Shown here: positions 1 to 64,000 of the stretch, piece by piece
Layout: the number at the start of each line of letters is the position of its first letter
Position numbering within the stretch: the first letter of the stretch is position 1
DNA from: an uncultured Poribacteria bacterium
GTDB lineage: Bacteria; Poribacteria; WGA-4E; WGA-3G
NCBI GenBank assembly: GCA_958296135.2
Contig: CATQHZ020000001.1
Coordinates: forward strand, 3,104,001-3,168,000
DNA length: 64,000 nt
Reading direction: 5' to 3'
Position numbers and translations under genes: made by a program
The notes under the pieces: model-generated
The model's database searches: none
What the model was told of the DNA's origin: nothing
The model's input: the letters and a program-made list of their open reading frames with translations, nothing else

Positions 1-859
1 CCTCGCTGCTGTCTTGTCCGGTGACGATAACAATGCCGCCTTTCTTAACGAAGTCTCGGATTTTCTTCTCTGTTTCAGGGGAGAGGTGGTAGCGTCCGTA
101 ACTTGATATTTCCTCGTATCCCATCCACAGCATATCGGCTTCGTTGAGGTTGGCGAGTTTTCTATCTTGGACAGGTTCGTAAACTATGTGGCGTTTCCCG
201 GCTTTCTTCGTTGCGCGCAGTGCTTGATACTCATACGTCATCGTGTTGGTGTAGACTTCCACCTGACTCCACGTTGAGTGCGTGCTATTGCCGGTGAGGA
301 CGAGCGTCTTCACGGCGTTTTCGGGCGCGCCTACCCACATCTTCCCAGCAAGTATCTCCCGGACAATTTTTTGGAACGCCTTCGTTTTTCCCTTAAACGT
401 GCGCGACATCATCGGATCGATGTGCGTGAAACTCCACCATGAACCGGCGGTGTATCTGCCGTGATACCCACGCATTTGGAACCACGTGTTATCGACAAAA
501 CACATGCTGTCGATACCGTAGTGTTGGCGGTAGAAAACGATAATCGGCATCCCGGGTTCAAGCAGTTTCGCCAGTTTTTCGGGAGAAGTGCCGCGTTTGT
601 AGTGCCCGGTGGCGAAGTTCATATTAATTTCCTTCATACCGCATTCGCCTTTGACATCCTCCTGCACGGTGACGATGCCTCTCAGGCGGCGTTTGTCAAC
701 GCTTTTGACTTCGCCGAAGACGATGTTGGTGCAGGCATCAAGCACTTCGCGAATGGTATATTCACGTTCAATAAACGCGGCCGTTTCCGATGGCGCGAAC
801 AGCAGGCCGATGAAACAGCACGCGAGGACTGAGGCGGTGAGGTTGTGTGTCCAATGCAC
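1..859 (-). CDS. Secreted hypothetical protein, truncated by window start
   Basis: Not in the ORF track because it has no stop in the window. GTG at 859 follows AAGGAGG; reads MHWTHNLTASVLACCFIGLLFAPSETAA-FIEREYTIREVLDAC..., a signal-peptide-like start. Confidence 0.7.
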   Translation of the reverse strand, partial: MHWTHNLTASVLACCFIGLLFAPSETAAFIEREYTIREVLDACTNIVFGEVKSVDKRRLRGIVTVQEDVKGECGMKEINMNFATGHYKRGTSPEKLAKLLEPGMPIIVFYRQHYGIDSMCFVDNTWFQMRGYHGRYTAGSWWSFTHIDPMMSRTFKGKTKAFQKIVREILAGKMWVGAPENAVKTLVLTGNSTHSTWSQVEVYTNTMTYEYQALRATKKAGKRHIVYEPVQDRKLANLNEADMLWMGYEEISSYGRYHLSPETEKKIRDFVKKGGIVIVTGQDSSE

Positions 860-1164
860 GGTGCAATTCCTCCTTTTACGTAAGTTGACATTTATTATAG
901 CATATTTTGTATAAACTTGGCAAGAAAAAAATTGGGGTGGTGGGCGGAGAAAAAATGCTCGGAATATCATTCGGACGAGGATGTCTACCGCGGCGCAGCT
1001 AAGTGTCTGAATGAGGCTCGCGAGGGACAGTGGACATCTCTGCAGCCTCGCTGCAGAGATGACAACGTTTCGGCGTGACGGCTCTCGCGCTACGGGCTAA
1101 GCGGTAGGGCGAGGGACAGGCTCTCGCCGTGCTGCGGACCGGGGCCGTTTTTTCAGATTCCTTC

Positions 1165-1193
1165 TTGACATTCAAAACGGTTTAAGGTATGCT
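1165..1193 (+). promoter_or_regulatory. Sigma70-like promoter, probably driving a leaderless mRNA
   Basis: TTGACA-17 nt-TATGCT; the ATG at 1200 is 7 nt after the -10 box and has no SD. Confidence 0.55.
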
Positions 1194-1199
1194 TCCATC

Positions 1200-2738
1200 A
1201 TGCTGAACACGCCAAAAATCTTTGACGCTGCCATCTACGTTGGGTTTCTTATTTTTGTGCTATCGCTGCCGTTCGGGTATTCAACGGTGTTCCTGAACCT
1301 CGGGATGTCGCTAGTGCTCGTCGGATGGGTGGGCAGAACCATCTTGGAGCGGAAACTCGGCTGGCACCGCACTGCGCTTGACTTGCCAATCGCGCTCTTT
1401 TTAGGATTGGCCTTGGTGGCATCGTTCTTCGCGCCGCATCCTGCCACGAGTAGCCTCGGCTATTTTTGGAAATGGCTCCGGGCAGTTCTCCTCTTTTACG
1501 CCGTTGTCCACTGTCGTCTTGGACATCGGTGGCGGCACGTTGTCGTTGCGTTTATCCTTGCCGGTGGGATTTCCTCTGCGCTGGGGCTCTGGTATTACGC
1601 CAACGACGCGCAGTTGGCGATGGATTTTATGGGACGAATGCCGTTAGCGTATCAGGCGGAAATGCCCGATGGCAACGGATACCGCATTTCGGGGGAACTG
1701 CGCGCCGAATTGCGGAAGCACAACATGCCGCTTTCGCCGAGCGCGGTGTTCGTGCCATCAAAAGTACCTGACGAGTGGCGCATCGAGGATGCCGAGCGAG
1801 AGAGACGTTACACGATTCGGAAGAGCGAAACATATCTGATGGTTTACATGATAGAACCGCGGCTCACGGGGACGTTCAAAATGCCGAACGACTTGGGTGC
1901 GTATCTCGCGCTCCTCCTTCCGTTAACGCTCGGCTATTTTGTTGCCAGTATTCGCGCATGTCTGTCTCAGTCGGTAGGCGCGCGTTGGAAGCGTGCACAC
2001 CGCTGGTTCTCCTTCGCGCTTGGCACAGCCCTAGTCCTGATGTGTGCGAATTTGGCGTTGACTTTGACTCGCGCGGCGTGGGTGAGCGTTGCCGTTACGG
2101 CAGGCTTTTTGTTCCTAGTGGTTGTTCGGGCTCGGGCTGGCGATAGCGCGAGGGACAGGCCCTCGCGCTACGGTGGGAGGGCGGTAAAATGGTGCTTTCT
2201 ACTATTCTTAACCGCTGTCACCGTGGTGCTATCGCTATTTTTTATCCCTCGGCATATCCAGACACGCTTCCAGACGATGCTGGAGCATCCCGCGGGGTTC
2301 ATGGGGGAACGTCCGCAATGGTGGCAGACTTCGCTTGAGCTCATTCGGCACTATCCGCTGACAGGCATCGGATTGGGTAGGTTTCGTTATGAATATCAAC
2401 TGAACGGCCCGCCAAACCAGTATAACATCCCGTATCATTCGCATAACATCTATTTGCACATCGCCGTTGAGCACGGTATTCCTTCGCTTTTCGTGTTCGT
2501 GTGGATGCTCGTGATTATCTGTCGGCAGGTACTCGCGATGCGGAAGGCGAATGATTTTTGGGGGATGGGCATTTTTATCGGTGGGAGCGGATCCCTGCTC
2601 TCTGCGCTGGTTTACGGGCTTGCCGATAATGTGCTGCACCACCGTTCGTTGTTGATTTTCTGGTTTATTGTTGGTTTGATTTTTGTTGTTCCTCGTGATG
2701 GTTCAGTTGCCTCTGGGGATACGCGCTTGCCTGAGTAG
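1200..2738 (+). CDS. O-antigen ligase (WaaL/Wzy_C)-family membrane protein
   Basis: Multiple TM segments; PNDLG, TLTRAAW, PLTGIGLG and HSHNIYLHIAVEHG motifs. Confidence 0.85.
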   Translation: MLNTPKIFDAAIYVGFLIFVLSLPFGYSTVFLNLGMSLVLVGWVGRTILERKLGWHRTALDLPIALFLGLALVASFFAPHPATSSLGYFWKWLRAVLLFYAVVHCRLGHRWRHVVVAFILAGGISSALGLWYYANDAQLAMDFMGRMPLAYQAEMPDGNGYRISGELRAELRKHNMPLSPSAVFVPSKVPDEWRIEDAERERRYTIRKSETYLMVYMIEPRLTGTFKMPNDLGAYLALLLPLTLGYFVASIRACLSQSVGARWKRAHRWFSFALGTALVLMCANLALTLTRAAWVSVAVTAGFLFLVVVRARAGDSARDRPSRYGGRAVKWCFLLFLTAVTVVLSLFFIPRHIQTRFQTMLEHPAGFMGERPQWWQTSLELIRHYPLTGIGLGRFRYEYQLNGPPNQYNIPYHSHNIYLHIAVEHGIPSLFVFVWMLVIICRQVLAMRKANDFWGMGIFIGGSGSLLSALVYGLADNVLHHRSLLIFWFIVGLIFVVPRDGSVASGDTRLPE

Positions 2739-3012
2739 GCCGTCCAGCAGCATTTAGTTTCCCATTTCTGTCGTTTGAGATGAGTTCGCCAGAGCTCAAA
2801 CAGTGGGCATCTCTGCTGGAAAACCGGCAGGGATGAACGCGAAGAGGCGTAACGGCCCTCGCCTTACGGGGGCCGGGGGTGTTTGCGTGGTGAGAGACAG
2901 TGGACATCTCTGCAGCGAGGCGGCAGAGATGACAAAGTTAAAGTAAGGTAGCATGCTTTCGCGGGGCGACACACGCACGTTTGCTGTAGGCGTGACCGTA
3001 ACGGCCCTCGCC

Positions 3013-4272
3013 CTACGGGAACGGTGGGGGAAAATTCTCAATAATCGCCGCGCCGAATTCGGACGTGCGCACCTTTGTTGCGCCCTCCATTAACCGCTCC
3101 AAGTCATACGTCACTCGCTTTTGGAGGAGAGTTTTCTCCAACCCCGCGATAACCAAATCCGCGGCTTCTTGCCAGCCGATATGCTCCAGCATCATCACAG
3201 CGGAGAGGATCAGCGAGCCTGGGTTGACGACATCCTGGTCGGTGTATTTAGGTGCGGTGCCGTGCGTTGCCTCAAATAGCGCAACATCGTCACTCAGGTT
3301 GCCGCCGGGTGCCATGCCGATGCCGCCTACCTGTGCGGCGGCTGCATCGGACAGATAGTCACCGTTGAGATTCGGTGTGACGATGACATCGTACTCATCG
3401 GTGCGCGTCAGAATCTGTTGCAACATGCTGTCCGCGATCCGGTCGTTGACGAGGATTTTTCCTTCGGGGAGATTCCCATCGTAGTCGCTGTAGAGTTCGT
3501 CTTCGGTCAGGGTTACATCGGCGAATTCCTCTTTGGCGAGTTCATATCCCCAGGCGCAGAATGCGCCTTCGGTGAACTTCATGATGTTGCCTTTGTGAAC
3601 AAAGGTGACGGTGCGTCTGCCGTGATTGAGCGCGTATTGAATCGCCATCCGCGCTAAGCGTTTCGTGCCGAAAATGCTGATGGGCTTGATTCCAACGCCG
3701 GAGTCTTGGCGGATTTCCACTCCCATCTCGGTGCGGAGCAGTTCGATCACCTTATGCACTTCTGGTGTGCCTTGTTCCCACTCAATCCCGGCGTAGACAT
3801 CTTCGGTATTCTCCCGAAAGATGACGACATCCATCTTTTCTGGATGCGTAACAGGAGCGGGGACACCCTGAAAATAGCGGACGGGTCTGACGCAGGCGTA
3901 AAGTTCAAGCACCTGACGCAATGTCACGTTTAAGCTGCGAAAGCCGCCGCCAACCGGTGTTGTCAACGGGCCTTTCAAGGCGACACGGAAGTGTTCAATT
4001 GCTTTGAAGGTATCCTGCGGCAGCCATTCGTTGTATTTTTCAAAGGCGTTTTCGCCGGCGTAGATATCAAACCAGATAATCTGTTTTTCGGTGCCGTAGG
4101 CGGTCTGGATGGCGGCATTGACGACGCGTCGGGTGACTTTCATGATGTCTCGGCCGATGCCATCGCCTTCGATAACAGGGATAATAGGCTTGTTGGGGAC
4201 AACCATTCGTCCATCGCCTGTCTCAATTTTGTCGCCTTCGGATGGGACTGTTAATTGCTCAAATTCAATCAT
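3013..4272 (-). CDS. icd: NADP-dependent isocitrate dehydrogenase
   Basis: [44 protein letters not shown]; start taken at MIEFEQL. Confidence 0.97.
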
Positions 4273-4601
4273 TTTTGTTGTTCCTAGTAACATGGCGAGG
4301 GGCAGTGGCCATCTCTGCAGCGCGGCTGCAGAGATGACAGCGTTAAAGTAAGGTAGTTTGCTTTTATAGTTTTTGACGCAGTGTTATTCGCAAAACCGAA
4401 TAACACATCTTCGGAAACCGTTTGGCTTTCGCAAACTGCCTACGTCAAAAACTGCAGCGATGCAAAGGTCACGTCTATCAAGACAGGCGAGCTGCCTCGC
4501 CAGAGCGACTGACTACCGTAAACACGTTTGCTGTAGGCGTGACCGGGACGGCCCTCGCGCTACGGTGGCTCAGTAATAATTATGAGAGACCGGTTCTCGC
4601 C

Positions 4602-6161
4602 CTACCGGTCAAAAGCGTTCGCGCCTGCTAGCCGGTTGTGCAGTGCCACCACCTCGTTTGCGATAGTCATATCGTCAGTGGGTGTTGGGATGATCTCGGG
4701 GTGCGGCGGGATGACCGGCCGGATAATCTTCAGTTGCAGTTGCTCGCGTGCATCCATCATCCATCCGAATCCGCGGAAAATGTATGTCAGGAGCGTCCGG
4801 TCGCTTTCGTAGATGTCAAGTCCTTCTTGTACTGCCCATCCGCCGAAGTCGGTGTTGGGTGTGACGCGAAGCGGCGGGTCATTTTCACGGCCGGGGCGCA
4901 CGATGCCGTCAATGAAAGCGAGTTGATAAATGCGCTGGATAATCCCCAACCGTTTCTTCTGCCTGTCGCTGAGTTGAACGTCTCCGTTATCAACGGCTTC
5001 AAGGAAGGGGTTGAGATAGATGGCGGGCCTCGGGTCTTGCTGGATTTCGTCGGTGCGTCCAGCGGCGGCGATTTCTGGGTGCCCAAAGGTCGGTAGCGCG
5101 ATGAGCATTCGTGCGCGGATGGCTTCTTCTCGCGCGTCGGCATCGAGCGGTTCAAGTTGGTTCATAAACGCTGTCATGTCGTGAATTGCGCCGAAGTGCC
5201 GGTCTCCGTCTAATGTCATTTGGGAGGCGACGAAGAAGTCAGAGACTGCGCCCGTATGTAAGGTGGCGAGGTAGCGCGCGACGACGTTGGAACCGGCGGA
5301 GCCGTGGTGCGTCTGGATGATGCCCATTCGTTCCAAAATGTTCGCCTCGACGGGGCTCGCGTGTCTACCGAGGAGGAGGCTATAGCAAGTTTGGAAGGCA
5401 GTCTTCCCGCTTTTTTGGTGTTCCACGATGAGGTCCTTCGCGCGCATGGCGAGCACCTGCGGATGCAATGCAGTGTTGCCCCGGAGTTGGTGCCGCATGT
5501 AAACGGAGACTGCGCCCAAGGCGACATTTTCCATGTGCGCTCCGATGAGCTCAAAGAGGAGCGAGCCGGGGTTCCGTGTGCTGTTAATGCCGCGCTGCCG
5601 CGGTGCGTTGAGTTTGCGGAGCGTCGAGAAATGTTGAATGACTGCCTCGGGGCCAGCTTCCGGGAAGGCTTTGACGAACTCCGCGACCTGGTTGATGAGG
5701 CGTTGTTTGCCGTTCACACTGTCCCGGCGGGTGTCAGCGAACCGATAAAACTTCCTATCTATTAATTCTGACAAGACGGCCTCTTCATCGAGTCCATCGG
5801 TGTCCTTTTCCGGTTTCCTGCCGAAGAGTCCGGCGAAGATAACAAACGCGGGGCTGAGCCGTTCGGCGACAATCTCGCTCTCCAAAACGATGCCGCGGAT
5901 TGCGAAACTTCGGATATTCAGGGTTATCTCTGTCTCCGCACATTTCACCGCGGTTTTGTGTAACGCGGGATTCGCGAAGACAGTCGTGGATTGAGGCATT
6001 GAACTGAAACTATTAAGCACCGCGGTAATTTGTTCTTCACCGAGTTCATCAGCGCGTGCTATGGATTCTGTCACGGGCGCATACGCTGAGGCATCGGGGA
6101 GGTAGGATAGGGTTTTCCTGACCGCGGCGACTTTTTTCGCCTCCAAATTTTTATTGAACAT
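4602..6161 (-). CDS. Divergent citrate synthase-family protein
   Basis: HHGSAGS, DGDRHFGA, LPTFGHP, DPR, PNTDF, R-x-x-GW and IRP occur in citrate-synthase order; ATG 6161 after AAGGAG; co-oriented upstream of icd. Confidence 0.7.
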   Translation of the reverse strand: MFNKNLEAKKVAAVRKTLSYLPDASAYAPVTESIARADELGEEQITAVLNSFSSMPQSTTVFANPALHKTAVKCAETEITLNIRSFAIRGIVLESEIVAERLSPAFVIFAGLFGRKPEKDTDGLDEEAVLSELIDRKFYRFADTRRDSVNGKQRLINQVAEFVKAFPEAGPEAVIQHFSTLRKLNAPRQRGINSTRNPGSLLFELIGAHMENVALGAVSVYMRHQLRGNTALHPQVLAMRAKDLIVEHQKSGKTAFQTCYSLLLGRHASPVEANILERMGIIQTHHGSAGSNVVARYLATLHTGAVSDFFVASQMTLDGDRHFGAIHDMTAFMNQLEPLDADAREEAIRARMLIALPTFGHPEIAAAGRTDEIQQDPRPAIYLNPFLEAVDNGDVQLSDRQKKRLGIIQRIYQLAFIDGIVRPGRENDPPLRVTPNTDFGGWAVQEGLDIYESDRTLLTYIFRGFGWMMDAREQLQLKIIRPVIPPHPEIIPTPTDDMTIANEVVALHNRLAGANAFDR

Positions 6162-6656
6162 GAAATCTCCTTCGTTAATAGTCATTTTCGCCTGTCGCGT
6201 GCAGACGTTCCGGTTAATTCGTCTGCGCGTGCGCGCCGCCAAAAGTGGCAACGAATGTTTTTAATTTACCGTGCCTATCGTTGTTAATTATTCTGACCTG
6301 GGAATAGCTCAGCACCATTCCCTGTATGACATGCCGGTCAAGACCCGGGGAACTCCTCTCCACTTAACAGGGGTGAGACAAATCAACGTCGTTTGGTATT
6401 AAGTCTTAATTATTTTACCAAAACAGCCATTAAAAGTCAAGATAAAAATAATTTGCACAAATTGAGAAATTGTAGTATCATTTTAATGAGCGATATGATT
6501 TGAAGTCACTGCGCGTCTCTTTTGACTTGCGCGGTGCTTAGCATTTATTTTTTTCCAAATAGGACGGACGCAGCACACCCCGTAGGCGCGGTTTGTAACC
6601 GCGCTACCGGCACCTGTGAATTTTGCGAAGGTCCGGATAGATAAGGAGTTAACGCT

Positions 6657-6941
6657 ATGCGCAATGAAGCATTAGGAATGGTTGAAACCCGCGGGCTTAT
6701 CGGCGCGATAGAAGCCGCTGACACTATGGTAAAAGCCGCTAACGTGAAATTAGTCGGCAAGGAGCAGGTAGGCGGCGGTTTCGTCACTGTCATGGTTCGT
6801 GGGGATGTCGGTGCAGTGCAGGCTGCGACAGAAGCAGGCGCGGAGGCCGCGAAATCGGTAGGCGAGTTAGTCTCGGTGCACGTTATCCCGCGCCCGCATT
6901 CAGATGTGGAAATCATCCTCGGTGGGACAGCGGACGAATAA
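6657..6941 (+). CDS. Bacterial microcompartment hexamer shell protein (BMC-H, EutM/PduA-like)
   Basis: [26 protein letters not shown]...RGDVGAV...VHVIPRPH; SD AAGGAG. Confidence 0.97.
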
Positions 6942-7118
6942 ACCCGTTGTCCGTGTTGGACCTGGCGCGATACATGCATCGCGCCTTAGGGGTTTTTGTT
7001 GTTCCTAGCGGTTGTTTAGTTGCGTCTGGGCGGCGGAGACAGCCTGAGCAGGCCGTCTTCACGTTGTGAAGACTTGCGGCTGCCCGGCAGCATCACAACC
7101 GAAAGAGTGGAGGGCTGA

Positions 7119-8552
7119 ATGACACAAATTGACGAAAAACAGATTGAAGAACTTGTTTCCCAGATCTTAACCACACTGCAGCAGAACGGTGCTGTTTCAC
7201 CGGCCGCTCCGGTTAGTGTGAACAGGGTGAGCGCGTCAACACGTGCCGGCGTTTTCGCCACGGTGGATGAGGCTGTCGCTGCGGCGAAAGTAGCGCAGGC
7301 ATCCTTCGTCGCGCTCGGGTTTGCCAAACGCGGCGCGCTTATTGATGCCATTAAGCATGCCTCGCTAGAGAACGCGAAGCGGCTTGCCGAATTCGCGGCG
7401 GAAGAGACGCAAATGGGCAATCCGGTACACAAGGTGATGAAAAATGAGGGGGCAGTTCACCTGTCCCCGGGTGTTGAGGATTTGCAGTCGGAGGCAATGA
7501 CAGGCGATGCTGGCACGCTCCTGGTTGAGTATGTCCCGTTCGGAGTCATCAATTCGATTACGCCCACAACGAATCCGACTTCAACGGTGATTAACCATGC
7601 GATTATCATGCTCTCGGCGGGCAATGCAGTCGTGTTCAGTCCGCATCCGAATGCGCGTGAATGCACCGAGGAGACGATGCACGTCATCAACGAAGCGATT
7701 GTGCAGGCAGGGGGGCCCGCGAATCTCCTGACTTCCGTTGCTAATGCGAGTCTCCGCACGGCGAAACAGCTTATGGAGCATCCTGACATCGCGATGCTGG
7801 TGGCCACCGGGGGCGGGAGCGTCGTCAAGGCGGCACTCTCTAGTGGAAAGAAGGCCGTCGCTGCCGGGCCGGGTAACCCGCCCGCGGTTATTGACGAAAC
7901 CGCTGACATTTCTCAAGCGGCGAAGCATGTCATCGCCGGCACCAGTTTTGATAACAACCTGCTCTGCATCGGCGAGAAAGCACTCTTTGTCGTGGAATCT
8001 GTCGCTAATGAGACGGTTCGCGAGCTGACCCGGGGCGGCGGATATCTCCTGGGCGCGAGTCAACGCGAGGCCCTGGAGGCGGTTGTCACCCAAAATGGGG
8101 AATCCAACAAGGACTACATCGGCAAGGACGCAAAGCACATTCTCGCCGCAGCAGGCATTACAGCCCCTGCTGACACGGCTGCGATTGTTGTTGAAGTCCC
8201 GGCAGACCACGGATTCGTGCTTAACGAATACCTGATGCCGATTCTGCCGGTAGTGCGGTGCCGTGATTTTGATGAGGCTGTCAAGGGTGCAGTCGCCGCA
8301 GAGGGAGGACGACGGCACACTGCCGTGCTTCACACCCATAACACCGCGCGCATCACCCGGTTTACGAAGGCGACAGACTGCAACGTTGTTGTGATTAACG
8401 CGCCCTCTTATGCCTGCTGCGGGTTAGAAGGCGAAGGCTATTTGGCAATGACTATCGCCGGTCCGACAGGCGAAGGGTTTACGCGGCCTCGCACGTTTAC
8501 GCGTCAGCGGCGGTTAACTCTCGCAAACGATTTGTCGGTGCATACTTTATAG
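7119..8552 (+). CDS. CoA-acylating aldehyde dehydrogenase (EutE/PduP-like) with encapsulation peptide
   Basis: PFGVI...PTTNP, ATGG, GPGNPP, FDNNLLCIGEK, TIAGPTGEG; amphipathic N-terminus IDEKQIEELVSQIL. Confidence 0.93.
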   Translation: MTQIDEKQIEELVSQILTTLQQNGAVSPAAPVSVNRVSASTRAGVFATVDEAVAAAKVAQASFVALGFAKRGALIDAIKHASLENAKRLAEFAAEETQMGNPVHKVMKNEGAVHLSPGVEDLQSEAMTGDAGTLLVEYVPFGVINSITPTTNPTSTVINHAIIMLSAGNAVVFSPHPNARECTEETMHVINEAIVQAGGPANLLTSVANASLRTAKQLMEHPDIAMLVATGGGSVVKAALSSGKKAVAAGPGNPPAVIDETADISQAAKHVIAGTSFDNNLLCIGEKALFVVESVANETVRELTRGGGYLLGASQREALEAVVTQNGESNKDYIGKDAKHILAAAGITAPADTAAIVVEVPADHGFVLNEYLMPILPVVRCRDFDEAVKGAVAAEGGRRHTAVLHTHNTARITRFTKATDCNVVVINAPSYACCGLEGEGYLAMTIAGPTGEGFTRPRTFTRQRRLTLANDLSVHTL

Positions 8553-8637
8553 AGACTGTAAGGGCGGATGTCCATATCCGCCCTTTTTCTAGCTGACATT
8601 AAACGCGCTATCCCAGGGTTTACGCACATGCCAATTC

Positions 8638-8667
8638 GGTAGGCGCGGTTTGAAACCGTGCCTACGG
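8638..8667. repeat. Representative of the dispersed REP family GTAGGCGCGGTTTGAAACCGCGCCTAC
   Basis: Copies near 6582, 8640, 17330, 21582, 21610, 56289 and 61710; other families include GTAGCGCGAGGGACAGGCCCTCGCGCTAC and GTAAGGGCGGATGTCCATATCCGCCC. Confidence 0.85.
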
Positions 8668-8683
8668 GGTTCAGGCTGCGTAG

Positions 8684-10780
<2,097 letters not shown>

Positions 10781-10863
10781 CGATTGTTGCCGGTCGGAGA
10801 GACCACTTTTTTGTAAGGGCGGCTGTCTCTATCCGCCCACCCTGCCGATGTGAGGGAAACCTA

Positions 10864-11193
10864 ATGACGTTAACCAAAGAGCAAATCACAACTATTCTCG
10901 TTGAAGAATTCCCGTATCTTCTGTCGGAATACGGCGTGAGTAAAATCGGTCTGTTCGGTTCCTACGCCAAAGGCACCTCAACTGCGTTAAGCGATGTCGA
11001 TATTATCGTCGCATTTGAACGGCCTATCGGCTTTAAGTTCATGGAACTTGCCGACTATCTTGAAGAACGATTAGGGAAGCCGGCCGATGTCCTCACTGAA
11101 GGCGGATTGACAAGGATTCGGATTCCAGAAGTCGCCACGTCTCTTAAGGAAGGTATTGTCTATATTCAAACCAGAGTCCATTGTGTTTTCTAG
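10864..11193 (+). CDS. Minimal nucleotidyltransferase (MNT antitoxin-like)
   Basis: LFGSYAKG...SDVDI motif; 109 aa. Confidence 0.88.
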   Translation: MTLTKEQITTILVEEFPYLLSEYGVSKIGLFGSYAKGTSTALSDVDIIVAFERPIGFKFMELADYLEERLGKPADVLTEGGLTRIRIPEVATSLKEGIVYIQTRVHCVF

Positions 11194-11235
11194 TCGGAGG
11201 ACTCGCTATAATTGCAAGGAGGTTCATGAATAAAG

Positions 11236-11691
11236 ATGAAAATTGACAGAACTGTTTTACGGGCAGCACTCGCCATAATTGAAAAGGATGCATTAATAGA
11301 ACCTACTTCTATTTATGGTGTGCAAAACATGATGAAGTGTTTTTGTGGCGAAACTGTTCTTATTATGCGGGTGATACCCGAGTCGCCGTGGAACCTAAAC
11401 CAACTTATGGAAGGTATATGTCTTGAGGGCTTAGAAGAAGAAGTAGAGTTGATAGTTTGCGACATAGAGGAGGTTACAACCATCTCCGAAGAAGGCGTGT
11501 CGCAAATTGGATATGTCCTGCACAGCAATCGGTGTGCCCGGGCAGACGAATATCTGCAAGATCTTCTTCAGGCTCCTACCGTTGAGAAAAAGAGTACAGG
11601 CGAAGTGTTCCGGGCAGTGAAAGCGGGAGACACGGTTATAGGTTGGGTAAACGTGAAAACGGGGGAAATCATAGATGAAAGTCCTTTTTGA
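11236..11691 (+). CDS. Hypothetical protein
   Basis: 151-aa ORF, lower GC than neighbours, AAGGAGG upstream; no motif recognised. Confidence 0.6.
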   Translation: MKIDRTVLRAALAIIEKDALIEPTSIYGVQNMMKCFCGETVLIMRVIPESPWNLNQLMEGICLEGLEEEVELIVCDIEEVTTISEEGVSQIGYVLHSNRCARADEYLQDLLQAPTVEKKSTGEVFRAVKAGDTVIGWVNVKTGEIIDESPF

Positions 11692-11738
11692 AATCTGGTG
11701 AGTGTTACGAGGAGTAGCACTCATCGCAATTGATGGCC

Positions 11739-12884
11739 CTACCAATCCGCAACACTTCCATCCGTATCGTAATAAAACTCGCCGCCGAGTTCTTCGGGAT
11801 ACGTATCCAGATTCTGTTCAGCCTCCTTCTCGTCAATCTCAAAGCCGAGGCCCGGTTTAGTAGGCAACTCAATATGTCCATCCCTCACCTGCCACTCTTC
11901 CTTGAGCAGGCCGGCACCCAAGCCGTTATCGATCTGCTCTTGGATGAGGAAATTCGGGACAACGGCATCGACGTGCAGCGAAGCGGAAAAGGCGACGGGC
12001 CCGATGGCACAGTGCGGCGCAATGTGCATGTAGTAAACCTCCGCCATATTGGCAATCTTTTTGAGTTCGGTGATACCGCCGGTGTGCGAGGTATCCGGCT
12101 GTAGATAAGCCACAGCTTGCTTCTCAAAAATCTCGCGGAATTCCCATCGGGTGAGCAGCCGTTCGCCTGTTGCAATGGGGAACGGCACCTGCTCAGAAAC
12201 TTGTTTGAGTGCGTCCACATTCTCTTGTGGAATGGGTTCCTCGACAAACATTGGGCGCATGCCTTTCAACTCGTGGCAGATTTCAATGGCGAGGGCCGGT
12301 GTCATTTTTCCATGAAAATCGAAGGCGAGTTCGACATCGGGGCCTACCCACTCGCGCATGAGATAGGCACGCTCTACAAACGCATCGATGACCGCGGGCG
12401 GTTCATGCGCTCGCCATTTACCGCCGGGACCGCTCTTAAACGCCTTGTAGCCGCCTTTTTTCTGCAAGAATTCTAGGCGTTCCTTCGCAGCGGCTTTTCC
12501 CTCGTCAGTTAAACTACCGATGCCCCAGTGCGCGTAGACGCGAATTCTGTCACGGACGGGGCCGCCTAGCAGCTGGTACGTCGGCACATCGTAGTGTTTG
12601 CCAGCGATGTCCCAGAGAGCCTGGTCGATGCCGGACAACGCCGACATCAGGATGTTGCCGCCCCTGAAAAAGGCGGAACGGTAGACGTGCTGCCAGTGGT
12701 GCTCAATGCGCAGCGGGTCCTTGCCGATAAAATAGTCGGCGAGTTCATCTACGGCGGCGCAAGTGCTTTTGGGTTTGCCTTCAAGCGTCGTCTCTCCCCA
12801 GCCGACAATGCCGGTGTCTATCGTGATTTTGACGAGGCGCGTCCGGGGACGCGGAAAAAATTGTTCAATAGTTGCGATTTTCAT
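11739..12884 (-). CDS. dgoD: Galactonate dehydratase-like enolase-superfamily enzyme
   Basis: GWGE, DQALWDIAGK, DFHG, FVEEP, IATGERL, QPD, APHC; start at MKIATIE. Confidence 0.85.
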   Translation of the reverse strand: MKIATIEQFFPRPRTRLVKITIDTGIVGWGETTLEGKPKSTCAAVDELADYFIGKDPLRIEHHWQHVYRSAFFRGGNILMSALSGIDQALWDIAGKHYDVPTYQLLGGPVRDRIRVYAHWGIGSLTDEGKAAAKERLEFLQKKGGYKAFKSGPGGKWRAHEPPAVIDAFVERAYLMREWVGPDVELAFDFHGKMTPALAIEICHELKGMRPMFVEEPIPQENVDALKQVSEQVPFPIATGERLLTRWEFREIFEKQAVAYLQPDTSHTGGITELKKIANMAEVYYMHIAPHCAIGPVAFSASLHVDAVVPNFLIQEQIDNGLGAGLLKEEWQVRDGHIELPTKPGLGFEIDEKEAEQNLDTYPEELGGEFYYDTDGSVADW

Positions 12885-13169
12885 TTTGTCTTTTTTTCTC
12901 CGTAGGCGCGCTGTATACCAAATGACGTTGATTCGTCTTGTTCTGTAAGTCAAGCTCGCCCGATAATGTCCGTTACGCCGAGACTTTGCGATCGATTCAG
13001 GTTTTCCTGAATTGATGTGCACTGTTCGGGTTTCCTGCGAAGCGGGCAAGCCCGAGCTACAGAAATGGGATAACTAAATGTCTCTGCGTTGTTTACCCCA
13101 AAATTGACTCTCACGGAAGAATGTGATAAAATAGATTAAAGCATACGATAAAGAGACAAGGAGAGAGAC

Positions 13170-14771
13170 ATGAGATATTTCCAAACCGAGGGCATCGTAT
13201 ACCCGGAGGAGAACTACATCGTTGCGCGGCCTAAGGAAGTTGCTGATTTCATCAAGCGGGTGAAAAGAGGGAAATACATCGTCCTTTTCGCGCCACGCCA
13301 AACAGGGAAGACTACGTTCATCCGCGATGCGTTAGAGAGGCTCGCTGTGGCGGAGCGCACTTACTTCCCAATTCAGCTGAATTTTGAGGCATATAAAAAC
13401 CTCGCCGTTTCCGATTTTTACGAGTGGCTGTCTGAAGATATTCGCGAAGAAATCGAGGCTGTTTTTCGACAGCGGGGGAGCACGCCTTCTGAGGCTCTGC
13501 GCCAATTCTTGACAGCGACAACATTAACAGCACCTCATTCAATGAGGCGGTTCTTTAGCAGGCTTGCAACCTTCCTAGGAAACCAGCGGGTTGTCCTCGT
13601 CATCGACGAGTTTGATGGCATTCCCCGAGAGACAGTGAGCGATTTTCTGCACACGCTCCGCCGGATTTATCTCTCGGATAGGCATCGGTGCCCTTACAGC
13701 GTCGGCATCGTCGGCGTGAAGAATATCTCACAACTGAACTACGACTGGTCCATCTCGCCGTTTAATATTCAAAACGAGTTCAACTTGCCCAACTTCACCC
13801 GTGAACAAGTGCAGGAACTGCTTGGGCAGTATACCATTGAAGTGGGGCAGGCGTTCGCGCCGGCAGTGATTGAAAGTCTCCACAGACAGACAGGTGGGCA
13901 GCCGGTTCTTGTCAACTGTCTCGCGCAAATACTCACCGAGGAAATGGGTATCCCGCGGACCGAACCGATTGGCATGGCACACTTTGCGTCCGCCTATTCG
14001 CGACTCCTTGACGCAGACAACGTCAACATGACGCACCTGACTACCAATGTCCGCAGAAACCCGAGGTTTCAACGCGTTCTGATGCAAATCACGTCGTCCG
14101 ATAGAGGTGTGGATTTCAATCTACGTGATGATGTCATCAGCGAGCTCGCTAGTTACGGTGTCATCAAGAGAGGTGCAGACAGGATGTGCGAGATCTCGAA
14201 CCCGATGTATCTCCACAGCATCTTGCAAACCTTCAAGCCGACGATTAACGGGTTGGAGGAAGAATACTACCCCCAAGACACCGGCAACGACGTTCAGGAT
14301 TACCTTACTTCTGCCGGCCAGATTGATATGGAAAAACTGCTTAATAACTTTCGGGACTTCATCGCCCGAGCCGGCTTCCGCATCCTACAGGTGCCACAGA
14401 CACCGAAGGAACATGTCGGACAGCACCTGCTTCTCGCCTATCTGGACCGGTTTGTGCGGCTGGTGCATGGGGTGATGCACCTTGAAGTGCAGCCCGGGCG
14501 CGGCCGGATAGTTCTGGTGGTGAACCACCGTGGGCGAAAGCATATCGTTGAAACGAAGATTTGGCAAGGACAGAAATCCTATCAGGCCGGCAAGGCGCAA
14601 CTCGCCGCTTACCTTAAATTAGAGGGAGTCGCGGAAGGAGATTATGTTGTGTTCGACTATCGCAAGCATCCAGAACCGCGGGTTGAGACAGAAACGCTAG
14701 CAGGCGATTTGACGATTCGGAGTTACGTCATTCCCGTGGTGCAAGAAATGCCTTCAGATGCTCGGGGCTAG
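13170..14771 (+). CDS. AAA-like ATPase with C-terminal PD-(D/E)xK-like domain
   Basis: Walker A APRQTGKTT, Walker B VLVIDEFD, TGGQP, C-terminal VETK. Confidence 0.8.
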   Translation: MRYFQTEGIVYPEENYIVARPKEVADFIKRVKRGKYIVLFAPRQTGKTTFIRDALERLAVAERTYFPIQLNFEAYKNLAVSDFYEWLSEDIREEIEAVFRQRGSTPSEALRQFLTATTLTAPHSMRRFFSRLATFLGNQRVVLVIDEFDGIPRETVSDFLHTLRRIYLSDRHRCPYSVGIVGVKNISQLNYDWSISPFNIQNEFNLPNFTREQVQELLGQYTIEVGQAFAPAVIESLHRQTGGQPVLVNCLAQILTEEMGIPRTEPIGMAHFASAYSRLLDADNVNMTHLTTNVRRNPRFQRVLMQITSSDRGVDFNLRDDVISELASYGVIKRGADRMCEISNPMYLHSILQTFKPTINGLEEEYYPQDTGNDVQDYLTSAGQIDMEKLLNNFRDFIARAGFRILQVPQTPKEHVGQHLLLAYLDRFVRLVHGVMHLEVQPGRGRIVLVVNHRGRKHIVETKIWQGQKSYQAGKAQLAAYLKLEGVAEGDYVVFDYRKHPEPRVETETLAGDLTIRSYVIPVVQEMPSDARG

Positions 14772-14811
14772 TTTTTCCCTGACGTTCCTCCCCTTGCCCT
14801 TTCGTGGGCCG

Positions 14812-15384
14812 CTACAACTTTTGCAATTCCGCAACAATTTGCGCGGAGTTCAGCCTATTCCCGAACTGCACATCAAGAAAATTCCATCGGATTATTCCGC
14901 TTTCATCGATGAGATAAGTCGCGGGCCGCGCGATTTGCCCATTGCCCGGGTCGAGGACGTTATAAGCAGTAATCGCCTCTTTCGCCTTGTCGGAGAGCAA
15001 CGGATAGGTTATTTGGAGTGTCTCCCGCGTTAACCCAGTCGTCGCTGGGGTATCCGCGCTGATAGCAAGAACTTCGGCACCTTCCGCTTGGATGGCTTCG
15101 TAGCCGGTTTGCAACTCACCGAGCTGCGTTTGACAGAAGCCTCACGTCCCGAAGCGGTAGAACACCAGCACCACCTTTTGGCCGAGATAGTCGGCGAGGG
15201 TGTGGGAATTTCCATCGGCATCGAGTAGCGAGAACGCGGGTGCTTGGATACCGACGTTCAAGCCCTCGCCTGCTGCGAGTTCTTCGACGACTGGGACTTG
15301 CACAAGCGGGTCCGTTTCTTCGCAAGTGAAGCCGGTTAGCGCGATGAACGCGATGACAATATAGAAAACCAAATTGGATTTCAT
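14812..15384 (-). CDS. Exported AhpC/TSA (peroxiredoxin-like) protein with in-frame TGA, putative selenocysteine UxxC
   Basis: ORFs 15142-15384 and 14812-15114 are in one frame: APAFSLLDADG...VVLVFYRFGT-TGA-GFCQTQLGEL...VLAISAD...YPLLSD...PATYLID; hairpin GCAGCTC-GGT-GAGTTGC after the TGA. Confidence 0.88.
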
Positions 15385-15526
15385 GTTTTATTTCTCCTTT
15401 CCTGTCGGCGTGACGGTTTGCAACCGCGCACGGGTTATGTTGCGCGCATCCAAAGCGCGCCTACGCGTAAGTCCTGTTGGTATTATTGATGCGGGTGGAT
15501 AGAGACATCCGCCCTTACCGCATGAA

Positions 15527-16381
15527 TTATTCCTCGGCAATCGGGAACAGCTCCGGCTTCTCAGGATTCTCAGTTCCCATCGGGATTGCTTCTGGCGGGA
15601 ACTGCGTGCAGACTTCGCCGTTTTTCATTGCCCATCGGGAGTTGTGCCAGTAGCGTTTGCTCGTGTTGACAATCTCCGGATTTGTCCAGACTCCGGCGAC
15701 AGCGATGCGGCTCTGCGCACTTCGATTGGGGGGACTGTAGTGCCACATATTGCTGTGCCAAAAGACAACCTCCCCGGGGCCCAATTCAATGTGGTGCACG
15801 CCGTGTTTGTTAAGCATCTCCTGCACCTTTTCACGTGGAAGTTCGCCATGGATGCTGTCCGCATAAAGTACATGCTCAACGATTTCCGTTTTGTGGCTGC
15901 CCGGAATAAACTGCATGCATCCGTTCTCCCGCGTTGCCGGTTCAAGGGGCATCCAGAAATTGAAGGGCTCCGTCTCTCCGTCGCGCCAGAGCCCGTTATC
16001 TTGGTGCCACGGTGTCGCACTGCCGGTGCGCGCCGGTTTGAGGAAACAACTATTAAATTTGACGATAATATCGCCGCCGAGGAAATAGCGGGCGATGTTG
16101 AGCAGTGCCGCGCCGGCATGCACATTATGCCAGATCAGCGGCGATTGCACGCAGAAGTTACTCAGCTTCCGATAGCGCGCGATTCTGCCTTGCGGCGAAT
16201 CTTTCATCGGATCCCTCGGGTCGATGTCCACAAATGTGCCGGGCTCCGGGAGCATAATGACATTGCGAATAACCCCGCGGAGTTCTGCCGTGAGTTCGCG
16301 TGAAATCACGTTCCGAAGGATAAAATAGCCTTCAGTTTCGTAGTGTGATTTCTGTTCGGGAGTAGGTTGCCAATGCATCAT
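15527..16381 (-). CDS. Phytanoyl-CoA dioxygenase (PhyH)-family Fe/2OG oxygenase
   Basis: WHQD, IPGSH, WHYSPPNRS. Confidence 0.9.
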   Translation of the reverse strand: MMHWQPTPEQKSHYETEGYFILRNVISRELTAELRGVIRNVIMLPEPGTFVDIDPRDPMKDSPQGRIARYRKLSNFCVQSPLIWHNVHAGAALLNIARYFLGGDIIVKFNSCFLKPARTGSATPWHQDNGLWRDGETEPFNFWMPLEPATRENGCMQFIPGSHKTEIVEHVLYADSIHGELPREKVQEMLNKHGVHHIELGPGEVVFWHSNMWHYSPPNRSAQSRIAVAGVWTNPEIVNTSKRYWHNSRWAMKNGEVCTQFPPEAIPMGTENPEKPELFPIAEE

Positions 16382-16455
16382 AGTTCACTTTTTTCTGCCG
16401 TAGGGGCGGTTTGCAGTTGCGGATTTTGTGAGCGTTGCACGCGTTCCACGCGCGC

Positions 16456-17205
16456 CTACCGGAGATGCCCTGTTTTGAGATGTCCCCACGCGGTGGTGAG
16501 CATGCCCTTCGGCGAAACGGGTAGGACGGCTTCAACGCCTCCCATCAATTCCGAGATCTCATTCTCCGTTATCGCTTTGTCAAAGAAGACTACTTCGTCT
16601 AACCTGCCGAGGAATTTTTCGCCGCCGAAGGTGCCGAAAAGCAGTTCGCCGGCACCGTCTATATCGCCTTTCTGTGCCTGAGTCGCCTCAAGCGTGCCAT
16701 CGACATAGAGTCGCATTTCTTTGCCATCGTAGAGGCCGACGACGTGATACCACTGCTCAAATTCAAGCACCGTTTTTCCCCACACGCCGCCTGTGAATCC
16801 GCCGCCCGACCAGATGCCAAACACATAGCCGCCCGGCACCCGCTCCGTTGGGGACTGCACCTCCAAGAGATACGCACCGTTCCGCCGTATCGCTGTGTCT
16901 GAAACGCCATCGTTCATGTAGACCCAGGTTGCGATAGTCATCTGGTCTGCAAAAGCGAGGCTATCCGAATGTTCAACGGTGACAACGTGAGGCGGTTCAA
17001 ATTCTAGCGCGCCGCCGAATTTGCCTTCCGCCCATTTCGCGCCGGCGATCGCGCCGTCGTTTCCATTGCCGGAGGTATCCGCGGCAGTTACGCCTTTCTC
17101 CTCGTCAAAAAGCCAGATGCCGACTGCGTCGTCCAGCAAATTCGCCGAAAACGCACCGCTCACGATGCAGAAACACCCGATGAACAGACAAAATATCCAT
17201 TTCAT
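16456..17205 (-). CDS. Secreted LamG/concanavalin-like domain protein
   Basis: Signal peptide MKWIFCLF..., WLFDE, DTSGNGNDG, WYHVVG, LYVDG, LDEV; tail PVSPKGMLTTAWGHLK; SD AGGAGG. Confidence 0.88.
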   Translation of the reverse strand: MKWIFCLFIGCFCIVSGAFSANLLDDAVGIWLFDEEKGVTAADTSGNGNDGAIAGAKWAEGKFGGALEFEPPHVVTVEHSDSLAFADQMTIATWVYMNDGVSDTAIRRNGAYLLEVQSPTERVPGGYVFGIWSGGGFTGGVWGKTVLEFEQWYHVVGLYDGKEMRLYVDGTLEATQAQKGDIDGAGELLFGTFGGEKFLGRLDEVVFFDKAITENEISELMGGVEAVLPVSPKGMLTTAWGHLKTGHLR

Positions 17206-17385
17206 GATTTGTGTCCTCCTTGGGTAAACATTGTAGCAGAAATCGTAAATGTTGTCAAAAAATGATTTGAATTTTCTACGGAATTGTGCTAAATTGAACA
17301 GCACGGACGTAAACAATCTACACCTTCTTGTAGGCGCGGTTTGAAACCGCGCCTACGGAGCGCGTTACGCTATTGAGAATTGACG

Positions 17386-18168
17386 ATGTTGACGCAAGAG
17401 ATGATTCAAGACGTGCCATCGCAACCCGGTGTCTACTTTTTTCGGGGGGCTTCAGGCAAGCTCCTCTACATTGGCAAGGCGAAATGCCTGCGGAAGCGGG
17501 TGCGCTCGTATTTACACAAAAACAAGAGCCGGCCCTCCAAAATCAAACGGCTTGTGCGGTGGACAACCGACGTACGGTATCAGGTCTGCCGTTCGGAGCA
17601 GGAGGCCCTCTTTCTTGAATCGCGTTTGATTAAAGAGCATCAGCCCTCCTATAACTCCGCCTTGAAATATGGGCGGAAGTCGTGGTATATTCGGATAGAT
17701 ATCGGCGAGGATTTTCCGCTCGTGGAGCAAGTCTGCAAGAAAGAAGAAGTGGATGGCGCGAGGTACTTCGGTCCGTTTTCTAGCCGGCGATGGACAGCAG
17801 AAGCGGTTGAGGTTTTCCACCGCATCTTCCCGATACGGACGTGCGCGGGGGCGATTCATCCGTCCTCGGCGTTCCGGCCGTGCTTCAGTTATCATATCAA
17901 ACGGTGCGACGCGCCGTGCGCGGGCTATATCACGCGCACGGCATATCACGCCATGATAGCCGATGTGGTTGGCTTGTTGGAGGGCAATTATGACGCGGTG
18001 TTCGCATCCCTTGTTGCGAAACGGGATAGTGCCGCCGCTGAACTGCAATTTGAACGGGCGGCTGTCTTTCAAAAACAGATTCAGCGCATCCAAAAAGTAT
18101 TTACGTTTTTAGATGTGCATCGGAGCGGGAGGGCTCGGTGCAGTGGCGAGAACTCTATGAGAATCTAG
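17386..18168 (+). CDS. GIY-YIG nuclease, UvrC N-terminal-like with UVR domain; last residues come from the IS end
   Basis: PGVYFF...LYIGKA..LRKRVRSY, YFGPF, Cys cluster, AAAELQFERAA; reads into the element at 18134. Confidence 0.85.
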   Translation: MLTQEMIQDVPSQPGVYFFRGASGKLLYIGKAKCLRKRVRSYLHKNKSRPSKIKRLVRWTTDVRYQVCRSEQEALFLESRLIKEHQPSYNSALKYGRKSWYIRIDIGEDFPLVEQVCKKEEVDGARYFGPFSSRRWTAEAVEVFHRIFPIRTCAGAIHPSSAFRPCFSYHIKRCDAPCAGYITRTAYHAMIADVVGLLEGNYDAVFASLVAKRDSAAAELQFERAAVFQKQIQRIQKVFTFLDVHRSGRARCSGENSMRI

Positions 18169-18189
18169 CAGAACCTACCCGAATCTATC

Positions 18190-18279
18190 TCCGATTTTTG
18201 CGCAGTGTCATTCGCAAAGCCGAATGACACATCTTCGGCATGCTTGGCTTTCGCAAGCATGCCTACGCAAAAATCGGCA
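18190..18279. repeat. REP doublet (REPIN-like) inserted in the IS left end
   Basis: Two hairpins inside an outer inverted repeat CCGATTTTTGCG/CGCAAAAATCGG; absent from the sister element; related copy at 4367-4454. Confidence 0.75.
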
Positions 18280-18294
18280 GATGTGCATTTTTAT

Positions 18295-18323
18295 TTGCAG
18301 TCGGCTTGGATTTGTGGTAGAAT
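18295..18323 (+). promoter_or_regulatory. Sigma70-like promoter of tnpB element 1
   Basis: TTGCAG-17-TAGAAT with TG extension; conserved as TTGCAT-17-TATAAT at 24038-24066. Confidence 0.7.
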
Positions 18324-18326
18324 GTA

Positions 18327-18420
18327 GTTGCCGTTGGGAGGTGAGACCTACTAAGCGCGGCATCCCGCCGTGTCTCTCACCTCCACCTTACCTGAGTAGG
18401 AAGGAAAAACAACGGCGAAC
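18327..18420 (+). ncRNA. Structured 5' leader RNA of tnpB, copy 1 (family not recognised)
   Basis: Several helices plus a pseudoknot, with compensatory changes relative to 24070-24158. Confidence 0.6.
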
Positions 18421-18431
18421 GGTGACGCTCT

Positions 18432-19667
18432 ATGACATTGAAAACGCATTTAATGGCGTTGGACCCGAATAATAAGCAGGCGACGCTGCTTGCACGACAT
18501 TGTGGTTATGCCCGCGTTGCACGTAACCATGCGCTCTCAGATTTCAAGGCAGGACTCGCCGAAAACGAGTGGCGCAGTGGTTACACATTGAACGTTCGCT
18601 TCAACGCCGTGAAACACGAGACATATCCGTGGTGTAAGGAACTCGACCAACGCGCAGCGAAAAACGCTGTGATGCACATTGATGACGCAGTCAAACGGTG
18701 GCGGCGCGGTCAAAATCGATTCCCACGTTATCACACCCGAGCGAGTAGGACTTCCTACCAACCGCATGAACGTGTGAGAATTGACAGGAATCGCGTCAAA
18801 CTGCCGAAGATAGGCTGGGTTCGGATGCGTGAGAAGTTGCGATGGCGTGGCGAGATTCGGCGGTGTGTCGTCTCAAAACGTGCGGGCAGGTGGTTTCTAT
18901 CGGTTCTCGTGAAGGTGGTTTCCGACAGTGCGCCACGTGTGCGTTCTGAGGCAGCACCTATGCGTGTGGTTGGTGTTGATGTAGGTATCAAGACACTAGC
19001 CGTAACCTCCGATGGTGTTGAGTTTGAAAACCCGAAGGCATTGTATCGATACCTGCGGAAGTTGCGGCGTGCGCAGCGTCAGCTCTCTCGTTCGGTTTAC
19101 CGAAGCAGAAACTGGTATCGGAAGCAGTTCCGCGTGCAGAAGATTCACTATCGTATCTGCTGTCTGCGTGAGGATACACATCATAAGGCAAGCACGGCGA
19201 TTGTAAAGTCGGCTGACGTTCTCGGTATCGAGAGTCTTCGTGTGGCGGGCTTGTTGAAAAACCGCCGTCTTGCGAAGGCGTTGAGCGATGCGTCGTTAAG
19301 CGGTTTCCTGACGATGCTTCGGTATAAGGCGGAGGCGCGTGGCGTTGAGATTATCGAAGCACCGTCGAACTTCCCGTCATCGAAGACGTGCAGTGCTTGC
19401 GGGAATAAAAAGACGAAGTTGTCCCTCTCGGAGCGGACATATCACTGCGAGGCATGTGGCGTGGGTATCGACCGCGACTTGAATGCCGCGCATAACTTAA
19501 GAAACCTCGCCGCTAGCTTGACGGAGAGGCAAAACGGCTGCGGAGCGACTATAAGCCCTCATAGTAGGCACACCTCGTGTGTCTCGGAGGCACGCCGCAT
19601 TGAAACAGCAACTACGACAGATAAGAGGACAGGTCAGCTTAGGATAGATTTGTCCAGAGTATCATAA
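18432..19667 (+). CDS. tnpB: RNA-guided endonuclease TnpB (IS607-type)
   Basis: RuvC I VGVDVG, RuvC II IESL, Zn finger CSAC/CEAC, RuvC III DRDLNAA. Confidence 0.95.
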   Translation: MTLKTHLMALDPNNKQATLLARHCGYARVARNHALSDFKAGLAENEWRSGYTLNVRFNAVKHETYPWCKELDQRAAKNAVMHIDDAVKRWRRGQNRFPRYHTRASRTSYQPHERVRIDRNRVKLPKIGWVRMREKLRWRGEIRRCVVSKRAGRWFLSVLVKVVSDSAPRVRSEAAPMRVVGVDVGIKTLAVTSDGVEFENPKALYRYLRKLRRAQRQLSRSVYRSRNWYRKQFRVQKIHYRICCLREDTHHKASTAIVKSADVLGIESLRVAGLLKNRRLAKALSDASLSGFLTMLRYKAEARGVEIIEAPSNFPSSKTCSACGNKKTKLSLSERTYHCEACGVGIDRDLNAAHNLRNLAASLTERQNGCGATISPHSRHTSCVSEARRIETATTTDKRTGQLRIDLSRVS

Positions 19668-19688
19668 GTTCTAGGGAGCGGGAAATTC

Positions 19689-20009
19689 ATGAGCAAGGCG
19701 GTTCTCGGCGGAAGCGATGGAAGAGCGCGGTGCAAGTGCGGGCGGCTCCGTTATCCGCGCTACCCAGTTTGTCCCAAGTGCTATTATGAAGGCGCGCAGA
19801 AACCGACTTCTCTCAACCCGAGAAAATTGTCGCGCGAGGAACTGCTGAAGATGCAGGTTCCTAAACGGATGCTGCTGCCCGACCGGCAGGAACGCATCCG
19901 GTTTTTAGAGCAGCGATATGGCCCGCAATTACGCGGGCAAGACATCCGTTTTATGAAGAATCCGCAGGTGTACGCGCTCTCCGAACAAGCCGGATATCGG
20001 CGGAGATAA
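19689..20009 (+). CDS. Small basic hypothetical protein with CxC...CxxC
   Basis: CKCG...CPKC; its ATG overlaps the restored stop of the upstream nuclease (ATGA) once the IS is removed. Confidence 0.7.
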   Translation: MSKAVLGGSDGRARCKCGRLRYPRYPVCPKCYYEGAQKPTSLNPRKLSREELLKMQVPKRMLLPDRQERIRFLEQRYGPQLRGQDIRFMKNPQVYALSEQAGYRRR

Positions 20010-20105
20010 ATTAGCGGCTCGCTTTCAAAGCGCGCCTGCCGAGTGTCAAAAAACGTTGTTTCTGGCACATACAAAATTTTGCCCAAAAAAAACTTGCAAG
20101 AAGAC

Positions 20106-20134
20106 TTGACAAATAATTGCATATTTGTTAAAAT
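20106..20134 (+). promoter_or_regulatory. Sigma70-like promoter with overlapping inverted repeat (candidate operator)
   Basis: TTGACA-17-TAAAAT; ACAAATA-N6-TATTTGT at 20109-20128. Confidence 0.6.
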
Positions 20135-20165
20135 AACCAACAAATTATTCAAGGAGGAATTCCTC

Positions 20166-21164
20166 ATGTATATTGCAAGATTAGCGTTGATTTGCATCAT
20201 CGCTTTTGCATTGTCAATGGGTGCTCAGGTGATGGCAACCGAATCGACGGATGCCACACCGGACGCGACCGTTGAAAAAGTGACGCTTAGCGTGACAGGC
20301 ATGACGTGAGGCGGCTGTGTTTCTGCAGTGCAGGGTGCACTCAAGAAAGTCGCCGGTGTCACGGAAGTCGTCAGTGTTTCGTCAGCCGACAATCAGGCTG
20401 TCGTGAAGGTAGAGAAGGGGAAAGTTGACACGGCGGCACTTGTCGCAGCCGTCGAAGCAGACCCGCGCTTCAAAGCCGAGGTTGTTATGCCTAAGCCCGC
20501 GGTTGAAGAAGTGACGCTGAAAGTGACAGGGATGACGTGAGGTGCGTGCACTGCTAAGGTGCAGGATGCACTTGGAAAAGTCGCCGGTGTCACGGAAGTC
20601 ATCAGCGTTTCTACAGACAGCAATACGGCTGTGGTGAAGGTTGAAAAAGACAAAGTCGCCGCTGCCGATTTGACAACCGCTATCAAAGCCGCAGGGTTTA
20701 CCGCGGAAGTGATGCCTATCGCCGAAGTGACGCTGAAAGTGACAGGGATGACGTGAGGTGCGTGCACTACTAAGGTGCAGGATGCACTTGGAAAAGTCGC
20801 CGGTGTCATGGAAGTCATCAGTGTCTCCACAGACAGTAACACGGCTGTGGTGAAGGTTGAAAAAGGCAAGGTCGCGGATGCTGATTTGACAACCGCTGTC
20901 AAAGCCGCAGGATTCACCGCGGAAGTTGTCAAGCCGGAAGTTGAAGAGGTGACGCTGAAAGTAACAGGGATGATGTGTGATGCATGTCCCGCCAAGGTAG
21001 AAGCCGCCCTCGGTAAGGTGGACGGTGTCGCCGAGGTTGTCAGCGTTTCGATGGCGGACAGCACGGCTGTGGTGAAGATCGAGAAGGGGAAAGTGACGAC
21101 AGCTGCCCTCATTGAGGCAGTTGCTGGCGCGCACCCGGGTTTCAAAGCGGAAGTCGCCAAATAG
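20166..21164 (+). CDS. Secreted protein with four HMA domains, three with in-frame TGA (putative selenocysteine, GMT-U-x-x-C), 332 aa
   Basis: SD AAGGAGG, signal peptide, four ORF pieces in one frame; TGA at 20307, 20538 and 20754 at the first Cys position; domain 4 has GMMCDAC. Confidence 0.9.
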
Positions 21165-21174
21165 CGCGGCACGG

Positions 21175-21200
21175 AAGGATGGGCTTTGCCCGTCTTTTCT
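21175..21200 (+). terminator. Intrinsic terminator after the HMA gene
   Basis: AAGGATGGGC-TTT-GCCCGTCTT followed by a T-rich run. Confidence 0.6.
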
Positions 21201-21647
21201 TAGTTTGCTGGTAGGCGCGCTTTCAAAGCGCGCCTACCGAAATTCTGGAAAGGAACGCGTTCAGATTCAAGCGGGTGCCTACATGACGTTCAAAGATATT
21301 CTTCCGCTCATGTTCCCGGTGAGAGCGGTTCATCCGCAGGTGCAAGCCTGGTCTGGCAACCTTGAGCGCGCTGTTTTTCATCTCAGGGACGAGGTTCCGC
21401 CGGAAGTAGAGTGGGTGTGGTTCTTCCATCACGAGGACAGCTGCATCTATAAATTTCAAAGCGTTCGCGGCATCCATCATCAATGGAAAATGGCCGAGGT
21501 CTGCGATGCTGGCACACTGCCGAAGTTCGTAAATCAGAAGGCTTTTGCGGAGATACCGGCGGTGTTTCCGCAAAATAAGCGGTAGGCGCGGTTTCTCAGC
21601 GTCAATCCCGTAGGCGCGGTTTGAAATCGCGCCTACGGGGTTTTCTG

Positions 21648-22505
21648 TCACTGCTGCGCGTAGAGCGGGTTTTCAAGCAGCGACTGTACCTCGTAAATTG
21701 AACCCTTCTTCTCCGAATAGGGTTCCGGCATCCGCACGGGTGCCGCAACCATGCGCGGCTGGTTCGTCGGTTCACCACGGATGATAAAGTCGTTGAAGCT
21801 ATCCCAATCCGGAATCCCTTTTAGCGGCCACGCATCCACAGCGCAATACTGGAACAGGAGTAAACGCCGCGGCTTATCGGAGGTATTCGGTGCCGAACCG
21901 TGCAACGCTCGGACATGGTGGATGGAAATCCCGCCGGCTTTCAGTTCAACCGGTACCGCTTCCTCCGGCGTGAAATCGGCCTCGGTCACCGCACCGATAA
22001 ACGCGCCGTTTTGGTGATGATTCAAGGTGGGCCCCTTGTGGGAACCGGGGAGTATCATCAGTGCCCCGTTCTCCACCGTCATGTCATCAATGACAACCCC
22101 GACAGCGAGCAGATCATCGTTCGTGTGCGGATAAAACGCCCAATCCTGATGCCATTCCACCGGACTGCCAAACGCCGGATACTTCATATTCAGTTTATGT
22201 CCGTTATACCGGAGCCCGGGCCCGATGAGCTGCTCAACGATGTCCAGAATCTTCGGGTGTCGCAAGGTTCCGTCGTAGACTGAGTGGTAGAGCCCCGGGT
22301 TTTTGATGCGGCGCACACGCGGGTTCGCGGGGGTGTGCCCCGGCTCCAGATCGAAGATGTCGGTATGTTCTGTAACTTCCCTGGATTTCTCGACAAATTC
22401 ATCGGTGACCCGGCGGAGTGCTACGACTTCATCGGCTGTCAGCACTGCTTCAACGCCGAGGTAGCCGTTTTCATTGTAAAAACCGAGTTGTTCTTGAGTG
22501 AGCAT
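21648..22505 (-). CDS. PhyH-family dioxygenase
   Basis: KLNMK, WHQDW, LPGSH, LHGSAPNTS..PRR. Confidence 0.92.
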   Translation of the reverse strand: MLTQEQLGFYNENGYLGVEAVLTADEVVALRRVTDEFVEKSREVTEHTDIFDLEPGHTPANPRVRRIKNPGLYHSVYDGTLRHPKILDIVEQLIGPGLRYNGHKLNMKYPAFGSPVEWHQDWAFYPHTNDDLLAVGVVIDDMTVENGALMILPGSHKGPTLNHHQNGAFIGAVTEADFTPEEAVPVELKAGGISIHHVRALHGSAPNTSDKPRRLLLFQYCAVDAWPLKGIPDWDSFNDFIIRGEPTNQPRMVAAPVRMPEPYSEKKGSIYEVQSLLENPLYAQQ

Positions 22506-22560
22506 GGTATCGTTCCTCCTAGAGCTGATAAATCGTGACCGGCAGATCGCTCTTACAGAT

Positions 22561-22642
22561 TAGGACTGACGCAGCAGAGCCCGGGAGGCGTGTTTTATAA
22601 GCGCGCCTACCGGACAGGAATTACGGAATTGCGTAAGTCCTG
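22561..22642. mobile_element. MITE-like element carrying a REP
   Basis: Imperfect terminal inverted repeats TAGGACTGACGCA/TGCGTAAGTCCTG flanked by AGAT on both sides. Confidence 0.55.
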
Positions 22643-22673
22643 AGATGATATTTTTATTATACCTCAGTTCTGT

Positions 22674-23921
22674 TTAAAAATTCAACAGTTCCGCATAAAT
22701 TCCCTGCACCTTTTTGACATGCGTCCCAATGCCGAACGCTTCTTCCGCGCGCTTTCGGGCGGCACGCCCCATTTTTTCAGAGAGACGACGGTTCGTGGCA
22801 AGGTGGACAATGCTGTCCGCAATCGCCGCCATTTCGGAACGTAACCGAGTGTTTCCAATGCCGTCTGTCTCCTCAACGGATAACGGCATCACCCACCCCG
22901 TAACGCCATTGACAAGCATCTCTGCGGTGCTGCCGATAGGCGTGCCGATGACAGGCTTCCCGGTAGCCATCGCCTCGGCGATAACACTCCCCGCTGAAAG
23001 TGTGACGAGCAAGTCCAACTCTTGCATTGCCCGCGGCATATCGGCGCAGTGGCCCGTGAACATGAGCCGTTCGTTTAACTGGAGGACTGTCACGAGTTGG
23101 CGGACCTCGCGTTCATACGCGCGATGTTCAGGTGTATTCTCCAACGCCGCCCCGATGATGTGAAAGCGAACGTTTTCGCATTGCGCCGCAACCTGCGCCG
23201 CTATTTCAACGAACGTCTGTTGGCGTTTGAAGGGTTCAATTCTGCCGACTATCCCGACGATAAATGGGCGAATCTCTTGTAGGAGAGACCTCCTGGTCCC
23301 GATGCTTTCGCTTAGGGGCGCCCTCCCTGTCTCGATGCCCACCTCTCGCGAGGACATTTTGCCTGTCTCAATGTCTTCGCTTGGTGGACGAAAAACGGAC
23401 AAATCCACACAATTCAGGATAACCTCTATCCTTTCAGGAGGGATGCCGGCTTGGAGCAGCGGTTGCTTGCTCTGTTCGGAGATAGCGATGATGCAGTCCA
23501 TCCGATCAAAGTTGTATTTCCGCACCTGCGCTGGCGTAAGAAGATTTCGTACGTGCGAAACGACTGGTATGTTCAACTGCTTTTTGAGTTGCCACACATA
23601 AGGGTTCAGCCACGAATCGGAGGTATGCACCAATTGCGCGTTGTGCGCTTTCGCGAGGGCGGCAAGTTTTGCGGCTGCGCTGTGCCGCGCGATGCGCGAT
23701 TTTGCCTTGCGCCACGGCGGCAGCGCGAGAATTGTTGTCGGTGTGTTCGCACGCCTTAACTGCTCGGCGAAAACGCCATCGTCTGGGCAGACGACGAGCG
23801 GCTGATAGCGTTCCTTGTCTACGTTTGTGACGAGGTAATAGAGCTGCCTTTCGCCCCCGCCGATGCTGGAGCCGCAATGGCTGAGGTAAAGAATGGGGGT
23901 TGCAGGAAGTTTTTTTGGCAT
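22674..23921 (-). CDS. GT4-family glycosyltransferase
   Basis: GGGER, VGRIEPFKRQ, EAMATGKPVI; contains a REP-derived insert. Confidence 0.92.
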   Translation of the reverse strand: MPKKLPATPILYLSHCGSSIGGGERQLYYLVTNVDKERYQPLVVCPDDGVFAEQLRRANTPTTILALPPWRKAKSRIARHSAAAKLAALAKAHNAQLVHTSDSWLNPYVWQLKKQLNIPVVSHVRNLLTPAQVRKYNFDRMDCIIAISEQSKQPLLQAGIPPERIEVILNCVDLSVFRPPSEDIETGKMSSREVGIETGRAPLSESIGTRRSLLQEIRPFIVGIVGRIEPFKRQQTFVEIAAQVAAQCENVRFHIIGAALENTPEHRAYEREVRQLVTVLQLNERLMFTGHCADMPRAMQELDLLVTLSAGSVIAEAMATGKPVIGTPIGSTAEMLVNGVTGWVMPLSVEETDGIGNTRLRSEMAAIADSIVHLATNRRLSEKMGRAARKRAEEAFGIGTHVKKVQGIYAELLNF

Positions 23922-24069
23922 TCTGGGAGTGGCGAGGGACAGGCCCTCGCGCTACGGTGAAAAGGGCTCGGTGCAGTGGCGATAACTCTATGAGATACTA
24001 GGATAACCTACCCTAATCTATCGATGTGCATTTTGACTTGCATTCGGCTTGATTTTGTGGTATAATATA

Positions 24070-24158
24070 GTTACCGTTGGGGGCGAGACTGCTAGGCGCG
24101 GCTTCCCGCCGTGTCTCTCGCCCCACCTATCTAGCAGCAGGTGACAACCAACGGGAAC
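24070..24158 (+). ncRNA. Structured 5' leader RNA of tnpB, copy 2
   Basis: Covaries with 18327-18420. Confidence 0.6.
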
Positions 24159-24167
24159 GGTGACGCT

Positions 24168-25391
24168 ATGGCACTACGAGCCCAGAAGATAGCACTCCAT
24201 CCAACTGAGGAACAGGTCGAGGCATTTAACCTGCATGTGGCATTCGCACGCGCTGCATATAATGCCGCGCATTCTGATTGGAACGCCGACCGCCGTAACT
24301 CCCTCTACGATTTGAAGAAAATCTTCAACTCACGGAAGCGGCAGGTGTTCCCCGAATTCGCCGCGTGTTCTCAAAACGCAGGCAAGAATGCTATCCACGC
24401 TTTCGGTGATGCTATCGCCAGATACAAATCGGGACAGAATGGTGCGCCCAAACGGAAGACGCATAAATCCACACCTGCTTTTCAGATGGACAATGGCGTG
24501 GATACCGTCAAAATAACGGAGGACAGCAAACATGTCGTTCTCCCGACAATTGGACAGGTTAGGTTGCATGAACCCCCTCGATGGACAGGTGAAGTTCGCC
24601 GTGCTTTCGTCAAGCGAATCGCACATCGTTGGTATCTCAGCATCCTTGTCGACGTTAATGAACCGGAACCGCCCGACACGTCAGCACTGCCCCCTGCAGG
24701 TTGTGATGTCGGCATCTCTGCCCTCGCCACGATGGACGATGGCACTGTCTATGAAAATCCGCGTGCCTTGCGCGTCAATGAACGCAAACTACGCCGCGCC
24801 AATAAGGCACTCTCCCGCAAGACGTTCCTGAGCAAAAACTGGTGGCAGGCGAAGGAATGCCTCGCCCGCCTGCATGCCCGTATCGCCAATGTCCGAACCG
24901 ATGCGCATCATCAGGCAACACATCGCATCCTGCAAGGTATTTCGGCACTTGGCATCGAAAGCCTCACCGTGAAAGGTTTGATGAAAAATCGCAAGCTGAG
25001 CAAGGCACTCGCGGACGCAAGCCTCGGTGGTTTTCTCGTCAAACTTAAATACAAAGCGGTGCGCCGGGGTATCCGTATTGTGTCAGCAGATGAGTTCTGG
25101 CCGTCAACACAGCGATGCAGTTCTTGTGGATACATTAAGCGTGGTGAATTCAAGCTGTCCCTGAAGGACAGAGAATACCATTGCGGTGTGTGTGGTTTCA
25201 TAGAAGATAGAGACGTTAACGCAGCTATAAACCTTCGACAGCTCGCCTCCAGCACGGAGGAGAGTCTAAACGCCTGTGGAGAAGCCGTAACACCAACTGC
25301 GGTTGGCTGGCATCACAACCCGCGTGTGCGCGGAAGAAGCAGGAAACCGCTAACCTCTCAGAGACTCATAGACTTCGCACATGCTAGATAA
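24168..25391 (+). CDS. tnpB: RNA-guided endonuclease TnpB (IS607-type)
   Basis: GCDVG, IESL, CSSC/CGVC, DRDVNAA; start MALRAQKIAL aligns with element 1. Confidence 0.95.
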   Translation: MALRAQKIALHPTEEQVEAFNLHVAFARAAYNAAHSDWNADRRNSLYDLKKIFNSRKRQVFPEFAACSQNAGKNAIHAFGDAIARYKSGQNGAPKRKTHKSTPAFQMDNGVDTVKITEDSKHVVLPTIGQVRLHEPPRWTGEVRRAFVKRIAHRWYLSILVDVNEPEPPDTSALPPAGCDVGISALATMDDGTVYENPRALRVNERKLRRANKALSRKTFLSKNWWQAKECLARLHARIANVRTDAHHQATHRILQGISALGIESLTVKGLMKNRKLSKALADASLGGFLVKLKYKAVRRGIRIVSADEFWPSTQRCSSCGYIKRGEFKLSLKDREYHCGVCGFIEDRDVNAAINLRQLASSTEESLNACGEAVTPTAVGWHHNPRVRGRSRKPLTSQRLIDFAHAR

Positions 25392-25488
25392 GTCTATATT
25401 TGACGAGATGCTCATAGGTTATGTAGTGCGGTGAATTTCGTCAGGCGGATATAGAAACCCGCCATGACAAATCGGCGAAATGTTAGTA

Positions 25489-26478
25489 TTAAACCGGAAA
25501 AATCAGTTTTTGCTCTAAGAAAACTTGGCTGACCGAACGGTGGTGATGAATCCGCAGAATCGCCTCGGCGAGCAGTGGTGCGATGGAAAGCACCTTGATT
25601 TTCCCATTCAGTTCTTTCTCCGGCGGAATAGGAATCGTGTTGGTTGTGACGACTTCCCGGATCGCTGGATGTTTCAATCGCTCTAAGGCCGGTCCGACGA
25701 GGACAGCGTGCGCGATGCTAATGTATGCCGGATTTGCCCCTGCTTCCGCGAGTGCTTTTGCCTGCTGATAGATGCTTCCGCCCGTGGCAATCTCATCGTC
25801 GATAACGATAGGGGTTTTGCCTGCAACGTCCCCAACTAATTCGACGAATTCTACCTGTTGTCCATCAACACCGCCGCGCCGCTTGTGCATGATGGCTAGC
25901 GGCAGGCCGAGGATGCCGGCGTATTTCTCCGCCAGTTTCGCGCGTCCAGCGTCCGGGGCGACGACGACACCGTTTTCAACCACCTGTTTCTCTTTGAAAT
26001 AGTTGGCCAGGGTCGTGACGGCTGTCAGATGATCCAAGGGGATATCAAAGAACGCTTGGATCTGCGGGACGTGCAAATCGATGGCGATGACGCGACTTGC
26101 GCCTGCGGTTGTCAAGAGATTCGCGACCAGTTTCGCGCTAATCGGTTCGCGTCCTGTCGTCTTGTGGTCCTGCCGTGCGTATCCGAAATAGGGGATGATT
26201 GCGGTAATCTGCCGCGCCGAGGCCCGCTTCATTGCGTCAATCGTGATGAGCAGTTCCATCAAGGTTTCGTTAGCGGGTTCGCACGTTGGCTGGACGAGAT
26301 AGATATCTGTCCCGCGAATGCTTTCCTCAATCTGGACTCGAGTTTCGCTATTAGGAAAAGGTCCGATTGAAATTTTTCCGAGTTCAACACCTAGGGTTGC
26401 GGCGATTTCTTGTGCTAGTGCCGGGTTTGCGCGTCCGGCGAAGAGCCTGAAATCTCCGCGCACTTTCTGGTCAATCAT
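25489..26478 (-). CDS. prs: Ribose-phosphate pyrophosphokinase
   Basis: PYFGYARQD, DLH, VAPDAG, VIDDEIATGGS. Confidence 0.96.
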   Translation of the reverse strand: MIDQKVRGDFRLFAGRANPALAQEIAATLGVELGKISIGPFPNSETRVQIEESIRGTDIYLVQPTCEPANETLMELLITIDAMKRASARQITAIIPYFGYARQDHKTTGREPISAKLVANLLTTAGASRVIAIDLHVPQIQAFFDIPLDHLTAVTTLANYFKEKQVVENGVVVAPDAGRAKLAEKYAGILGLPLAIMHKRRGGVDGQQVEFVELVGDVAGKTPIVIDDEIATGGSIYQQAKALAEAGANPAYISIAHAVLVGPALERLKHPAIREVVTTNTIPIPPEKELNGKIKVLSIAPLLAEAILRIHHHRSVSQVFLEQKLIFPV

Positions 26479-26533
26479 TGCGAAGTCTCCTTTTTCTGTA
26501 GGTATCGCGCGTGATGAGAGATAGCCCCTCGCG

Positions 26534-28168
26534 CTACGGTAACCGGCCGGTCAGGAGGGATTCTCCGGTCATTTCCGCGGGTTGCTTCAAGCCGAGCAAT
26601 CGGAGGGCCGTGGGCGCAATGTCGGCAAGCCTCCCTCCGGTTCGGAGTTGTAGCCCTTTGCACCTGTCATCGACGAGAATCAGGTTTACGTCGTAGGTGG
26701 TATGCGCGGTGTGGATGCCGCCTGTTTCTACATCGATCATCTGCTCGCAGTTGCCGTGGTCTGCCGTGACGATGAGCGCGCCGCCCTTTTTCAGTACTGC
26801 TTCAACGATTTTGCCAACGCCGCTATCCACAGTTTCAACCGCTTTGATAGATGCCTTCAGCGAGCCGGTATGTCCCACCATGTCGCCGTTTGCGTAGTTA
26901 AGCACCATCAGTTCGTATTTGTCCGAGGCAATTCGGCGCAGCATCTCTGCTGTCACGCCGGGTGCGGACATTTCCGGCTTCTGGTCATACGTTGTGACAT
27001 CGCGCGGTGAGGCGATGATTTGCCGCTCTTCCCCCGGATAGGGTGCGTCACGGTAATCGTTGAAAAAGAACGTGACATGCGGAAATTTCTCTGTCTCCGC
27101 GCATCGGAATTGCGTTAAGCCCGCCGCGCTGGCGTAAGTCCCCAGGGTATTCTCCATCTTGGGCGGTTTTTTGATTGCAGTTTCAACAGGAAGTCCCTGT
27201 TCGTATTCTGTCATTGTAACAAACTTAACGTTGATTTTGCAATTCCGTTTAAATCCCATCTGCCGCGTGACACCGTCCTTCCCTTCTGCTTCAAAAGGAA
27301 ACGTATCAAGGCAGAACGCTTTGGCGAGTTCTCTCGGCCGGTCTCCCCGGAAATTGTAGAAGACAACAGCATCGCCATCGGCAATCCGCGGAAGGATTTT
27401 GCCGTTTTCGTCCACAATTGCTGTGGGCCGAATGAATTCGTCGCCTTTCCGGTTTGTGTCATCGGGGTTTTCGTAGTAGCGGCGATAGGCATCGGCGGCG
27501 GTAGTCGCGCGCTCGCCTGCGCCCTCAGTTAAAAGGCGATACGCTACCTCCACCCGGCCCCACCGGTCATCCCTATCCATCGCGTAGTAACGCCCGACAA
27601 CGGAGGCTATCTGTCCGATGCCGATGTCTTTCAGTTTCGCTTCGATTTGTTCACAGAATTGCACCCCGAGGTCTGGTTGACAGTCGCGGCCGTCGCTGAA
27701 GTTGTGAACAAGCACCTGGTCAGCGTTCAGTCCGTTTGCCTTGGCGAGGGCGAGGAGCCCATAGAGATGCTCCAGCGAGCTGTGAACGCCGGCATCGCTT
27801 GCCAATCCCATCAGATGCAGGTGTGTTCCGTTGCTTTTGACGTGCGCGATTGCGTCCAAAAGCACCTCATTTCGGTTGAATTCTCCGGTGTGCATCATCG
27901 TGCTAATACGCAGGAGTTCCTGATTCACGATGCGTCCTGCGCCGATGTTCTGATGTCCGACCTCGCTATTGCCGATGACACCCGCTGGCAAGCCGACATC
28001 TTCGCCGGAAGTATGAATTAGCACATTCGGATACGTCTGCCTCAGCCAGTCATCTACCGGCGTTTTGGCGAGGTAAACAGCATTCACGTTGTTCGACTCA
28101 GGATACGGATTGTGTCCCCAGCCATCTCGGATGATGAGGACGACAGGACGTTTTTGTAAGTTTGTCAC
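26534..28168 (-). CDS. gpmI: 2,3-BPG-independent phosphoglycerate mutase
   Basis: DGWG, GNSEVGH, GRYYAMDRD, AETEK, DMVGHTG, TADHGN. Confidence 0.97.
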   Translation of the reverse strand: MTNLQKRPVVLIIRDGWGHNPYPESNNVNAVYLAKTPVDDWLRQTYPNVLIHTSGEDVGLPAGVIGNSEVGHQNIGAGRIVNQELLRISTMMHTGEFNRNEVLLDAIAHVKSNGTHLHLMGLASDAGVHSSLEHLYGLLALAKANGLNADQVLVHNFSDGRDCQPDLGVQFCEQIEAKLKDIGIGQIASVVGRYYAMDRDDRWGRVEVAYRLLTEGAGERATTAADAYRRYYENPDDTNRKGDEFIRPTAIVDENGKILPRIADGDAVVFYNFRGDRPRELAKAFCLDTFPFEAEGKDGVTRQMGFKRNCKINVKFVTMTEYEQGLPVETAIKKPPKMENTLGTYASAAGLTQFRCAETEKFPHVTFFFNDYRDAPYPGEERQIIASPRDVTTYDQKPEMSAPGVTAEMLRRIASDKYELMVLNYANGDMVGHTGSLKASIKAVETVDSGVGKIVEAVLKKGGALIVTADHGNCEQMIDVETGGIHTAHTTYDVNLILVDDRCKGLQLRTGGRLADIAPTALRLLGLKQPAEMTGESLLTGRLP

Positions 28169-28463
28169 GCGATTTCCTTTCTGGCGTTTGAAATTTTGGA
28201 TGCAATATGTTAGACTATTGATTCGCTGCTACGGGTTTGGCCGCGCGCGATAAGATTTTATCACATTTTTAACAGGAAATCAAGGTAAGGTTCAAATCTG
28301 TTTTTGTCAGTATGAAATCGGACACTGTTTCCGGGCGGTCTGCAGCGGAAATGCTGCGGCCATCGCGCCCGCCTATAAGGGCGGATTTCTATATTCGCCT
28401 GTCGGTGAGAATTACCCGATGATTTTCTTGAGCTCCATGCAAGCGCGCGAAAGGAGAATAACT

Positions 28464-29309
28464 ATGGACACAACTTGGCTTGAATACTGCGCCACAGACG
28501 AACAACTCAAAGCGTTCAACGATGAAGGCTACCTCATTGTGGAGAACGCTTTGGCCCCTGAAATGGCGGACGCGCTGGAAGCAGTGGCAGACCGGATTGA
28601 TGCCGCGGAGCGCGCTGCCAATGGACTCGCGCCGCACGAACTAATGTCCAAATTCCGCACCGTCATTGAAGACGACATCTTCCTTGAATTGCTGGACACC
28701 AAGAAGGTGTTCCCCCTGCTGTGGGACATCTTGGGATGGAACATCCAATTGTATATCTCGCATCTCATCATGTATCCGCCGGAGCCGCCCGATGCGCCGC
28801 GCCTCCGAAAAGGTGCGCATTGGCATCAGGATGGCGGTAGGCCGGTGCCAGAGATGGAACGTCCCCACCCGCGTCTCTCGCTGAAGGTGAGTTACTGGCT
28901 GAGCGATGTCACGCACCGCGACAACGGTGCGATGCGCATTATCCCGGGAAGCCATAAACTTGACACGCGTCCATCCCAAAGCGATGCTGACAGCGACCCG
29001 GGCGGTGCCATGGATTTGTTAGTGAAACGCGGCACGGCGGTGCTGTTCGACCGGCGGATGTGGCACTCGCGCGGCAGAAATTACTCCGATGCCACACGGA
29101 AAGTCCTGTTCATGGGGTATAGTTATCGGTGGTTACGGGGCCTGGATTACAACCTCATGCCGCCTGACATCCTCGCTAAATGCGATGCGATTCGGCGGCA
29201 GTTGTTGGGCGACGGTGTGGATATTAAGGGCTGGTGGCAACCCACAGATGCAGACGTGCCGCTGAAGACCTGGATTGCGGCGCATCGCGGCGAGGGGTAT
29301 GTGCGCTAG
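28464..29309 (+). CDS. PhyH-family dioxygenase
   Basis: WHQDG, IPGSH, FDRRMWH; ATG after AAGGAG. Confidence 0.9.
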   Translation: MDTTWLEYCATDEQLKAFNDEGYLIVENALAPEMADALEAVADRIDAAERAANGLAPHELMSKFRTVIEDDIFLELLDTKKVFPLLWDILGWNIQLYISHLIMYPPEPPDAPRLRKGAHWHQDGGRPVPEMERPHPRLSLKVSYWLSDVTHRDNGAMRIIPGSHKLDTRPSQSDADSDPGGAMDLLVKRGTAVLFDRRMWHSRGRNYSDATRKVLFMGYSYRWLRGLDYNLMPPDILAKCDAIRRQLLGDGVDIKGWWQPTDADVPLKTWIAAHRGEGYVR

Positions 29310-29519
29310 GCGTAATGCCAAATGACTTAACGCGTCTCTCCGCTGTCGATGGAGATTCGCCGGCGCCTGATTCAGACAACAGGCATAGCGAGAAACAGGC
29401 ATTCGGGATGGCGGTGCTTGACGATGCCTATAGTTTCTTTAGACAACAAGCATAGCGAGGGGAACCCTCGGCGATTCGCGCTCGCCGGGTTTTCCCGCGC
29501 CCTACGGGCTGTGGGACGC

Positions 29520-30155
29520 TCACTGCCCGGCACGTGACGGCTCTCGCCCTCCGGCATGAGTGGTGCTTGCAGCTTTGAAGATAGCATCAATTGCACCGAA
29601 AAGTGCTGGCAAATCCTGCAAGGAGAAGAACGTTGTGTCTTCAGTAAATGTATCGCCGACAAGTCGTCCAAATTGCCACCGCTCGCCATCGGTGACAATG
29701 CCATAAACCGGGAAACCTGCATCGGCGTTGATTTTTTGTGCCGCTACCAATTCGGCAAGGCATTGTCCCCAGCCTGTCTCAAAATCGTTCCGCTTCGCCT
29801 CAACCAGCATGATTAGCGGACTTCCGACAACGAGCGGCCCTAATTCCGAGCGGGTAGAGACAAAGTAATCTGGCGTGCCGCTCAACGTGTCATTGTAAGT
29901 CATGGATTTTTCTATCCAGAGCGCGTAACCTTCGGCGTATGGCTTGTAGACCTCGCGCAAAATCGGATAGATCAGTGCCTGACACTTTGCTGCCTCGGAT
30001 GCCAACACATCAATGTGCTGCCGTGTAAACGCGAGTTCTTGCAGGAACTGTTCGGATGGGTTTGAAGGTTCACCCTGGATGAAGTCCTGCCGCCTGTGTC
30101 GAATTCCGAACTTTGCTTGGACTTCCGGAATTTCCTTGAAATCGCTAAATGCCAT
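29520..30155 (-). CDS. PD-(D/E)xK restriction-endonuclease-like protein
   Basis: GTPDY...LVEAK...GQCLAELVAAQ...YGIVTDG..WQF. Confidence 0.75.
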   Translation of the reverse strand: MAFSDFKEIPEVQAKFGIRHRRQDFIQGEPSNPSEQFLQELAFTRQHIDVLASEAAKCQALIYPILREVYKPYAEGYALWIEKSMTYNDTLSGTPDYFVSTRSELGPLVVGSPLIMLVEAKRNDFETGWGQCLAELVAAQKINADAGFPVYGIVTDGERWQFGRLVGDTFTEDTTFFSLQDLPALFGAIDAIFKAASTTHAGGREPSRAGQ

Positions 30156-30252
30156 GGGGTGTTATCTCCTCTCAAACGATGTCCGGCGCGGGACAGGCCC
30201 TCGCCCTACGGGACGTGGGACGCTCACTGCCCGGCGGGGACATCAACAGAAT

Positions 30253-31707
30253 CTACCACAACATGTTCTGCAACGGTTTTCCCGTATACGGGTCTGTCAG
30301 TTGGGGCAGCCGCAACCTCCCACGCTGCCCATCGAAATGCTCTGACACCGAATAGCATTGCACGCGCGGAAACGTCTCTGTGCCGATAATGACTGTGCCT
30401 TTGTTGGCTATCTCCACCATCGCATGCGGAGACGTAACCCGGTTGAGTGTCAGGTAAATCCCCAGGGCGGCGTTTTCCCGTTCAATAACGTGCAGAAAAT
30501 CACGGAGCTGGCTCAACGAAAACTTGCCGCTTTTCACTTGTGCAAGCACCAGCGGTTTGTAGCCGCCCCCGGGTCGCTCCACGGTGTTGCCGACACCGTC
30601 AATGCCGCCATCGGCACCGCCCCGCTCGTTCGGCGCGAGCCCCGGCACACACCCAGTCGCCCAAATTTCAAAATGACGACGGTTGTCCTGTGCCAGCCGC
30701 GCGGCACTCGCAAAGTCTGCAGGGATACCCGTGATTGGGATGTCGCGCCCCGGAAATCGGCGCGTCTTGATAATATCCAGCGCAATCGGGTTGATGTCCA
30801 CGCCAACCCACTGCCGCTTGAGGTTATCCGCGGCGACTACCGTCGTGCCGCAGCCACAGAACGGATCCAACACGATGTCACCCGCTTTTGACGATGCGGC
30901 AATGATACGTTCCAGCAGCGCGACCGGCTTCTGTGTCGGATACCCCAGCCGCTCCTTCGCTATAGAATTCAGGGAGGGAATATCAGTCCACCAATCGTTG
31001 CACGTCATCCCATCCTCTGGATAGTAGACGCGCGTTTTCCCGGCGTTCGTCCGAATGAAGCATCTGCGCCCCTGTTCATCGACATGCCGATAATGACTCG
31101 CTAGGTATTTTTCACTGATAGGCACTCGGTAATCTCCCCAGAACGCCGCATCGGTTTTGGTATAGAGGAAGATAGTATCGTGCTTCTTGACGAAGAACCG
31201 TTTTGAACGGCCGCTGTTAGAATAACACCATCGAATGGCGTTGCGGAACTGCTTAGGGCCGAAGATGTCGTCTAGCAGTATCTTGAGATGAGGGCCCGCG
31301 GTATTATCGCAGTGGAGGTAGAAACTGCCGGTCGGCTTGAGGAGCCGGTGGATTTCCACGAGGCGTTCCGCCATATAACTCAGGTAGGCCATCATGCCGC
31401 TGTCTCCAAGTATAGCGTGGAGTCCGGTAATAGATTTATAGGCGGGGTGCGCCGGTGCATTTTTGATGCGTTGGACTCGTTCAACAGCGGCTGCGCCCCA
31501 TGTCCAGGTATCCTCAAACGCTTTGAGGGATGCATTGCGGGTGCCTTGGTTCGTATCGGTTTCGACACGGTAAAGTTGGTTATAGTTCGCCTTGCTGTTG
31601 AAAGGAGGATCGGCGTAGGCGATGTCTACCCATCCGTTGCGCCAGGTGCGCATGATGTGGAGGTTATCGCCGTAGTGGAGGCTATTCAGTTCGGGCATGA
31701 TAAGCAT
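30253..31707 (-). CDS. N6/N4 DNA methyltransferase fused to an Mrr-like endonuclease domain
   Basis: DPPF, YPTQKP, LDPFCGCGTT; C-terminal DGGIDG...AQVKS. Confidence 0.88.
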   Translation of the reverse strand: MLIMPELNSLHYGDNLHIMRTWRNGWVDIAYADPPFNSKANYNQLYRVETDTNQGTRNASLKAFEDTWTWGAAAVERVQRIKNAPAHPAYKSITGLHAILGDSGMMAYLSYMAERLVEIHRLLKPTGSFYLHCDNTAGPHLKILLDDIFGPKQFRNAIRWCYSNSGRSKRFFVKKHDTIFLYTKTDAAFWGDYRVPISEKYLASHYRHVDEQGRRCFIRTNAGKTRVYYPEDGMTCNDWWTDIPSLNSIAKERLGYPTQKPVALLERIIAASSKAGDIVLDPFCGCGTTVVAADNLKRQWVGVDINPIALDIIKTRRFPGRDIPITGIPADFASAARLAQDNRRHFEIWATGCVPGLAPNERGGADGGIDGVGNTVERPGGGYKPLVLAQVKSGKFSLSQLRDFLHVIERENAALGIYLTLNRVTSPHAMVEIANKGTVIIGTETFPRVQCYSVSEHFDGQRGRLRLPQLTDPYTGKPLQNMLW

Positions 31708-31894
31708 TATCGTTTCTCCTTTCATAAAGAGGCGCGGTTAGATGAAAATTCAGTCAATAAACGGCTCATTTTTTCCGCAGGAAACGGGCGGATATTTAAC
31801 GACATCCGCTCTTGCACTCCCAAGGCGTGGCGGGCTTTCCGAAAATTATCCGATTAAATTCTGAAACTTCATAAAAACGCGCCCCCTGGATACG

Positions 31895-32971
31895 TTAATT
31901 CGCTAAGGTTAACGCCTCCTCCCCATCTGTCAACCATGCTAGATCGAACTTGGCGAACGACAGTGTCTCATAGGGCCGCATTTCGCCGCGTTCGTAGAGA
32001 CAACAGATTTGCATATCCGAGGTAATGCAGAGATCTGAGTAGGCGGCGGGACCGGCGTGTAGGACTTTGCCTTCACTCCAATTCTGGCACTCATCGTAAC
32101 TGATGCGAATCGTCATCCGTTCGCGGTTCTGACTCGCCGGGTTAGAGAAGAGGACGCGGTTCTTGTCGTGCGTTTGCGCATCCGAGTAGCGAATCAGGCT
32201 GGCTTGACAGATAGGTTCAACGAGGTTTTCGGCATACCCGAATTCCGTGAACGTATCGCCGTTATCGGTGCTCCACGCGTAAGCGCGCCGCTTCGGCGCA
32301 ACATAGTTGCGGCAGTTGAAATAGAGAGAGCCCGCCACCGTCTCAACCACAACAGATTCGTTGGTGCCGGGTTGCGCTGTGCCACCGATGCGCCATGTCT
32401 CACCGCTGTCATCGCTGACGATGAGATGCGAAAAGCCGGATTCGGCGTAGTTCCGTGAATGCCCGACGACGTGATCGCACGGAATCACTAATCTGCCGTT
32501 TGCCAACTGAATGCCGTGACACGGCCCTGTTGCATACCATGTCCACTCTGCTGCTTTGGTTGTGTCCGTGAGCTCCTTCGGTTCTACCCACGTTTCACCG
32601 TCGTCCGTGCTGGAGGTTACCCAGACGGTGCGCGGTGCCTCGCCAGAGATAATCTTCCCTTCTGCGCCATCGGCGAGATTTTTGCAGAAGAGCAGCCAGA
32701 TTGTGCCAGTGTGCCTATCAACGACGGGAGACGGGTTTCCATCGGTATCGCTTCCGGTTGAGACAGCGATTTGCATCGGCTGCCAAGTTGCGCCGTTGTC
32801 AAAACTGCGCTTCAGCACAATATCAATGTCACCAGAATCGCCGCCGCCCGTGCGTCTCCCCTCGCAGAACGCGAGCAGCGTTCCCTGAGTGGAGACAGCT
32901 AGTGCCGGGATGCGGAAGGTGTGATACCCTTCTGTTCCAGCTGTGAAGAGGGGGCTCTCTTGTTTGAACAT
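31895..32971 (-). CDS. Sialidase-family (BNR repeat) glycosidase
   Basis: FRIP motif; Asp boxes SFDNGATW, STDDGETW, SDDSGETW, STDNGDTF; AYS and LYE. Confidence 0.92.
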   Translation of the reverse strand: MFKQESPLFTAGTEGYHTFRIPALAVSTQGTLLAFCEGRRTGGGDSGDIDIVLKRSFDNGATWQPMQIAVSTGSDTDGNPSPVVDRHTGTIWLLFCKNLADGAEGKIISGEAPRTVWVTSSTDDGETWVEPKELTDTTKAAEWTWYATGPCHGIQLANGRLVIPCDHVVGHSRNYAESGFSHLIVSDDSGETWRIGGTAQPGTNESVVVETVAGSLYFNCRNYVAPKRRAYAWSTDNGDTFTEFGYAENLVEPICQASLIRYSDAQTHDKNRVLFSNPASQNRERMTIRISYDECQNWSEGKVLHAGPAAYSDLCITSDMQICCLYERGEMRPYETLSFAKFDLAWLTDGEEALTLAN

Positions 32972-33147
32972 TTTTCCTCCTTGAACGAAAACCGCCCTTA
33001 TTCCGTAGCGCGAGGGCTCCTCTCGCGAACCTTCGATCCCGACGAAAATCCGCTGATGCCCGGAGGCATAGCGAGGGACAGGCGACACACGCACGTTTTC
33101 TGTAGGCGTGACTGTGACGGCCTTCGCCCTATGGGCTGCGGGCCGGT

Positions 33148-33867
33148 CTATTTTGCCGACTTAATCCTTGCCCAAGCCGTCGCCAATTTTCCGAGAGGCT
33201 GGATGGGGGCCGGGTCATCCATGATAAACTCATCGATTTCCTTCTGATGGTCAGAAATCCGAAGCCCATCGACGACGCAGTTGGTTGGGAACTTGGGATC
33301 GGGCGGGGAAGCGTTGTTGATCTCAAAGGTTTCGGCGAACACCGCCGGTCCCTTTTTGAAATCGTCTTCTCCCTCTAACTTGCCGTCTAGGTAGAGTTTC
33401 AAGCCGGCCGGGCCCCACGTGCCTGCTATATGGTGATGCTCCCCTTCTTTCCAATTGAGCGGTGAACTATCGGCGTTGAACCACGAGCCTGCGCTTTTGA
33501 TGCGCATGCGCGCAATGCCGCCGCCATCAAATTGCACGAACACAGCATCCGTGCCGCGCTTGTAAGTCATGAACAGGAAAAGTTCGCCGTTGACCTCCTT
33601 GGCATCGAACCCCATCGTTACCCAGAGTTCGACGGTGCCTTCATCAAGGTTGACGAACCGGTCTTCTACAGGGAAGTGGATGACATCGCCTACCTCTTCG
33701 CTGACGAAGCCGTTGCCGAATTTACCGGGGGCGAAACTGCCGCCATCGACGGTGCCGCCCTCTTTTTCTACTTCTGCCTTGCTCTCTAGCGCAGAAAAGA
33801 AGGTCTCCTCTGCAGCAGCGATTGAGACGCAAAGCAGTGCAATTGCTAAGACACATAACGTTTTCAT
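33148..33867 (-). CDS. Secreted LamG-like protein
   Basis: Signal peptide, GTVELWV, HHIAGTW, LYLDG; tail PIQPLGKLATAWARIK. Confidence 0.85.
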   Translation of the reverse strand: MKTLCVLAIALLCVSIAAAEETFFSALESKAEVEKEGGTVDGGSFAPGKFGNGFVSEEVGDVIHFPVEDRFVNLDEGTVELWVTMGFDAKEVNGELFLFMTYKRGTDAVFVQFDGGGIARMRIKSAGSWFNADSSPLNWKEGEHHHIAGTWGPAGLKLYLDGKLEGEDDFKKGPAVFAETFEINNASPPDPKFPTNCVVDGLRISDHQKEIDEFIMDDPAPIQPLGKLATAWARIKSAK

Positions 33868-33928
33868 GAGATACCTCCAATTTTTAGCGAGGGACAAATC
33901 CCTCGATGAATCTTCGTAAATTGTAATT

Positions 33929-34040
33929 TGGCTTGTAGCGCGAGGGACAACCTGTCCCTCGCGAACTCAAGCTTGATGGAAACCGTCCTTGGCTTGTAGC
34001 GCGAGGGACAACCTGTCCCTCGCGAATTCAAACCTGACGA
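33929..34040. repeat. Tandem REP units, 61-bp period
   Basis: TGGCTTGTAGCGCGAGGGACAACCTGTCCCTCGCGAA at 33929 and 33990. Confidence 0.8.
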
Positions 34041-34064
34041 AATGGCGAGGGCCTGTCCCTCGTC

Positions 34065-35027
34065 CTACGATGAGATGGGCAACTTCTTACATATCGCGTA
34101 AACGTATGGCGAGGTGAGTTGCTGGTTCGGAATGCGCATCCCCGCGAGCAAATTTCCGATGACAATATCCGTCAAATTGACGCACTTGCAAAGCATCTCA
34201 TGCCCCCATTTTCCGATAACCGCGCGCCACGGTGAATAATCGACGACGCTCAATTTGAGAGGGCCGCCCGTGTAGCCGAATTCTGTGACGTGAAGCCCAA
34301 CGTCTCGTAATGCCTTAGCGAGTGCGGGCGGCGTAATCACCTGATGCGTCGCGAGGAGTTTCGGGCTCGCGACGCGCGCGATAGGCGTGTACATTCCTCG
34401 CAGATTCGGCGTGAGCGTGAGCAGTGTCCCCATGGGTTTAAGAAGCGTGTGCATCTCCGCCAAAATCGCTTGCGGTTCGGTGAAATGCTCAATCAATCCC
34501 ATTGAATAGACGAAGTCAAATTCTTCTCTGTGCGTTTTGATAAAATCAAACATATCTTCACAGACAACCGTGCCTTGCGCGCTAGCGAGGGCAAGGTTGC
34601 GTTGCGCGAGTTGACAGCCTAACTCCGAGAAATCGACACCGTAACAGTCACTTTCGTAGGTTTGCGCGAGATAGGGGAGCCATAACGAATCGGCGCATCC
34701 CAGTTCAACCAGTTTTGGTTTTTCAGAGAAAGCGGGGTTACAATCCTCTTTTGTCGCTCGCAAGGGTTGTTGGTGCAATAACGTCTGTCGGCGTAATCCG
34801 TCATTGACGTTGTCGATGACTACGTTTTTGCGCCTGTAAAGCGGGCTGGAAGCGTTCAATTTTCCGAAATCCGCCAATGCGCGTTGAAAAAGTTTGGCGA
34901 GTTGCCGGTTCGCGACATAAGCCCACCGCAGGTGCCGCACCTTATGCTGCTGTCCATCCCAGAGGGTTGTCCAGTAGGATTCGTCTGTCAACGGTTTCGC
35001 TTGCGAGTCCATTTCGGATGCCTTCAT
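34065..35027 (-). CDS. Class I SAM-dependent methyltransferase
   Basis: LVELGCA, GVDFS, FDFVYSMGLIEHF, LLKP.G, TPN. Confidence 0.88.
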   Translation of the reverse strand: MKASEMDSQAKPLTDESYWTTLWDGQQHKVRHLRWAYVANRQLAKLFQRALADFGKLNASSPLYRRKNVVIDNVNDGLRRQTLLHQQPLRATKEDCNPAFSEKPKLVELGCADSLWLPYLAQTYESDCYGVDFSELGCQLAQRNLALASAQGTVVCEDMFDFIKTHREEFDFVYSMGLIEHFTEPQAILAEMHTLLKPMGTLLTLTPNLRGMYTPIARVASPKLLATHQVITPPALAKALRDVGLHVTEFGYTGGPLKLSVVDYSPWRAVIGKWGHEMLCKCVNLTDIVIGNLLAGMRIPNQQLTSPYVYAICKKLPISS

Positions 35028-35075
35028 TCGCCTTGTTGCAGTAGGAGAGCCCTCCCGCGTCTTGATGCATGGCCG

Positions 35076-35171
35076 TATCGGGACAAGGATGTCCCGCCTA
35101 CCAGCATTGATATCGGGACAAGGATGTCCCGCCTACCAGCATTGATATCGGGATAGGGATGTCCCGCCTAC
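35076..35171. repeat. 35-bp tandem repeat of a GTAG REP (about 3 copies)
   Basis: TATCGGGACAAGGATGTCCCGCCTACCAGCATTGA at 35076, 35111 and 35146 (last copy partial). Confidence 0.85.
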
Positions 35172-36653
35172 TCAAACGCCAGAATCCTCCAGCCCTTCCT
35201 CTGCAAGAATTGCGTCGTGTTCGATGATGGGACACAGATCGCAGAGTTTATCGGCGCAGTAATTTTTGTAGAGCCGCATCGCCCCCTGCTGCGTTTTGGC
35301 TGTTTTGATTGCATCCTTCATCGGCTGTGCTTCGGTGAAGATTTGCTTCTCAATTTTACGCAGCATCGCGTTTTCTTGCAATTTCGCGTAACTGCTGTAC
35401 AGCTGTAAAATCGCTTTTTGCAGTCCCCGGCTATCCGCTTCAACCGCCCAAACGTACGCCACCGGTAAGATTTTGTTGATGAGGATGTCCAATGCGCGGC
35501 TTTTTCCGATGAGTGCCGCTTTGCCGACGGCGCGTCCGAAGTTGGAGTGGGTTTCCCAGTAGCCATCGGGTTCCAGTGTGAGGCGTGCCAGGAGTTCTCT
35601 CTGAATGTTGCGCAGCAGCTGCGGTGTCTCGGCTGTGACGGAGCGTTCGCAGGTGGGGAGAAAGTGCATCATCAAGCTGCCTTGACAGTGATGGATGAGT
35701 CGGCTTATCGCTGCGATGCGCCGGGTAGGATAGTTAAAGGGTCGGATTTTTCCGAAACGCCATCGGGATGCCGCCATCTGTTCCGTGCGCGATGCGTAAT
35801 CCGAAGCACTCCACAGTGCCTCTAACGCTGCAATGAACGGATGTTCAGCCGCCTGCACCGGCAGCGGTTCCTCAAGTTGTGATGGCAGCAGCCCGGCGAC
35901 ACCGAATAAGATGGCTTGGATCTCCCATTCGGATTTTTCGTCAAAGTCGGCGAAAGGCACACGCTGTGCCAGTTCGCGCAGGGGCGTGCTGTTGTCTCGG
36001 TAACCTAATGCCTCCATTATTCCTTCGTAGAGCAGTTGCTCAAAATCGAGGCGCGTTCGCAAGAGGCGCATCGCCTCCGTTTTCTCCAAAAAACGTTCGC
36101 GTCCTAACGAATCAAAAACGCCGCGTAGCACCTCAACGTCGAGCTTGTGCCCCGTTACCTGGCAGTAATTGGCGGCATTTACCTCCGCTTTCTGCGCCTG
36201 GTCAAACATATCACCGGTAGGCGCGTTGATGAATTTGAGGAGTTCCAACGTCGGAACCCGCTTCCCGTTCTGGAGCCGCGTCCGCAGATTGAAATCATCG
36301 TTAAAGAAAACAGCATGCAGGATGACGCGGTTATATCTGGGATTGAGATGGTGTTTATGCGTATACCACTCCGAAGAGCTAACGTGAATCTCAACATCTC
36401 CGACGTGCAGTTTGCCGGCGAGTTCAATTTCTGCGTGCAAGAAATCGGGGCCCTCGCCGTGGTTCCACGTTCCGGGCTTCAGCACGCGGATTGTGCGTCT
36501 GTCAATCGCCTCAAGATTAGCATTGAAGAAGCGTTGCGTCTGCCATAATTTTTGGACGAACGCCTCTTCGATTTTGCTCAGATCGGGTTCGTAAACCTGG
36601 TCTGGTTCTCTGAACTGCGCTATGAGATGTGCGATTTTATCCATATCATTCAT
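35172..36653 (-). CDS. DUF2851-like protein
   Basis: PG.WN..EGPDF..A, GDVEIH, W..H.H..NP.YN.VILH, RP.N.P.RR, C-terminal C...C..C. Confidence 0.8.
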   Translation of the reverse strand: MNDMDKIAHLIAQFREPDQVYEPDLSKIEEAFVQKLWQTQRFFNANLEAIDRRTIRVLKPGTWNHGEGPDFLHAEIELAGKLHVGDVEIHVSSSEWYTHKHHLNPRYNRVILHAVFFNDDFNLRTRLQNGKRVPTLELLKFINAPTGDMFDQAQKAEVNAANYCQVTGHKLDVEVLRGVFDSLGRERFLEKTEAMRLLRTRLDFEQLLYEGIMEALGYRDNSTPLRELAQRVPFADFDEKSEWEIQAILFGVAGLLPSQLEEPLPVQAAEHPFIAALEALWSASDYASRTEQMAASRWRFGKIRPFNYPTRRIAAISRLIHHCQGSLMMHFLPTCERSVTAETPQLLRNIQRELLARLTLEPDGYWETHSNFGRAVGKAALIGKSRALDILINKILPVAYVWAVEADSRGLQKAILQLYSSYAKLQENAMLRKIEKQIFTEAQPMKDAIKTAKTQQGAMRLYKNYCADKLCDLCPIIEHDAILAEEGLEDSGV

Positions 36654-36664
36654 ATTTTTCCCTT

Positions 36665-37309
36665 TCAACGTCGCCAAGCGATACCTCTCTGAATTTCGCT
36701 GAGCAGTGCAGCCGTTGCAACTTGCGGTTCGGGATGCGCGCACACTGCGGAGATGACAGCGATGCCGTGTGCGCCCGCACGAATTACCGCTGCAGCGGTA
36801 TCCACCGTAATACCGCCAATCGCGATGACAGGACAATCCGCAATCTCGCACATGCGGCGAAGCCGCGCGAGCCCTTTGGCGGTTTCCGCGTCCGGCTTTG
36901 AGCTGGTGTCGTAAATAGGCCCGAACCCGATATAGTCCGCTCCTTCCGAAATCGCGGCGAGGATTTTCGCCTCGGTCCGTGCCGAGGCTCCGATGAGAGT
37001 CTCCGCGGGAAGGATACGTCTCCCGATGGTGACAGGCATATCGTCCTGTCCGAAATGCACGCCTTTCGCGCCGACTGCCATCGCGATATCGGCGCGGTCA
37101 TTGACAATTAACGGGACACCGTGTTGCGCGCAGAGCGTCTGCATTTCTTGTGCGGTGTGCACTAATTCGCGCGTCGTGCCCGTTTTCTGCCGAAATTGCA
37201 CCGTGTCCGCGCCGCCAGCAATTGCCAGTTCTGCCAGTTGCGCGTGTGTGAATCGCGATTGAAGCGTTGTATCAGTGATGACGTGAAGAACGCCGATTTC
37301 TTTTTTCAT
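36665..37309 (-). CDS. thiE: Thiamine-phosphate synthase
   Basis: VQFRQK, IVNDR.D, GVHFGQDD, GPIYDTSSK, AIGGI, AVISAV. Confidence 0.95.
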   Translation of the reverse strand: MKKEIGVLHVITDTTLQSRFTHAQLAELAIAGGADTVQFRQKTGTTRELVHTAQEMQTLCAQHGVPLIVNDRADIAMAVGAKGVHFGQDDMPVTIGRRILPAETLIGASARTEAKILAAISEGADYIGFGPIYDTSSKPDAETAKGLARLRRMCEIADCPVIAIGGITVDTAAAVIRAGAHGIAVISAVCAHPEPQVATAALLSEIQRGIAWRR

Positions 37310-38069
37310 CGTCTTTTTCCGTGTCTATAGAGAGTCCTAACGCCGAGCGGAGTGCGTCGCGAACCTCGTCGCCGATGCGCACCGCGTGTGCAACATCGGC
37401 CGCTGTCGCAAAATACGCCCCAAAATCGGGGTGCCATCTGCGCCATTCCGGGTGCGTTGGTACAATCAGAGCCAACAATTCGTTCAAGTCGTGCGTCCTC
37501 GGCGGGCGGATGTTTGCCTCCTGCAGCCATGCCTTGAGATATTTTTCAATGCACTGCTGCAAGTGGAAACAGATAACATCAGGAATAGTTGGCGTGGCTA
37601 CCTGCGGAAGCATTGATTGGCTTGTGATGTAATCGCCTTCAGCCTTTTGCACCAATTCCAATGTCAATGGGTTCATAGAGCCGTTCATCTCCCAAACAGG
37701 CACCACGGCTTTTTCGGCGAGCCGCAGTTCGCCGTTGTGGGGTGGCAGCGCGCCCTGATTTTCATAAAGCACATCGCCCTTTTCAAGAATTTCGCGGAAG
37801 AACCAATCGTTATGCGAGACACGATACGCGATGTCCTCTGGCGAGTGGACATGCAAATCCAGCCGAAACCGCGTGGGAATGCGTCTTTTCATGTCCAATT
37901 CTTGCCGCCGCGTCTCCGATTGCAGCATCGCCATCACGACGAGCATATCAACATCGGAGTCTTTCGTCGGTGTGCCATAAGCATAGGAACCGAAGAGGAT
38001 GACTTGTAGTGGTGCGAATTCGCGCACGATGTCATCGCAGGTAGCTTGAATCTCTTTGGTGGAAATCAT
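37272..38069 (-). CDS. MNT-HEPN fusion, copy with a 36-bp in-frame deletion
   Basis: LFGSYAYG...SDVD; CFHLQQCIEKYLKA, RTHDL; lacks FTKYAVDGRYPA. Confidence 0.8.
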   Translation of the reverse strand: MISTKEIQATCDDIVREFAPLQVILFGSYAYGTPTKDSDVDMLVVMAMLQSETRRQELDMKRRIPTRFRLDLHVHSPEDIAYRVSHNDWFFREILEKGDVLYENQGALPPHNGELRLAEKAVVPVWEMNGSMNPLTLELVQKAEGDYITSQSMLPQVATPTIPDVICFHLQQCIEKYLKAWLQEANIRPPRTHDLNELLALIVPTHPEWRRWHPDFGAYFATAADVAHAVRIGDEVRDALRSALGLSIDTEKDDEKRNRRSSRHH

Positions 38070-39015
38070 GCTGCCGTGCCTCCTTGAGAATAAAGTATAA
38101 CATGGAAACCTAACGCATGTCAACGCGGCAATCAGAAAGAACGCCGATTTCTTTTTTCATCGTCTTTTTCCGTGTCTATAGAGAGTCCTAACGCCGAGCG
38201 GAGTGCGCTGCGAACTTCGTCGCCGATGCGCACCGCGTGTGCAACATCGGCCGCTGTCGCAAAATACGCCGGATACCGGCCATCCACGGCGTATTTTGTA
38301 AACGCCCCAAAATCGGAGTGCCATCTGCGCCATTCCGGGTGCGTTGGTGCAATCAGAGCCAGCAATTCGTTCAAGTCGTGCGTCCTCGGCGGGCGGATGT
38401 TTGCCTCCTGCAGCCACGCCTTGAGATATTTTTCAATGCACTGCTGCAAGTGGAAACAGATAATATCAAGAAAACCGGGGGTGGACAAATGCTGAAGATG
38501 CAACTTAACCGAAGCATAATCAGCCTCAGCCTTTTGCACCAATTCCAATGTCAATGGGTTCATAGAGCCGTTCATCTCCCAAACAGGCACCACGGCTTTT
38601 TCGGCGAGCCGCAGTTCGCCGTTGTGGGGTGGCAGCGCGCCCTGATTTTCATAAAGCACATCGCCCTTTTCAAGAATTTCGCGGAAGAACCAATCGTTAT
38701 GCGAGACACGATACGCGATGTCCTCCGGTGAGCGAACATGCAAATCCAACCGAAACCGCGTGGGAATGCGTCTTTTCATGTCCAATTCTTGCCGCCGCGT
38801 CTCCGATTGCAGCATCGCCATCACGACGAGCATATCAACATCGGAGTCATCTGTCGGTGTGCCATAAGCATAGGAGCCGAAGAGGATGACTTGTAGTGGT
38901 GCGAATTCGCGCACGATGTCATCGCAGGTGGCTTGAATCTCTTTGGTGGAAATCATGCTGCCGTGCCTCCTTGAGAATAAAGTATAACATGGAAACCTAA
39001 CGCATGTCAACGCGG
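37286..39015. repeat. Tandem duplication (37286-38128 / 38137-39015)
   Basis: Near-identical units that include the first codons of thiE. Confidence 0.9.
38132..38956 (-). CDS. MNT-HEPN fusion, intact copy
   Basis: Same motifs plus YAVDGRYP; SD GGAGG. Confidence 0.85.
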   Translation of the reverse strand: MISTKEIQATCDDIVREFAPLQVILFGSYAYGTPTDDSDVDMLVVMAMLQSETRRQELDMKRRIPTRFRLDLHVRSPEDIAYRVSHNDWFFREILEKGDVLYENQGALPPHNGELRLAEKAVVPVWEMNGSMNPLTLELVQKAEADYASVKLHLQHLSTPGFLDIICFHLQQCIEKYLKAWLQEANIRPPRTHDLNELLALIAPTHPEWRRWHSDFGAFTKYAVDGRYPAYFATAADVAHAVRIGDEVRSALRSALGLSIDTEKDDEKRNRRSF

Positions 39016-39094
39016 GAGAGGCAATTACTTGCAAGCTATATCTAAGTGTGGTAAACTCCCCTTTAATCATTATACTACATACAGGAGAATTTCT

Positions 39095-39730
39095 GTGAAT
39101 AATTTGTTGTTTCAGTCCGGCGAGAAGGTTCTTTTCATCGGAGATAGCATCACGGATTGCGGGCGGCGAGATTTGCACGCGCCCCTGGGGCACGGCTACG
39201 TCCGTAAAATAACGGAGCTCATCACAGCGAGATACCCGGAACGCGACATCGCCTACGTGAACAAAGGAATTGGCGGGGACATCGTTGAAGGCTTAGAAAG
39301 TCGGTGGGGCACGGATGTCATTGCCGAGGCTCCGGCGTGGCTCTCGGTGAAAATCGGGATTAATAACGCCAGTCGCCAGCACGCGGAAGGTGTATCAACG
39401 GAAGATTACCTGCCGGTTTGGGAGGCTTGCTATCGGCGTATCCTGCAGCGGGTTCGTGATGAACTGCAGGCGCGCCTCTTTCTTTTTGAGATTTTCTATG
39501 TCGCGGAAGATGTCGACGTGCCGCGCCCGTTAGTAGTCGATGCCTATAACGCCAGCATCCACCGGCTTGCCGAGGAATTTGACGCACGGCTCATCCAGAC
39601 ACATGCCGCTTTTCAGAAGGCAGTCGCAGCGCGCCCCGGGGCATTGTGGACAACGCAAGATGGCGTGCACCCGAACGCGGAGGGACATACGTTGATGGCA
39701 TTGGAATTTCTGAAGCAGGCGGGGTGGTAA
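39095..39730 (+). CDS. SGNH/GDSL hydrolase
   Basis: FIGDSITD, NKGIGG, GINN, DGVHPN; GTG after AGGAG. Confidence 0.92.
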   Translation: MNNLLFQSGEKVLFIGDSITDCGRRDLHAPLGHGYVRKITELITARYPERDIAYVNKGIGGDIVEGLESRWGTDVIAEAPAWLSVKIGINNASRQHAEGVSTEDYLPVWEACYRRILQRVRDELQARLFLFEIFYVAEDVDVPRPLVVDAYNASIHRLAEEFDARLIQTHAAFQKAVAARPGALWTTQDGVHPNAEGHTLMALEFLKQAGW

Positions 39731-39803
39731 GGGCTATCAAATTAGGATTGACAGACGGAGCCCATGGGTGCGGTTTGAAACTGCGCCTATGGGACATTTG
39801 GTA

Positions 39804-40298
39804 TTAGTCGGTTTCCAGTTGCTTCCGCACCTGTTCCTCGCTGGCCGTCCAGACGCGGTGTCCGAGTTCTACGAGTCGCGGCGCGAAGCGGGAGTTCTCA
39901 ATTTCAGTTTTGAACGTCTCACCGCCATGCATTTTGAGAAGAATGAGCGCGAACGCGATTAAGATAACGCTAGAAGCAATACCGAAGCCGATTCCCAACA
40001 GGCGGTTTAGCCATCCTAAAACGCCTTCTTCAAAGATGCGGCGGATCCGTTCAAAGAGAATATCCACGAGAATAGCGGTAACGATGACGAGCGCGACGAT
40101 GCTCAGCCATTTCGCTGCATCGGGGTTCTCGATGAACCGTTGGAGGTAGGGTGCCAGTTTCGGAGAAAAATAACTCGCTGTCCAGAACCCGGTGCCCAGC
40201 GAGAAAAGCCCCCAAACGCTTCGGGTGAAACCGGCGCGGTAGCAGCTCAACCCCGCTAATCCGATAAGAATGAGAATGGCGATATCCAACTTAGTCAT
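39804..40298 (-). CDS. cvpA: CvpA-family membrane protein
   Basis: LDIAIL...GF...LNRLLG..FG...S; four TM segments. Confidence 0.8.
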   Translation of the reverse strand: MTKLDIAILILIGLAGLSCYRAGFTRSVWGLFSLGTGFWTASYFSPKLAPYLQRFIENPDAAKWLSIVALVIVTAILVDILFERIRRIFEEGVLGWLNRLLGIGFGIASSVILIAFALILLKMHGGETFKTEIENSRFAPRLVELGHRVWTASEEQVRKQLETD

Positions 40299-40354
40299 TA
40301 TGCGCTGTAGGGGCGGATGTCCATATCCACCCTGGCGAACATCCGCTCTGATGC

Positions 40355-41470
40355 TTATAGGGACAGAAAACCAGCCAAGGGAATCTCTGCTAATTTTTTG
40401 GCAAACGTCTGTGCAATCGCCGTTTCAATCGGGATACCCTCGTTGAGGCGGCGCAGCAGTTGGCGAATCCCGGCGAAACCGAATTGCTGTGTGAGGTATT
40501 CCACAATCGCCGAGGATTGGAGATACGCCAGCATTCGTCGCTTGGCAGAGAGATGGCTGAGCGGCTGGCTTAACGCGGCGAAGGAGAGCAGGGCTTTGTT
40601 GTCAACAGCCTGTTGCAAACAGTGCCGTTCATAAGGAAATATTGGACGTGCAATGTGTTGCGCGAGTCCTTCGTCAAGCCAATTCGGAAACGGATGCTGC
40701 AACTGCCTATGAATCAGCAGATGCGTCCACTCGTGCCGGAGCAGCGCGTACAGAATGCTGAGCACCGGTTCGCCGGCCTCCGCGCAATACGTTAATCGGA
40801 TTTGCCCATCATAACACCCACTGGCCCATCGTGGCAGTGGACTTTGCGGTGCTGTGGAAATTCCGCCGGTATTGGTAATTGTGATAGCAACCGGATCGGT
40901 GGGGTAGAACCTCAGCAGTTTCCCTACTTCGGTGGAGGTTCGTCGCACGAGTTGCGAGATATACCACACCGACTGCGCGCTCATCGCGGCATCGCAGATG
41001 AGAGTAAAGCGGCCAAGGTCTGCACGCCAGTAGGTGTGTCGGCGGGCCGCACGCTGTCCATAGTCGCTACTTGCTTCCTGCAAAACGGAACCCGGCTTTC
41101 GGGAGTCGTCTCCATCTTTCTCCAAGCACTTCAAAAATTCCCGGCTCGGAAATTCCGGTTGGTGCAAGATGCCGCTCTCAAAAAGGAGCGCATCGAAGCC
41201 GTGCTTTTCTTGTAGGAGGCGTGCCTTGCGGCGGTGCGCGGTGGGAGAATCTGGGCACCGCTGGAGCGCGATGTCTAAATAGGTTAATGCCCTATCCCAT
41301 TCCCCAACCATCTCGTATGCTTTGGCAAGATCGGCGTAGATGTGGTGCCGGGTTACGTCAAGTTTTAAGCCTGCGAGGTAGTGTCGTATTGCTTCAACGT
41401 AGCGCGCCTGCTGATAACAGATTGCTGCGCGTTGGAAATGAGAGAGCGCGGGTGAAGCGGTATGTCGCAT
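40355..41470 (-). CDS. TPR + peptidase MA-like (HExxH) protein
   Basis: N-terminal TPR-like helices; LRHEWTH...P.WLDEGLA, AY..S. Confidence 0.8.
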   Translation of the reverse strand: MRHTASPALSHFQRAAICYQQARYVEAIRHYLAGLKLDVTRHHIYADLAKAYEMVGEWDRALTYLDIALQRCPDSPTAHRRKARLLQEKHGFDALLFESGILHQPEFPSREFLKCLEKDGDDSRKPGSVLQEASSDYGQRAARRHTYWRADLGRFTLICDAAMSAQSVWYISQLVRRTSTEVGKLLRFYPTDPVAITITNTGGISTAPQSPLPRWASGCYDGQIRLTYCAEAGEPVLSILYALLRHEWTHLLIHRQLQHPFPNWLDEGLAQHIARPIFPYERHCLQQAVDNKALLSFAALSQPLSHLSAKRRMLAYLQSSAIVEYLTQQFGFAGIRQLLRRLNEGIPIETAIAQTFAKKLAEIPLAGFLSL

Positions 41471-41601
41471 ATCTTCGTTTGAAAATTGCAGACCGGGCGC
41501 GTGCAGCGGCGGGCGATGCCAGCCGCTGCAAAACGCCGCCGGTTTGCAAGTCTGTTAAGGGTGGATGCCGTTCCGGTGGTATCCACCCATCACTCGGAAA
41601 T

Positions 41602-42339
41602 TTACGAACGCTGAATGTTAACAACCTTAAGGGTAACCTTCCCGCATTCAACAGTTGCGTTGTCGTGGATGAGTTTGGTATCCTCAACGCGTTCGCCTTC
41701 GACGTAAGTCGCGGTAGAGCTCCCCATGTCGGTAAGGTAAAGGTCATCGTCCTTCTGCTCGAACCGCAGGTGCATGCGGGAGAGCGTGCGGATGGCGTTG
41801 TAAGGCGTTGCGATTCGCTCGGAAGGTTTGTTCCCCCAGTTTAACTCCTCGTCTGTGGGCACTGATGCCATCGGCGGCATCACATCGGTGTGCTGGTTGC
41901 CCATCTGCTCTGGGCCGTAGACAGGTGCCGCCGAGCCGGCCGGGGCGTATGCCTGTTCCGGCTCTTCGCCCCGGATTTCCGCCATCAGTCTTGCGCGGGC
42001 ACTTTCCTTTGCGCCGGGACGCGGCGTAACGGTGGCCCGTTCTTCAAACCGATAGTGCGTGAAGTCAACTAACTGCTTCAACGCCTGAAAATCGGGGCAG
42101 CTGGGCAGTTCCTTCAAGATTCGTTTCTGCTTGCGTGATAACTTTTCGTTTTTCAGCCAGCAGGTGTATGCCTCTAACCTATCAGCCTTTTTCACCTCAT
42201 CTGCCGAGGCATGATGAGCGTCGGTTCGCTTCCAAAAGCGCATGAGTTTATCCTCCAATTCGTCGGACTGCCTCATCATCTGGCACAGCGCGCTATCGTA
42301 GCGCGCCCTAGACGCTGAAGCCGTTCCTAGTAAATCCAT
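41602..42339 (-). CDS. Protein with C-terminal degenerate FHA domain, coupled to the ECF sigma factor
   Basis: LSRMH...LTDMGSSTATYVEG; start overlaps the sigma stop. Confidence 0.7.
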   Translation of the reverse strand: MDLLGTASASRARYDSALCQMMRQSDELEDKLMRFWKRTDAHHASADEVKKADRLEAYTCWLKNEKLSRKQKRILKELPSCPDFQALKQLVDFTHYRFEERATVTPRPGAKESARARLMAEIRGEEPEQAYAPAGSAAPVYGPEQMGNQHTDVMPPMASVPTDEELNWGNKPSERIATPYNAIRTLSRMHLRFEQKDDDLYLTDMGSSTATYVEGERVEDTKLIHDNATVECGKVTLKVVNIQRS

Positions 42340-42941
42340 TGGATGCCCTTATTAATGAGAATTTGCCGCAGTTCCTGCGTGCATCGGAAGATCCAGATTT
42401 TGACAGTTCCGTCCTTCCGGTCAAGAATTCGGGCGATTTCCGCAATACTATAGCCTTCAAGGTGGCGCAGCATCCATGCGATGCGATGGTTCGGCTTCGT
42501 CACCTGTTGGAGCGCGCTTTCCAAGATTTCCTGAGCTTCTTGTGCCTCAAGTTGTCTCTCCGGCCCGGGGCGCGTATCCTCGTATTCGCTCAGCGGCAGC
42601 TCGTCATCGTCAGGTGAGCCGCCCACCGGTGATTCCCGGATGCGGTCGCGCTTCCGTATTGCGTCAATAATCGTATTTCGTGCTACCGTATTGAGCCACG
42701 CCTGAAAACTACCTTGTTCGGTGTCCCATTTGTTCAGCTTCTGCCAAACTTTGACGAATACATCCTGAGTCACCTCTTCGGTATCTTGGTAGTTTCCAAG
42801 CATACGGTAGGCTTTACTATAAACCCAACTATAGTGCTTGTCGAAGAGTTGACTAAACGCGATTTCGTCGCCTTGTTTAGCTTGTGTCGCGAGATAGGTA
42901 TCTTCAACAGCGGATAAATCGTCGGGTGCTTGGCGCGCCAT
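42327..42941 (-). CDS. ECF RNA polymerase sigma factor
   Basis: DTEEVTQDVF, F.AWL..VARN..ID, EGYSIAEIA...GTVK. Confidence 0.95.
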   Translation of the reverse strand: MARQAPDDLSAVEDTYLATQAKQGDEIAFSQLFDKHYSWVYSKAYRMLGNYQDTEEVTQDVFVKVWQKLNKWDTEQGSFQAWLNTVARNTIIDAIRKRDRIRESPVGGSPDDDELPLSEYEDTRPGPERQLEAQEAQEILESALQQVTKPNHRIAWMLRHLEGYSIAEIARILDRKDGTVKIWIFRCTQELRQILINKGIQWIY

Positions 42942-43455
42942 AACAAACAGCCCCTTTCGTTCACAAGGATTCTTTCAGTCGGCTAATTTCTATAACGCAG
43001 TCCTGGCGAATTGCGTTACAAAAAAATGGAAAAATTATTCTCGCACGCCAATAAAAACTCACGCGCTAAAGTGAATGTGCTTAACTCTAATCGTTCTCGC
43101 AAAATTTGTCAAGAAAAAAGACAATTCTGCTCGAAAATATGCTTTATTCTAACGATTTTTGCAAAATTTGTCAAGAAAGATAATTTTTCTGAGTTTTCGG
43201 AAGTGAGCGTTTGCGAGGGACAGGTTGTCCCTCGCGCTACGGCCGCGGGCGGATTTTCGTTCGGTAGACTTCTGGACATCTATCCGAGAATGTGGTATTA
43301 TACCTAATTAATCTGATTCGGCTCGCGTCTGTAGGTGGTGATGAGTTGGCCGGGGCCTGCCCCGTTCGGGTTCCCTGCCAAGCAGGGCAAGCCCGAAGAT
43401 TCAGATTCATTTCGTATTAGACTCTCACACTCTATCTTTCAAACGGAGATAAAAA

Positions 43456-44349
43456 ATGGAAATCGTTGAATACACCCCCGAGTTGCTGGAGCCGATGACA
43501 GCCTGCTACAACCGCCTCACCACGGATGTACCGCACAGCTATCCGGTAACCGAAGCGGAATTCGGAGAAGAACTGTCTAGTGCGCCACCGGGGGGACACC
43601 CTGACATCTTTTTTATTTCACAGCATACTTTTGTTGCCACATCGGACGACACTGTGCTTGGATTTGTCCAAGCGCGCGTTGACGAATTAAGACGACACAA
43701 GTGCAATCTCGGCATCATCAGGTTTCTCGGCTATCTCCCCGGTGAACGCCGTACGGGACAGGCCCTGCTTGAGAAGGCAGAGGCCCACTTAAAAATGCAA
43801 GCCGCTACTCGCATCGTTGCTGTGCCGCAAAAATACCGCTACCGCTTCTACCACTTCGGGCACGCTTACTTATCCAATGCACTTGCACAGGTGCAGGCAC
43901 TCCTCGCCTTCAACGGCTACGAACGCACCGCCGGCGAGGTGTTTTTGGCGTGGAAGAATTACGATGTTACGCCAACACCGCTCGCGCAACCTTTAGAAAT
44001 CACTGTTGAATGGGAAGAGGGAAGAGGCAAACTTCCAAACTGCACCGTGCGCGGGTGCCGCGCTGGCGAAGAAGTCGGCGTTTGCGAATCGCTCTGCGGC
44101 GGTGAATTTTCAAGCCACTCCGACGCGCAAGACTGGTGCCATACCATGTGGCTCGGCATTGAAGACGAATTCCAAGGGCAAGGCATCGGCCGTTATTTGC
44201 TCCAACGCGCGCTTCAGGAAATGCGCAAAGTTGGATACCGCCACGCGCTCATTAGCACGGCATGGGATAATCATCGCGCCTTCCTCTTTTATAGCAACTT
44301 CGGCTACCGAGTCACGGATTGGACGTATGAATTTTCAAAATCTCTGTGA
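43456..44349 (+). CDS. Tandem GNAT acetyltransferase
   Basis: FQGQGIGRYLL, N.RA..FY...GY. Confidence 0.88.
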   Translation: MEIVEYTPELLEPMTACYNRLTTDVPHSYPVTEAEFGEELSSAPPGGHPDIFFISQHTFVATSDDTVLGFVQARVDELRRHKCNLGIIRFLGYLPGERRTGQALLEKAEAHLKMQAATRIVAVPQKYRYRFYHFGHAYLSNALAQVQALLAFNGYERTAGEVFLAWKNYDVTPTPLAQPLEITVEWEEGRGKLPNCTVRGCRAGEEVGVCESLCGGEFSSHSDAQDWCHTMWLGIEDEFQGQGIGRYLLQRALQEMRKVGYRHALISTAWDNHRAFLFYSNFGYRVTDWTYEFSKSL

Positions 44350-44507
44350 TACCTATCTGCGGGACATCCAAGGAACGGCGGAAACAGCGGTTAACGGCTA
44401 CGGAGATTCGGCAGTATCAACGGGTGTTGATGGCCGTCGGAGAGACGATTCGGCTGATGGCGAAGATTGATGTCGTTTTGAAAGTTGACTTTCACGGCCG
44501 GATATAA
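44346..44507 (+). pseudogene. Remnant resembling the C-terminus of Type ISP-like restriction-modification proteins
   Basis: KERRKQRLTATEIRQYQRVLMAVGETIRLMAKID; similarity recalled from memory, not searched. Confidence 0.45.
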
Positions 44508-44566
44508 TATAATACCTAACGAGGGCGGAACTGACGTTCCGTTTTGGGGCGGCGCGGGTTCTAAAA

Positions 44567-45109
44567 TCAGGCTGGGGTTTTCGTTACGTCAACGAACCAT
44601 CGCGCTTCTGCCATCCGTTCTGTCGCTTCGGGTACCGCGGGCTGATACGTTGCGAACTTCACTTTGTCGCAATTGACGAAGAAATGCCGGACCTTGGTGA
44701 TGTCCAGCGTGCCTAGCTGCAGGTTCGCTAATTGCGAGAGCAGGAGCGTCGTCGTCAATTCCAATGCGGGGATGCGGTAGCGTGCCGCTATGTATTCGCG
44801 AATCACGTGAGAGATGTGAGTGTGATACGCGTCCATGTCGCCGTGCGCGAGCCATGCAGCGGCTTCAATCGCCGCTAGCCGTTCATAAGCGATTTCATGC
44901 GGCGAACGGATGTCCGCCTCTTCAGTGGGAGTGGGAGCCGGTGGTTGCCGGCGTTTCCGCAGATAAAGCCATACCAGCATTGCGACAACGCCGACAAAAA
45001 TCCCGCCGGCGAGAAAATAGGGGAACAGGCTTTGCGGCACCTCAAGTGGCGGTTTGATGGCGCGCAGTTTCGGCGGTGCCTGCGAGAGGAATTGATAGAG
45101 AAGAGACAT
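44567..45109 (-). CDS. Single-TM protein (Bat-operon-associated type)
   Basis: IKPP..., TM helix, PHEIAYERL, IREYI..RY...ALE.TT, DKVKFA. Confidence 0.7.
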   Translation of the reverse strand: MSLLYQFLSQAPPKLRAIKPPLEVPQSLFPYFLAGGIFVGVVAMLVWLYLRKRRQPPAPTPTEEADIRSPHEIAYERLAAIEAAAWLAHGDMDAYHTHISHVIREYIAARYRIPALELTTTLLLSQLANLQLGTLDITKVRHFFVNCDKVKFATYQPAVPEATERMAEARWFVDVTKTPA

Positions 45110-45278
45110 AGCGCAACTTTTGACGGGAGGCACGCTTTGATGAAGATTAAGGAAATAAACGCGTTATTTTTCGCGAGCGATACGGGCAGATAGAGAAATC
45201 CGCCCTTACAGTCCCAGCGCGTGCCTGCTTGCCGAAAATTACCTTAATTACTGAAACTTCATGAAAACGCGTAAAAGA

Positions 45279-45875
45279 TTACCGTAGCGGTTCAATGACT
45301 ATTGACTTCGGAGACGTAGGACAAACATACTGGCAGACACCGCAGCCCGTGCATCCCGGTGTAAGCACCTCAACTGTGCCTGTCGGCGAGAAGCAGATGG
45401 CATCTTCGCCGATGGGGCAGCTGTCCACGCAGTAAGTGCAGGCAATCTCTTTTGAACGAAGACAAGTCTCTGCAGTGAAGACTGCGACTCCCATTGCGAT
45501 GTCTTCCGCAAAGACGGTTTGGAGTGCGCCGCTGGGACAGACATACATGCACGCCAGCGAATCGCAGATGACGCACGGTTGCACGTCAGGGTTAATATAG
45601 GGAGTCTGCATCAGCCCCGGGTCTTCGCTTTCTAACGGACGAATGGCTTCAGCGGGGCAATTTTTGACGCAGTTACCGCAGCGGAGGCATTTTTCGAGGA
45701 ACTCTTCCTCAGGCAGCGCGCCGGGTGGCCGCAGCATCGCCGCGTTCGGCACAGACAGCGGACTTTCCATTGCAGGAGTGAGTCCTACACGTTCGTCTAA
45801 AATTTCGGCGACCGGCTGGAGGATTTGGTTGAGTGCCTCCTTAAAAAAGCCGCGTCTGCCTTGTTTGTCGGACAT
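45279..45875 (-). CDS. NapG/MauM-like polyferredoxin
   Basis: RRGFF, LRPPGA..E..F...C.RCG.C...CP and further CxxCxxCxxxCP motifs. Confidence 0.88.
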   Translation of the reverse strand: MSDKQGRRGFFKEALNQILQPVAEILDERVGLTPAMESPLSVPNAAMLRPPGALPEEEFLEKCLRCGNCVKNCPAEAIRPLESEDPGLMQTPYINPDVQPCVICDSLACMYVCPSGALQTVFAEDIAMGVAVFTAETCLRSKEIACTYCVDSCPIGEDAICFSPTGTVEVLTPGCTGCGVCQYVCPTSPKSIVIEPLR

Positions 45876-45906
45876 GGAGATACCCTTTCATCGGTAGGCG
45901 CGCTTT

Positions 45907-46548
45907 TTACGCCGGTTCGTCTTGGGCGGCTTTCGGAATGCGATAGCAACACCGATGACTGCCACGCATGAGATGCTCCTCACGGTAGACTTTCGCCTCT
46001 AAGGTATGCCGAAAAAGTGCTAACTCGATTTCACAGACATCTGGGTATTCCTCAGCAATTACGGCGATGGGACAGTTGTGTTCGATGAGGAAGTAATCGG
46101 TGCCGTTTTCATCGACGCGCGCCATGTATCCCTCTTCGTCGCGGATGAGCGCGAGCTCTTTGAGGCGCGCCGGGAGCGTTTTCCCTTGCACCCGCTGTTG
46201 GTATGTCTGCATTTGCGACTGCATGCGGCTCTGAAACACCTTGTTGATAAATCCAAGCCCGTTGAATTTCGCGACTTCGTGCATCAATTCCACTGCAAAG
46301 TTGGCGTAAGTCGTCGGGAAGAGGCTGTGTGCTTCCTCTGTGAGGCGGTAGAGATGGTGCGGGCGGCCGCGTTCCAATTTCTCGCGTTGATGTTCAACTA
46401 AGCCTTCTGCTTCCAGAATCGCCAAGTGTTGCCGGATGCCGACGGAGCTGATGTGCAGTGCGTCTGTGAGTTGCCCTACGCTCATTTGGGCGCGCATTTT
46501 CAGCAGTTGTAAGATGCGCATGCGCGTTTCGCTCATTTCGCAATTCAT
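45907..46548 (-). CDS. SufR-like winged-helix transcriptional regulator
   Basis: HTH, RGRP...Y.LT, EHNCPI...C..E...C.Y. Confidence 0.82.
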   Translation of the reverse strand: MNCEMSETRMRILQLLKMRAQMSVGQLTDALHISSVGIRQHLAILEAEGLVEHQREKLERGRPHHLYRLTEEAHSLFPTTYANFAVELMHEVAKFNGLGFINKVFQSRMQSQMQTYQQRVQGKTLPARLKELALIRDEEGYMARVDENGTDYFLIEHNCPIAVIAEEYPDVCEIELALFRHTLEAKVYREEHLMRGSHRCCYRIPKAAQDEPA

Positions 46549-46735
46549 AATGATGTCCTTTTTGATAATTTACTACAATTATATCACAATTGTGCATATC
46601 AATGCAACGGTAAAACGAGTTTTCTGAATCAGGACTGGGCAATTCTCTTGCAAAAAATACGAAGATACGTTAAACTTAAAAAACTGCACCGGAAAAAATG
46701 GGCGTTTCTAAAAAAAACGGTCAAGGAGCATACTC

Positions 46736-48178
46736 ATGAAAAAATGGTTATCCTGCAAACTCAATTTCGCTATCGCGGCGATTGTGATGCTATCCCTCGG
46801 TGTTACGGCGATGGGGCACAGCGCGGCACGCGTCTCAATAGCACCCGCTGAAATTCCCTCCCCGGCAGTCGGGGAACAGTTGCGCGTTGATATTCACATC
46901 GCCGATGGGAAAGGTGTCGCGGGCTACGAACTGAGCGTAGTTTTCGATGCTGCTTCGCTGCGCTATCTGGAAGCGACAAACGCCGATTACCTTCCTACCG
47001 GCGCGCTCACAGTGGCACAGCTTGACGAGAAAAACAACGTTTATCTGACAGCGATTTCCCAAAGTGGCCCCGGTACATCCAACGATGGGACCCTCGCAAC
47101 GGTGACGTTTGAAGTAGTAGCAGTTAACGCTTCAACGCTAAAACTCAGCGAGGTGACGCTCTGGGATAGCGAGACGCGGCCGCTGGCAGTCACAACGGTA
47201 GACGGGAAAATTGTCGCTTCGCCCGCGTGGGACGTGAATCAGGACGGCGAGGTGAATGCGCAAGATCTGGCACTTGTCCGGAACAACCTCCGGGTCTCGG
47301 GACCGAATCCCCCGCGCGCGGATGTCAACGGGGACGGGACGGTGAATATTCTCGATCTGGCACTTGTCGAGAAACACCTCGGTGAGTCAACAGCCGCGCC
47401 GCCTCCCGTTGCCGAAACTGCCCCCGAGGGCATGGTGTTGATTCCCGCCGGCGAATTTGAGATGGGCAGCGACGACAACTCCGCCTATAGCGACGAACGT
47501 CCCCCGCACCCTGTCTACGTCGATGCTTTTTATATTGATACGCACGAGGTGACGAACGCGCAATATCAGACGTTTGTGCTTGCGAACCCGGCGTGGCAAA
47601 AAGGGAACATCCCCAGGAAATACCACAACGGCTATTACCTCCATCTCTGGAATGGCAATGAATATCCGAGTGACAAAGCAGAACATCCCGTTGTCTATGT
47701 CAGCTGGTATGCGGCGATGGCGTATACAGACTGGGTAGGCAAACGACTACCGACAGAGGCGGAGTGGGAGAAAGCGCAACGCGGCGGTGTCGATGGAAGC
47801 CAGTATCCTTGGGGTAATGACATTGATACTAGCAAGGCAAATTACAGTTGGGAAATCGGTGACACGGTGGCAGTTGGCAGTTACGCGCCTAATGGCTATG
47901 GACTCTATGACATGGCGGGCAACGTCTGGGAGTGGTGCCTTGATGCATATCGGCGCAATTTTTACGTTACTTCGCCGCTGAAGAACCCGATTTCGGGTGC
48001 TGAGACTACCGCACAAGTTATTGATGACTACACCGACATCCGTTCCTACCGTGTGTTGCGGGGTGGTTCTTGGAGCAGCTCCTCGCATCATTTGCGGGTA
48101 TCCTATCGCTTCCGGCTCACGCCCTCTGTCGCCATCAGCGATTTCGGATTTCGGTGCGCGAAGTCCGTATCGCCTTAA
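46736..48178 (+). CDS. Secreted cohesin-like + dockerin-like + FGE-sulfatase (SUMF1) domain protein
   Basis: Signal peptide; DVNQDGEVN and DVNGDGTVNILDL; EVTNAQY, RLPTEAEWE, GLYDMAGNVWEW, RVLRGGSW, GFRC. Confidence 0.9.
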   Translation: MKKWLSCKLNFAIAAIVMLSLGVTAMGHSAARVSIAPAEIPSPAVGEQLRVDIHIADGKGVAGYELSVVFDAASLRYLEATNADYLPTGALTVAQLDEKNNVYLTAISQSGPGTSNDGTLATVTFEVVAVNASTLKLSEVTLWDSETRPLAVTTVDGKIVASPAWDVNQDGEVNAQDLALVRNNLRVSGPNPPRADVNGDGTVNILDLALVEKHLGESTAAPPPVAETAPEGMVLIPAGEFEMGSDDNSAYSDERPPHPVYVDAFYIDTHEVTNAQYQTFVLANPAWQKGNIPRKYHNGYYLHLWNGNEYPSDKAEHPVVYVSWYAAMAYTDWVGKRLPTEAEWEKAQRGGVDGSQYPWGNDIDTSKANYSWEIGDTVAVGSYAPNGYGLYDMAGNVWEWCLDAYRRNFYVTSPLKNPISGAETTAQVIDDYTDIRSYRVLRGGSWSSSSHHLRVSYRFRLTPSVAISDFGFRCAKSVSP

Positions 48179-48191
48179 CAGGAAGATAACC

Positions 48192-48968
48192 ATGAAACTA
48201 ATCGCTTTTCTTCTCTGCGGCATTTTAGTGCTCCTGACCGGGTGCGGCTCCGATGAAAGCGTCTCGCTGTCGCAGCCTACGGAACTGTCAATACCGAACT
48301 ACTTTCCCGATGAGCTCGGAAGCCGGTGGGTATATAGCGGGCCCGGCGGCAAGCAGTGGGTGAGGGAAGTGACGCATGAGCGGACTATTGATGAAAACGT
48401 CTATCGTGTCTTTACGTATACCCCTCCCATTGAAGATGTCACGTTCGACCTGTTGAGAATCTCTCAGTATCGCGTAACCCAGAATCGCGTGCTTACTTTC
48501 GTTGAAGAAGACATCGACCGGTATGTGAAAGCCAAAGTCCCAGAGTTTCAGGTGCAGGGCGCGTTTGAAGGAATTGAACTTGAGGTGCAGGTGGACTCAA
48601 TATCCGAGCGTGAACTCGTTTTCTACCGCATCCCACCGACTCCCAACGTGCAGTGGGAGGTCCTTGACGTGAAGGTGGAAGGAAGCGTTTTGCTGCAGGG
48701 ATTAGGACTCCTACAACTCGCCTTTGAGATGCATTTGCGCATTGAAGGCACAGTTGTCGGCACTCCAAAAACTGTGCAAACACCCGCCGGCACCTTTGAA
48801 AACACCTATAAGATTGAATACCGGTCAGGATATACCTTCTTTATTATCGACAAAGAGGAGACAACTCCCGAAGTCACCGACACCGTCTGGCTTGCACCCC
48901 ATGTTGGCATTGTCCGATTTGAAAACGAGAGAGGGATAACCGAATTAGTGGACTACACCCTCCCCTAG
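48192..48968 (+). CDS. Lipoprotein, copy A
   Basis: Lipobox LLTGC; YFP...G.RW.Y, V.TPAGTF, WLAPHVGIV. Confidence 0.85.
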   Translation: MKLIAFLLCGILVLLTGCGSDESVSLSQPTELSIPNYFPDELGSRWVYSGPGGKQWVREVTHERTIDENVYRVFTYTPPIEDVTFDLLRISQYRVTQNRVLTFVEEDIDRYVKAKVPEFQVQGAFEGIELEVQVDSISERELVFYRIPPTPNVQWEVLDVKVEGSVLLQGLGLLQLAFEMHLRIEGTVVGTPKTVQTPAGTFENTYKIEYRSGYTFFIIDKEETTPEVTDTVWLAPHVGIVRFENERGITELVDYTLP

Positions 48969-48978
48969 GAATCGCGCA

Positions 48979-49224
48979 ATGAGAATCGTTGTCTTAAGCG
49001 ATGGCAAGCCGGGGCACTACAATCAATCCCTCGGCATCGTCCAACGCCTGCCGGAATGCGATACACGTTGGATAGACGTTCGTTTCCGCTCCTACCGTGT
49101 GTTGCGGGGTGGTTCTTGGAGCAGCTCCTCGCATCATTTGCGGATATCCTATCGCTTCCGGCTCACGCCCTCTGTCGCCATCAGCGATTTCGGATTTCGG
49201 TGCGCGAAGTCCGTATCGCCTTAA
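48979..49224 (+). pseudogene. Chimeric junction ORF (ELM1 N-terminus fused to FGE C-terminus)
   Basis: MRIVVLSDGKPGH...DVRFR fused in frame to SYRVLRGGSW...GFRCAKSVSP. Confidence 0.75.
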
Positions 49225-49237
49225 CAGGAGGATAACC

Positions 49238-50011
49238 ATGAAACTAATCGCTTTTCTTCTCTGCGGCATTTTAGTGCTCCTGACCGGGTGCGGCTCCGAT
49301 GAAAGCGTCTCGCTATCGCAGTCTACGGAACTGTCAATACCGAACTACTTTCCCGATGAGCTCGGAAGCCGATGGGTATATAGCGGGCCCGACGGCAAGC
49401 AGTGGGTGAGGGAAGTGACGCATGAGCGGACTATTGGTGAAAACGTCTATCGTGTCTTTACGTATACTCCTCCCCTTGAAGATGTCACGTTCAACCTGTT
49501 GAGAATCTCTCAGTATCGCGTAACCCAGAATCGCGTGCTTACTTTCGTTGAAGACATCGACCGGTATGTGAAAGCCAAAGCCCCAGAGTTTCAGGTGCAG
49601 GGCGCGTTTGGAAGAATTGAATTTGAGGTACAGGTGGACTCAATATCCGAGCGTGAACTCGTTTTCTACCGCATCCCACCGACTCCCAACGTGCAGTGGG
49701 GTGTCCTTGACGTGAAGGTGGAAAGACGCGTTTTGCTGCAGGGATTAGAACTCCTACAACTCGCCTTTGAGATGCATTTGCGCATTGAAGGCACAGTTGT
49801 CGGCACTCCAAAAACTGTGCAAACACCCGCCGGCACCTTTGAAAACACCTATAAGATTGAATACCGGTCGGGATATACCTTCTTTATTATCGACGAAGAG
49901 GTGGCAACTCCCGAAGTCACCGACACCGTCTGGCTTGCACCCCATGTTGGCATTGTCCGATTTGAAAACGAGAGAGGGATAACCGAATTAGTGGACTACA
50001 CCCTACCCTAG
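49238..50011 (+). CDS. Lipoprotein, copy B
   Basis: Near-identical to 48192-48968. Confidence 0.82.
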   Translation: MKLIAFLLCGILVLLTGCGSDESVSLSQSTELSIPNYFPDELGSRWVYSGPDGKQWVREVTHERTIGENVYRVFTYTPPLEDVTFNLLRISQYRVTQNRVLTFVEDIDRYVKAKAPEFQVQGAFGRIEFEVQVDSISERELVFYRIPPTPNVQWGVLDVKVERRVLLQGLELLQLAFEMHLRIEGTVVGTPKTVQTPAGTFENTYKIEYRSGYTFFIIDEEVATPEVTDTVWLAPHVGIVRFENERGITELVDYTLP

Positions 50012-50021
50012 GAATCGCGGC

Positions 50022-51080
50022 ATGAAAATCGTTGTCTTAAGCGATGGCAAGCCGGGGCACTACAATCAATCCTTAGGCATCGTCCAACGCCTGCCGGAAT
50101 GCGATACACGTTGGATAGACGTTCGTTTCCGCAGCAAACGGCGCGATAACCTCCTCCGTTGTCTGATGTGTCTGCTCGGATGGATGCCGTTGCCGCGTTG
50201 GCTTATGCACGTGCTCCTCCGCTGGAGCCTCCACAGCGATACCTATACCGCTATTTCAGACATCAATTCCGCCGATTGCATCCTCTCAACCGGTTCCTCA
50301 GTCGCTGCGGTTAACTTACTTCTCGGCGAAATTTTGCGGGCGAAGACGGTGACATGCCGCCGGCCTTCGCCGTTAGGCACTCGCGATTTTGACTTGGCTA
50401 TTCTTCCTATGCTCTCCTGGCCGCGCAGGCATCGCAAAAACGTCTGCAAAACCGTCGGTGTCTCGAACCAAATCTTGCCAGCCGATTTAGACGCGTTGAA
50501 AGCAGAGTTGGCGCATCCGGATTGCATGCGCATCGGTGTCCTCATCGGCGGCGCAGACAAACATGAAGACATCACCGAAGGAGACGCAGCGCGGCTGCTT
50601 GCCCTCTTATCCGCTGTCGCCGAAAAGACGGGGGCGGAGGTGTTAGTGACAACCTCTCGCCGAACACCGCGGCCTGTGAGAGATTGCCTCGCGAATATCC
50701 TCAAATCCGCGCCGTGGTGTCCTCTATTCGTTGAACCAGACGACTGTGCCCTGTCCACAACTGCAAGCCCCTATCAAGCCATTCTCGCCTTAAGCGAGCT
50801 GCTCATCGTCACGGCGGATAGTTTCTCGATGGTATGTGAGGCGGCGAGCAGCGGCAGACCGGTCATCGTGCTAACGCTGAGTCCCGCGCGCACCCTGGAA
50901 CCTAAGCGATATCAGGTCTACCGTTATTTAGTAGAGCGTTCCATCGTGCATCAATGCAGTTTGCACGATTTAGGGGAACGGGTTTTGCAATTGTTGCAGG
51001 AAAAGCACCAGCCTCATCCCCTTGATGATACGGCGACAGCGGTAGACGCTATCCGTCGCCTCTTTGACAGCACCATTTAG
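50022..51080 (+). CDS. ELM1-like (mitochondrial fission ELM1 family) protein
   Basis: LSDGKPGH.NQS.G, VLIGG, TTSRRTP, VTADSFSMVCEA.SSG.PV. Confidence 0.85.
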   Translation: MKIVVLSDGKPGHYNQSLGIVQRLPECDTRWIDVRFRSKRRDNLLRCLMCLLGWMPLPRWLMHVLLRWSLHSDTYTAISDINSADCILSTGSSVAAVNLLLGEILRAKTVTCRRPSPLGTRDFDLAILPMLSWPRRHRKNVCKTVGVSNQILPADLDALKAELAHPDCMRIGVLIGGADKHEDITEGDAARLLALLSAVAEKTGAEVLVTTSRRTPRPVRDCLANILKSAPWCPLFVEPDDCALSTTASPYQAILALSELLIVTADSFSMVCEAASSGRPVIVLTLSPARTLEPKRYQVYRYLVERSIVHQCSLHDLGERVLQLLQEKHQPHPLDDTATAVDAIRRLFDSTI

Positions 51081-51315
51081 TTTTCGGTTTTGATGTTGAC
51101 ATTGCAAACAACGCGCCTCCCTCCTTGTAGGGAAACCAGCTCGCCCGGTCTTGTCCTATTTGGGCTCGCTTGGAAACCTACATGCCAGAGCTTCGGACGA
51201 GCCTGAACTACAGAATAGGAGAATTGAACGCCTCTGACTTGACATATTTTTCTATTGGTGTTATGCTAATGCACAACGCGCCAGCTGGCAAGAAACTATT
51301 TTTAGGAACCGAAAG

Positions 51316-52884
51316 ATGCCGAATTCTACCTACATTCTCTCGATCGACCAGGGCACGACCGGCACAACGGTGCTCCTCGTTGATGCGCACGGAGACATCG
51401 TTGCGCAAGGATACCGGGAATTCACGCAGCACTATCCGCGCCCCGGCTGGGTAGAGCATGACGCGGAGGAAATCTGGGCGGTGACGCAACTCGCCATCGC
51501 CGATGTGCTAGACTCCCTTCGCTCCGATGCGCGCGCGGACATCGCCGCTGTCGGGATTGCCAATCAACGCGAAACCACCGTCGTTTGGGAACGGAAAACC
51601 GGGAAACCCATCCATCCGGCGATTGTGTGGCAGTGCCGCCGAACAACTGAGAGATGTGCCGCCCTCAAACAGCAGGGACTCGAGGAACTCGTCAAAGCAA
51701 AAACAGGCTTAGTGTTGGATCCTTATTTTTCAGGGACGAAGGTGGCATGGATTCTTGACGAGGTAGAGGGGGCGCGGGAACGCGCCGAACGCGGGGAACT
51801 CGCCTTCGGCACGATAGACACGTGGCTCCTCTGGAAATTGACAGATGGAAACGTTCACAAAACCGACTATACCAATGCCTCGCGGACTTTGCTGTTTAAT
51901 ATTGAGACACTCACATGGGACGATACGTTGTTGGATATTTTCAATGTCCCGAAAGCGATTTTGCCGGAAGTTTGCCCATCTGGCGGAATCTTTGGAGAGG
52001 CGGAAATATCAGGATTGGTAGGAAAGGGAAACCTGTCGGAACCGGGGAGTTTCTCCTATCGGGGAGAATCGAGACCGGGGGGTTTCTCCTACCGGGTGCC
52101 GATTGCGGGAATTGCGGGGGACCAGCAGGCCGCCCTCTTCGGGCAATTGTGTCTGAAACCGGGCATGGCGAAGAATACCTACGGCACCGGCTGTTTCCTG
52201 ATGCTCAACACCGGTTCACAGCGGGTGCACTCGGGGACAGGCCTTTTGACGACGCTCGCTTGTGGCTTAACGGATGCGCCCGTTTATGCATTGGAGGGGA
52301 GTGTCTTCGTCGCTGGTGCCGCCGTGCAGTGGCTCCGTGATGGTATCCGAATTATTGAGACAGCCGCAGAGACAGAGAGTGCCGCGAACCGAGTTGCGGA
52401 TTCCGATGGCGTGTTTGTCGTACCAGCATTTACCGGGCTCGGCGCGCCGTATTGGGACGCAGAGGCGCGGGGTGCCATCTTCGGCTTAACGCGCGGCACC
52501 ACGCGCGAGCATCTTATCCGCGCAACGTTGGAGGCAATCGCGTTTCAATCCACAGATGTCGTCACGGCGATGTTGACAGATGCAGACATGACGCTGGAGA
52601 AATTGCGCGTTGATGGCGGTGCTGTCGCGAACGACTTCCTGATGCAATTTCAGGCAGATATTTTGGGGATAGCGGTAGAACGGCCCCGCTGCATTGAAAC
52701 AACAGGGCTTGGTGCTGCGTATCTCGCAGGGCTTGCAACCGGTGTGTGGCAAGACGCGGCGGAACTTGAGGCATCCCGCGCCGTTGAGCGTCTCTTTTCG
52801 CCACAGATGGATGCAAACCGCCGCGCCGAAAAATTGGCGGGGTGGAAAGACGCTGTGCGGCGGGTAATGCCCCGCAATTCGTAG
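51316..52884 (+). CDS. glpK: Glycerol kinase
   Basis: [40 protein letters not shown]. Confidence 0.97.
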
Positions 52885-53025
52885 GGCGAGGGCCGCCACG
52901 CTCACGCCTACAGAAAACGTGCGTGTGTCGCACCGCGAAAGCACACTACCTTTAACGCTGTCAGCTCTGCGGGTTTTCCGGCAGAGATGTCCACTGTTCC
53001 TCGCCATGTTCCGACAGTTAAAAAA

Positions 53026-54723
53026 ATGCGACTTCAATGGAAATACTCCCTCGTGATTAACCTCACCGTTGTGGCGGTGCTGGTGGCGTTCTACTTTTTT
53101 GATAGCATCCGGGTGCGTCGCGAGATGAATGCCTTGCACGCCCTCGGTGCGGAGCGCGGTGCAGAACTGAAAAAAATCGCGGAAGGGACGATTCTGAATG
53201 CCGTTCTCCGAGAATTGGAGACCGGACACACCTTTGATGCAGCACGGATTGACGCGGTGCTGCGGCAACTCAAGCAGGAACATCCTGATATGAAGGACGT
53301 GATAAACATTCACGTCTCTTTAGACGATACCCGCATCCGCTCCAGTTTACTCACACGTGGCGATACGACAGGGATAAACCTTGACGCGGCAGACTTGGCG
53401 CAAATTGAGGCAAAAGGCGCGAAGATAGACACCGTGGAAGGACAGAACGCCACCGCTATCGTGATTAAATACCTCGTTTCATTGGTTGCTCCTAGGCAGA
53501 TTGAACTGGCCGGCGGCTACGGCAATCCCCCCTTGCAGGAGACGTATGAAACGATGCTAGACAGCGGGAGTATCCATTTTGAGTTGTGGAAGGTGCTCGT
53601 CGCGAACGACATTTATGTTCTTGACGCGGCAGTAACGGTGGAAAAACCCGGCACCCGTTGGCAGATTACGGACAAAGAGAGGGGCAATATCTATACCCTC
53701 TGGAAACAGGAGGAGACGTTGTGGGTGCAAAAATTGCAAACCGGCTATGTCCAGGTGCTTTTCAATGTCCCAGATATTGACAAATCGATCCGATACTCGC
53801 TGCTGATGCACGCTGGGCTGATAGTCCTTGTCGGTGCCCTGCTTGTTATCCTGATCGATCTGGCGACGAATCATCTCGTCATGAAACCGCTGGAACGGAT
53901 GACGCGCATTATCCAAAACGGCGGGGAGGTAGCCGCTCATCAACAAACCTATTCGTCTGACGAGATTGGGCGGGCAACGCATAACCTCGTGCGGATGCTG
54001 TGGCAGCTCCAGGAATCGCACTCAAAACGGATTGCGGCGTTAGGACAGTTCGCCGTTGGCATCGCGCACGAAATTCGGAATCCGCTGAATTCCATTGGGA
54101 TGACAGCGCAGCATCTCAAGGCAGTCTTCGCGCAACCCAAAGTGGCACCGGAAGATATTGAGGAGGCGAAGGAGCTCCTAGACATCGTCAACCAAAAAAT
54201 TGATGAACTGAAACAGATTTCGGCGCAATTTCTCACCTTAAACCGGCCGCGGAAGTTAAACGTTGAGCCGGTCGAGCTCAATTCGCTCGTGGAGCGGATG
54301 TTATCGGAGTTCGCGCTCGTCGCGGAGGAAGCGAAGGTGCAGCTGATTCGGAATTACGATGCAGACTTGCCCGCTGTCTCATTGGATACGGCGTTAATGC
54401 GGCAGACGCTCTTTAACTTCATTCAAAACAGCATCCAAGCGATGCCCAAGGGCGGGAGCATCTATATTACGACAACGCTTGAGCAGACGGAAGCGGAACG
54501 CTTTGTTGTGATTGAGATTCGGGATACCGGCACCGGGATTCCAGAGGAATTTCAGGAACAGATTTACGATGCCTATTTCACGACGAAGGAGGCAAGTGGG
54601 GGCATCGGGCTCGGGCTCGCCATTTCGCACCAGATCATCGCCGCGCACAAGGGGAAGATTGAGATGCGAAGCAAAATGGGGATGGGCACCGCTTTTAAAA
54701 TCAGTTTCCCGCTCAAGGCATAG
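53026..54723 (+). CDS. Sensor histidine kinase
   Basis: Two TM segments, HAMP-like linker, AHEIRNPL, N box, DTGTGI, GLGLAI. Confidence 0.95.
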   Translation: MRLQWKYSLVINLTVVAVLVAFYFFDSIRVRREMNALHALGAERGAELKKIAEGTILNAVLRELETGHTFDAARIDAVLRQLKQEHPDMKDVINIHVSLDDTRIRSSLLTRGDTTGINLDAADLAQIEAKGAKIDTVEGQNATAIVIKYLVSLVAPRQIELAGGYGNPPLQETYETMLDSGSIHFELWKVLVANDIYVLDAAVTVEKPGTRWQITDKERGNIYTLWKQEETLWVQKLQTGYVQVLFNVPDIDKSIRYSLLMHAGLIVLVGALLVILIDLATNHLVMKPLERMTRIIQNGGEVAAHQQTYSSDEIGRATHNLVRMLWQLQESHSKRIAALGQFAVGIAHEIRNPLNSIGMTAQHLKAVFAQPKVAPEDIEEAKELLDIVNQKIDELKQISAQFLTLNRPRKLNVEPVELNSLVERMLSEFALVAEEAKVQLIRNYDADLPAVSLDTALMRQTLFNFIQNSIQAMPKGGSIYITTTLEQTEAERFVVIEIRDTGTGIPEEFQEQIYDAYFTTKEASGGIGLGLAISHQIIAAHKGKIEMRSKMGMGTAFKISFPLKA

Positions 54724-54888
54724 AACCTGTAGGCGCGATTTTCAGACGCGCTCGCTCAGGGTGTCACCGCGCGCTTTTACTTGTAAGGGCGGATGTATCT
54801 ATCTATCCGATACGTCGACAACCGCGCTCGTGGTAGCGTGCGCGCTTTTACCGGAATGATAATGTTTCAACCTTACGGAGGACCCAAA

Positions 54889-56304
54889 ATGCCGTCAATA
54901 CTTCTCGTAGACGACGATGCGGCACAACTGACGATTTTACAGCGCATCTTGAAACGCGAAGGCTATACCGTCGCAACAGTCGGCGACAGCAAAGCCGCCC
55001 TCGCCGCCATTGAAGAAAAGATGTTTGACCTGGTTATCAGCGACATGTGGATGTCCTCACGTTTTGAAGGCCGGGCCCTGCTCCGGGAGATAAAACGGAA
55101 CGATCCGGACCTGCCGGTGCTCATCATGACAGCGTTTGCGGAGCTCAACGATGCTGTCAACCTTGTCGCGCACGAAGGCGCGTTTTATTACCTTGAGAAA
55201 CCGATCCAGATCGATGTCCTGAAGCGCGAGGTCCAGCATGCCTTGCAAACCCGCGGCGCGTTCAGCTCCCAAAGCAACACCGATAGCGATGAGACTATAC
55301 CGGACATCCGTTTCAATAACATCATCGGCGAGAGTGAGCAGATGCAACATCTCTTCAAAAACATGTCCCGCATCATCCACCGCGGTGTCACGCAGGTGCT
55401 TATTACCGGTGAAACGGGGACGGGGAAAAGCCTCATCGCGCGCGCGCTTCATAAACATGGGGCCCGAGGAGAACATCCGTTTGTCTCGATTAACTGTGGT
55501 GCTATTCCCGATACGCTCATTGAAAGCGAGCTCTTTGGGCATGAAAAGGGCGCGTTCACCGACGCGGTGACAGAGAAGAAGGGGCTGTTTGAGGTGGCAA
55601 ATCACGGTGTCCTCTTCCTTGACGAAATCGGGGATATGCCGATTCAGACGCAGAGCAAACTGCTGCATGTGCTGGAGGAGCGTGAGATTCGCCGAATCGG
55701 CGGCACGCAGAATATGAAGGTGGATGTGTGTGTGCTTGCCGCCACCAACAAAAACCTGATTGAGGCGGTCCGGGATAACGTTTTCCGCGAAGATCTTTAC
55801 TTCCGATTGAACGTCATCCCGCTTCACGTGCCGCCGCTGCGGGAACGCCCGGGGGACATTCCGCCGCTCGTGAATTTCCTTATCCAGAAATTCAGCACCG
55901 AATACGCCGGAGCACCGCCGAAGCAGTTCACGCCGCAGGCGATGTCCGTGCTCAGACGATATCAGTGGCCGGGCAATATCCGTCAATTGGAGAACTATCT
56001 CCGCCGCATCTTTGTGCTTTCGGAGAACGAGGTGATTGACAAAGAGGAATTGCCGCCGGAAATTCTAGATACCTCGCTGCCTGTCACGGACGTTGAGTTT
56101 GATATTCTAGAGGCCGGTGTCTCCTTGGAGGAGATTATCAAAGAGTACGTGTGCAGCGCGTTGACGAAAACCAACGGACAGCAGATCAAGGCGGCGCAGT
56201 TGTTGGGAATTTCGCGCCGCAAACTGCAGCACCGGATGCAGAAATATGGACTGCACAGCCAAGATTTTAAAAACAACACGACTGACGCTGTAGGCGCGCT
56301 TTGA
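54889..56304 (+). CDS. Sigma54-dependent (NtrC-like) response regulator
   Basis: Receiver domain, GETGTGK, GAFTDA, LFLDEIG, WPGNIR, Fis HTH. Confidence 0.96.
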   Translation: MPSILLVDDDAAQLTILQRILKREGYTVATVGDSKAALAAIEEKMFDLVISDMWMSSRFEGRALLREIKRNDPDLPVLIMTAFAELNDAVNLVAHEGAFYYLEKPIQIDVLKREVQHALQTRGAFSSQSNTDSDETIPDIRFNNIIGESEQMQHLFKNMSRIIHRGVTQVLITGETGTGKSLIARALHKHGARGEHPFVSINCGAIPDTLIESELFGHEKGAFTDAVTEKKGLFEVANHGVLFLDEIGDMPIQTQSKLLHVLEEREIRRIGGTQNMKVDVCVLAATNKNLIEAVRDNVFREDLYFRLNVIPLHVPPLRERPGDIPPLVNFLIQKFSTEYAGAPPKQFTPQAMSVLRRYQWPGNIRQLENYLRRIFVLSENEVIDKEELPPEILDTSLPVTDVEFDILEAGVSLEEIIKEYVCSALTKTNGQQIKAAQLLGISRRKLQHRMQKYGLHSQDFKNNTTDAVGAL

Positions 56305-56324
56305 GAGCGCGCCTACGGGAAACG

Positions 56325-58415
56325 TTAAAATGTCACCGTCATCCCTAACGTCGGCAGGATGGGAAGCTGCGGTTCTTCCTCAATGGCACATCCGATGCTC
56401 TTACCCGTGTCTTCATCGCGTATTTCACTGAACGCGTATTGGTCTACGTTCGTGTGATTGTAGAGGTTTAAGATTTGGAAATACCAGGTGAGTTCCCACC
56501 GTCGGTAGGGGCTTCGTTTGGTAATCCGAAAATCGAGGCTATGATATGCCGGCAGTCGTTCCGAATGAGTCTCGCCAAACTGCCGGTCGCACGCGATACC
56601 GCCGTTCGGCAATGTCACTTCCGTGTGAGTCAACGGTGTTCTCGGTTCCCCGCTGTGGAACCGCCAGCTAACATAGAGGTGCCATGTCGGCGAAAGTTGG
56701 CGACTGCTGCTCAGTGCGAGAGAATGCCGCCTGTCATACTGTCGAAAAATGGTTTCATCGCCAGCCACTTCCTCTGCGATAGCGTAAGCGTAGCCGATGC
56801 TCCATGTCCATTTATCAGAAATGGCGTGCGTTACGAAGAGATCGAGCCCGCGGGCGTCCCCCGATGCCGGTGTGGCGAAAATTTGGTTCTGCCGTCCGAA
56901 CTCCCTGAGCCGCCCTGCGAGATTGGCAAATCGGTTGTAATATCCCTCCACGCGCACCAAGAAATTGGGGGTTGGCGAGTATTCACCGCCGAGGATGTAG
57001 TGGGTGGCTTGCTCAGCGCGGCCGACGGTGTTCACGCCATCTTCCACCGGCACTCCCATCAGATGAACCGGTTGATGGTAGATGCCCCACGCGCCGCGCA
57101 ATACGAGGTTTTCTGTCGCTTGCAGTGCTAGTGCGATGCGCGGGCCAATTTCATACCGCTGAATTCCTGTCTCCCGATAATTTTGAAACACGTAACGTCC
57201 ACCGACATTGAGCGCGAGTTTTGGATGCAACTGCCATTCGTCCTGCAGAAACGCCTTGAATTCGTTGCCGCTGTCGTCAAAATTGACTTGAATCGGTTTA
57301 TAGACGTTTATTCCTGCCTGCCGTTCCTGCACGTCATAATCGTATTGTGCCGCCAGCCACCGCCACGAAATTCCGGTGCGGAACGTGTGTTGTTCAAGCA
57401 CGTTCGCCGTAAATTCTGCCTTTGTGCCGAGGAATCGGAAGTCGCGTTTGTCAAAATCCGCCTTTCCGGTCGTCCTGTCTTGCCGTGCGGTGCCGCCGAA
57501 AACATACACATCTGTCCAATGCGCCGCGCCGAGTTCGTGCTGCCACTTCGCCCACACCGTTGAATTGTGATAGAGGGAGTCCAAGTTGTTATCCATATCA
57601 TCGACGCGGATGCGGTTCTTATCCCAGCCGTATAACCCGTTGAGCGTGAGTGTATCTGTCTCCGTTATCTGGTACGTCAGTTTTCCGTAGGCATCGGCGT
57701 ATTGCGGGTTATACATTTCGTCAATATCTATGAGCGCGAGGATTAGATCGACGTAGCCGCGACGCGCTGACAGGAGCCAACCGCCTTTATCCGTGAGCGG
57801 GCCTTCCACTATCGCGGTTGCATTAATCAGGTCCAACCCGAGATTTGCGGAGACTTTCTCGGCGTTCACAGCCTTTGTGGTGATGTCAAACACGCCGGAC
57901 ATCTTGTCGCCGTATGCTGCAGGGAAGCCGCCCATGAACAGTTCAGCACGCTGGATGAGCCCGAGTCCTATCAGGGATACCGCGCCGCCGAAATCTTGTA
58001 GATGATAGGGGTTGTAGAGTTCCATTCCATCTAATCTGACAGAGATGTCGTCTTTTTCGCCGCCGCGCACACTGAACCGCGCGCTGTAGTCTGACGCTAC
58101 TACGCCGGGAAAAATATGTCCGGCCCGCATGATGTCGTTGTCGACGAGAGGAAAGCGTTCGATCTCTTGCTTTGATAGCGAGAGCCGTGCGGATGCTCCG
58201 TCGTCCATCGTGAACCTGCCGGGGGTGACGACGATTTTTTGCAATTGGATAGGTTCTGTCTCCTCCTGCGCGAGAACTCCACCGCCTACGGGAAAAAAAG
58301 CGGTGCCTCCCCAGAACAAAATGGCGAGCATGAAACGCATCAAAAACCGAGTCAGGCACCCTACTTTCGCAGGACGACACAGGCAGTCTGCAAGAGGCGT
58401 TAGGGTTGTGTTCAT
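56325..58415 (-). CDS. TonB-dependent outer-membrane receptor (start uncertain)
   Basis: Plug motifs VRGG, LDG..LYNPYH, GGFPA.YGD..SGV; barrel ending in F. Confidence 0.88.
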   Translation of the reverse strand: MNTTLTPLADCLCRPAKVGCLTRFLMRFMLAILFWGGTAFFPVGGGVLAQEETEPIQLQKIVVTPGRFTMDDGASARLSLSKQEIERFPLVDNDIMRAGHIFPGVVASDYSARFSVRGGEKDDISVRLDGMELYNPYHLQDFGGAVSLIGLGLIQRAELFMGGFPAAYGDKMSGVFDITTKAVNAEKVSANLGLDLINATAIVEGPLTDKGGWLLSARRGYVDLILALIDIDEMYNPQYADAYGKLTYQITETDTLTLNGLYGWDKNRIRVDDMDNNLDSLYHNSTVWAKWQHELGAAHWTDVYVFGGTARQDRTTGKADFDKRDFRFLGTKAEFTANVLEQHTFRTGISWRWLAAQYDYDVQERQAGINVYKPIQVNFDDSGNEFKAFLQDEWQLHPKLALNVGGRYVFQNYRETGIQRYEIGPRIALALQATENLVLRGAWGIYHQPVHLMGVPVEDGVNTVGRAEQATHYILGGEYSPTPNFLVRVEGYYNRFANLAGRLREFGRQNQIFATPASGDARGLDLFVTHAISDKWTWSIGYAYAIAEEVAGDETIFRQYDRRHSLALSSSRQLSPTWHLYVSWRFHSGEPRTPLTHTEVTLPNGGIACDRQFGETHSERLPAYHSLDFRITKRSPYRRWELTWYFQILNLYNHTNVDQYAFSEIRDEDTGKSIGCAIEEEPQLPILPTLGMTVTF

Positions 58416-58493
58416 TCAGTTGCCCTCTCAAAAAATTGTTTCTATTAGGCATTATAACATAGAGTGAGAGGGTTTGTCAACAACCGCGCCATG

Positions 58494-59933
58494 TCAAATA
58501 TCCGACCGGAAAAATTTCAGAAACGCCAGCGTCGTCAGCACCACTGCCCAGAGACAGAGCAACAACACATCAACAACCGAGTGAATGAGCGTGTCTGACA
58601 CGGAGGGAATCGGCAGCTCGGGCGCGGGCGGGAGCTTTTCCTCCTCTTTCTTTGACTTATCGGTGTTCATCCGAGCGGCGATGCGGAAAATCTGGGCAAA
58701 TTGATCATCGGAGATCTTGCTGAAATGTTCCTCATCCAGCCGCTCATAATACCGTTCGCCTGTCTCGAAGTAGGCCTCGCGCTTGATTACGCCGGTTTCC
58801 GTTAAGTTCATGGCGATGTAGGTGAGGGACGATGTCGGCGCGAGACGCGATAGCGTTGCGCCGAGTTCTTCTTGCCGCACTTTTTGCCGCTGAAACTCCC
58901 GGTCGATTTTGTCCGCTTCGTTCTGGAATCGTTGCCGATAGTCCTCTTCAATCGGCGCGCGCAATTCCTGATATTTCTTTTGATCCGTCTGGGTATTAAT
59001 CTCAAGACGCCCGCCTTTCGACATCTCCGCAAACATCTTGGTGTTGATTTTGTTCTGCATTTCCTCATTGAGGTTATTTCGCAGTGCGGTTCTCTGCATA
59101 TAGACACTTTGCTCCGTCTGCGTCGGCGAAATCAGTTTCGCCGCCAGAAAGCCGGCCCGCGGTGCAATCAGCACCGCAAACACCCAAAACGTGAACGCCA
59201 CGATGAGGGCCGTCTTGGAACTGTCTAAAAATGTGGAAATCAGCACGCCTATCGCGAAAAACACGGCGATGTAGAGCAGCGAGATACCTGTCAGCAAGAG
59301 GACACGCGGCCAGATCTCGGGTTCACCGAGGGGGAAGCCTTGCCAGACAATCACGAATAAGCCCAAGAGAAACGCCACCAAGAACGGCACGACGAACACG
59401 AGATACCCGCCTATCAACTTGCTCCACAGAAACAGATCACGCGGTAGCGGATTGGACAAGGTTATCCGAATCGTGCCCGCTTCTCTTTCGCCGGCAACGG
59501 CATCGAACGTGAACAGCAACGCGAGCAGACTGAAGACGGTGCTGACGACGAAGAGAAAGTCAAGATTGCCGAGCACGTAGGAGAGGGATGATTGTGCGAG
59601 GCCGGTGGCCCCTTGCCGTACACCGTTGCGCGTCATGCCGAGATAACTCGGTAGTGCCTCCTCTAACCCGTTCGCGAAGACGCTGAGCGATGTGGGTTTG
59701 AGGAAGAGTTTGGCTACCTCAGCATTGGGGTTTTGTGCATCCGGCGGATTCTCTTCTGCCTCGGCGCGGGTGCGTTTGACGGCTTCTTGGTAATCGACAA
59801 GGTTGCGTTGATACTTCCCGTAGTTGGTGGAAAGTGTGAGCGGGATGAGCAAGACACACATCAGCAGCAACGCGACAAACCGCGAGCTCAGCACGTGATG
59901 CATTATCTCTTTTTGGATTAACGTTAAGAACAT
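58494..59933 (-). CDS. ABC-2-type transporter permease
   Basis: LIQKE, FDAVAGEREAGT...LSNP..R...K, several TM segments. Confidence 0.88.
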   Translation of the reverse strand: MFLTLIQKEIMHHVLSSRFVALLLMCVLLIPLTLSTNYGKYQRNLVDYQEAVKRTRAEAEENPPDAQNPNAEVAKLFLKPTSLSVFANGLEEALPSYLGMTRNGVRQGATGLAQSSLSYVLGNLDFLFVVSTVFSLLALLFTFDAVAGEREAGTIRITLSNPLPRDLFLWSKLIGGYLVFVVPFLVAFLLGLFVIVWQGFPLGEPEIWPRVLLLTGISLLYIAVFFAIGVLISTFLDSSKTALIVAFTFWVFAVLIAPRAGFLAAKLISPTQTEQSVYMQRTALRNNLNEEMQNKINTKMFAEMSKGGRLEINTQTDQKKYQELRAPIEEDYRQRFQNEADKIDREFQRQKVRQEELGATLSRLAPTSSLTYIAMNLTETGVIKREAYFETGERYYERLDEEHFSKISDDQFAQIFRIAARMNTDKSKKEEEKLPPAPELPIPSVSDTLIHSVVDVLLLCLWAVVLTTLAFLKFFRSDI

Positions 59934-59985
59934 ATTGGCTCCTCAATGTTGGTAAGCGCGGTTTGAAACCGCGCCGACTCACGGG

Positions 59986-61470
59986 CTATTCAATAAACGT
60001 CTCGACCTTTTCCAGAACGGAGGGGAGGTCTGTGAGCACCGCTTCCACAACCCCATCGGCCGCTACCACTATCGTGACGAGGCCCGCCGCGTCGCGATTC
60101 AGGTGCTCGCGGCGTTGGGCAACTTTATCCACCCAGACCGGCAGCCGAGAGAGGTGGTGTTCCTTTTGGAATGCCTCAATCGCCTGCACGGAGGTCTCAC
60201 CGGCGTGAACAGCAACCGCCTGCACGCGCGCAGCGTCCACGTCCGCGAGCCTCTCCTCAAGCCGTTGTAGGGCTGTCCCGCAAGCGGTGCTGTCCGTTGA
60301 AAAGAGGTTCAAGAGCACCACTTTGCCGCGGAAAGATGCTAAGGTGACAGGTTTCCCCGAAAGGTCGGTGAGCGCCAGCTCGGGCATGGGTTCACCAATC
60401 CGCGGGGAGGTTTCCTGCGGCTGTGGTGCCGGCGGCAGCAATGGTGATAATTTCTGGAGCAACTCTTTTCCGGCGGGTGACTCAAGAAACGCGTCGCCGA
60501 GTTGCGATTTGAGCTGCGCAGACAGGTCGCCGGAACCGTCCAGTTGCAGCTGGATTTTCATCTGATTGAGAGTATAGATGCCCCGCTGCGGGCCGTTTCG
60601 ATAGAGTTTGCCACTGACGCTGAGATTGAGCCGATGGTGTTGACAGCGGACGAGCGGCACCATGTTTCCTTCCCTCGCCAAGAGGCTTTCTAGCCCGGCT
60701 TTTTCCGTAGGACGCGCTTCATAGAGATAGCTACATGGCAGCGTCGGATCTGCCGCACCGTCGGTGAAGACCCCGGGGTTCCCCGCGGTCGCATCCGCCG
60801 GACAAAGCAGTGCATTTTGGTCCAGATAGTTGGGACACAACGCCGACAGCCACTCACACCACGCCGGGTTTCCCTCGGAACCCCGATATGCCTCAATTGC
60901 GACGTTGATTTGCCGCAGATTCTCGCGGCAGACCTCAATGCCTTTCGCCTCTGCCGCGCGAGGTTGTGCGTCGGGCGCGGCCACCTCATGCGGATAGGCA
61001 GCTGCTAAGAGGAAGCGGTTCAGACGAATGAAATCGTCACCGCTTTGCGGATGTTGTTCAAGGAGGGCCCGAGTCTGTTCGTTGAGTTCAATCTCGGAGA
61101 ACTGTTGGGCATCGTAGAGCGTCTCTGTTTGGATGAGTCGATTCACATCCGTGAGTAGTGCGTCCTGCAAGACAGGCGATGGGGCACGGATACCATCGTA
61201 CGCTCCCAACAGCCGCTGCGTTTCCACGGACAACTTCGCCGCCAGGGAGGTAGAGAAGGCGGCGCGCGTGTCTTGGAGTTTCACCGCCAAACTACCCGGG
61301 TCGGTGAGGGCATCCATTTGCAACAGGAGCTGGTTCCCATCTCCATGGGTAGCAGGAGACATGTTTATTGTCAGCAATAAAGCCGTCAGCAGCAGAATGA
61401 GGTGCCTGCACGGTTGGAGCAACCTATAGCGGCGACTCTTCACCGGTAGTCTAGTTTTTAGCATCTTCAA
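59986..61470 (-). CDS. Multidomain exported protein with C-terminal TlpA-like redoxin (SxxC)
   Basis: CRENLRQI..AI..Y...CPAD...SYLY; IGEPMP.L.LTDLSGKPVTLASFRGKVVLLNLFSTDSTAC. Confidence 0.75.
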   Translation of the reverse strand: MKMLKTRLPVKSRRYRLLQPCRHLILLLTALLLTINMSPATHGDGNQLLLQMDALTDPGSLAVKLQDTRAAFSTSLAAKLSVETQRLLGAYDGIRAPSPVLQDALLTDVNRLIQTETLYDAQQFSEIELNEQTRALLEQHPQSGDDFIRLNRFLLAAAYPHEVAAPDAQPRAAEAKGIEVCRENLRQINVAIEAYRGSEGNPAWCEWLSALCPNYLDQNALLCPADATAGNPGVFTDGAADPTLPCSYLYEARPTEKAGLESLLAREGNMVPLVRCQHHRLNLSVSGKLYRNGPQRGIYTLNQMKIQLQLDGSGDLSAQLKSQLGDAFLESPAGKELLQKLSPLLPPAPQPQETSPRIGEPMPELALTDLSGKPVTLASFRGKVVLLNLFSTDSTACGTALQRLEERLADVDAARVQAVAVHAGETSVQAIEAFQKEHHLSRLPVWVDKVAQRREHLNRDAAGLVTIVVAADGVVEAVLTDLPSVLEKVETFIE

Positions 61471-61923
61471 AATCTCCTTGTCCTTAGAATTTTTATTCGT
61501 ATTTCGCCGACTGATCCGATTAAAATGTTACACACCCGAGTTGCAAAAAAGTTGCATCTTTTCTGCAGGTGCTGCGTCCCGCGCCGCACAGGTAGGGCGG
61601 CGGAGCCTTTTTGGCGATGGCATTGAGATGTCGCTGGTTCATTCGTCGTTTCCCTCGTTAAGCATAGTGACGGACGCAGCCTCAACGCCGTAGGCGCGCA
61701 ACCGAGTCTGTGCGCGGTTTCAAACCGCGCCTACCGGTGTGCGGTAACTCCTACCTGATTTTGTTTCGGGAAAATTGCCCGTTTTAATTTTCAAACTTCA
61801 TGCAAGCGCAAACTACAAGAACGGGATAACTAAATGTCTCTGGGGACTCGACAAAAATCTTGGCAAATTTTCCGAAAAATGCTATACTTTATCCAAATTT
61901 CATGCATGGAGAGACAACGAGAC

Positions 61924-62703
61924 ATGCTTTCTATAAAATGGTTCTACGCCTTTGCATGCGTGTGCCTTCTCTTTTCAACAATGACTAGTAGTTTTGCCGA
62001 GAAAGGATTTGACTACCTACCCGATGAAGACACACTCGGCCTCTGGCATTTCGATGAAGCTAAAGTGCTAGATGTCTCTGCAAACGAAGTGGAAGCGGAC
62101 GTTGAGGGCAAATCGGCATGGGACGCGAACCAAGATTGGAACAAAGAGGCTAAACCGGGAAAATCGTTCGTCTTTGATGGGAACACGGTGATTTCGCTTG
62201 GAGAGGCGGAGGTGCTGATTCCTAAAGTCGCCATTACCCTTGAAGCCTGGGTCTACCCTGAAGACCTGACGGGGTGGCGGCTCATCTGCACGAATTGGGA
62301 CGGACCGCCTGGTGCTTACCACTTAGGCGTTGAAAACGGTATCGCCAAATTCCATATTAACACCGAGAAAGGTGTGGCGTTTGCAGGCGCGGCGAAACCG
62401 CTTGAATTGGAGGAGTGGCAGCACGTCGCCGGCACCTACGATGCCAGCAAGATCAAACTCTACATTAATGGCAAAGAGGTGGGCGCGACGAACCACGGCG
62501 GAAAACTTGTCGGCGCGGGATTTGACGTAATCATAGGCAGTAAAAACACGCGCCAATTTAATTGGAAAGGCTTGATGGACGAAGTGCGGATAAGCGGCAT
62601 CGCTAGGGATGCAGACGTGCTGAGTCCAAACTTAGCAGCACCGCAAGCGGTTGAATTCACGGCAGCGTCTTTGCCAATTCTATGGGGGCAACTCAAACGA
62701 TGA
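61924..62703 (+). CDS. Secreted LamG domain protein
   Basis: Signal peptide, LWHFDE, ITLEAWV, WQHVAGTYD, MDEVRIS; tail AVEFTAASLPILWGQLKR. Confidence 0.88.
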   Translation: MLSIKWFYAFACVCLLFSTMTSSFAEKGFDYLPDEDTLGLWHFDEAKVLDVSANEVEADVEGKSAWDANQDWNKEAKPGKSFVFDGNTVISLGEAEVLIPKVAITLEAWVYPEDLTGWRLICTNWDGPPGAYHLGVENGIAKFHINTEKGVAFAGAAKPLELEEWQHVAGTYDASKIKLYINGKEVGATNHGGKLVGAGFDVIIGSKNTRQFNWKGLMDEVRISGIARDADVLSPNLAAPQAVEFTAASLPILWGQLKR

Positions 62704-64000
62704 GCGAAAACGCCGCTTTAGCCCAAGGCATCGCTTTCTTACGCAAACAGCAGCGCACAGCGGGACATTTTGAGGGACAACTCTCCTCCAGCACCTTTCC
62801 TTCCTGCGCCTACGCCTGGGTGCAGCTCGCCCAAGGCGAAACACCCGAACCCTCCCAGCTCAAGTGGTTTATTTCAAACCAGAACGGGGAGGGAGAATGG
62901 GGATTGGATACCGCGAACATCTCCAATCCGGAGGCGACGCTGTTCGCGAAACTCATCTTGTCGGAGACTCATCGGCGCGCACCGAACGCCGTCCCACCCG
63001 AGCTGCTAGCATCCATTCCATCGTATCCGCTCAACTTGGCACTCATCAAGTTGGCTTACGCTGCTTTCAACCAGTTTGACTGGAACGCACTCACCGTTTC
63101 GGAAAAAGCGTTGCCGTTGATGAAGATGGTGAAACGGCTGACCAAAATCCCTTTCCTGCGCGGTAGGCTGCAGCCGCCGAGGCACCGCTTGCCGCCGGTC
63201 GCGATGTTCAACACGCCACTGTTTGACGAACTGTTCATCGCCGAGCAACATACCCTCGTGCCGGTTTTCATCCTGATTGAACTGCATACGAAGAAACGTC
63301 CGGAAATAATCGCGTCGCTTGCGCAGTGGTTAAAATCGCGCGTGTTGAGCGACGGGAGCTGGTTTCGCGTGAATTATATCACCGCGCTTTCGGTATTGGC
63401 GTTAATTGAGTTGCAGAAAGCATCACGATTAGAAATCGCGCCTACCGAGGCGGAGATTGCGGCGTTGATTGCGCGCGGAATTGAGTGGCTGCGCGCGACG
63501 CGGAATCCAGATGGTGGGTGTCGCGAAGCGTTGAATCTCAACGTCTGGGATACTGCGCTGAGCGTTATCGTGCTGACCGAGGTCTCCGCTGGGGAAAAAA
63601 CGGACAGCCATAGCAATCTGTCCTTACAGACTGATGAAGCCGCCGGACAACTAGCAGCTGCGGCGCGGTGGCTGATTGCGCACCAAAATTCCGATGGTGG
63701 GTGGGCATTTTCTGGGCTGCGCGATAGTTCGCTTCCCAGTGATGCAGACGATACGGCGTTGGCAACGTTGGCATTAATTCGCGTTGTCTCACAGCACGTA
63801 AAAAATACCGTAGCGCGAGGGCCTGGCCCTCGCGATGCCGAAGAGTATGACCACGCGATTCAGCGCGGCATCGCGTGGTTGAAGCAGAATCAGGGGGCCG
63901 ATGGGAGTTGGAGCACCTATCAACCCGGGCAGGGCGATGTCGGCTGTGTCAGCATCACGGCGCATGCGATTGAGGTGCTGCTTGCATCCGGTGGAAACGA
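62700..64000 (+). CDS. Squalene-hopene/terpene cyclase-like protein, truncated by window end
   Basis: Not in the ORF track. ATG 62700 overlaps the upstream TGA; QW repeats (QNGEGEWG, QNSDGGW, QGADGSW), VWDTAL, DADDT at 63741. Confidence 0.88.
   Translation, partial: MSENAALAQGIAFLRKQQRTAGHFEGQLSSSTFPSCAYAWVQLAQGETPEPSQLKWFISNQNGEGEWGLDTANISNPEATLFAKLILSETHRRAPNAVPPELLASIPSYPLNLALIKLAYAAFNQFDWNALTVSEKALPLMKMVKRLTKIPFLRGRLQPPRHRLPPVAMFNTPLFDELFIAEQHTLVPVFILIELHTKKRPEIIASLAQWLKSRVLSDGSWFRVNYITALSVLALIELQKASRLEIAPTEAEIAALIARGIEWLRATRNPDGGCREALNLNVWDTALSVIVLTEVSAGEKTDSHSNLSLQTDEAAGQLAAAARWLIAHQNSDGGWAFSGLRDSSLPSDADDTALATLALIRVVSQHVKNTVARGPGPRDAEEYDHAIQRGIAWLKQNQGADGSWSTYQPGQGDVGCVSITAHAIEVLLASGGN

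Follow-up and report, generated by a model that had tools for sequence, protein, structure and literature searches.

A predicted exported four-domain HMA protein of an uncultured Poribacteria bacterium with three in-frame UGA codons, each followed by a SECIS-like hairpin

In the window, by which we mean the whole 64,000-nt stretch of DNA that was analysed, positions 20166 to 21164 of the forward strand form a single 332-codon frame when TGA is read through, ending at a TAG at 21162-21164. Read with Table 11, the same frame falls into four ORF pieces (20043-20309, 20328-20540, 20559-20756 and 20775-21164). The original prediction had joined these pieces into one hidden 999-nt gene for a secreted protein with four HMA domains, a Shine-Dalgarno sequence and a predicted signal peptide, and our analysis recovered the same structure. 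The coding sequence of this 332-residue putative selenoprotein (20166..21164, +) counts the TAG stop and three in-frame TGA (Sec) codons among its codons, and the whole frame lies between promoter-like and Shine-Dalgarno sequences on its 5' side and a terminator-like hairpin on its 3' side. The candidate sigma-70-like promoter (20106..20134, +; TTGACA, a 17-nt spacer and TAAAAT, with TG preceding the -10 hexamer) matches the consensus at 11 of 12 positions, the Shine-Dalgarno AGGAGG (20152..20157, +) lies 8 nt upstream of the ATG, and the terminator-like hairpin with its T-rich tail (21173..21209, +) was, like the promoter, named from a consensus match. The gene would be monocistronic. Its neighbours encode GIY-YIG, PhyH, glycosyltransferase and IS605 OrfB proteins, which are uninformative about metals.

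Residues 1-24 (20166..20237, +) read as a predicted signal peptide, with one basic residue, a hydrophobic core and V-M-A ahead of the predicted cleavage site; inspection of these residues found no lipobox. The AlphaFold2 model places a helix at residues 2-18 and disorder at 18-33, and the N-termini of orthologues are similar. As had been predicted, TGA is an ordinary stop elsewhere in the window: it terminates 15 of 53 open frames of at least 200 codons, antisense shadow frames being included, and the predicted sites 44349 and 56304 are among these; the third predicted site, 11691, is likewise a TGA (11689-11691). The letters of the first in-frame UGA codon are covered without differences by contigs of 4/4 runs, whereas the second is spanned by contig pieces of 2/4 runs and the third by 1/4; these four runs derive from a single sample, from which the assembly was probably made, and confirm the letters only.

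The protein consists of four HMA domains. Domain 1 (residues 36-107; 20271..20486, +) and domain 2 (residues 113-182; 20502..20711, +), both of the Sec type, were delimited by profile and AlphaFold2, domain 3 (residues 185-255; 20718..20930, +), also of the Sec type, by repeat period and AlphaFold2, and domain 4 (residues 259-330; 20940..21155, +), a Cys-type domain with the loop GMMCDAC and no hairpin, by sequence and AlphaFold2. The tail of domain 1 resembles the EADPRF type of single-domain genes. A repeat of period 216 with 92% matches covers domains 2 and 3, which are 90% identical; judged from this similarity, domain 3 is a recent duplicate of domain 2. Pfam HMA (PF00403) matches four stretches of the protein with 118.2 bits, against a gathering score of 24.8. 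The AlphaFold2 model (mean pLDDT 81.1) consists of four E-H-E-E-H-E units, and the beta-alpha-beta-beta-alpha-beta fold that defines HMA domains is seen four times in its secondary structure. Residues 48, 125 and 197, the positions of the three UGA codons, are placed in the loop that joins strand 1 to helix 1. Foldseek matched the domains to solved HMA domains with TM scores of 0.8-0.93, including MerP (1osd, TM 0.91), CopZ (6ff2, TM 0.93) and the metal-binding domains of ATP7B and CopA. The complete G-M-T-x-x-x-C metal loop is conserved.

In domains 1 to 3 a TGA stands in place of the first Cys of the GMTCxxC motif (UGA-Sec codon 1, residue 48, 20307..20309; codon 2, residue 125, 20538..20540; codon 3, residue 197, 20754..20756; all +), exactly where the original prediction had placed the codons, and domain 4 has a TGT at 20976-20978. 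The predicted SECIS-like hairpins were also reproduced: 3' of each TGA lies GTGCA-GG(G/A)-TGCAC, with loops starting at 20333, 20564 and 20780, and 23 nt between UGA and loop. SECIS 1 (20310..20354, +), taken from a minimum-free-energy fold, comprises the apical hairpin AGUGCA-GGG-UGCACU (20327-20341) and the lower stem predicted for this copy, GGCGGCT (20310-20316) paired with AGTCGCC (20348-20354). The apical hairpins of SECIS 2 (20557..20573, +; folded with the first 15 nt masked) and SECIS 3 (20773..20789, +; from folding) both read AGGUGCA-GGA-UGCACUU. At the equivalent site of domain 4 (AAGGTAGAAGCCGCCCTC) the hairpin is absent.

Bacterial SECIS criteria comprise an apical loop of 3-9 nt with a G in its first two positions, an upper stem of 4-16 bp, a spacing of 16-37 nt from the UGA and a minimum free energy of at most -7.5 kcal/mol (PMC13188914). 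All three hairpins fall within the structural ranges, with a 3-nt loop (GGG or GGA), a stem of 6-7 bp and a spacing of 23 nt. The bare 22-nt hairpin reaches -6.3 to -7.2 kcal/mol, narrowly missing the energy criterion of -7.5; once downstream context is included and the first 15 nt are masked the values are -8.9 to -12.6 kcal/mol, and -14.5 to -21.1 kcal/mol when the hairpin is constrained within 60 nt. SECIS 1 lies within the minimum-free-energy fold, with a mean pair probability of 0.92. In free 60-nt RNA the hairpins of copies 2 and 3 have probabilities of 0.02-0.08 (0.02 for SECIS 2), and a more stable rival fold pairs the UGA region with the hairpin's 5' arm. When the 15 nt that would lie under the decoding ribosome were removed, the hairpin was in the minimum-free-energy fold of 3/3 window copies and, across the alignment described below, of 70/89 Sec-type versus 2/12 Cys-type domains. 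Z-scores of the 60-nt folds are weak (-0.8 to -1.5), and an Rfam scan of 19000-22500 at E up to 10 returned no SECIS family and seven weak unrelated matches. At its top the hairpin is similar to the SECIS of E. coli fdhF; its loop is 4-6 nt more distant from the UGA than those of fdhF, selD and UGSC.

The Sec machinery is complete in this genome, where all four of selA, selB, selC and selD were found: selB scores 317.5 bits (cut-off 242) and adjoins a tRNA-Sec gene (78 bits, anticodon TCA), selA scores 596 bits, and selD, at 350.6 bits, has an in-frame TGA of its own and would itself contain Sec. The same apical motif lies 3' of a UGA in two further genes of this genome, one for a curated UGSC-family selenoprotein (NF041046, 150.6 bits, cut-off 125) and one for a PSCyt1-WD40-HMA protein. 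When the 5.19-Mb genome was searched with the pattern TGA-N(12-24)-GTGCAGNNTGCAC, eight matches at five distinct UGA sites were obtained, and all five are in-frame TGAs of HMA or UGSC genes; a reversed control of the pattern gave one match.

We aligned 104 domains from about 60 loci of many genomes, among which 89 are distinct true Sec-type domains. TGA falls exactly at the Cys codon in the 104 domains. Among the 89, the hairpin GUGCA-GNN-UGCAC, 23 nt past the UGA, is fixed at four synonymous sites: GTG (89/89), CAG (89/89), a third base T (88/89) and GCA (89/89). At other Val columns of the same alignment, GTG is found in 0/78, 2/86 and 28/88 sequences. Synonymous constraint is, as far as the aligned sequences tell, confined to the hairpin. 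The pairs between positions 31-35 and 39-43 are formed in 88-89 of the 89 sequences, and RNAalifold picks the same helix from the alignment. In nine multi-domain genes, two of which (L056 and L091) look like one genome, the exact stem is kept in 28/28 Sec-type domains. None of the eight Cys-type domains with the same VQDAL peptide has it, and each carries stem-breaking synonymous changes (GTA in five, GTT in two, GAC in one). The original prediction's proposal that the Cys domain serves as an internal control is supported. In a search for compensatory covariation, one pair had changed on both sides, no better than shuffles. Since the stem never varies and so shows no compensatory covariation, support for the hairpin rests on the fixation of synonymous sites among related sequences, which could in principle reflect another sequence-specific constraint or repeat homogenisation.

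We also weighed a long alternative stem that begins at the UGA and places its apical loop at +15 to +19; it is pairable in 90% of cells. We did not take it to be the SelB site, since two invariant synonymous bases, the A of GCA and the G of CAG, stay unpaired in it, the invariant T finds a partner in only 68/89 sequences, the loop is unconserved, and some of its bases would lie under a ribosome decoding the UGA. In free mRNA, folding suggests that it may compete with the hairpin.

HMA homologues are present in 41/41 related genomes, nearly all with an in-frame TGA, and TGA at the Cys codon also occurs in two other gene architectures. Multi-domain Poribacteria orthologues have TGA at the same codon in the arrangements UUUC, UUCCC, UUUCC and UUUUC; two genomes have the last of these, with its four Sec. 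In every case Sec domains precede Cys domains, the terminal domains being Cys as in domain 4, and domain number varies quickly between genomes. The segment N-terminal to the first TGA is conserved in frame among orthologues, and frame and sequence are conserved on either side of every TGA. The alternation of TGA and TGY expected among homologues was thus seen: TGA is kept in orthologues, and Cys codons alternate between domains and between genomes. In most Poribacteria the syntenic place is taken by a pair of single-HMA UxxC lipoprotein genes. The syntenic pair of one genome (G027) and one gene of another (G036) have TGC or TGT instead of TGA. The first has Cys forms at the locus and yet SelB is present; in the second, which is 80% complete, SelB was not found, yet other TGA-containing HMA matches occur, and both are uninformative on how the Sec or Cys state relates to SelB. 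We suggest that the tetra-HMA gene would have arisen in a few Poribacteria lineages, through fusion of the two single-HMA selenoprotein genes at this locus, duplication of domains with TGA and SECIS copied together, and addition of a Cys-type terminal domain.

We consider it very probable that the gene encodes an exported tetra-HMA protein whose UGA codons 48, 125 and 197 are decoded as Sec by means of their own hairpins, and which binds soft metals. The decoding claim of the original prediction is supported by the Sec machinery, the conservation of TGA and the fixed synonymous sites. During translation the three UGA codons would be read as selenocysteine, with the short hairpin GUGCA-GGN-UGCAC, extended by 1-2 pairs and lying in the coding sequence 23 nt past each UGA, recruiting SelB and Sec-tRNA(Sec). 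Its letters would be encoded by the helix-1 peptide V-Q-x-A-L, and there would be one SECIS per UGA, in line with the bacterial rule. With three UGAs in series, less full-length protein should be made; the original prediction proposed that inefficient readthrough might give isoforms whose length depends on selenium supply. Sec-dependent export followed by cleavage of the signal peptide would give a periplasmic protein, in which three domains would offer a selenolate-thiolate pair (U-x-x-C) and one a dithiolate (C-x-x-C). These pairs would bind soft metal ions, most likely Cu(I), with Hg(II), Ag(I) or Cd(II) possible; we infer this function from the HMA fold and motif only.

Several known systems resemble this protein in part. 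NF041115, a UxxU metal-binding (seleno)protein family, likewise has an HMA-type domain with Sec at the Cys positions of the metal loop, and it matches every domain here. Its whole-protein score of 162 bits is the sum of four domains, single domains scoring under the cut-off of 95 (47.6 for domain 1 with its leader, 49.5 for a single-domain relative), and 89/89 Sec-type domains carry UxxC rather than UxxU. The protein described here differs from NF041115 in being of the UxxC type, in its predicted secretion and in its tandem build, where the 3-4 Sec sites are separate and accompanied by SECIS elements. A cation-transporting P-type ATPase selenoprotein of the UxxC type has one Sec (PMC13188914). 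Both it and NF045683, a MerT/CopZ fusion-like heavy-metal transport selenoprotein, carry Sec within a CxxC motif of HMA type, as here, but are one-Sec membrane transporters, whereas the present protein is a soluble, predicted-exported array; against NF045683 the whole protein scores 113 bits, the cut-off being 375.

Among proteins with Cys only, MerP (PDB 1osd, 1afi) is likewise an exported HMA domain and is the best single-domain structural match (TM 0.91, 39% identity in Foldseek), but it has one domain and lies in a mer operon, whereas the protein here has four domains and three putative Sec. Membership in MerP was rejected: one domain scores 38.3 bits against TIGR02052 (cut-off 92.55), MerT was not found in the genome, which is 94.7% complete, and no MerA scored above the cut-off (best MerA-like match 353 bits versus 454). 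A cytosolic CopZ chaperone was rejected as well, in view of the N-terminal predicted signal peptide and of scores of 37.9-55.9 bits against cut-offs of 85-95 for profiles of a single cytosolic domain of about 68 residues (NF033795, NF033794 and NF047957). Serial HMA domains with short linkers are also a feature of Cu(I) P-type ATPases (ATP7A/B and the N-terminus of Bacillus subtilis CopA), whose tandem metal-binding domains are the best sequence and fold matches of two-domain stretches; unlike the protein here, they lie in the cytosol, are joined to a pump and have Cys only.

The most serious alternative is that the exported protein is indeed decoded with Sec but that its U-x-x-C pairs are redox centres, cycling as selenenylsulfide and selenol in a periplasmic oxidoreductase or a scavenger of peroxides or electrophiles, rather than metal ligands. 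Most prokaryotic UxxC or CxxU selenoproteins are thought to be redox proteins (PMC13188914), the periplasm is oxidising, and metal-handling genes are absent next to the tetra-HMA gene. We nevertheless regard a redox role as quite improbable: the domains are HMA in sequence and fold and not thioredoxin-like, the metal loop is fully conserved, and the nearest solved structures are binders of Cu and Hg.

It could also be argued that the TGAs are true stops, leaving a decayed gene or four small ORFs with hairpins that are functionless, repeat-borne sequence; TGA does normally act as a stop in this genome, the frame is broken up by gene callers, and the fold z-scores are weak. We give this reading hardly any credence, given the placement of TGA at the Cys codon across some 60 loci and in two other architectures, the conservation on both sides of every TGA, the complete Sec machinery and the restriction of synonymous constraint to the hairpin; moreover, pieces begun at the GTGs at 20328, 20559 and 20775 would miss strand 1 and the metal loop.

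In animal selenoprotein P, which is secreted and has several Sec, SECIS elements in the 3' UTR serve many UGAs. The present protein would share secretion and several Sec with it; the sequences are unrelated, and here each UGA has an in-frame hairpin. A selenium store or carrier working like selenoprotein P, with metal binding secondary, might suit a predicted exported protein with three Sec (up to four in relatives) and a quickly changing domain number, but is extremely doubtful in view of just 3-4 Sec per roughly 330-400 residues, the position of each Sec in a canonical metal-binding loop, ancestral forms that are single-Sec lipoproteins, and the absence of homology to selenoprotein P.

That standard annotation would miss this gene was correctly foreseen: public protein entries are truncated at the TGA, begin at a GTG within the SECIS or translate the TGA as Trp, and they expose a systematic annotation error in this family. 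HMA selenoproteins are already known; the novelty lies in tandem, predicted-secreted arrays with 3-4 Sec. In a 2026 inventory of 119 families the maximum is 2-3 Sec per protein, which these arrays reach or exceed, relatives reaching four. In the literature searched we found neither exported or tandem HMA selenoproteins nor such selenoproteins from Poribacteria described, though Haft and Tolstoy 2025 or supplementary material could list some.

The prokaryotic selenoproteome gains an unlisted subfamily of predicted exported single-domain and tandem UxxC HMA proteins, found in an uncultivated phylum of sponge symbionts. With several UGA/SECIS units per mRNA, it offers a natural test bed for bacterial Sec decoding, complete with a built-in control in the adjacent Cys domain, which has the same peptide and a broken hairpin. 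In chemical terms, the affinity of a selenolate-thiolate HMA site for Cu(I), Hg(II) and Ag(I), and its exchange rates with them, would be of interest. A more far-reaching idea, which we think unlikely, is that a phylum-wide family of exported HMA selenoproteins, with arrays of up to four Sec, provides selenium-gated metal buffers of one, two or four domains from one mRNA; since the Sec domains come first and the Cys domains last, selenium supply would set how far the ribosome reads. If this is true, four Sec would be the highest count reported for a bacterial protein, and the sponge symbiont would possess a modular metal sponge gated by selenium.

When the in-frame TGAs are read through, positions 20166-21164 on the forward strand form a single frame of 332 residues ending in TAG (21162-21164), in which Pfam HMA recognises four stretches (118 bits); translation with table 11 cuts the same frame into four ORF pieces. 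One hidden tetra-HMA gene, as in the original prediction, is what we find. Its three TGAs, at 20307, 20538 and 20754, each stand at the first Cys of a G-M-T-C-x-x-C motif, and the fourth domain reads G-M-M-C-D-A-C with a TGT codon. An AGGAGG lies 8 nt upstream of the ATG. A promoter-like TTGACA-17-TAAAAT (20106-20134, forward strand, 11 of 12 positions matching) and a predicted terminator-like hairpin 3' of the stop (21173-21199, forward strand) bracket the frame, so that the four pieces appear to share a single transcription unit. Features of the N-terminus are a single basic residue, a hydrophobic core and V-M-A; AlphaFold2 models residues 2-18 as helical, with a disordered linker after them. 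The letters of the gene are identical in contigs from four runs of one sample, with contig pieces crossing the first TGA in all four runs, the second in two and the third in one.

Elsewhere in the window TGA closes 15 of 53 long open frames, that of the neighbouring PhyH gene included, and is therefore an ordinary stop here, as had been claimed. All four Sec components were found in the genome itself (5.19 Mb searched, 94.7% complete): selA (596 bits), selB (317.5 bits; cut-off 242), selC as a tRNA-Sec with anticodon TCA (78 bits) directly adjoining selB, and selD (350.6 bits), which has an in-frame TGA of its own. In this selD (G000:C1:2864299-2865270, locus L011), the TGA is followed by a GCUCC-GGG-GGAGC hairpin.

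The proposal that the hairpin after each UGA acts as a SECIS is supported by its conservation. HMA loops were gathered from loci L021-L081 with the filter G-[MLIVF]-x-[UC]-x-x-C, stop-free from -10 to +55 residues and with [VIL]-x-[VIL] within the preceding nine residues, which loses some true domains. Of the 104 Sec-type domains that passed, 90 were distinct, and 89 were aligned after one false positive was taken out. Four synonymous hairpin sites are fixed among them: the Val codon is GTG, the Gln codon CAG and the Ala codon GCA in 89/89, and the codon after Gln ends in T in 88/89, whether it encodes Asp, Ala, Gly or Ser. Elsewhere in this alignment, Val columns use GTG in 0/78, 2/86 and 28/88 cases. 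Helix columns 30-35 pair with 39-44 in 87-89 of the 89 sequences, and RNAalifold picks the same helix; the invariant stem offers no compensatory covariation, and covariation measures over these sequences do not exceed those of controls. The Cys-encoding domain, put forward as an internal control, behaves as one: the exact GTGCAGG(A/G)TGCAC occurs in 28/28 Sec-type domains of nine multi-domain genes (two of which, at loci L056 and L091, appear to be from one genome), versus 0/8 Cys-type domains encoding the same V-Q-D-A-L peptide, of which five have GTA, two GTT and one GAC. The hairpin is likewise degraded in the Cys forms of two related genomes, G027 and G036.

Its geometry also agrees with the bacterial SECIS model as given in a 2026 review (PMC13188914). 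The loop is 3 nt (range 3-9), the upper stem 6-7 bp (4-16), the spacing from UGA 23 nt (16-37), and the first two loop positions, where G is required, are GG. The bare helix, at -6.3 to -7.2 kcal/mol, is borderline for the limit of -7.5 or lower, which is reached with context. The top of the E. coli fdhF SECIS, UGCA-GGUC-UGCA, resembles our GUGCA-GGN-UGCAC. A genome-wide scan for TGA-N(12-24)-GTGCAGNNTGCAC hits five UGA sites: the three in the tetra-HMA gene, one in a secreted protein of 519 residues with PSCyt1, WD40 and HMA domains, and one in a member of the UGSC selenoprotein family (NF041046, 150.6 bits; cut-off 125), so that a curated selenoprotein family of the same cell uses the same apical element. 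In the UGSC-family gene (G000:C1:1067748, locus L082:1216-1740(+)) the UGA is followed, at a shorter spacing, by UCGUGCA-GUA-UGCACGA. The PSCyt1-WD40-HMA gene lies outside the window (G000:C1:3466055-3466270(-), locus L041:1498-3054(-)); after a planctomycete cytochrome c domain and a WD40 propeller, its C-terminal HMA has an in-frame TGA for its first Cys, then GUGCA-GGA-UGCAC. Single-TGA frames of ~530-590 residues are found again in most of the related genomes with HMA homologues.

Folding of free RNA raises an alternative. The 60-nt folds after the three UGAs have weak z-scores (-0.8 to -1.5), and copies 2 and 3 favour a long stem that includes the UGA itself, leaving the hairpin a probability of 0.02-0.08, versus 0.92 in copy 1. 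This longer stem is 90% pairable across the alignment. We set it aside as the SECIS: of the four synonymous bases that are fixed, two do not pair in it, its loop is not conserved, and it is impossible while a ribosome occupies the UGA. Once the first 15 nt are taken away, all three copies have the GUGCA hairpin in their minimum-free-energy fold, as do 70/89 Sec-type versus 2/12 Cys-type domains over the whole alignment.

An AlphaFold2 model built from an alignment of eight orthologues (mean pLDDT 81.1) has four beta-alpha-beta-beta-alpha-beta units, with residues 48, 125 and 197 in the loop that joins strand 1 to helix 1. Foldseek matches it to MerP (1osd, TM 0.91, 39% identity), to CopZ (6ff2, TM 0.93) and, among tandem metal-binding domains, to those of ATP7B and B. 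subtilis CopA, and a PDB sequence search agrees. A single domain stays below every curated NCBIfam equivalog cut-off (CopZ types, 37.9-55.9 bits against 85-95; NF041115, 47.6 against 95; MerP, 38.3 against 92.55); above-cut-off scores of the whole protein are sums over four domains. The soft-metal (Cu/Hg/Ag) binder originally proposed fits the fold and motif. A mer-type role is unsupported, since searches of this 94.7% complete genome yielded neither MerT nor a MerA above its cut-off. Periplasmic buffering of Cu(I), or of soft metals generally, would be the best reading of the HMA fold and motif.

Standard annotation misses the gene, as anticipated. The nearest database proteins are C-terminal fragments with 2 to at least 5 Cys domains, and all seven fetched start M-Q-(A/D/G)-A-L, that is, at the GTG inside the SECIS stem. 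Single-domain relatives are cut just before the TGA (an 81-residue NCBI and ENA entry ending ...VTGMT) or carry W at the Sec position; the W forms (GMTWGxC, within P0036-P0056) come from short-contig calls, which suggests that a TGA=Trp code was used on short contigs. None of these entries is named. The 2026 review (PMC13188914) puts the number of prokaryotic selenoprotein families or subfamilies at 119, none with more than 2-3 Sec; those related to HMA are a cation-transporting ATPase (UxxC, one Sec) and NF041115 (UxxU, two Sec), the latter unlike the UxxC of domains 1-3 here. NCBIfam also includes a MerT/CopZ fusion selenoprotein. Keyword searches of the literature turned up no account of HMA selenoproteins that are exported or tandem, in Poribacteria or otherwise.

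HMA homologues are present in 41/41 related genomes, nearly all with in-frame TGA. Writing U for TGA and C for Cys, domain by domain, multi-domain orthologues read UUCCC in the same genus, UUUC in three genomes, UUUCC in one and UUUUC, with four Sec, in two (G146 and G148). In family f4, the G027 pair and one G036 gene have TGC/TGT at the Sec position, so that TGA/TGY alternation is seen across genomes and not only across domains. In all nine multi-domain genes (loci L021-L025, L056, L091-L094; proteins P0002-P0014) the Sec domains precede the Cys domains, and the number of Cys domains ranges from 1 to at least 5 among close relatives.

Across 176 genomes and 31 genera of the phylum, a search at E <= 1e-35 locates the multi-domain form in 9 genomes and 3 genera; most Poribacteria instead have a pair of single-HMA genes (~115-145 residues, UxxC, lipoprotein-type leaders). 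The pair is syntenic with the tetra-HMA gene, with a GIY-YIG gene on one side and PhyH then glycosyltransferase genes on the other. The GIY-YIG and HMA genes, direct neighbours in relatives, are separated in the window by an inserted IS605-type OrfB/TnpB gene (18432-19667(+)) and a 106-residue ORF (19689-20009); a second OrfB/TnpB gene lies at 24141-25391(+). A REP-like dispersed intergenic palindrome, AGGCGCG(C/G)TTTCAAA(G/C)CGCGCCT, with compensatory C/G swaps in its stem, has 11 matches at <=2 mismatches (0.01 expected), with copies on both flanks of the HMA gene (20020-20037 and 21213-21235) and at 1976, 8641, 15445, 17332, 21612, 56292 and 61715.

Domain 1 is nearest to the EADPRF-tail single-domain type (<=79% identity) and domains 2 and 3 to the GF(S/T)A-tail type (76-77%); domains 2 and 3 share 90% identity (TRF period 216, 92% matches), and domain 4 is more divergent (66% or less). 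The tetra-domain gene therefore looks like a fusion of two single-HMA paralogues, followed by an internal duplication that would have copied TGA and hairpin together.

Gene structure, TGA conservation, Sec machinery and hairpin constraint uphold the original observation and support its main interpretation. Judged from sequence, the gene is a genuine selenoprotein gene that annotation has missed, and its general kind, the HMA-type selenoproteins, is known. Its form is new: predicted exported tandem HMA arrays, with three predicted Sec here and four in two relatives, every Sec codon having an in-frame candidate SECIS of its own. These arrays belong within a phylum-wide family of predicted exported single-HMA selenoproteins.
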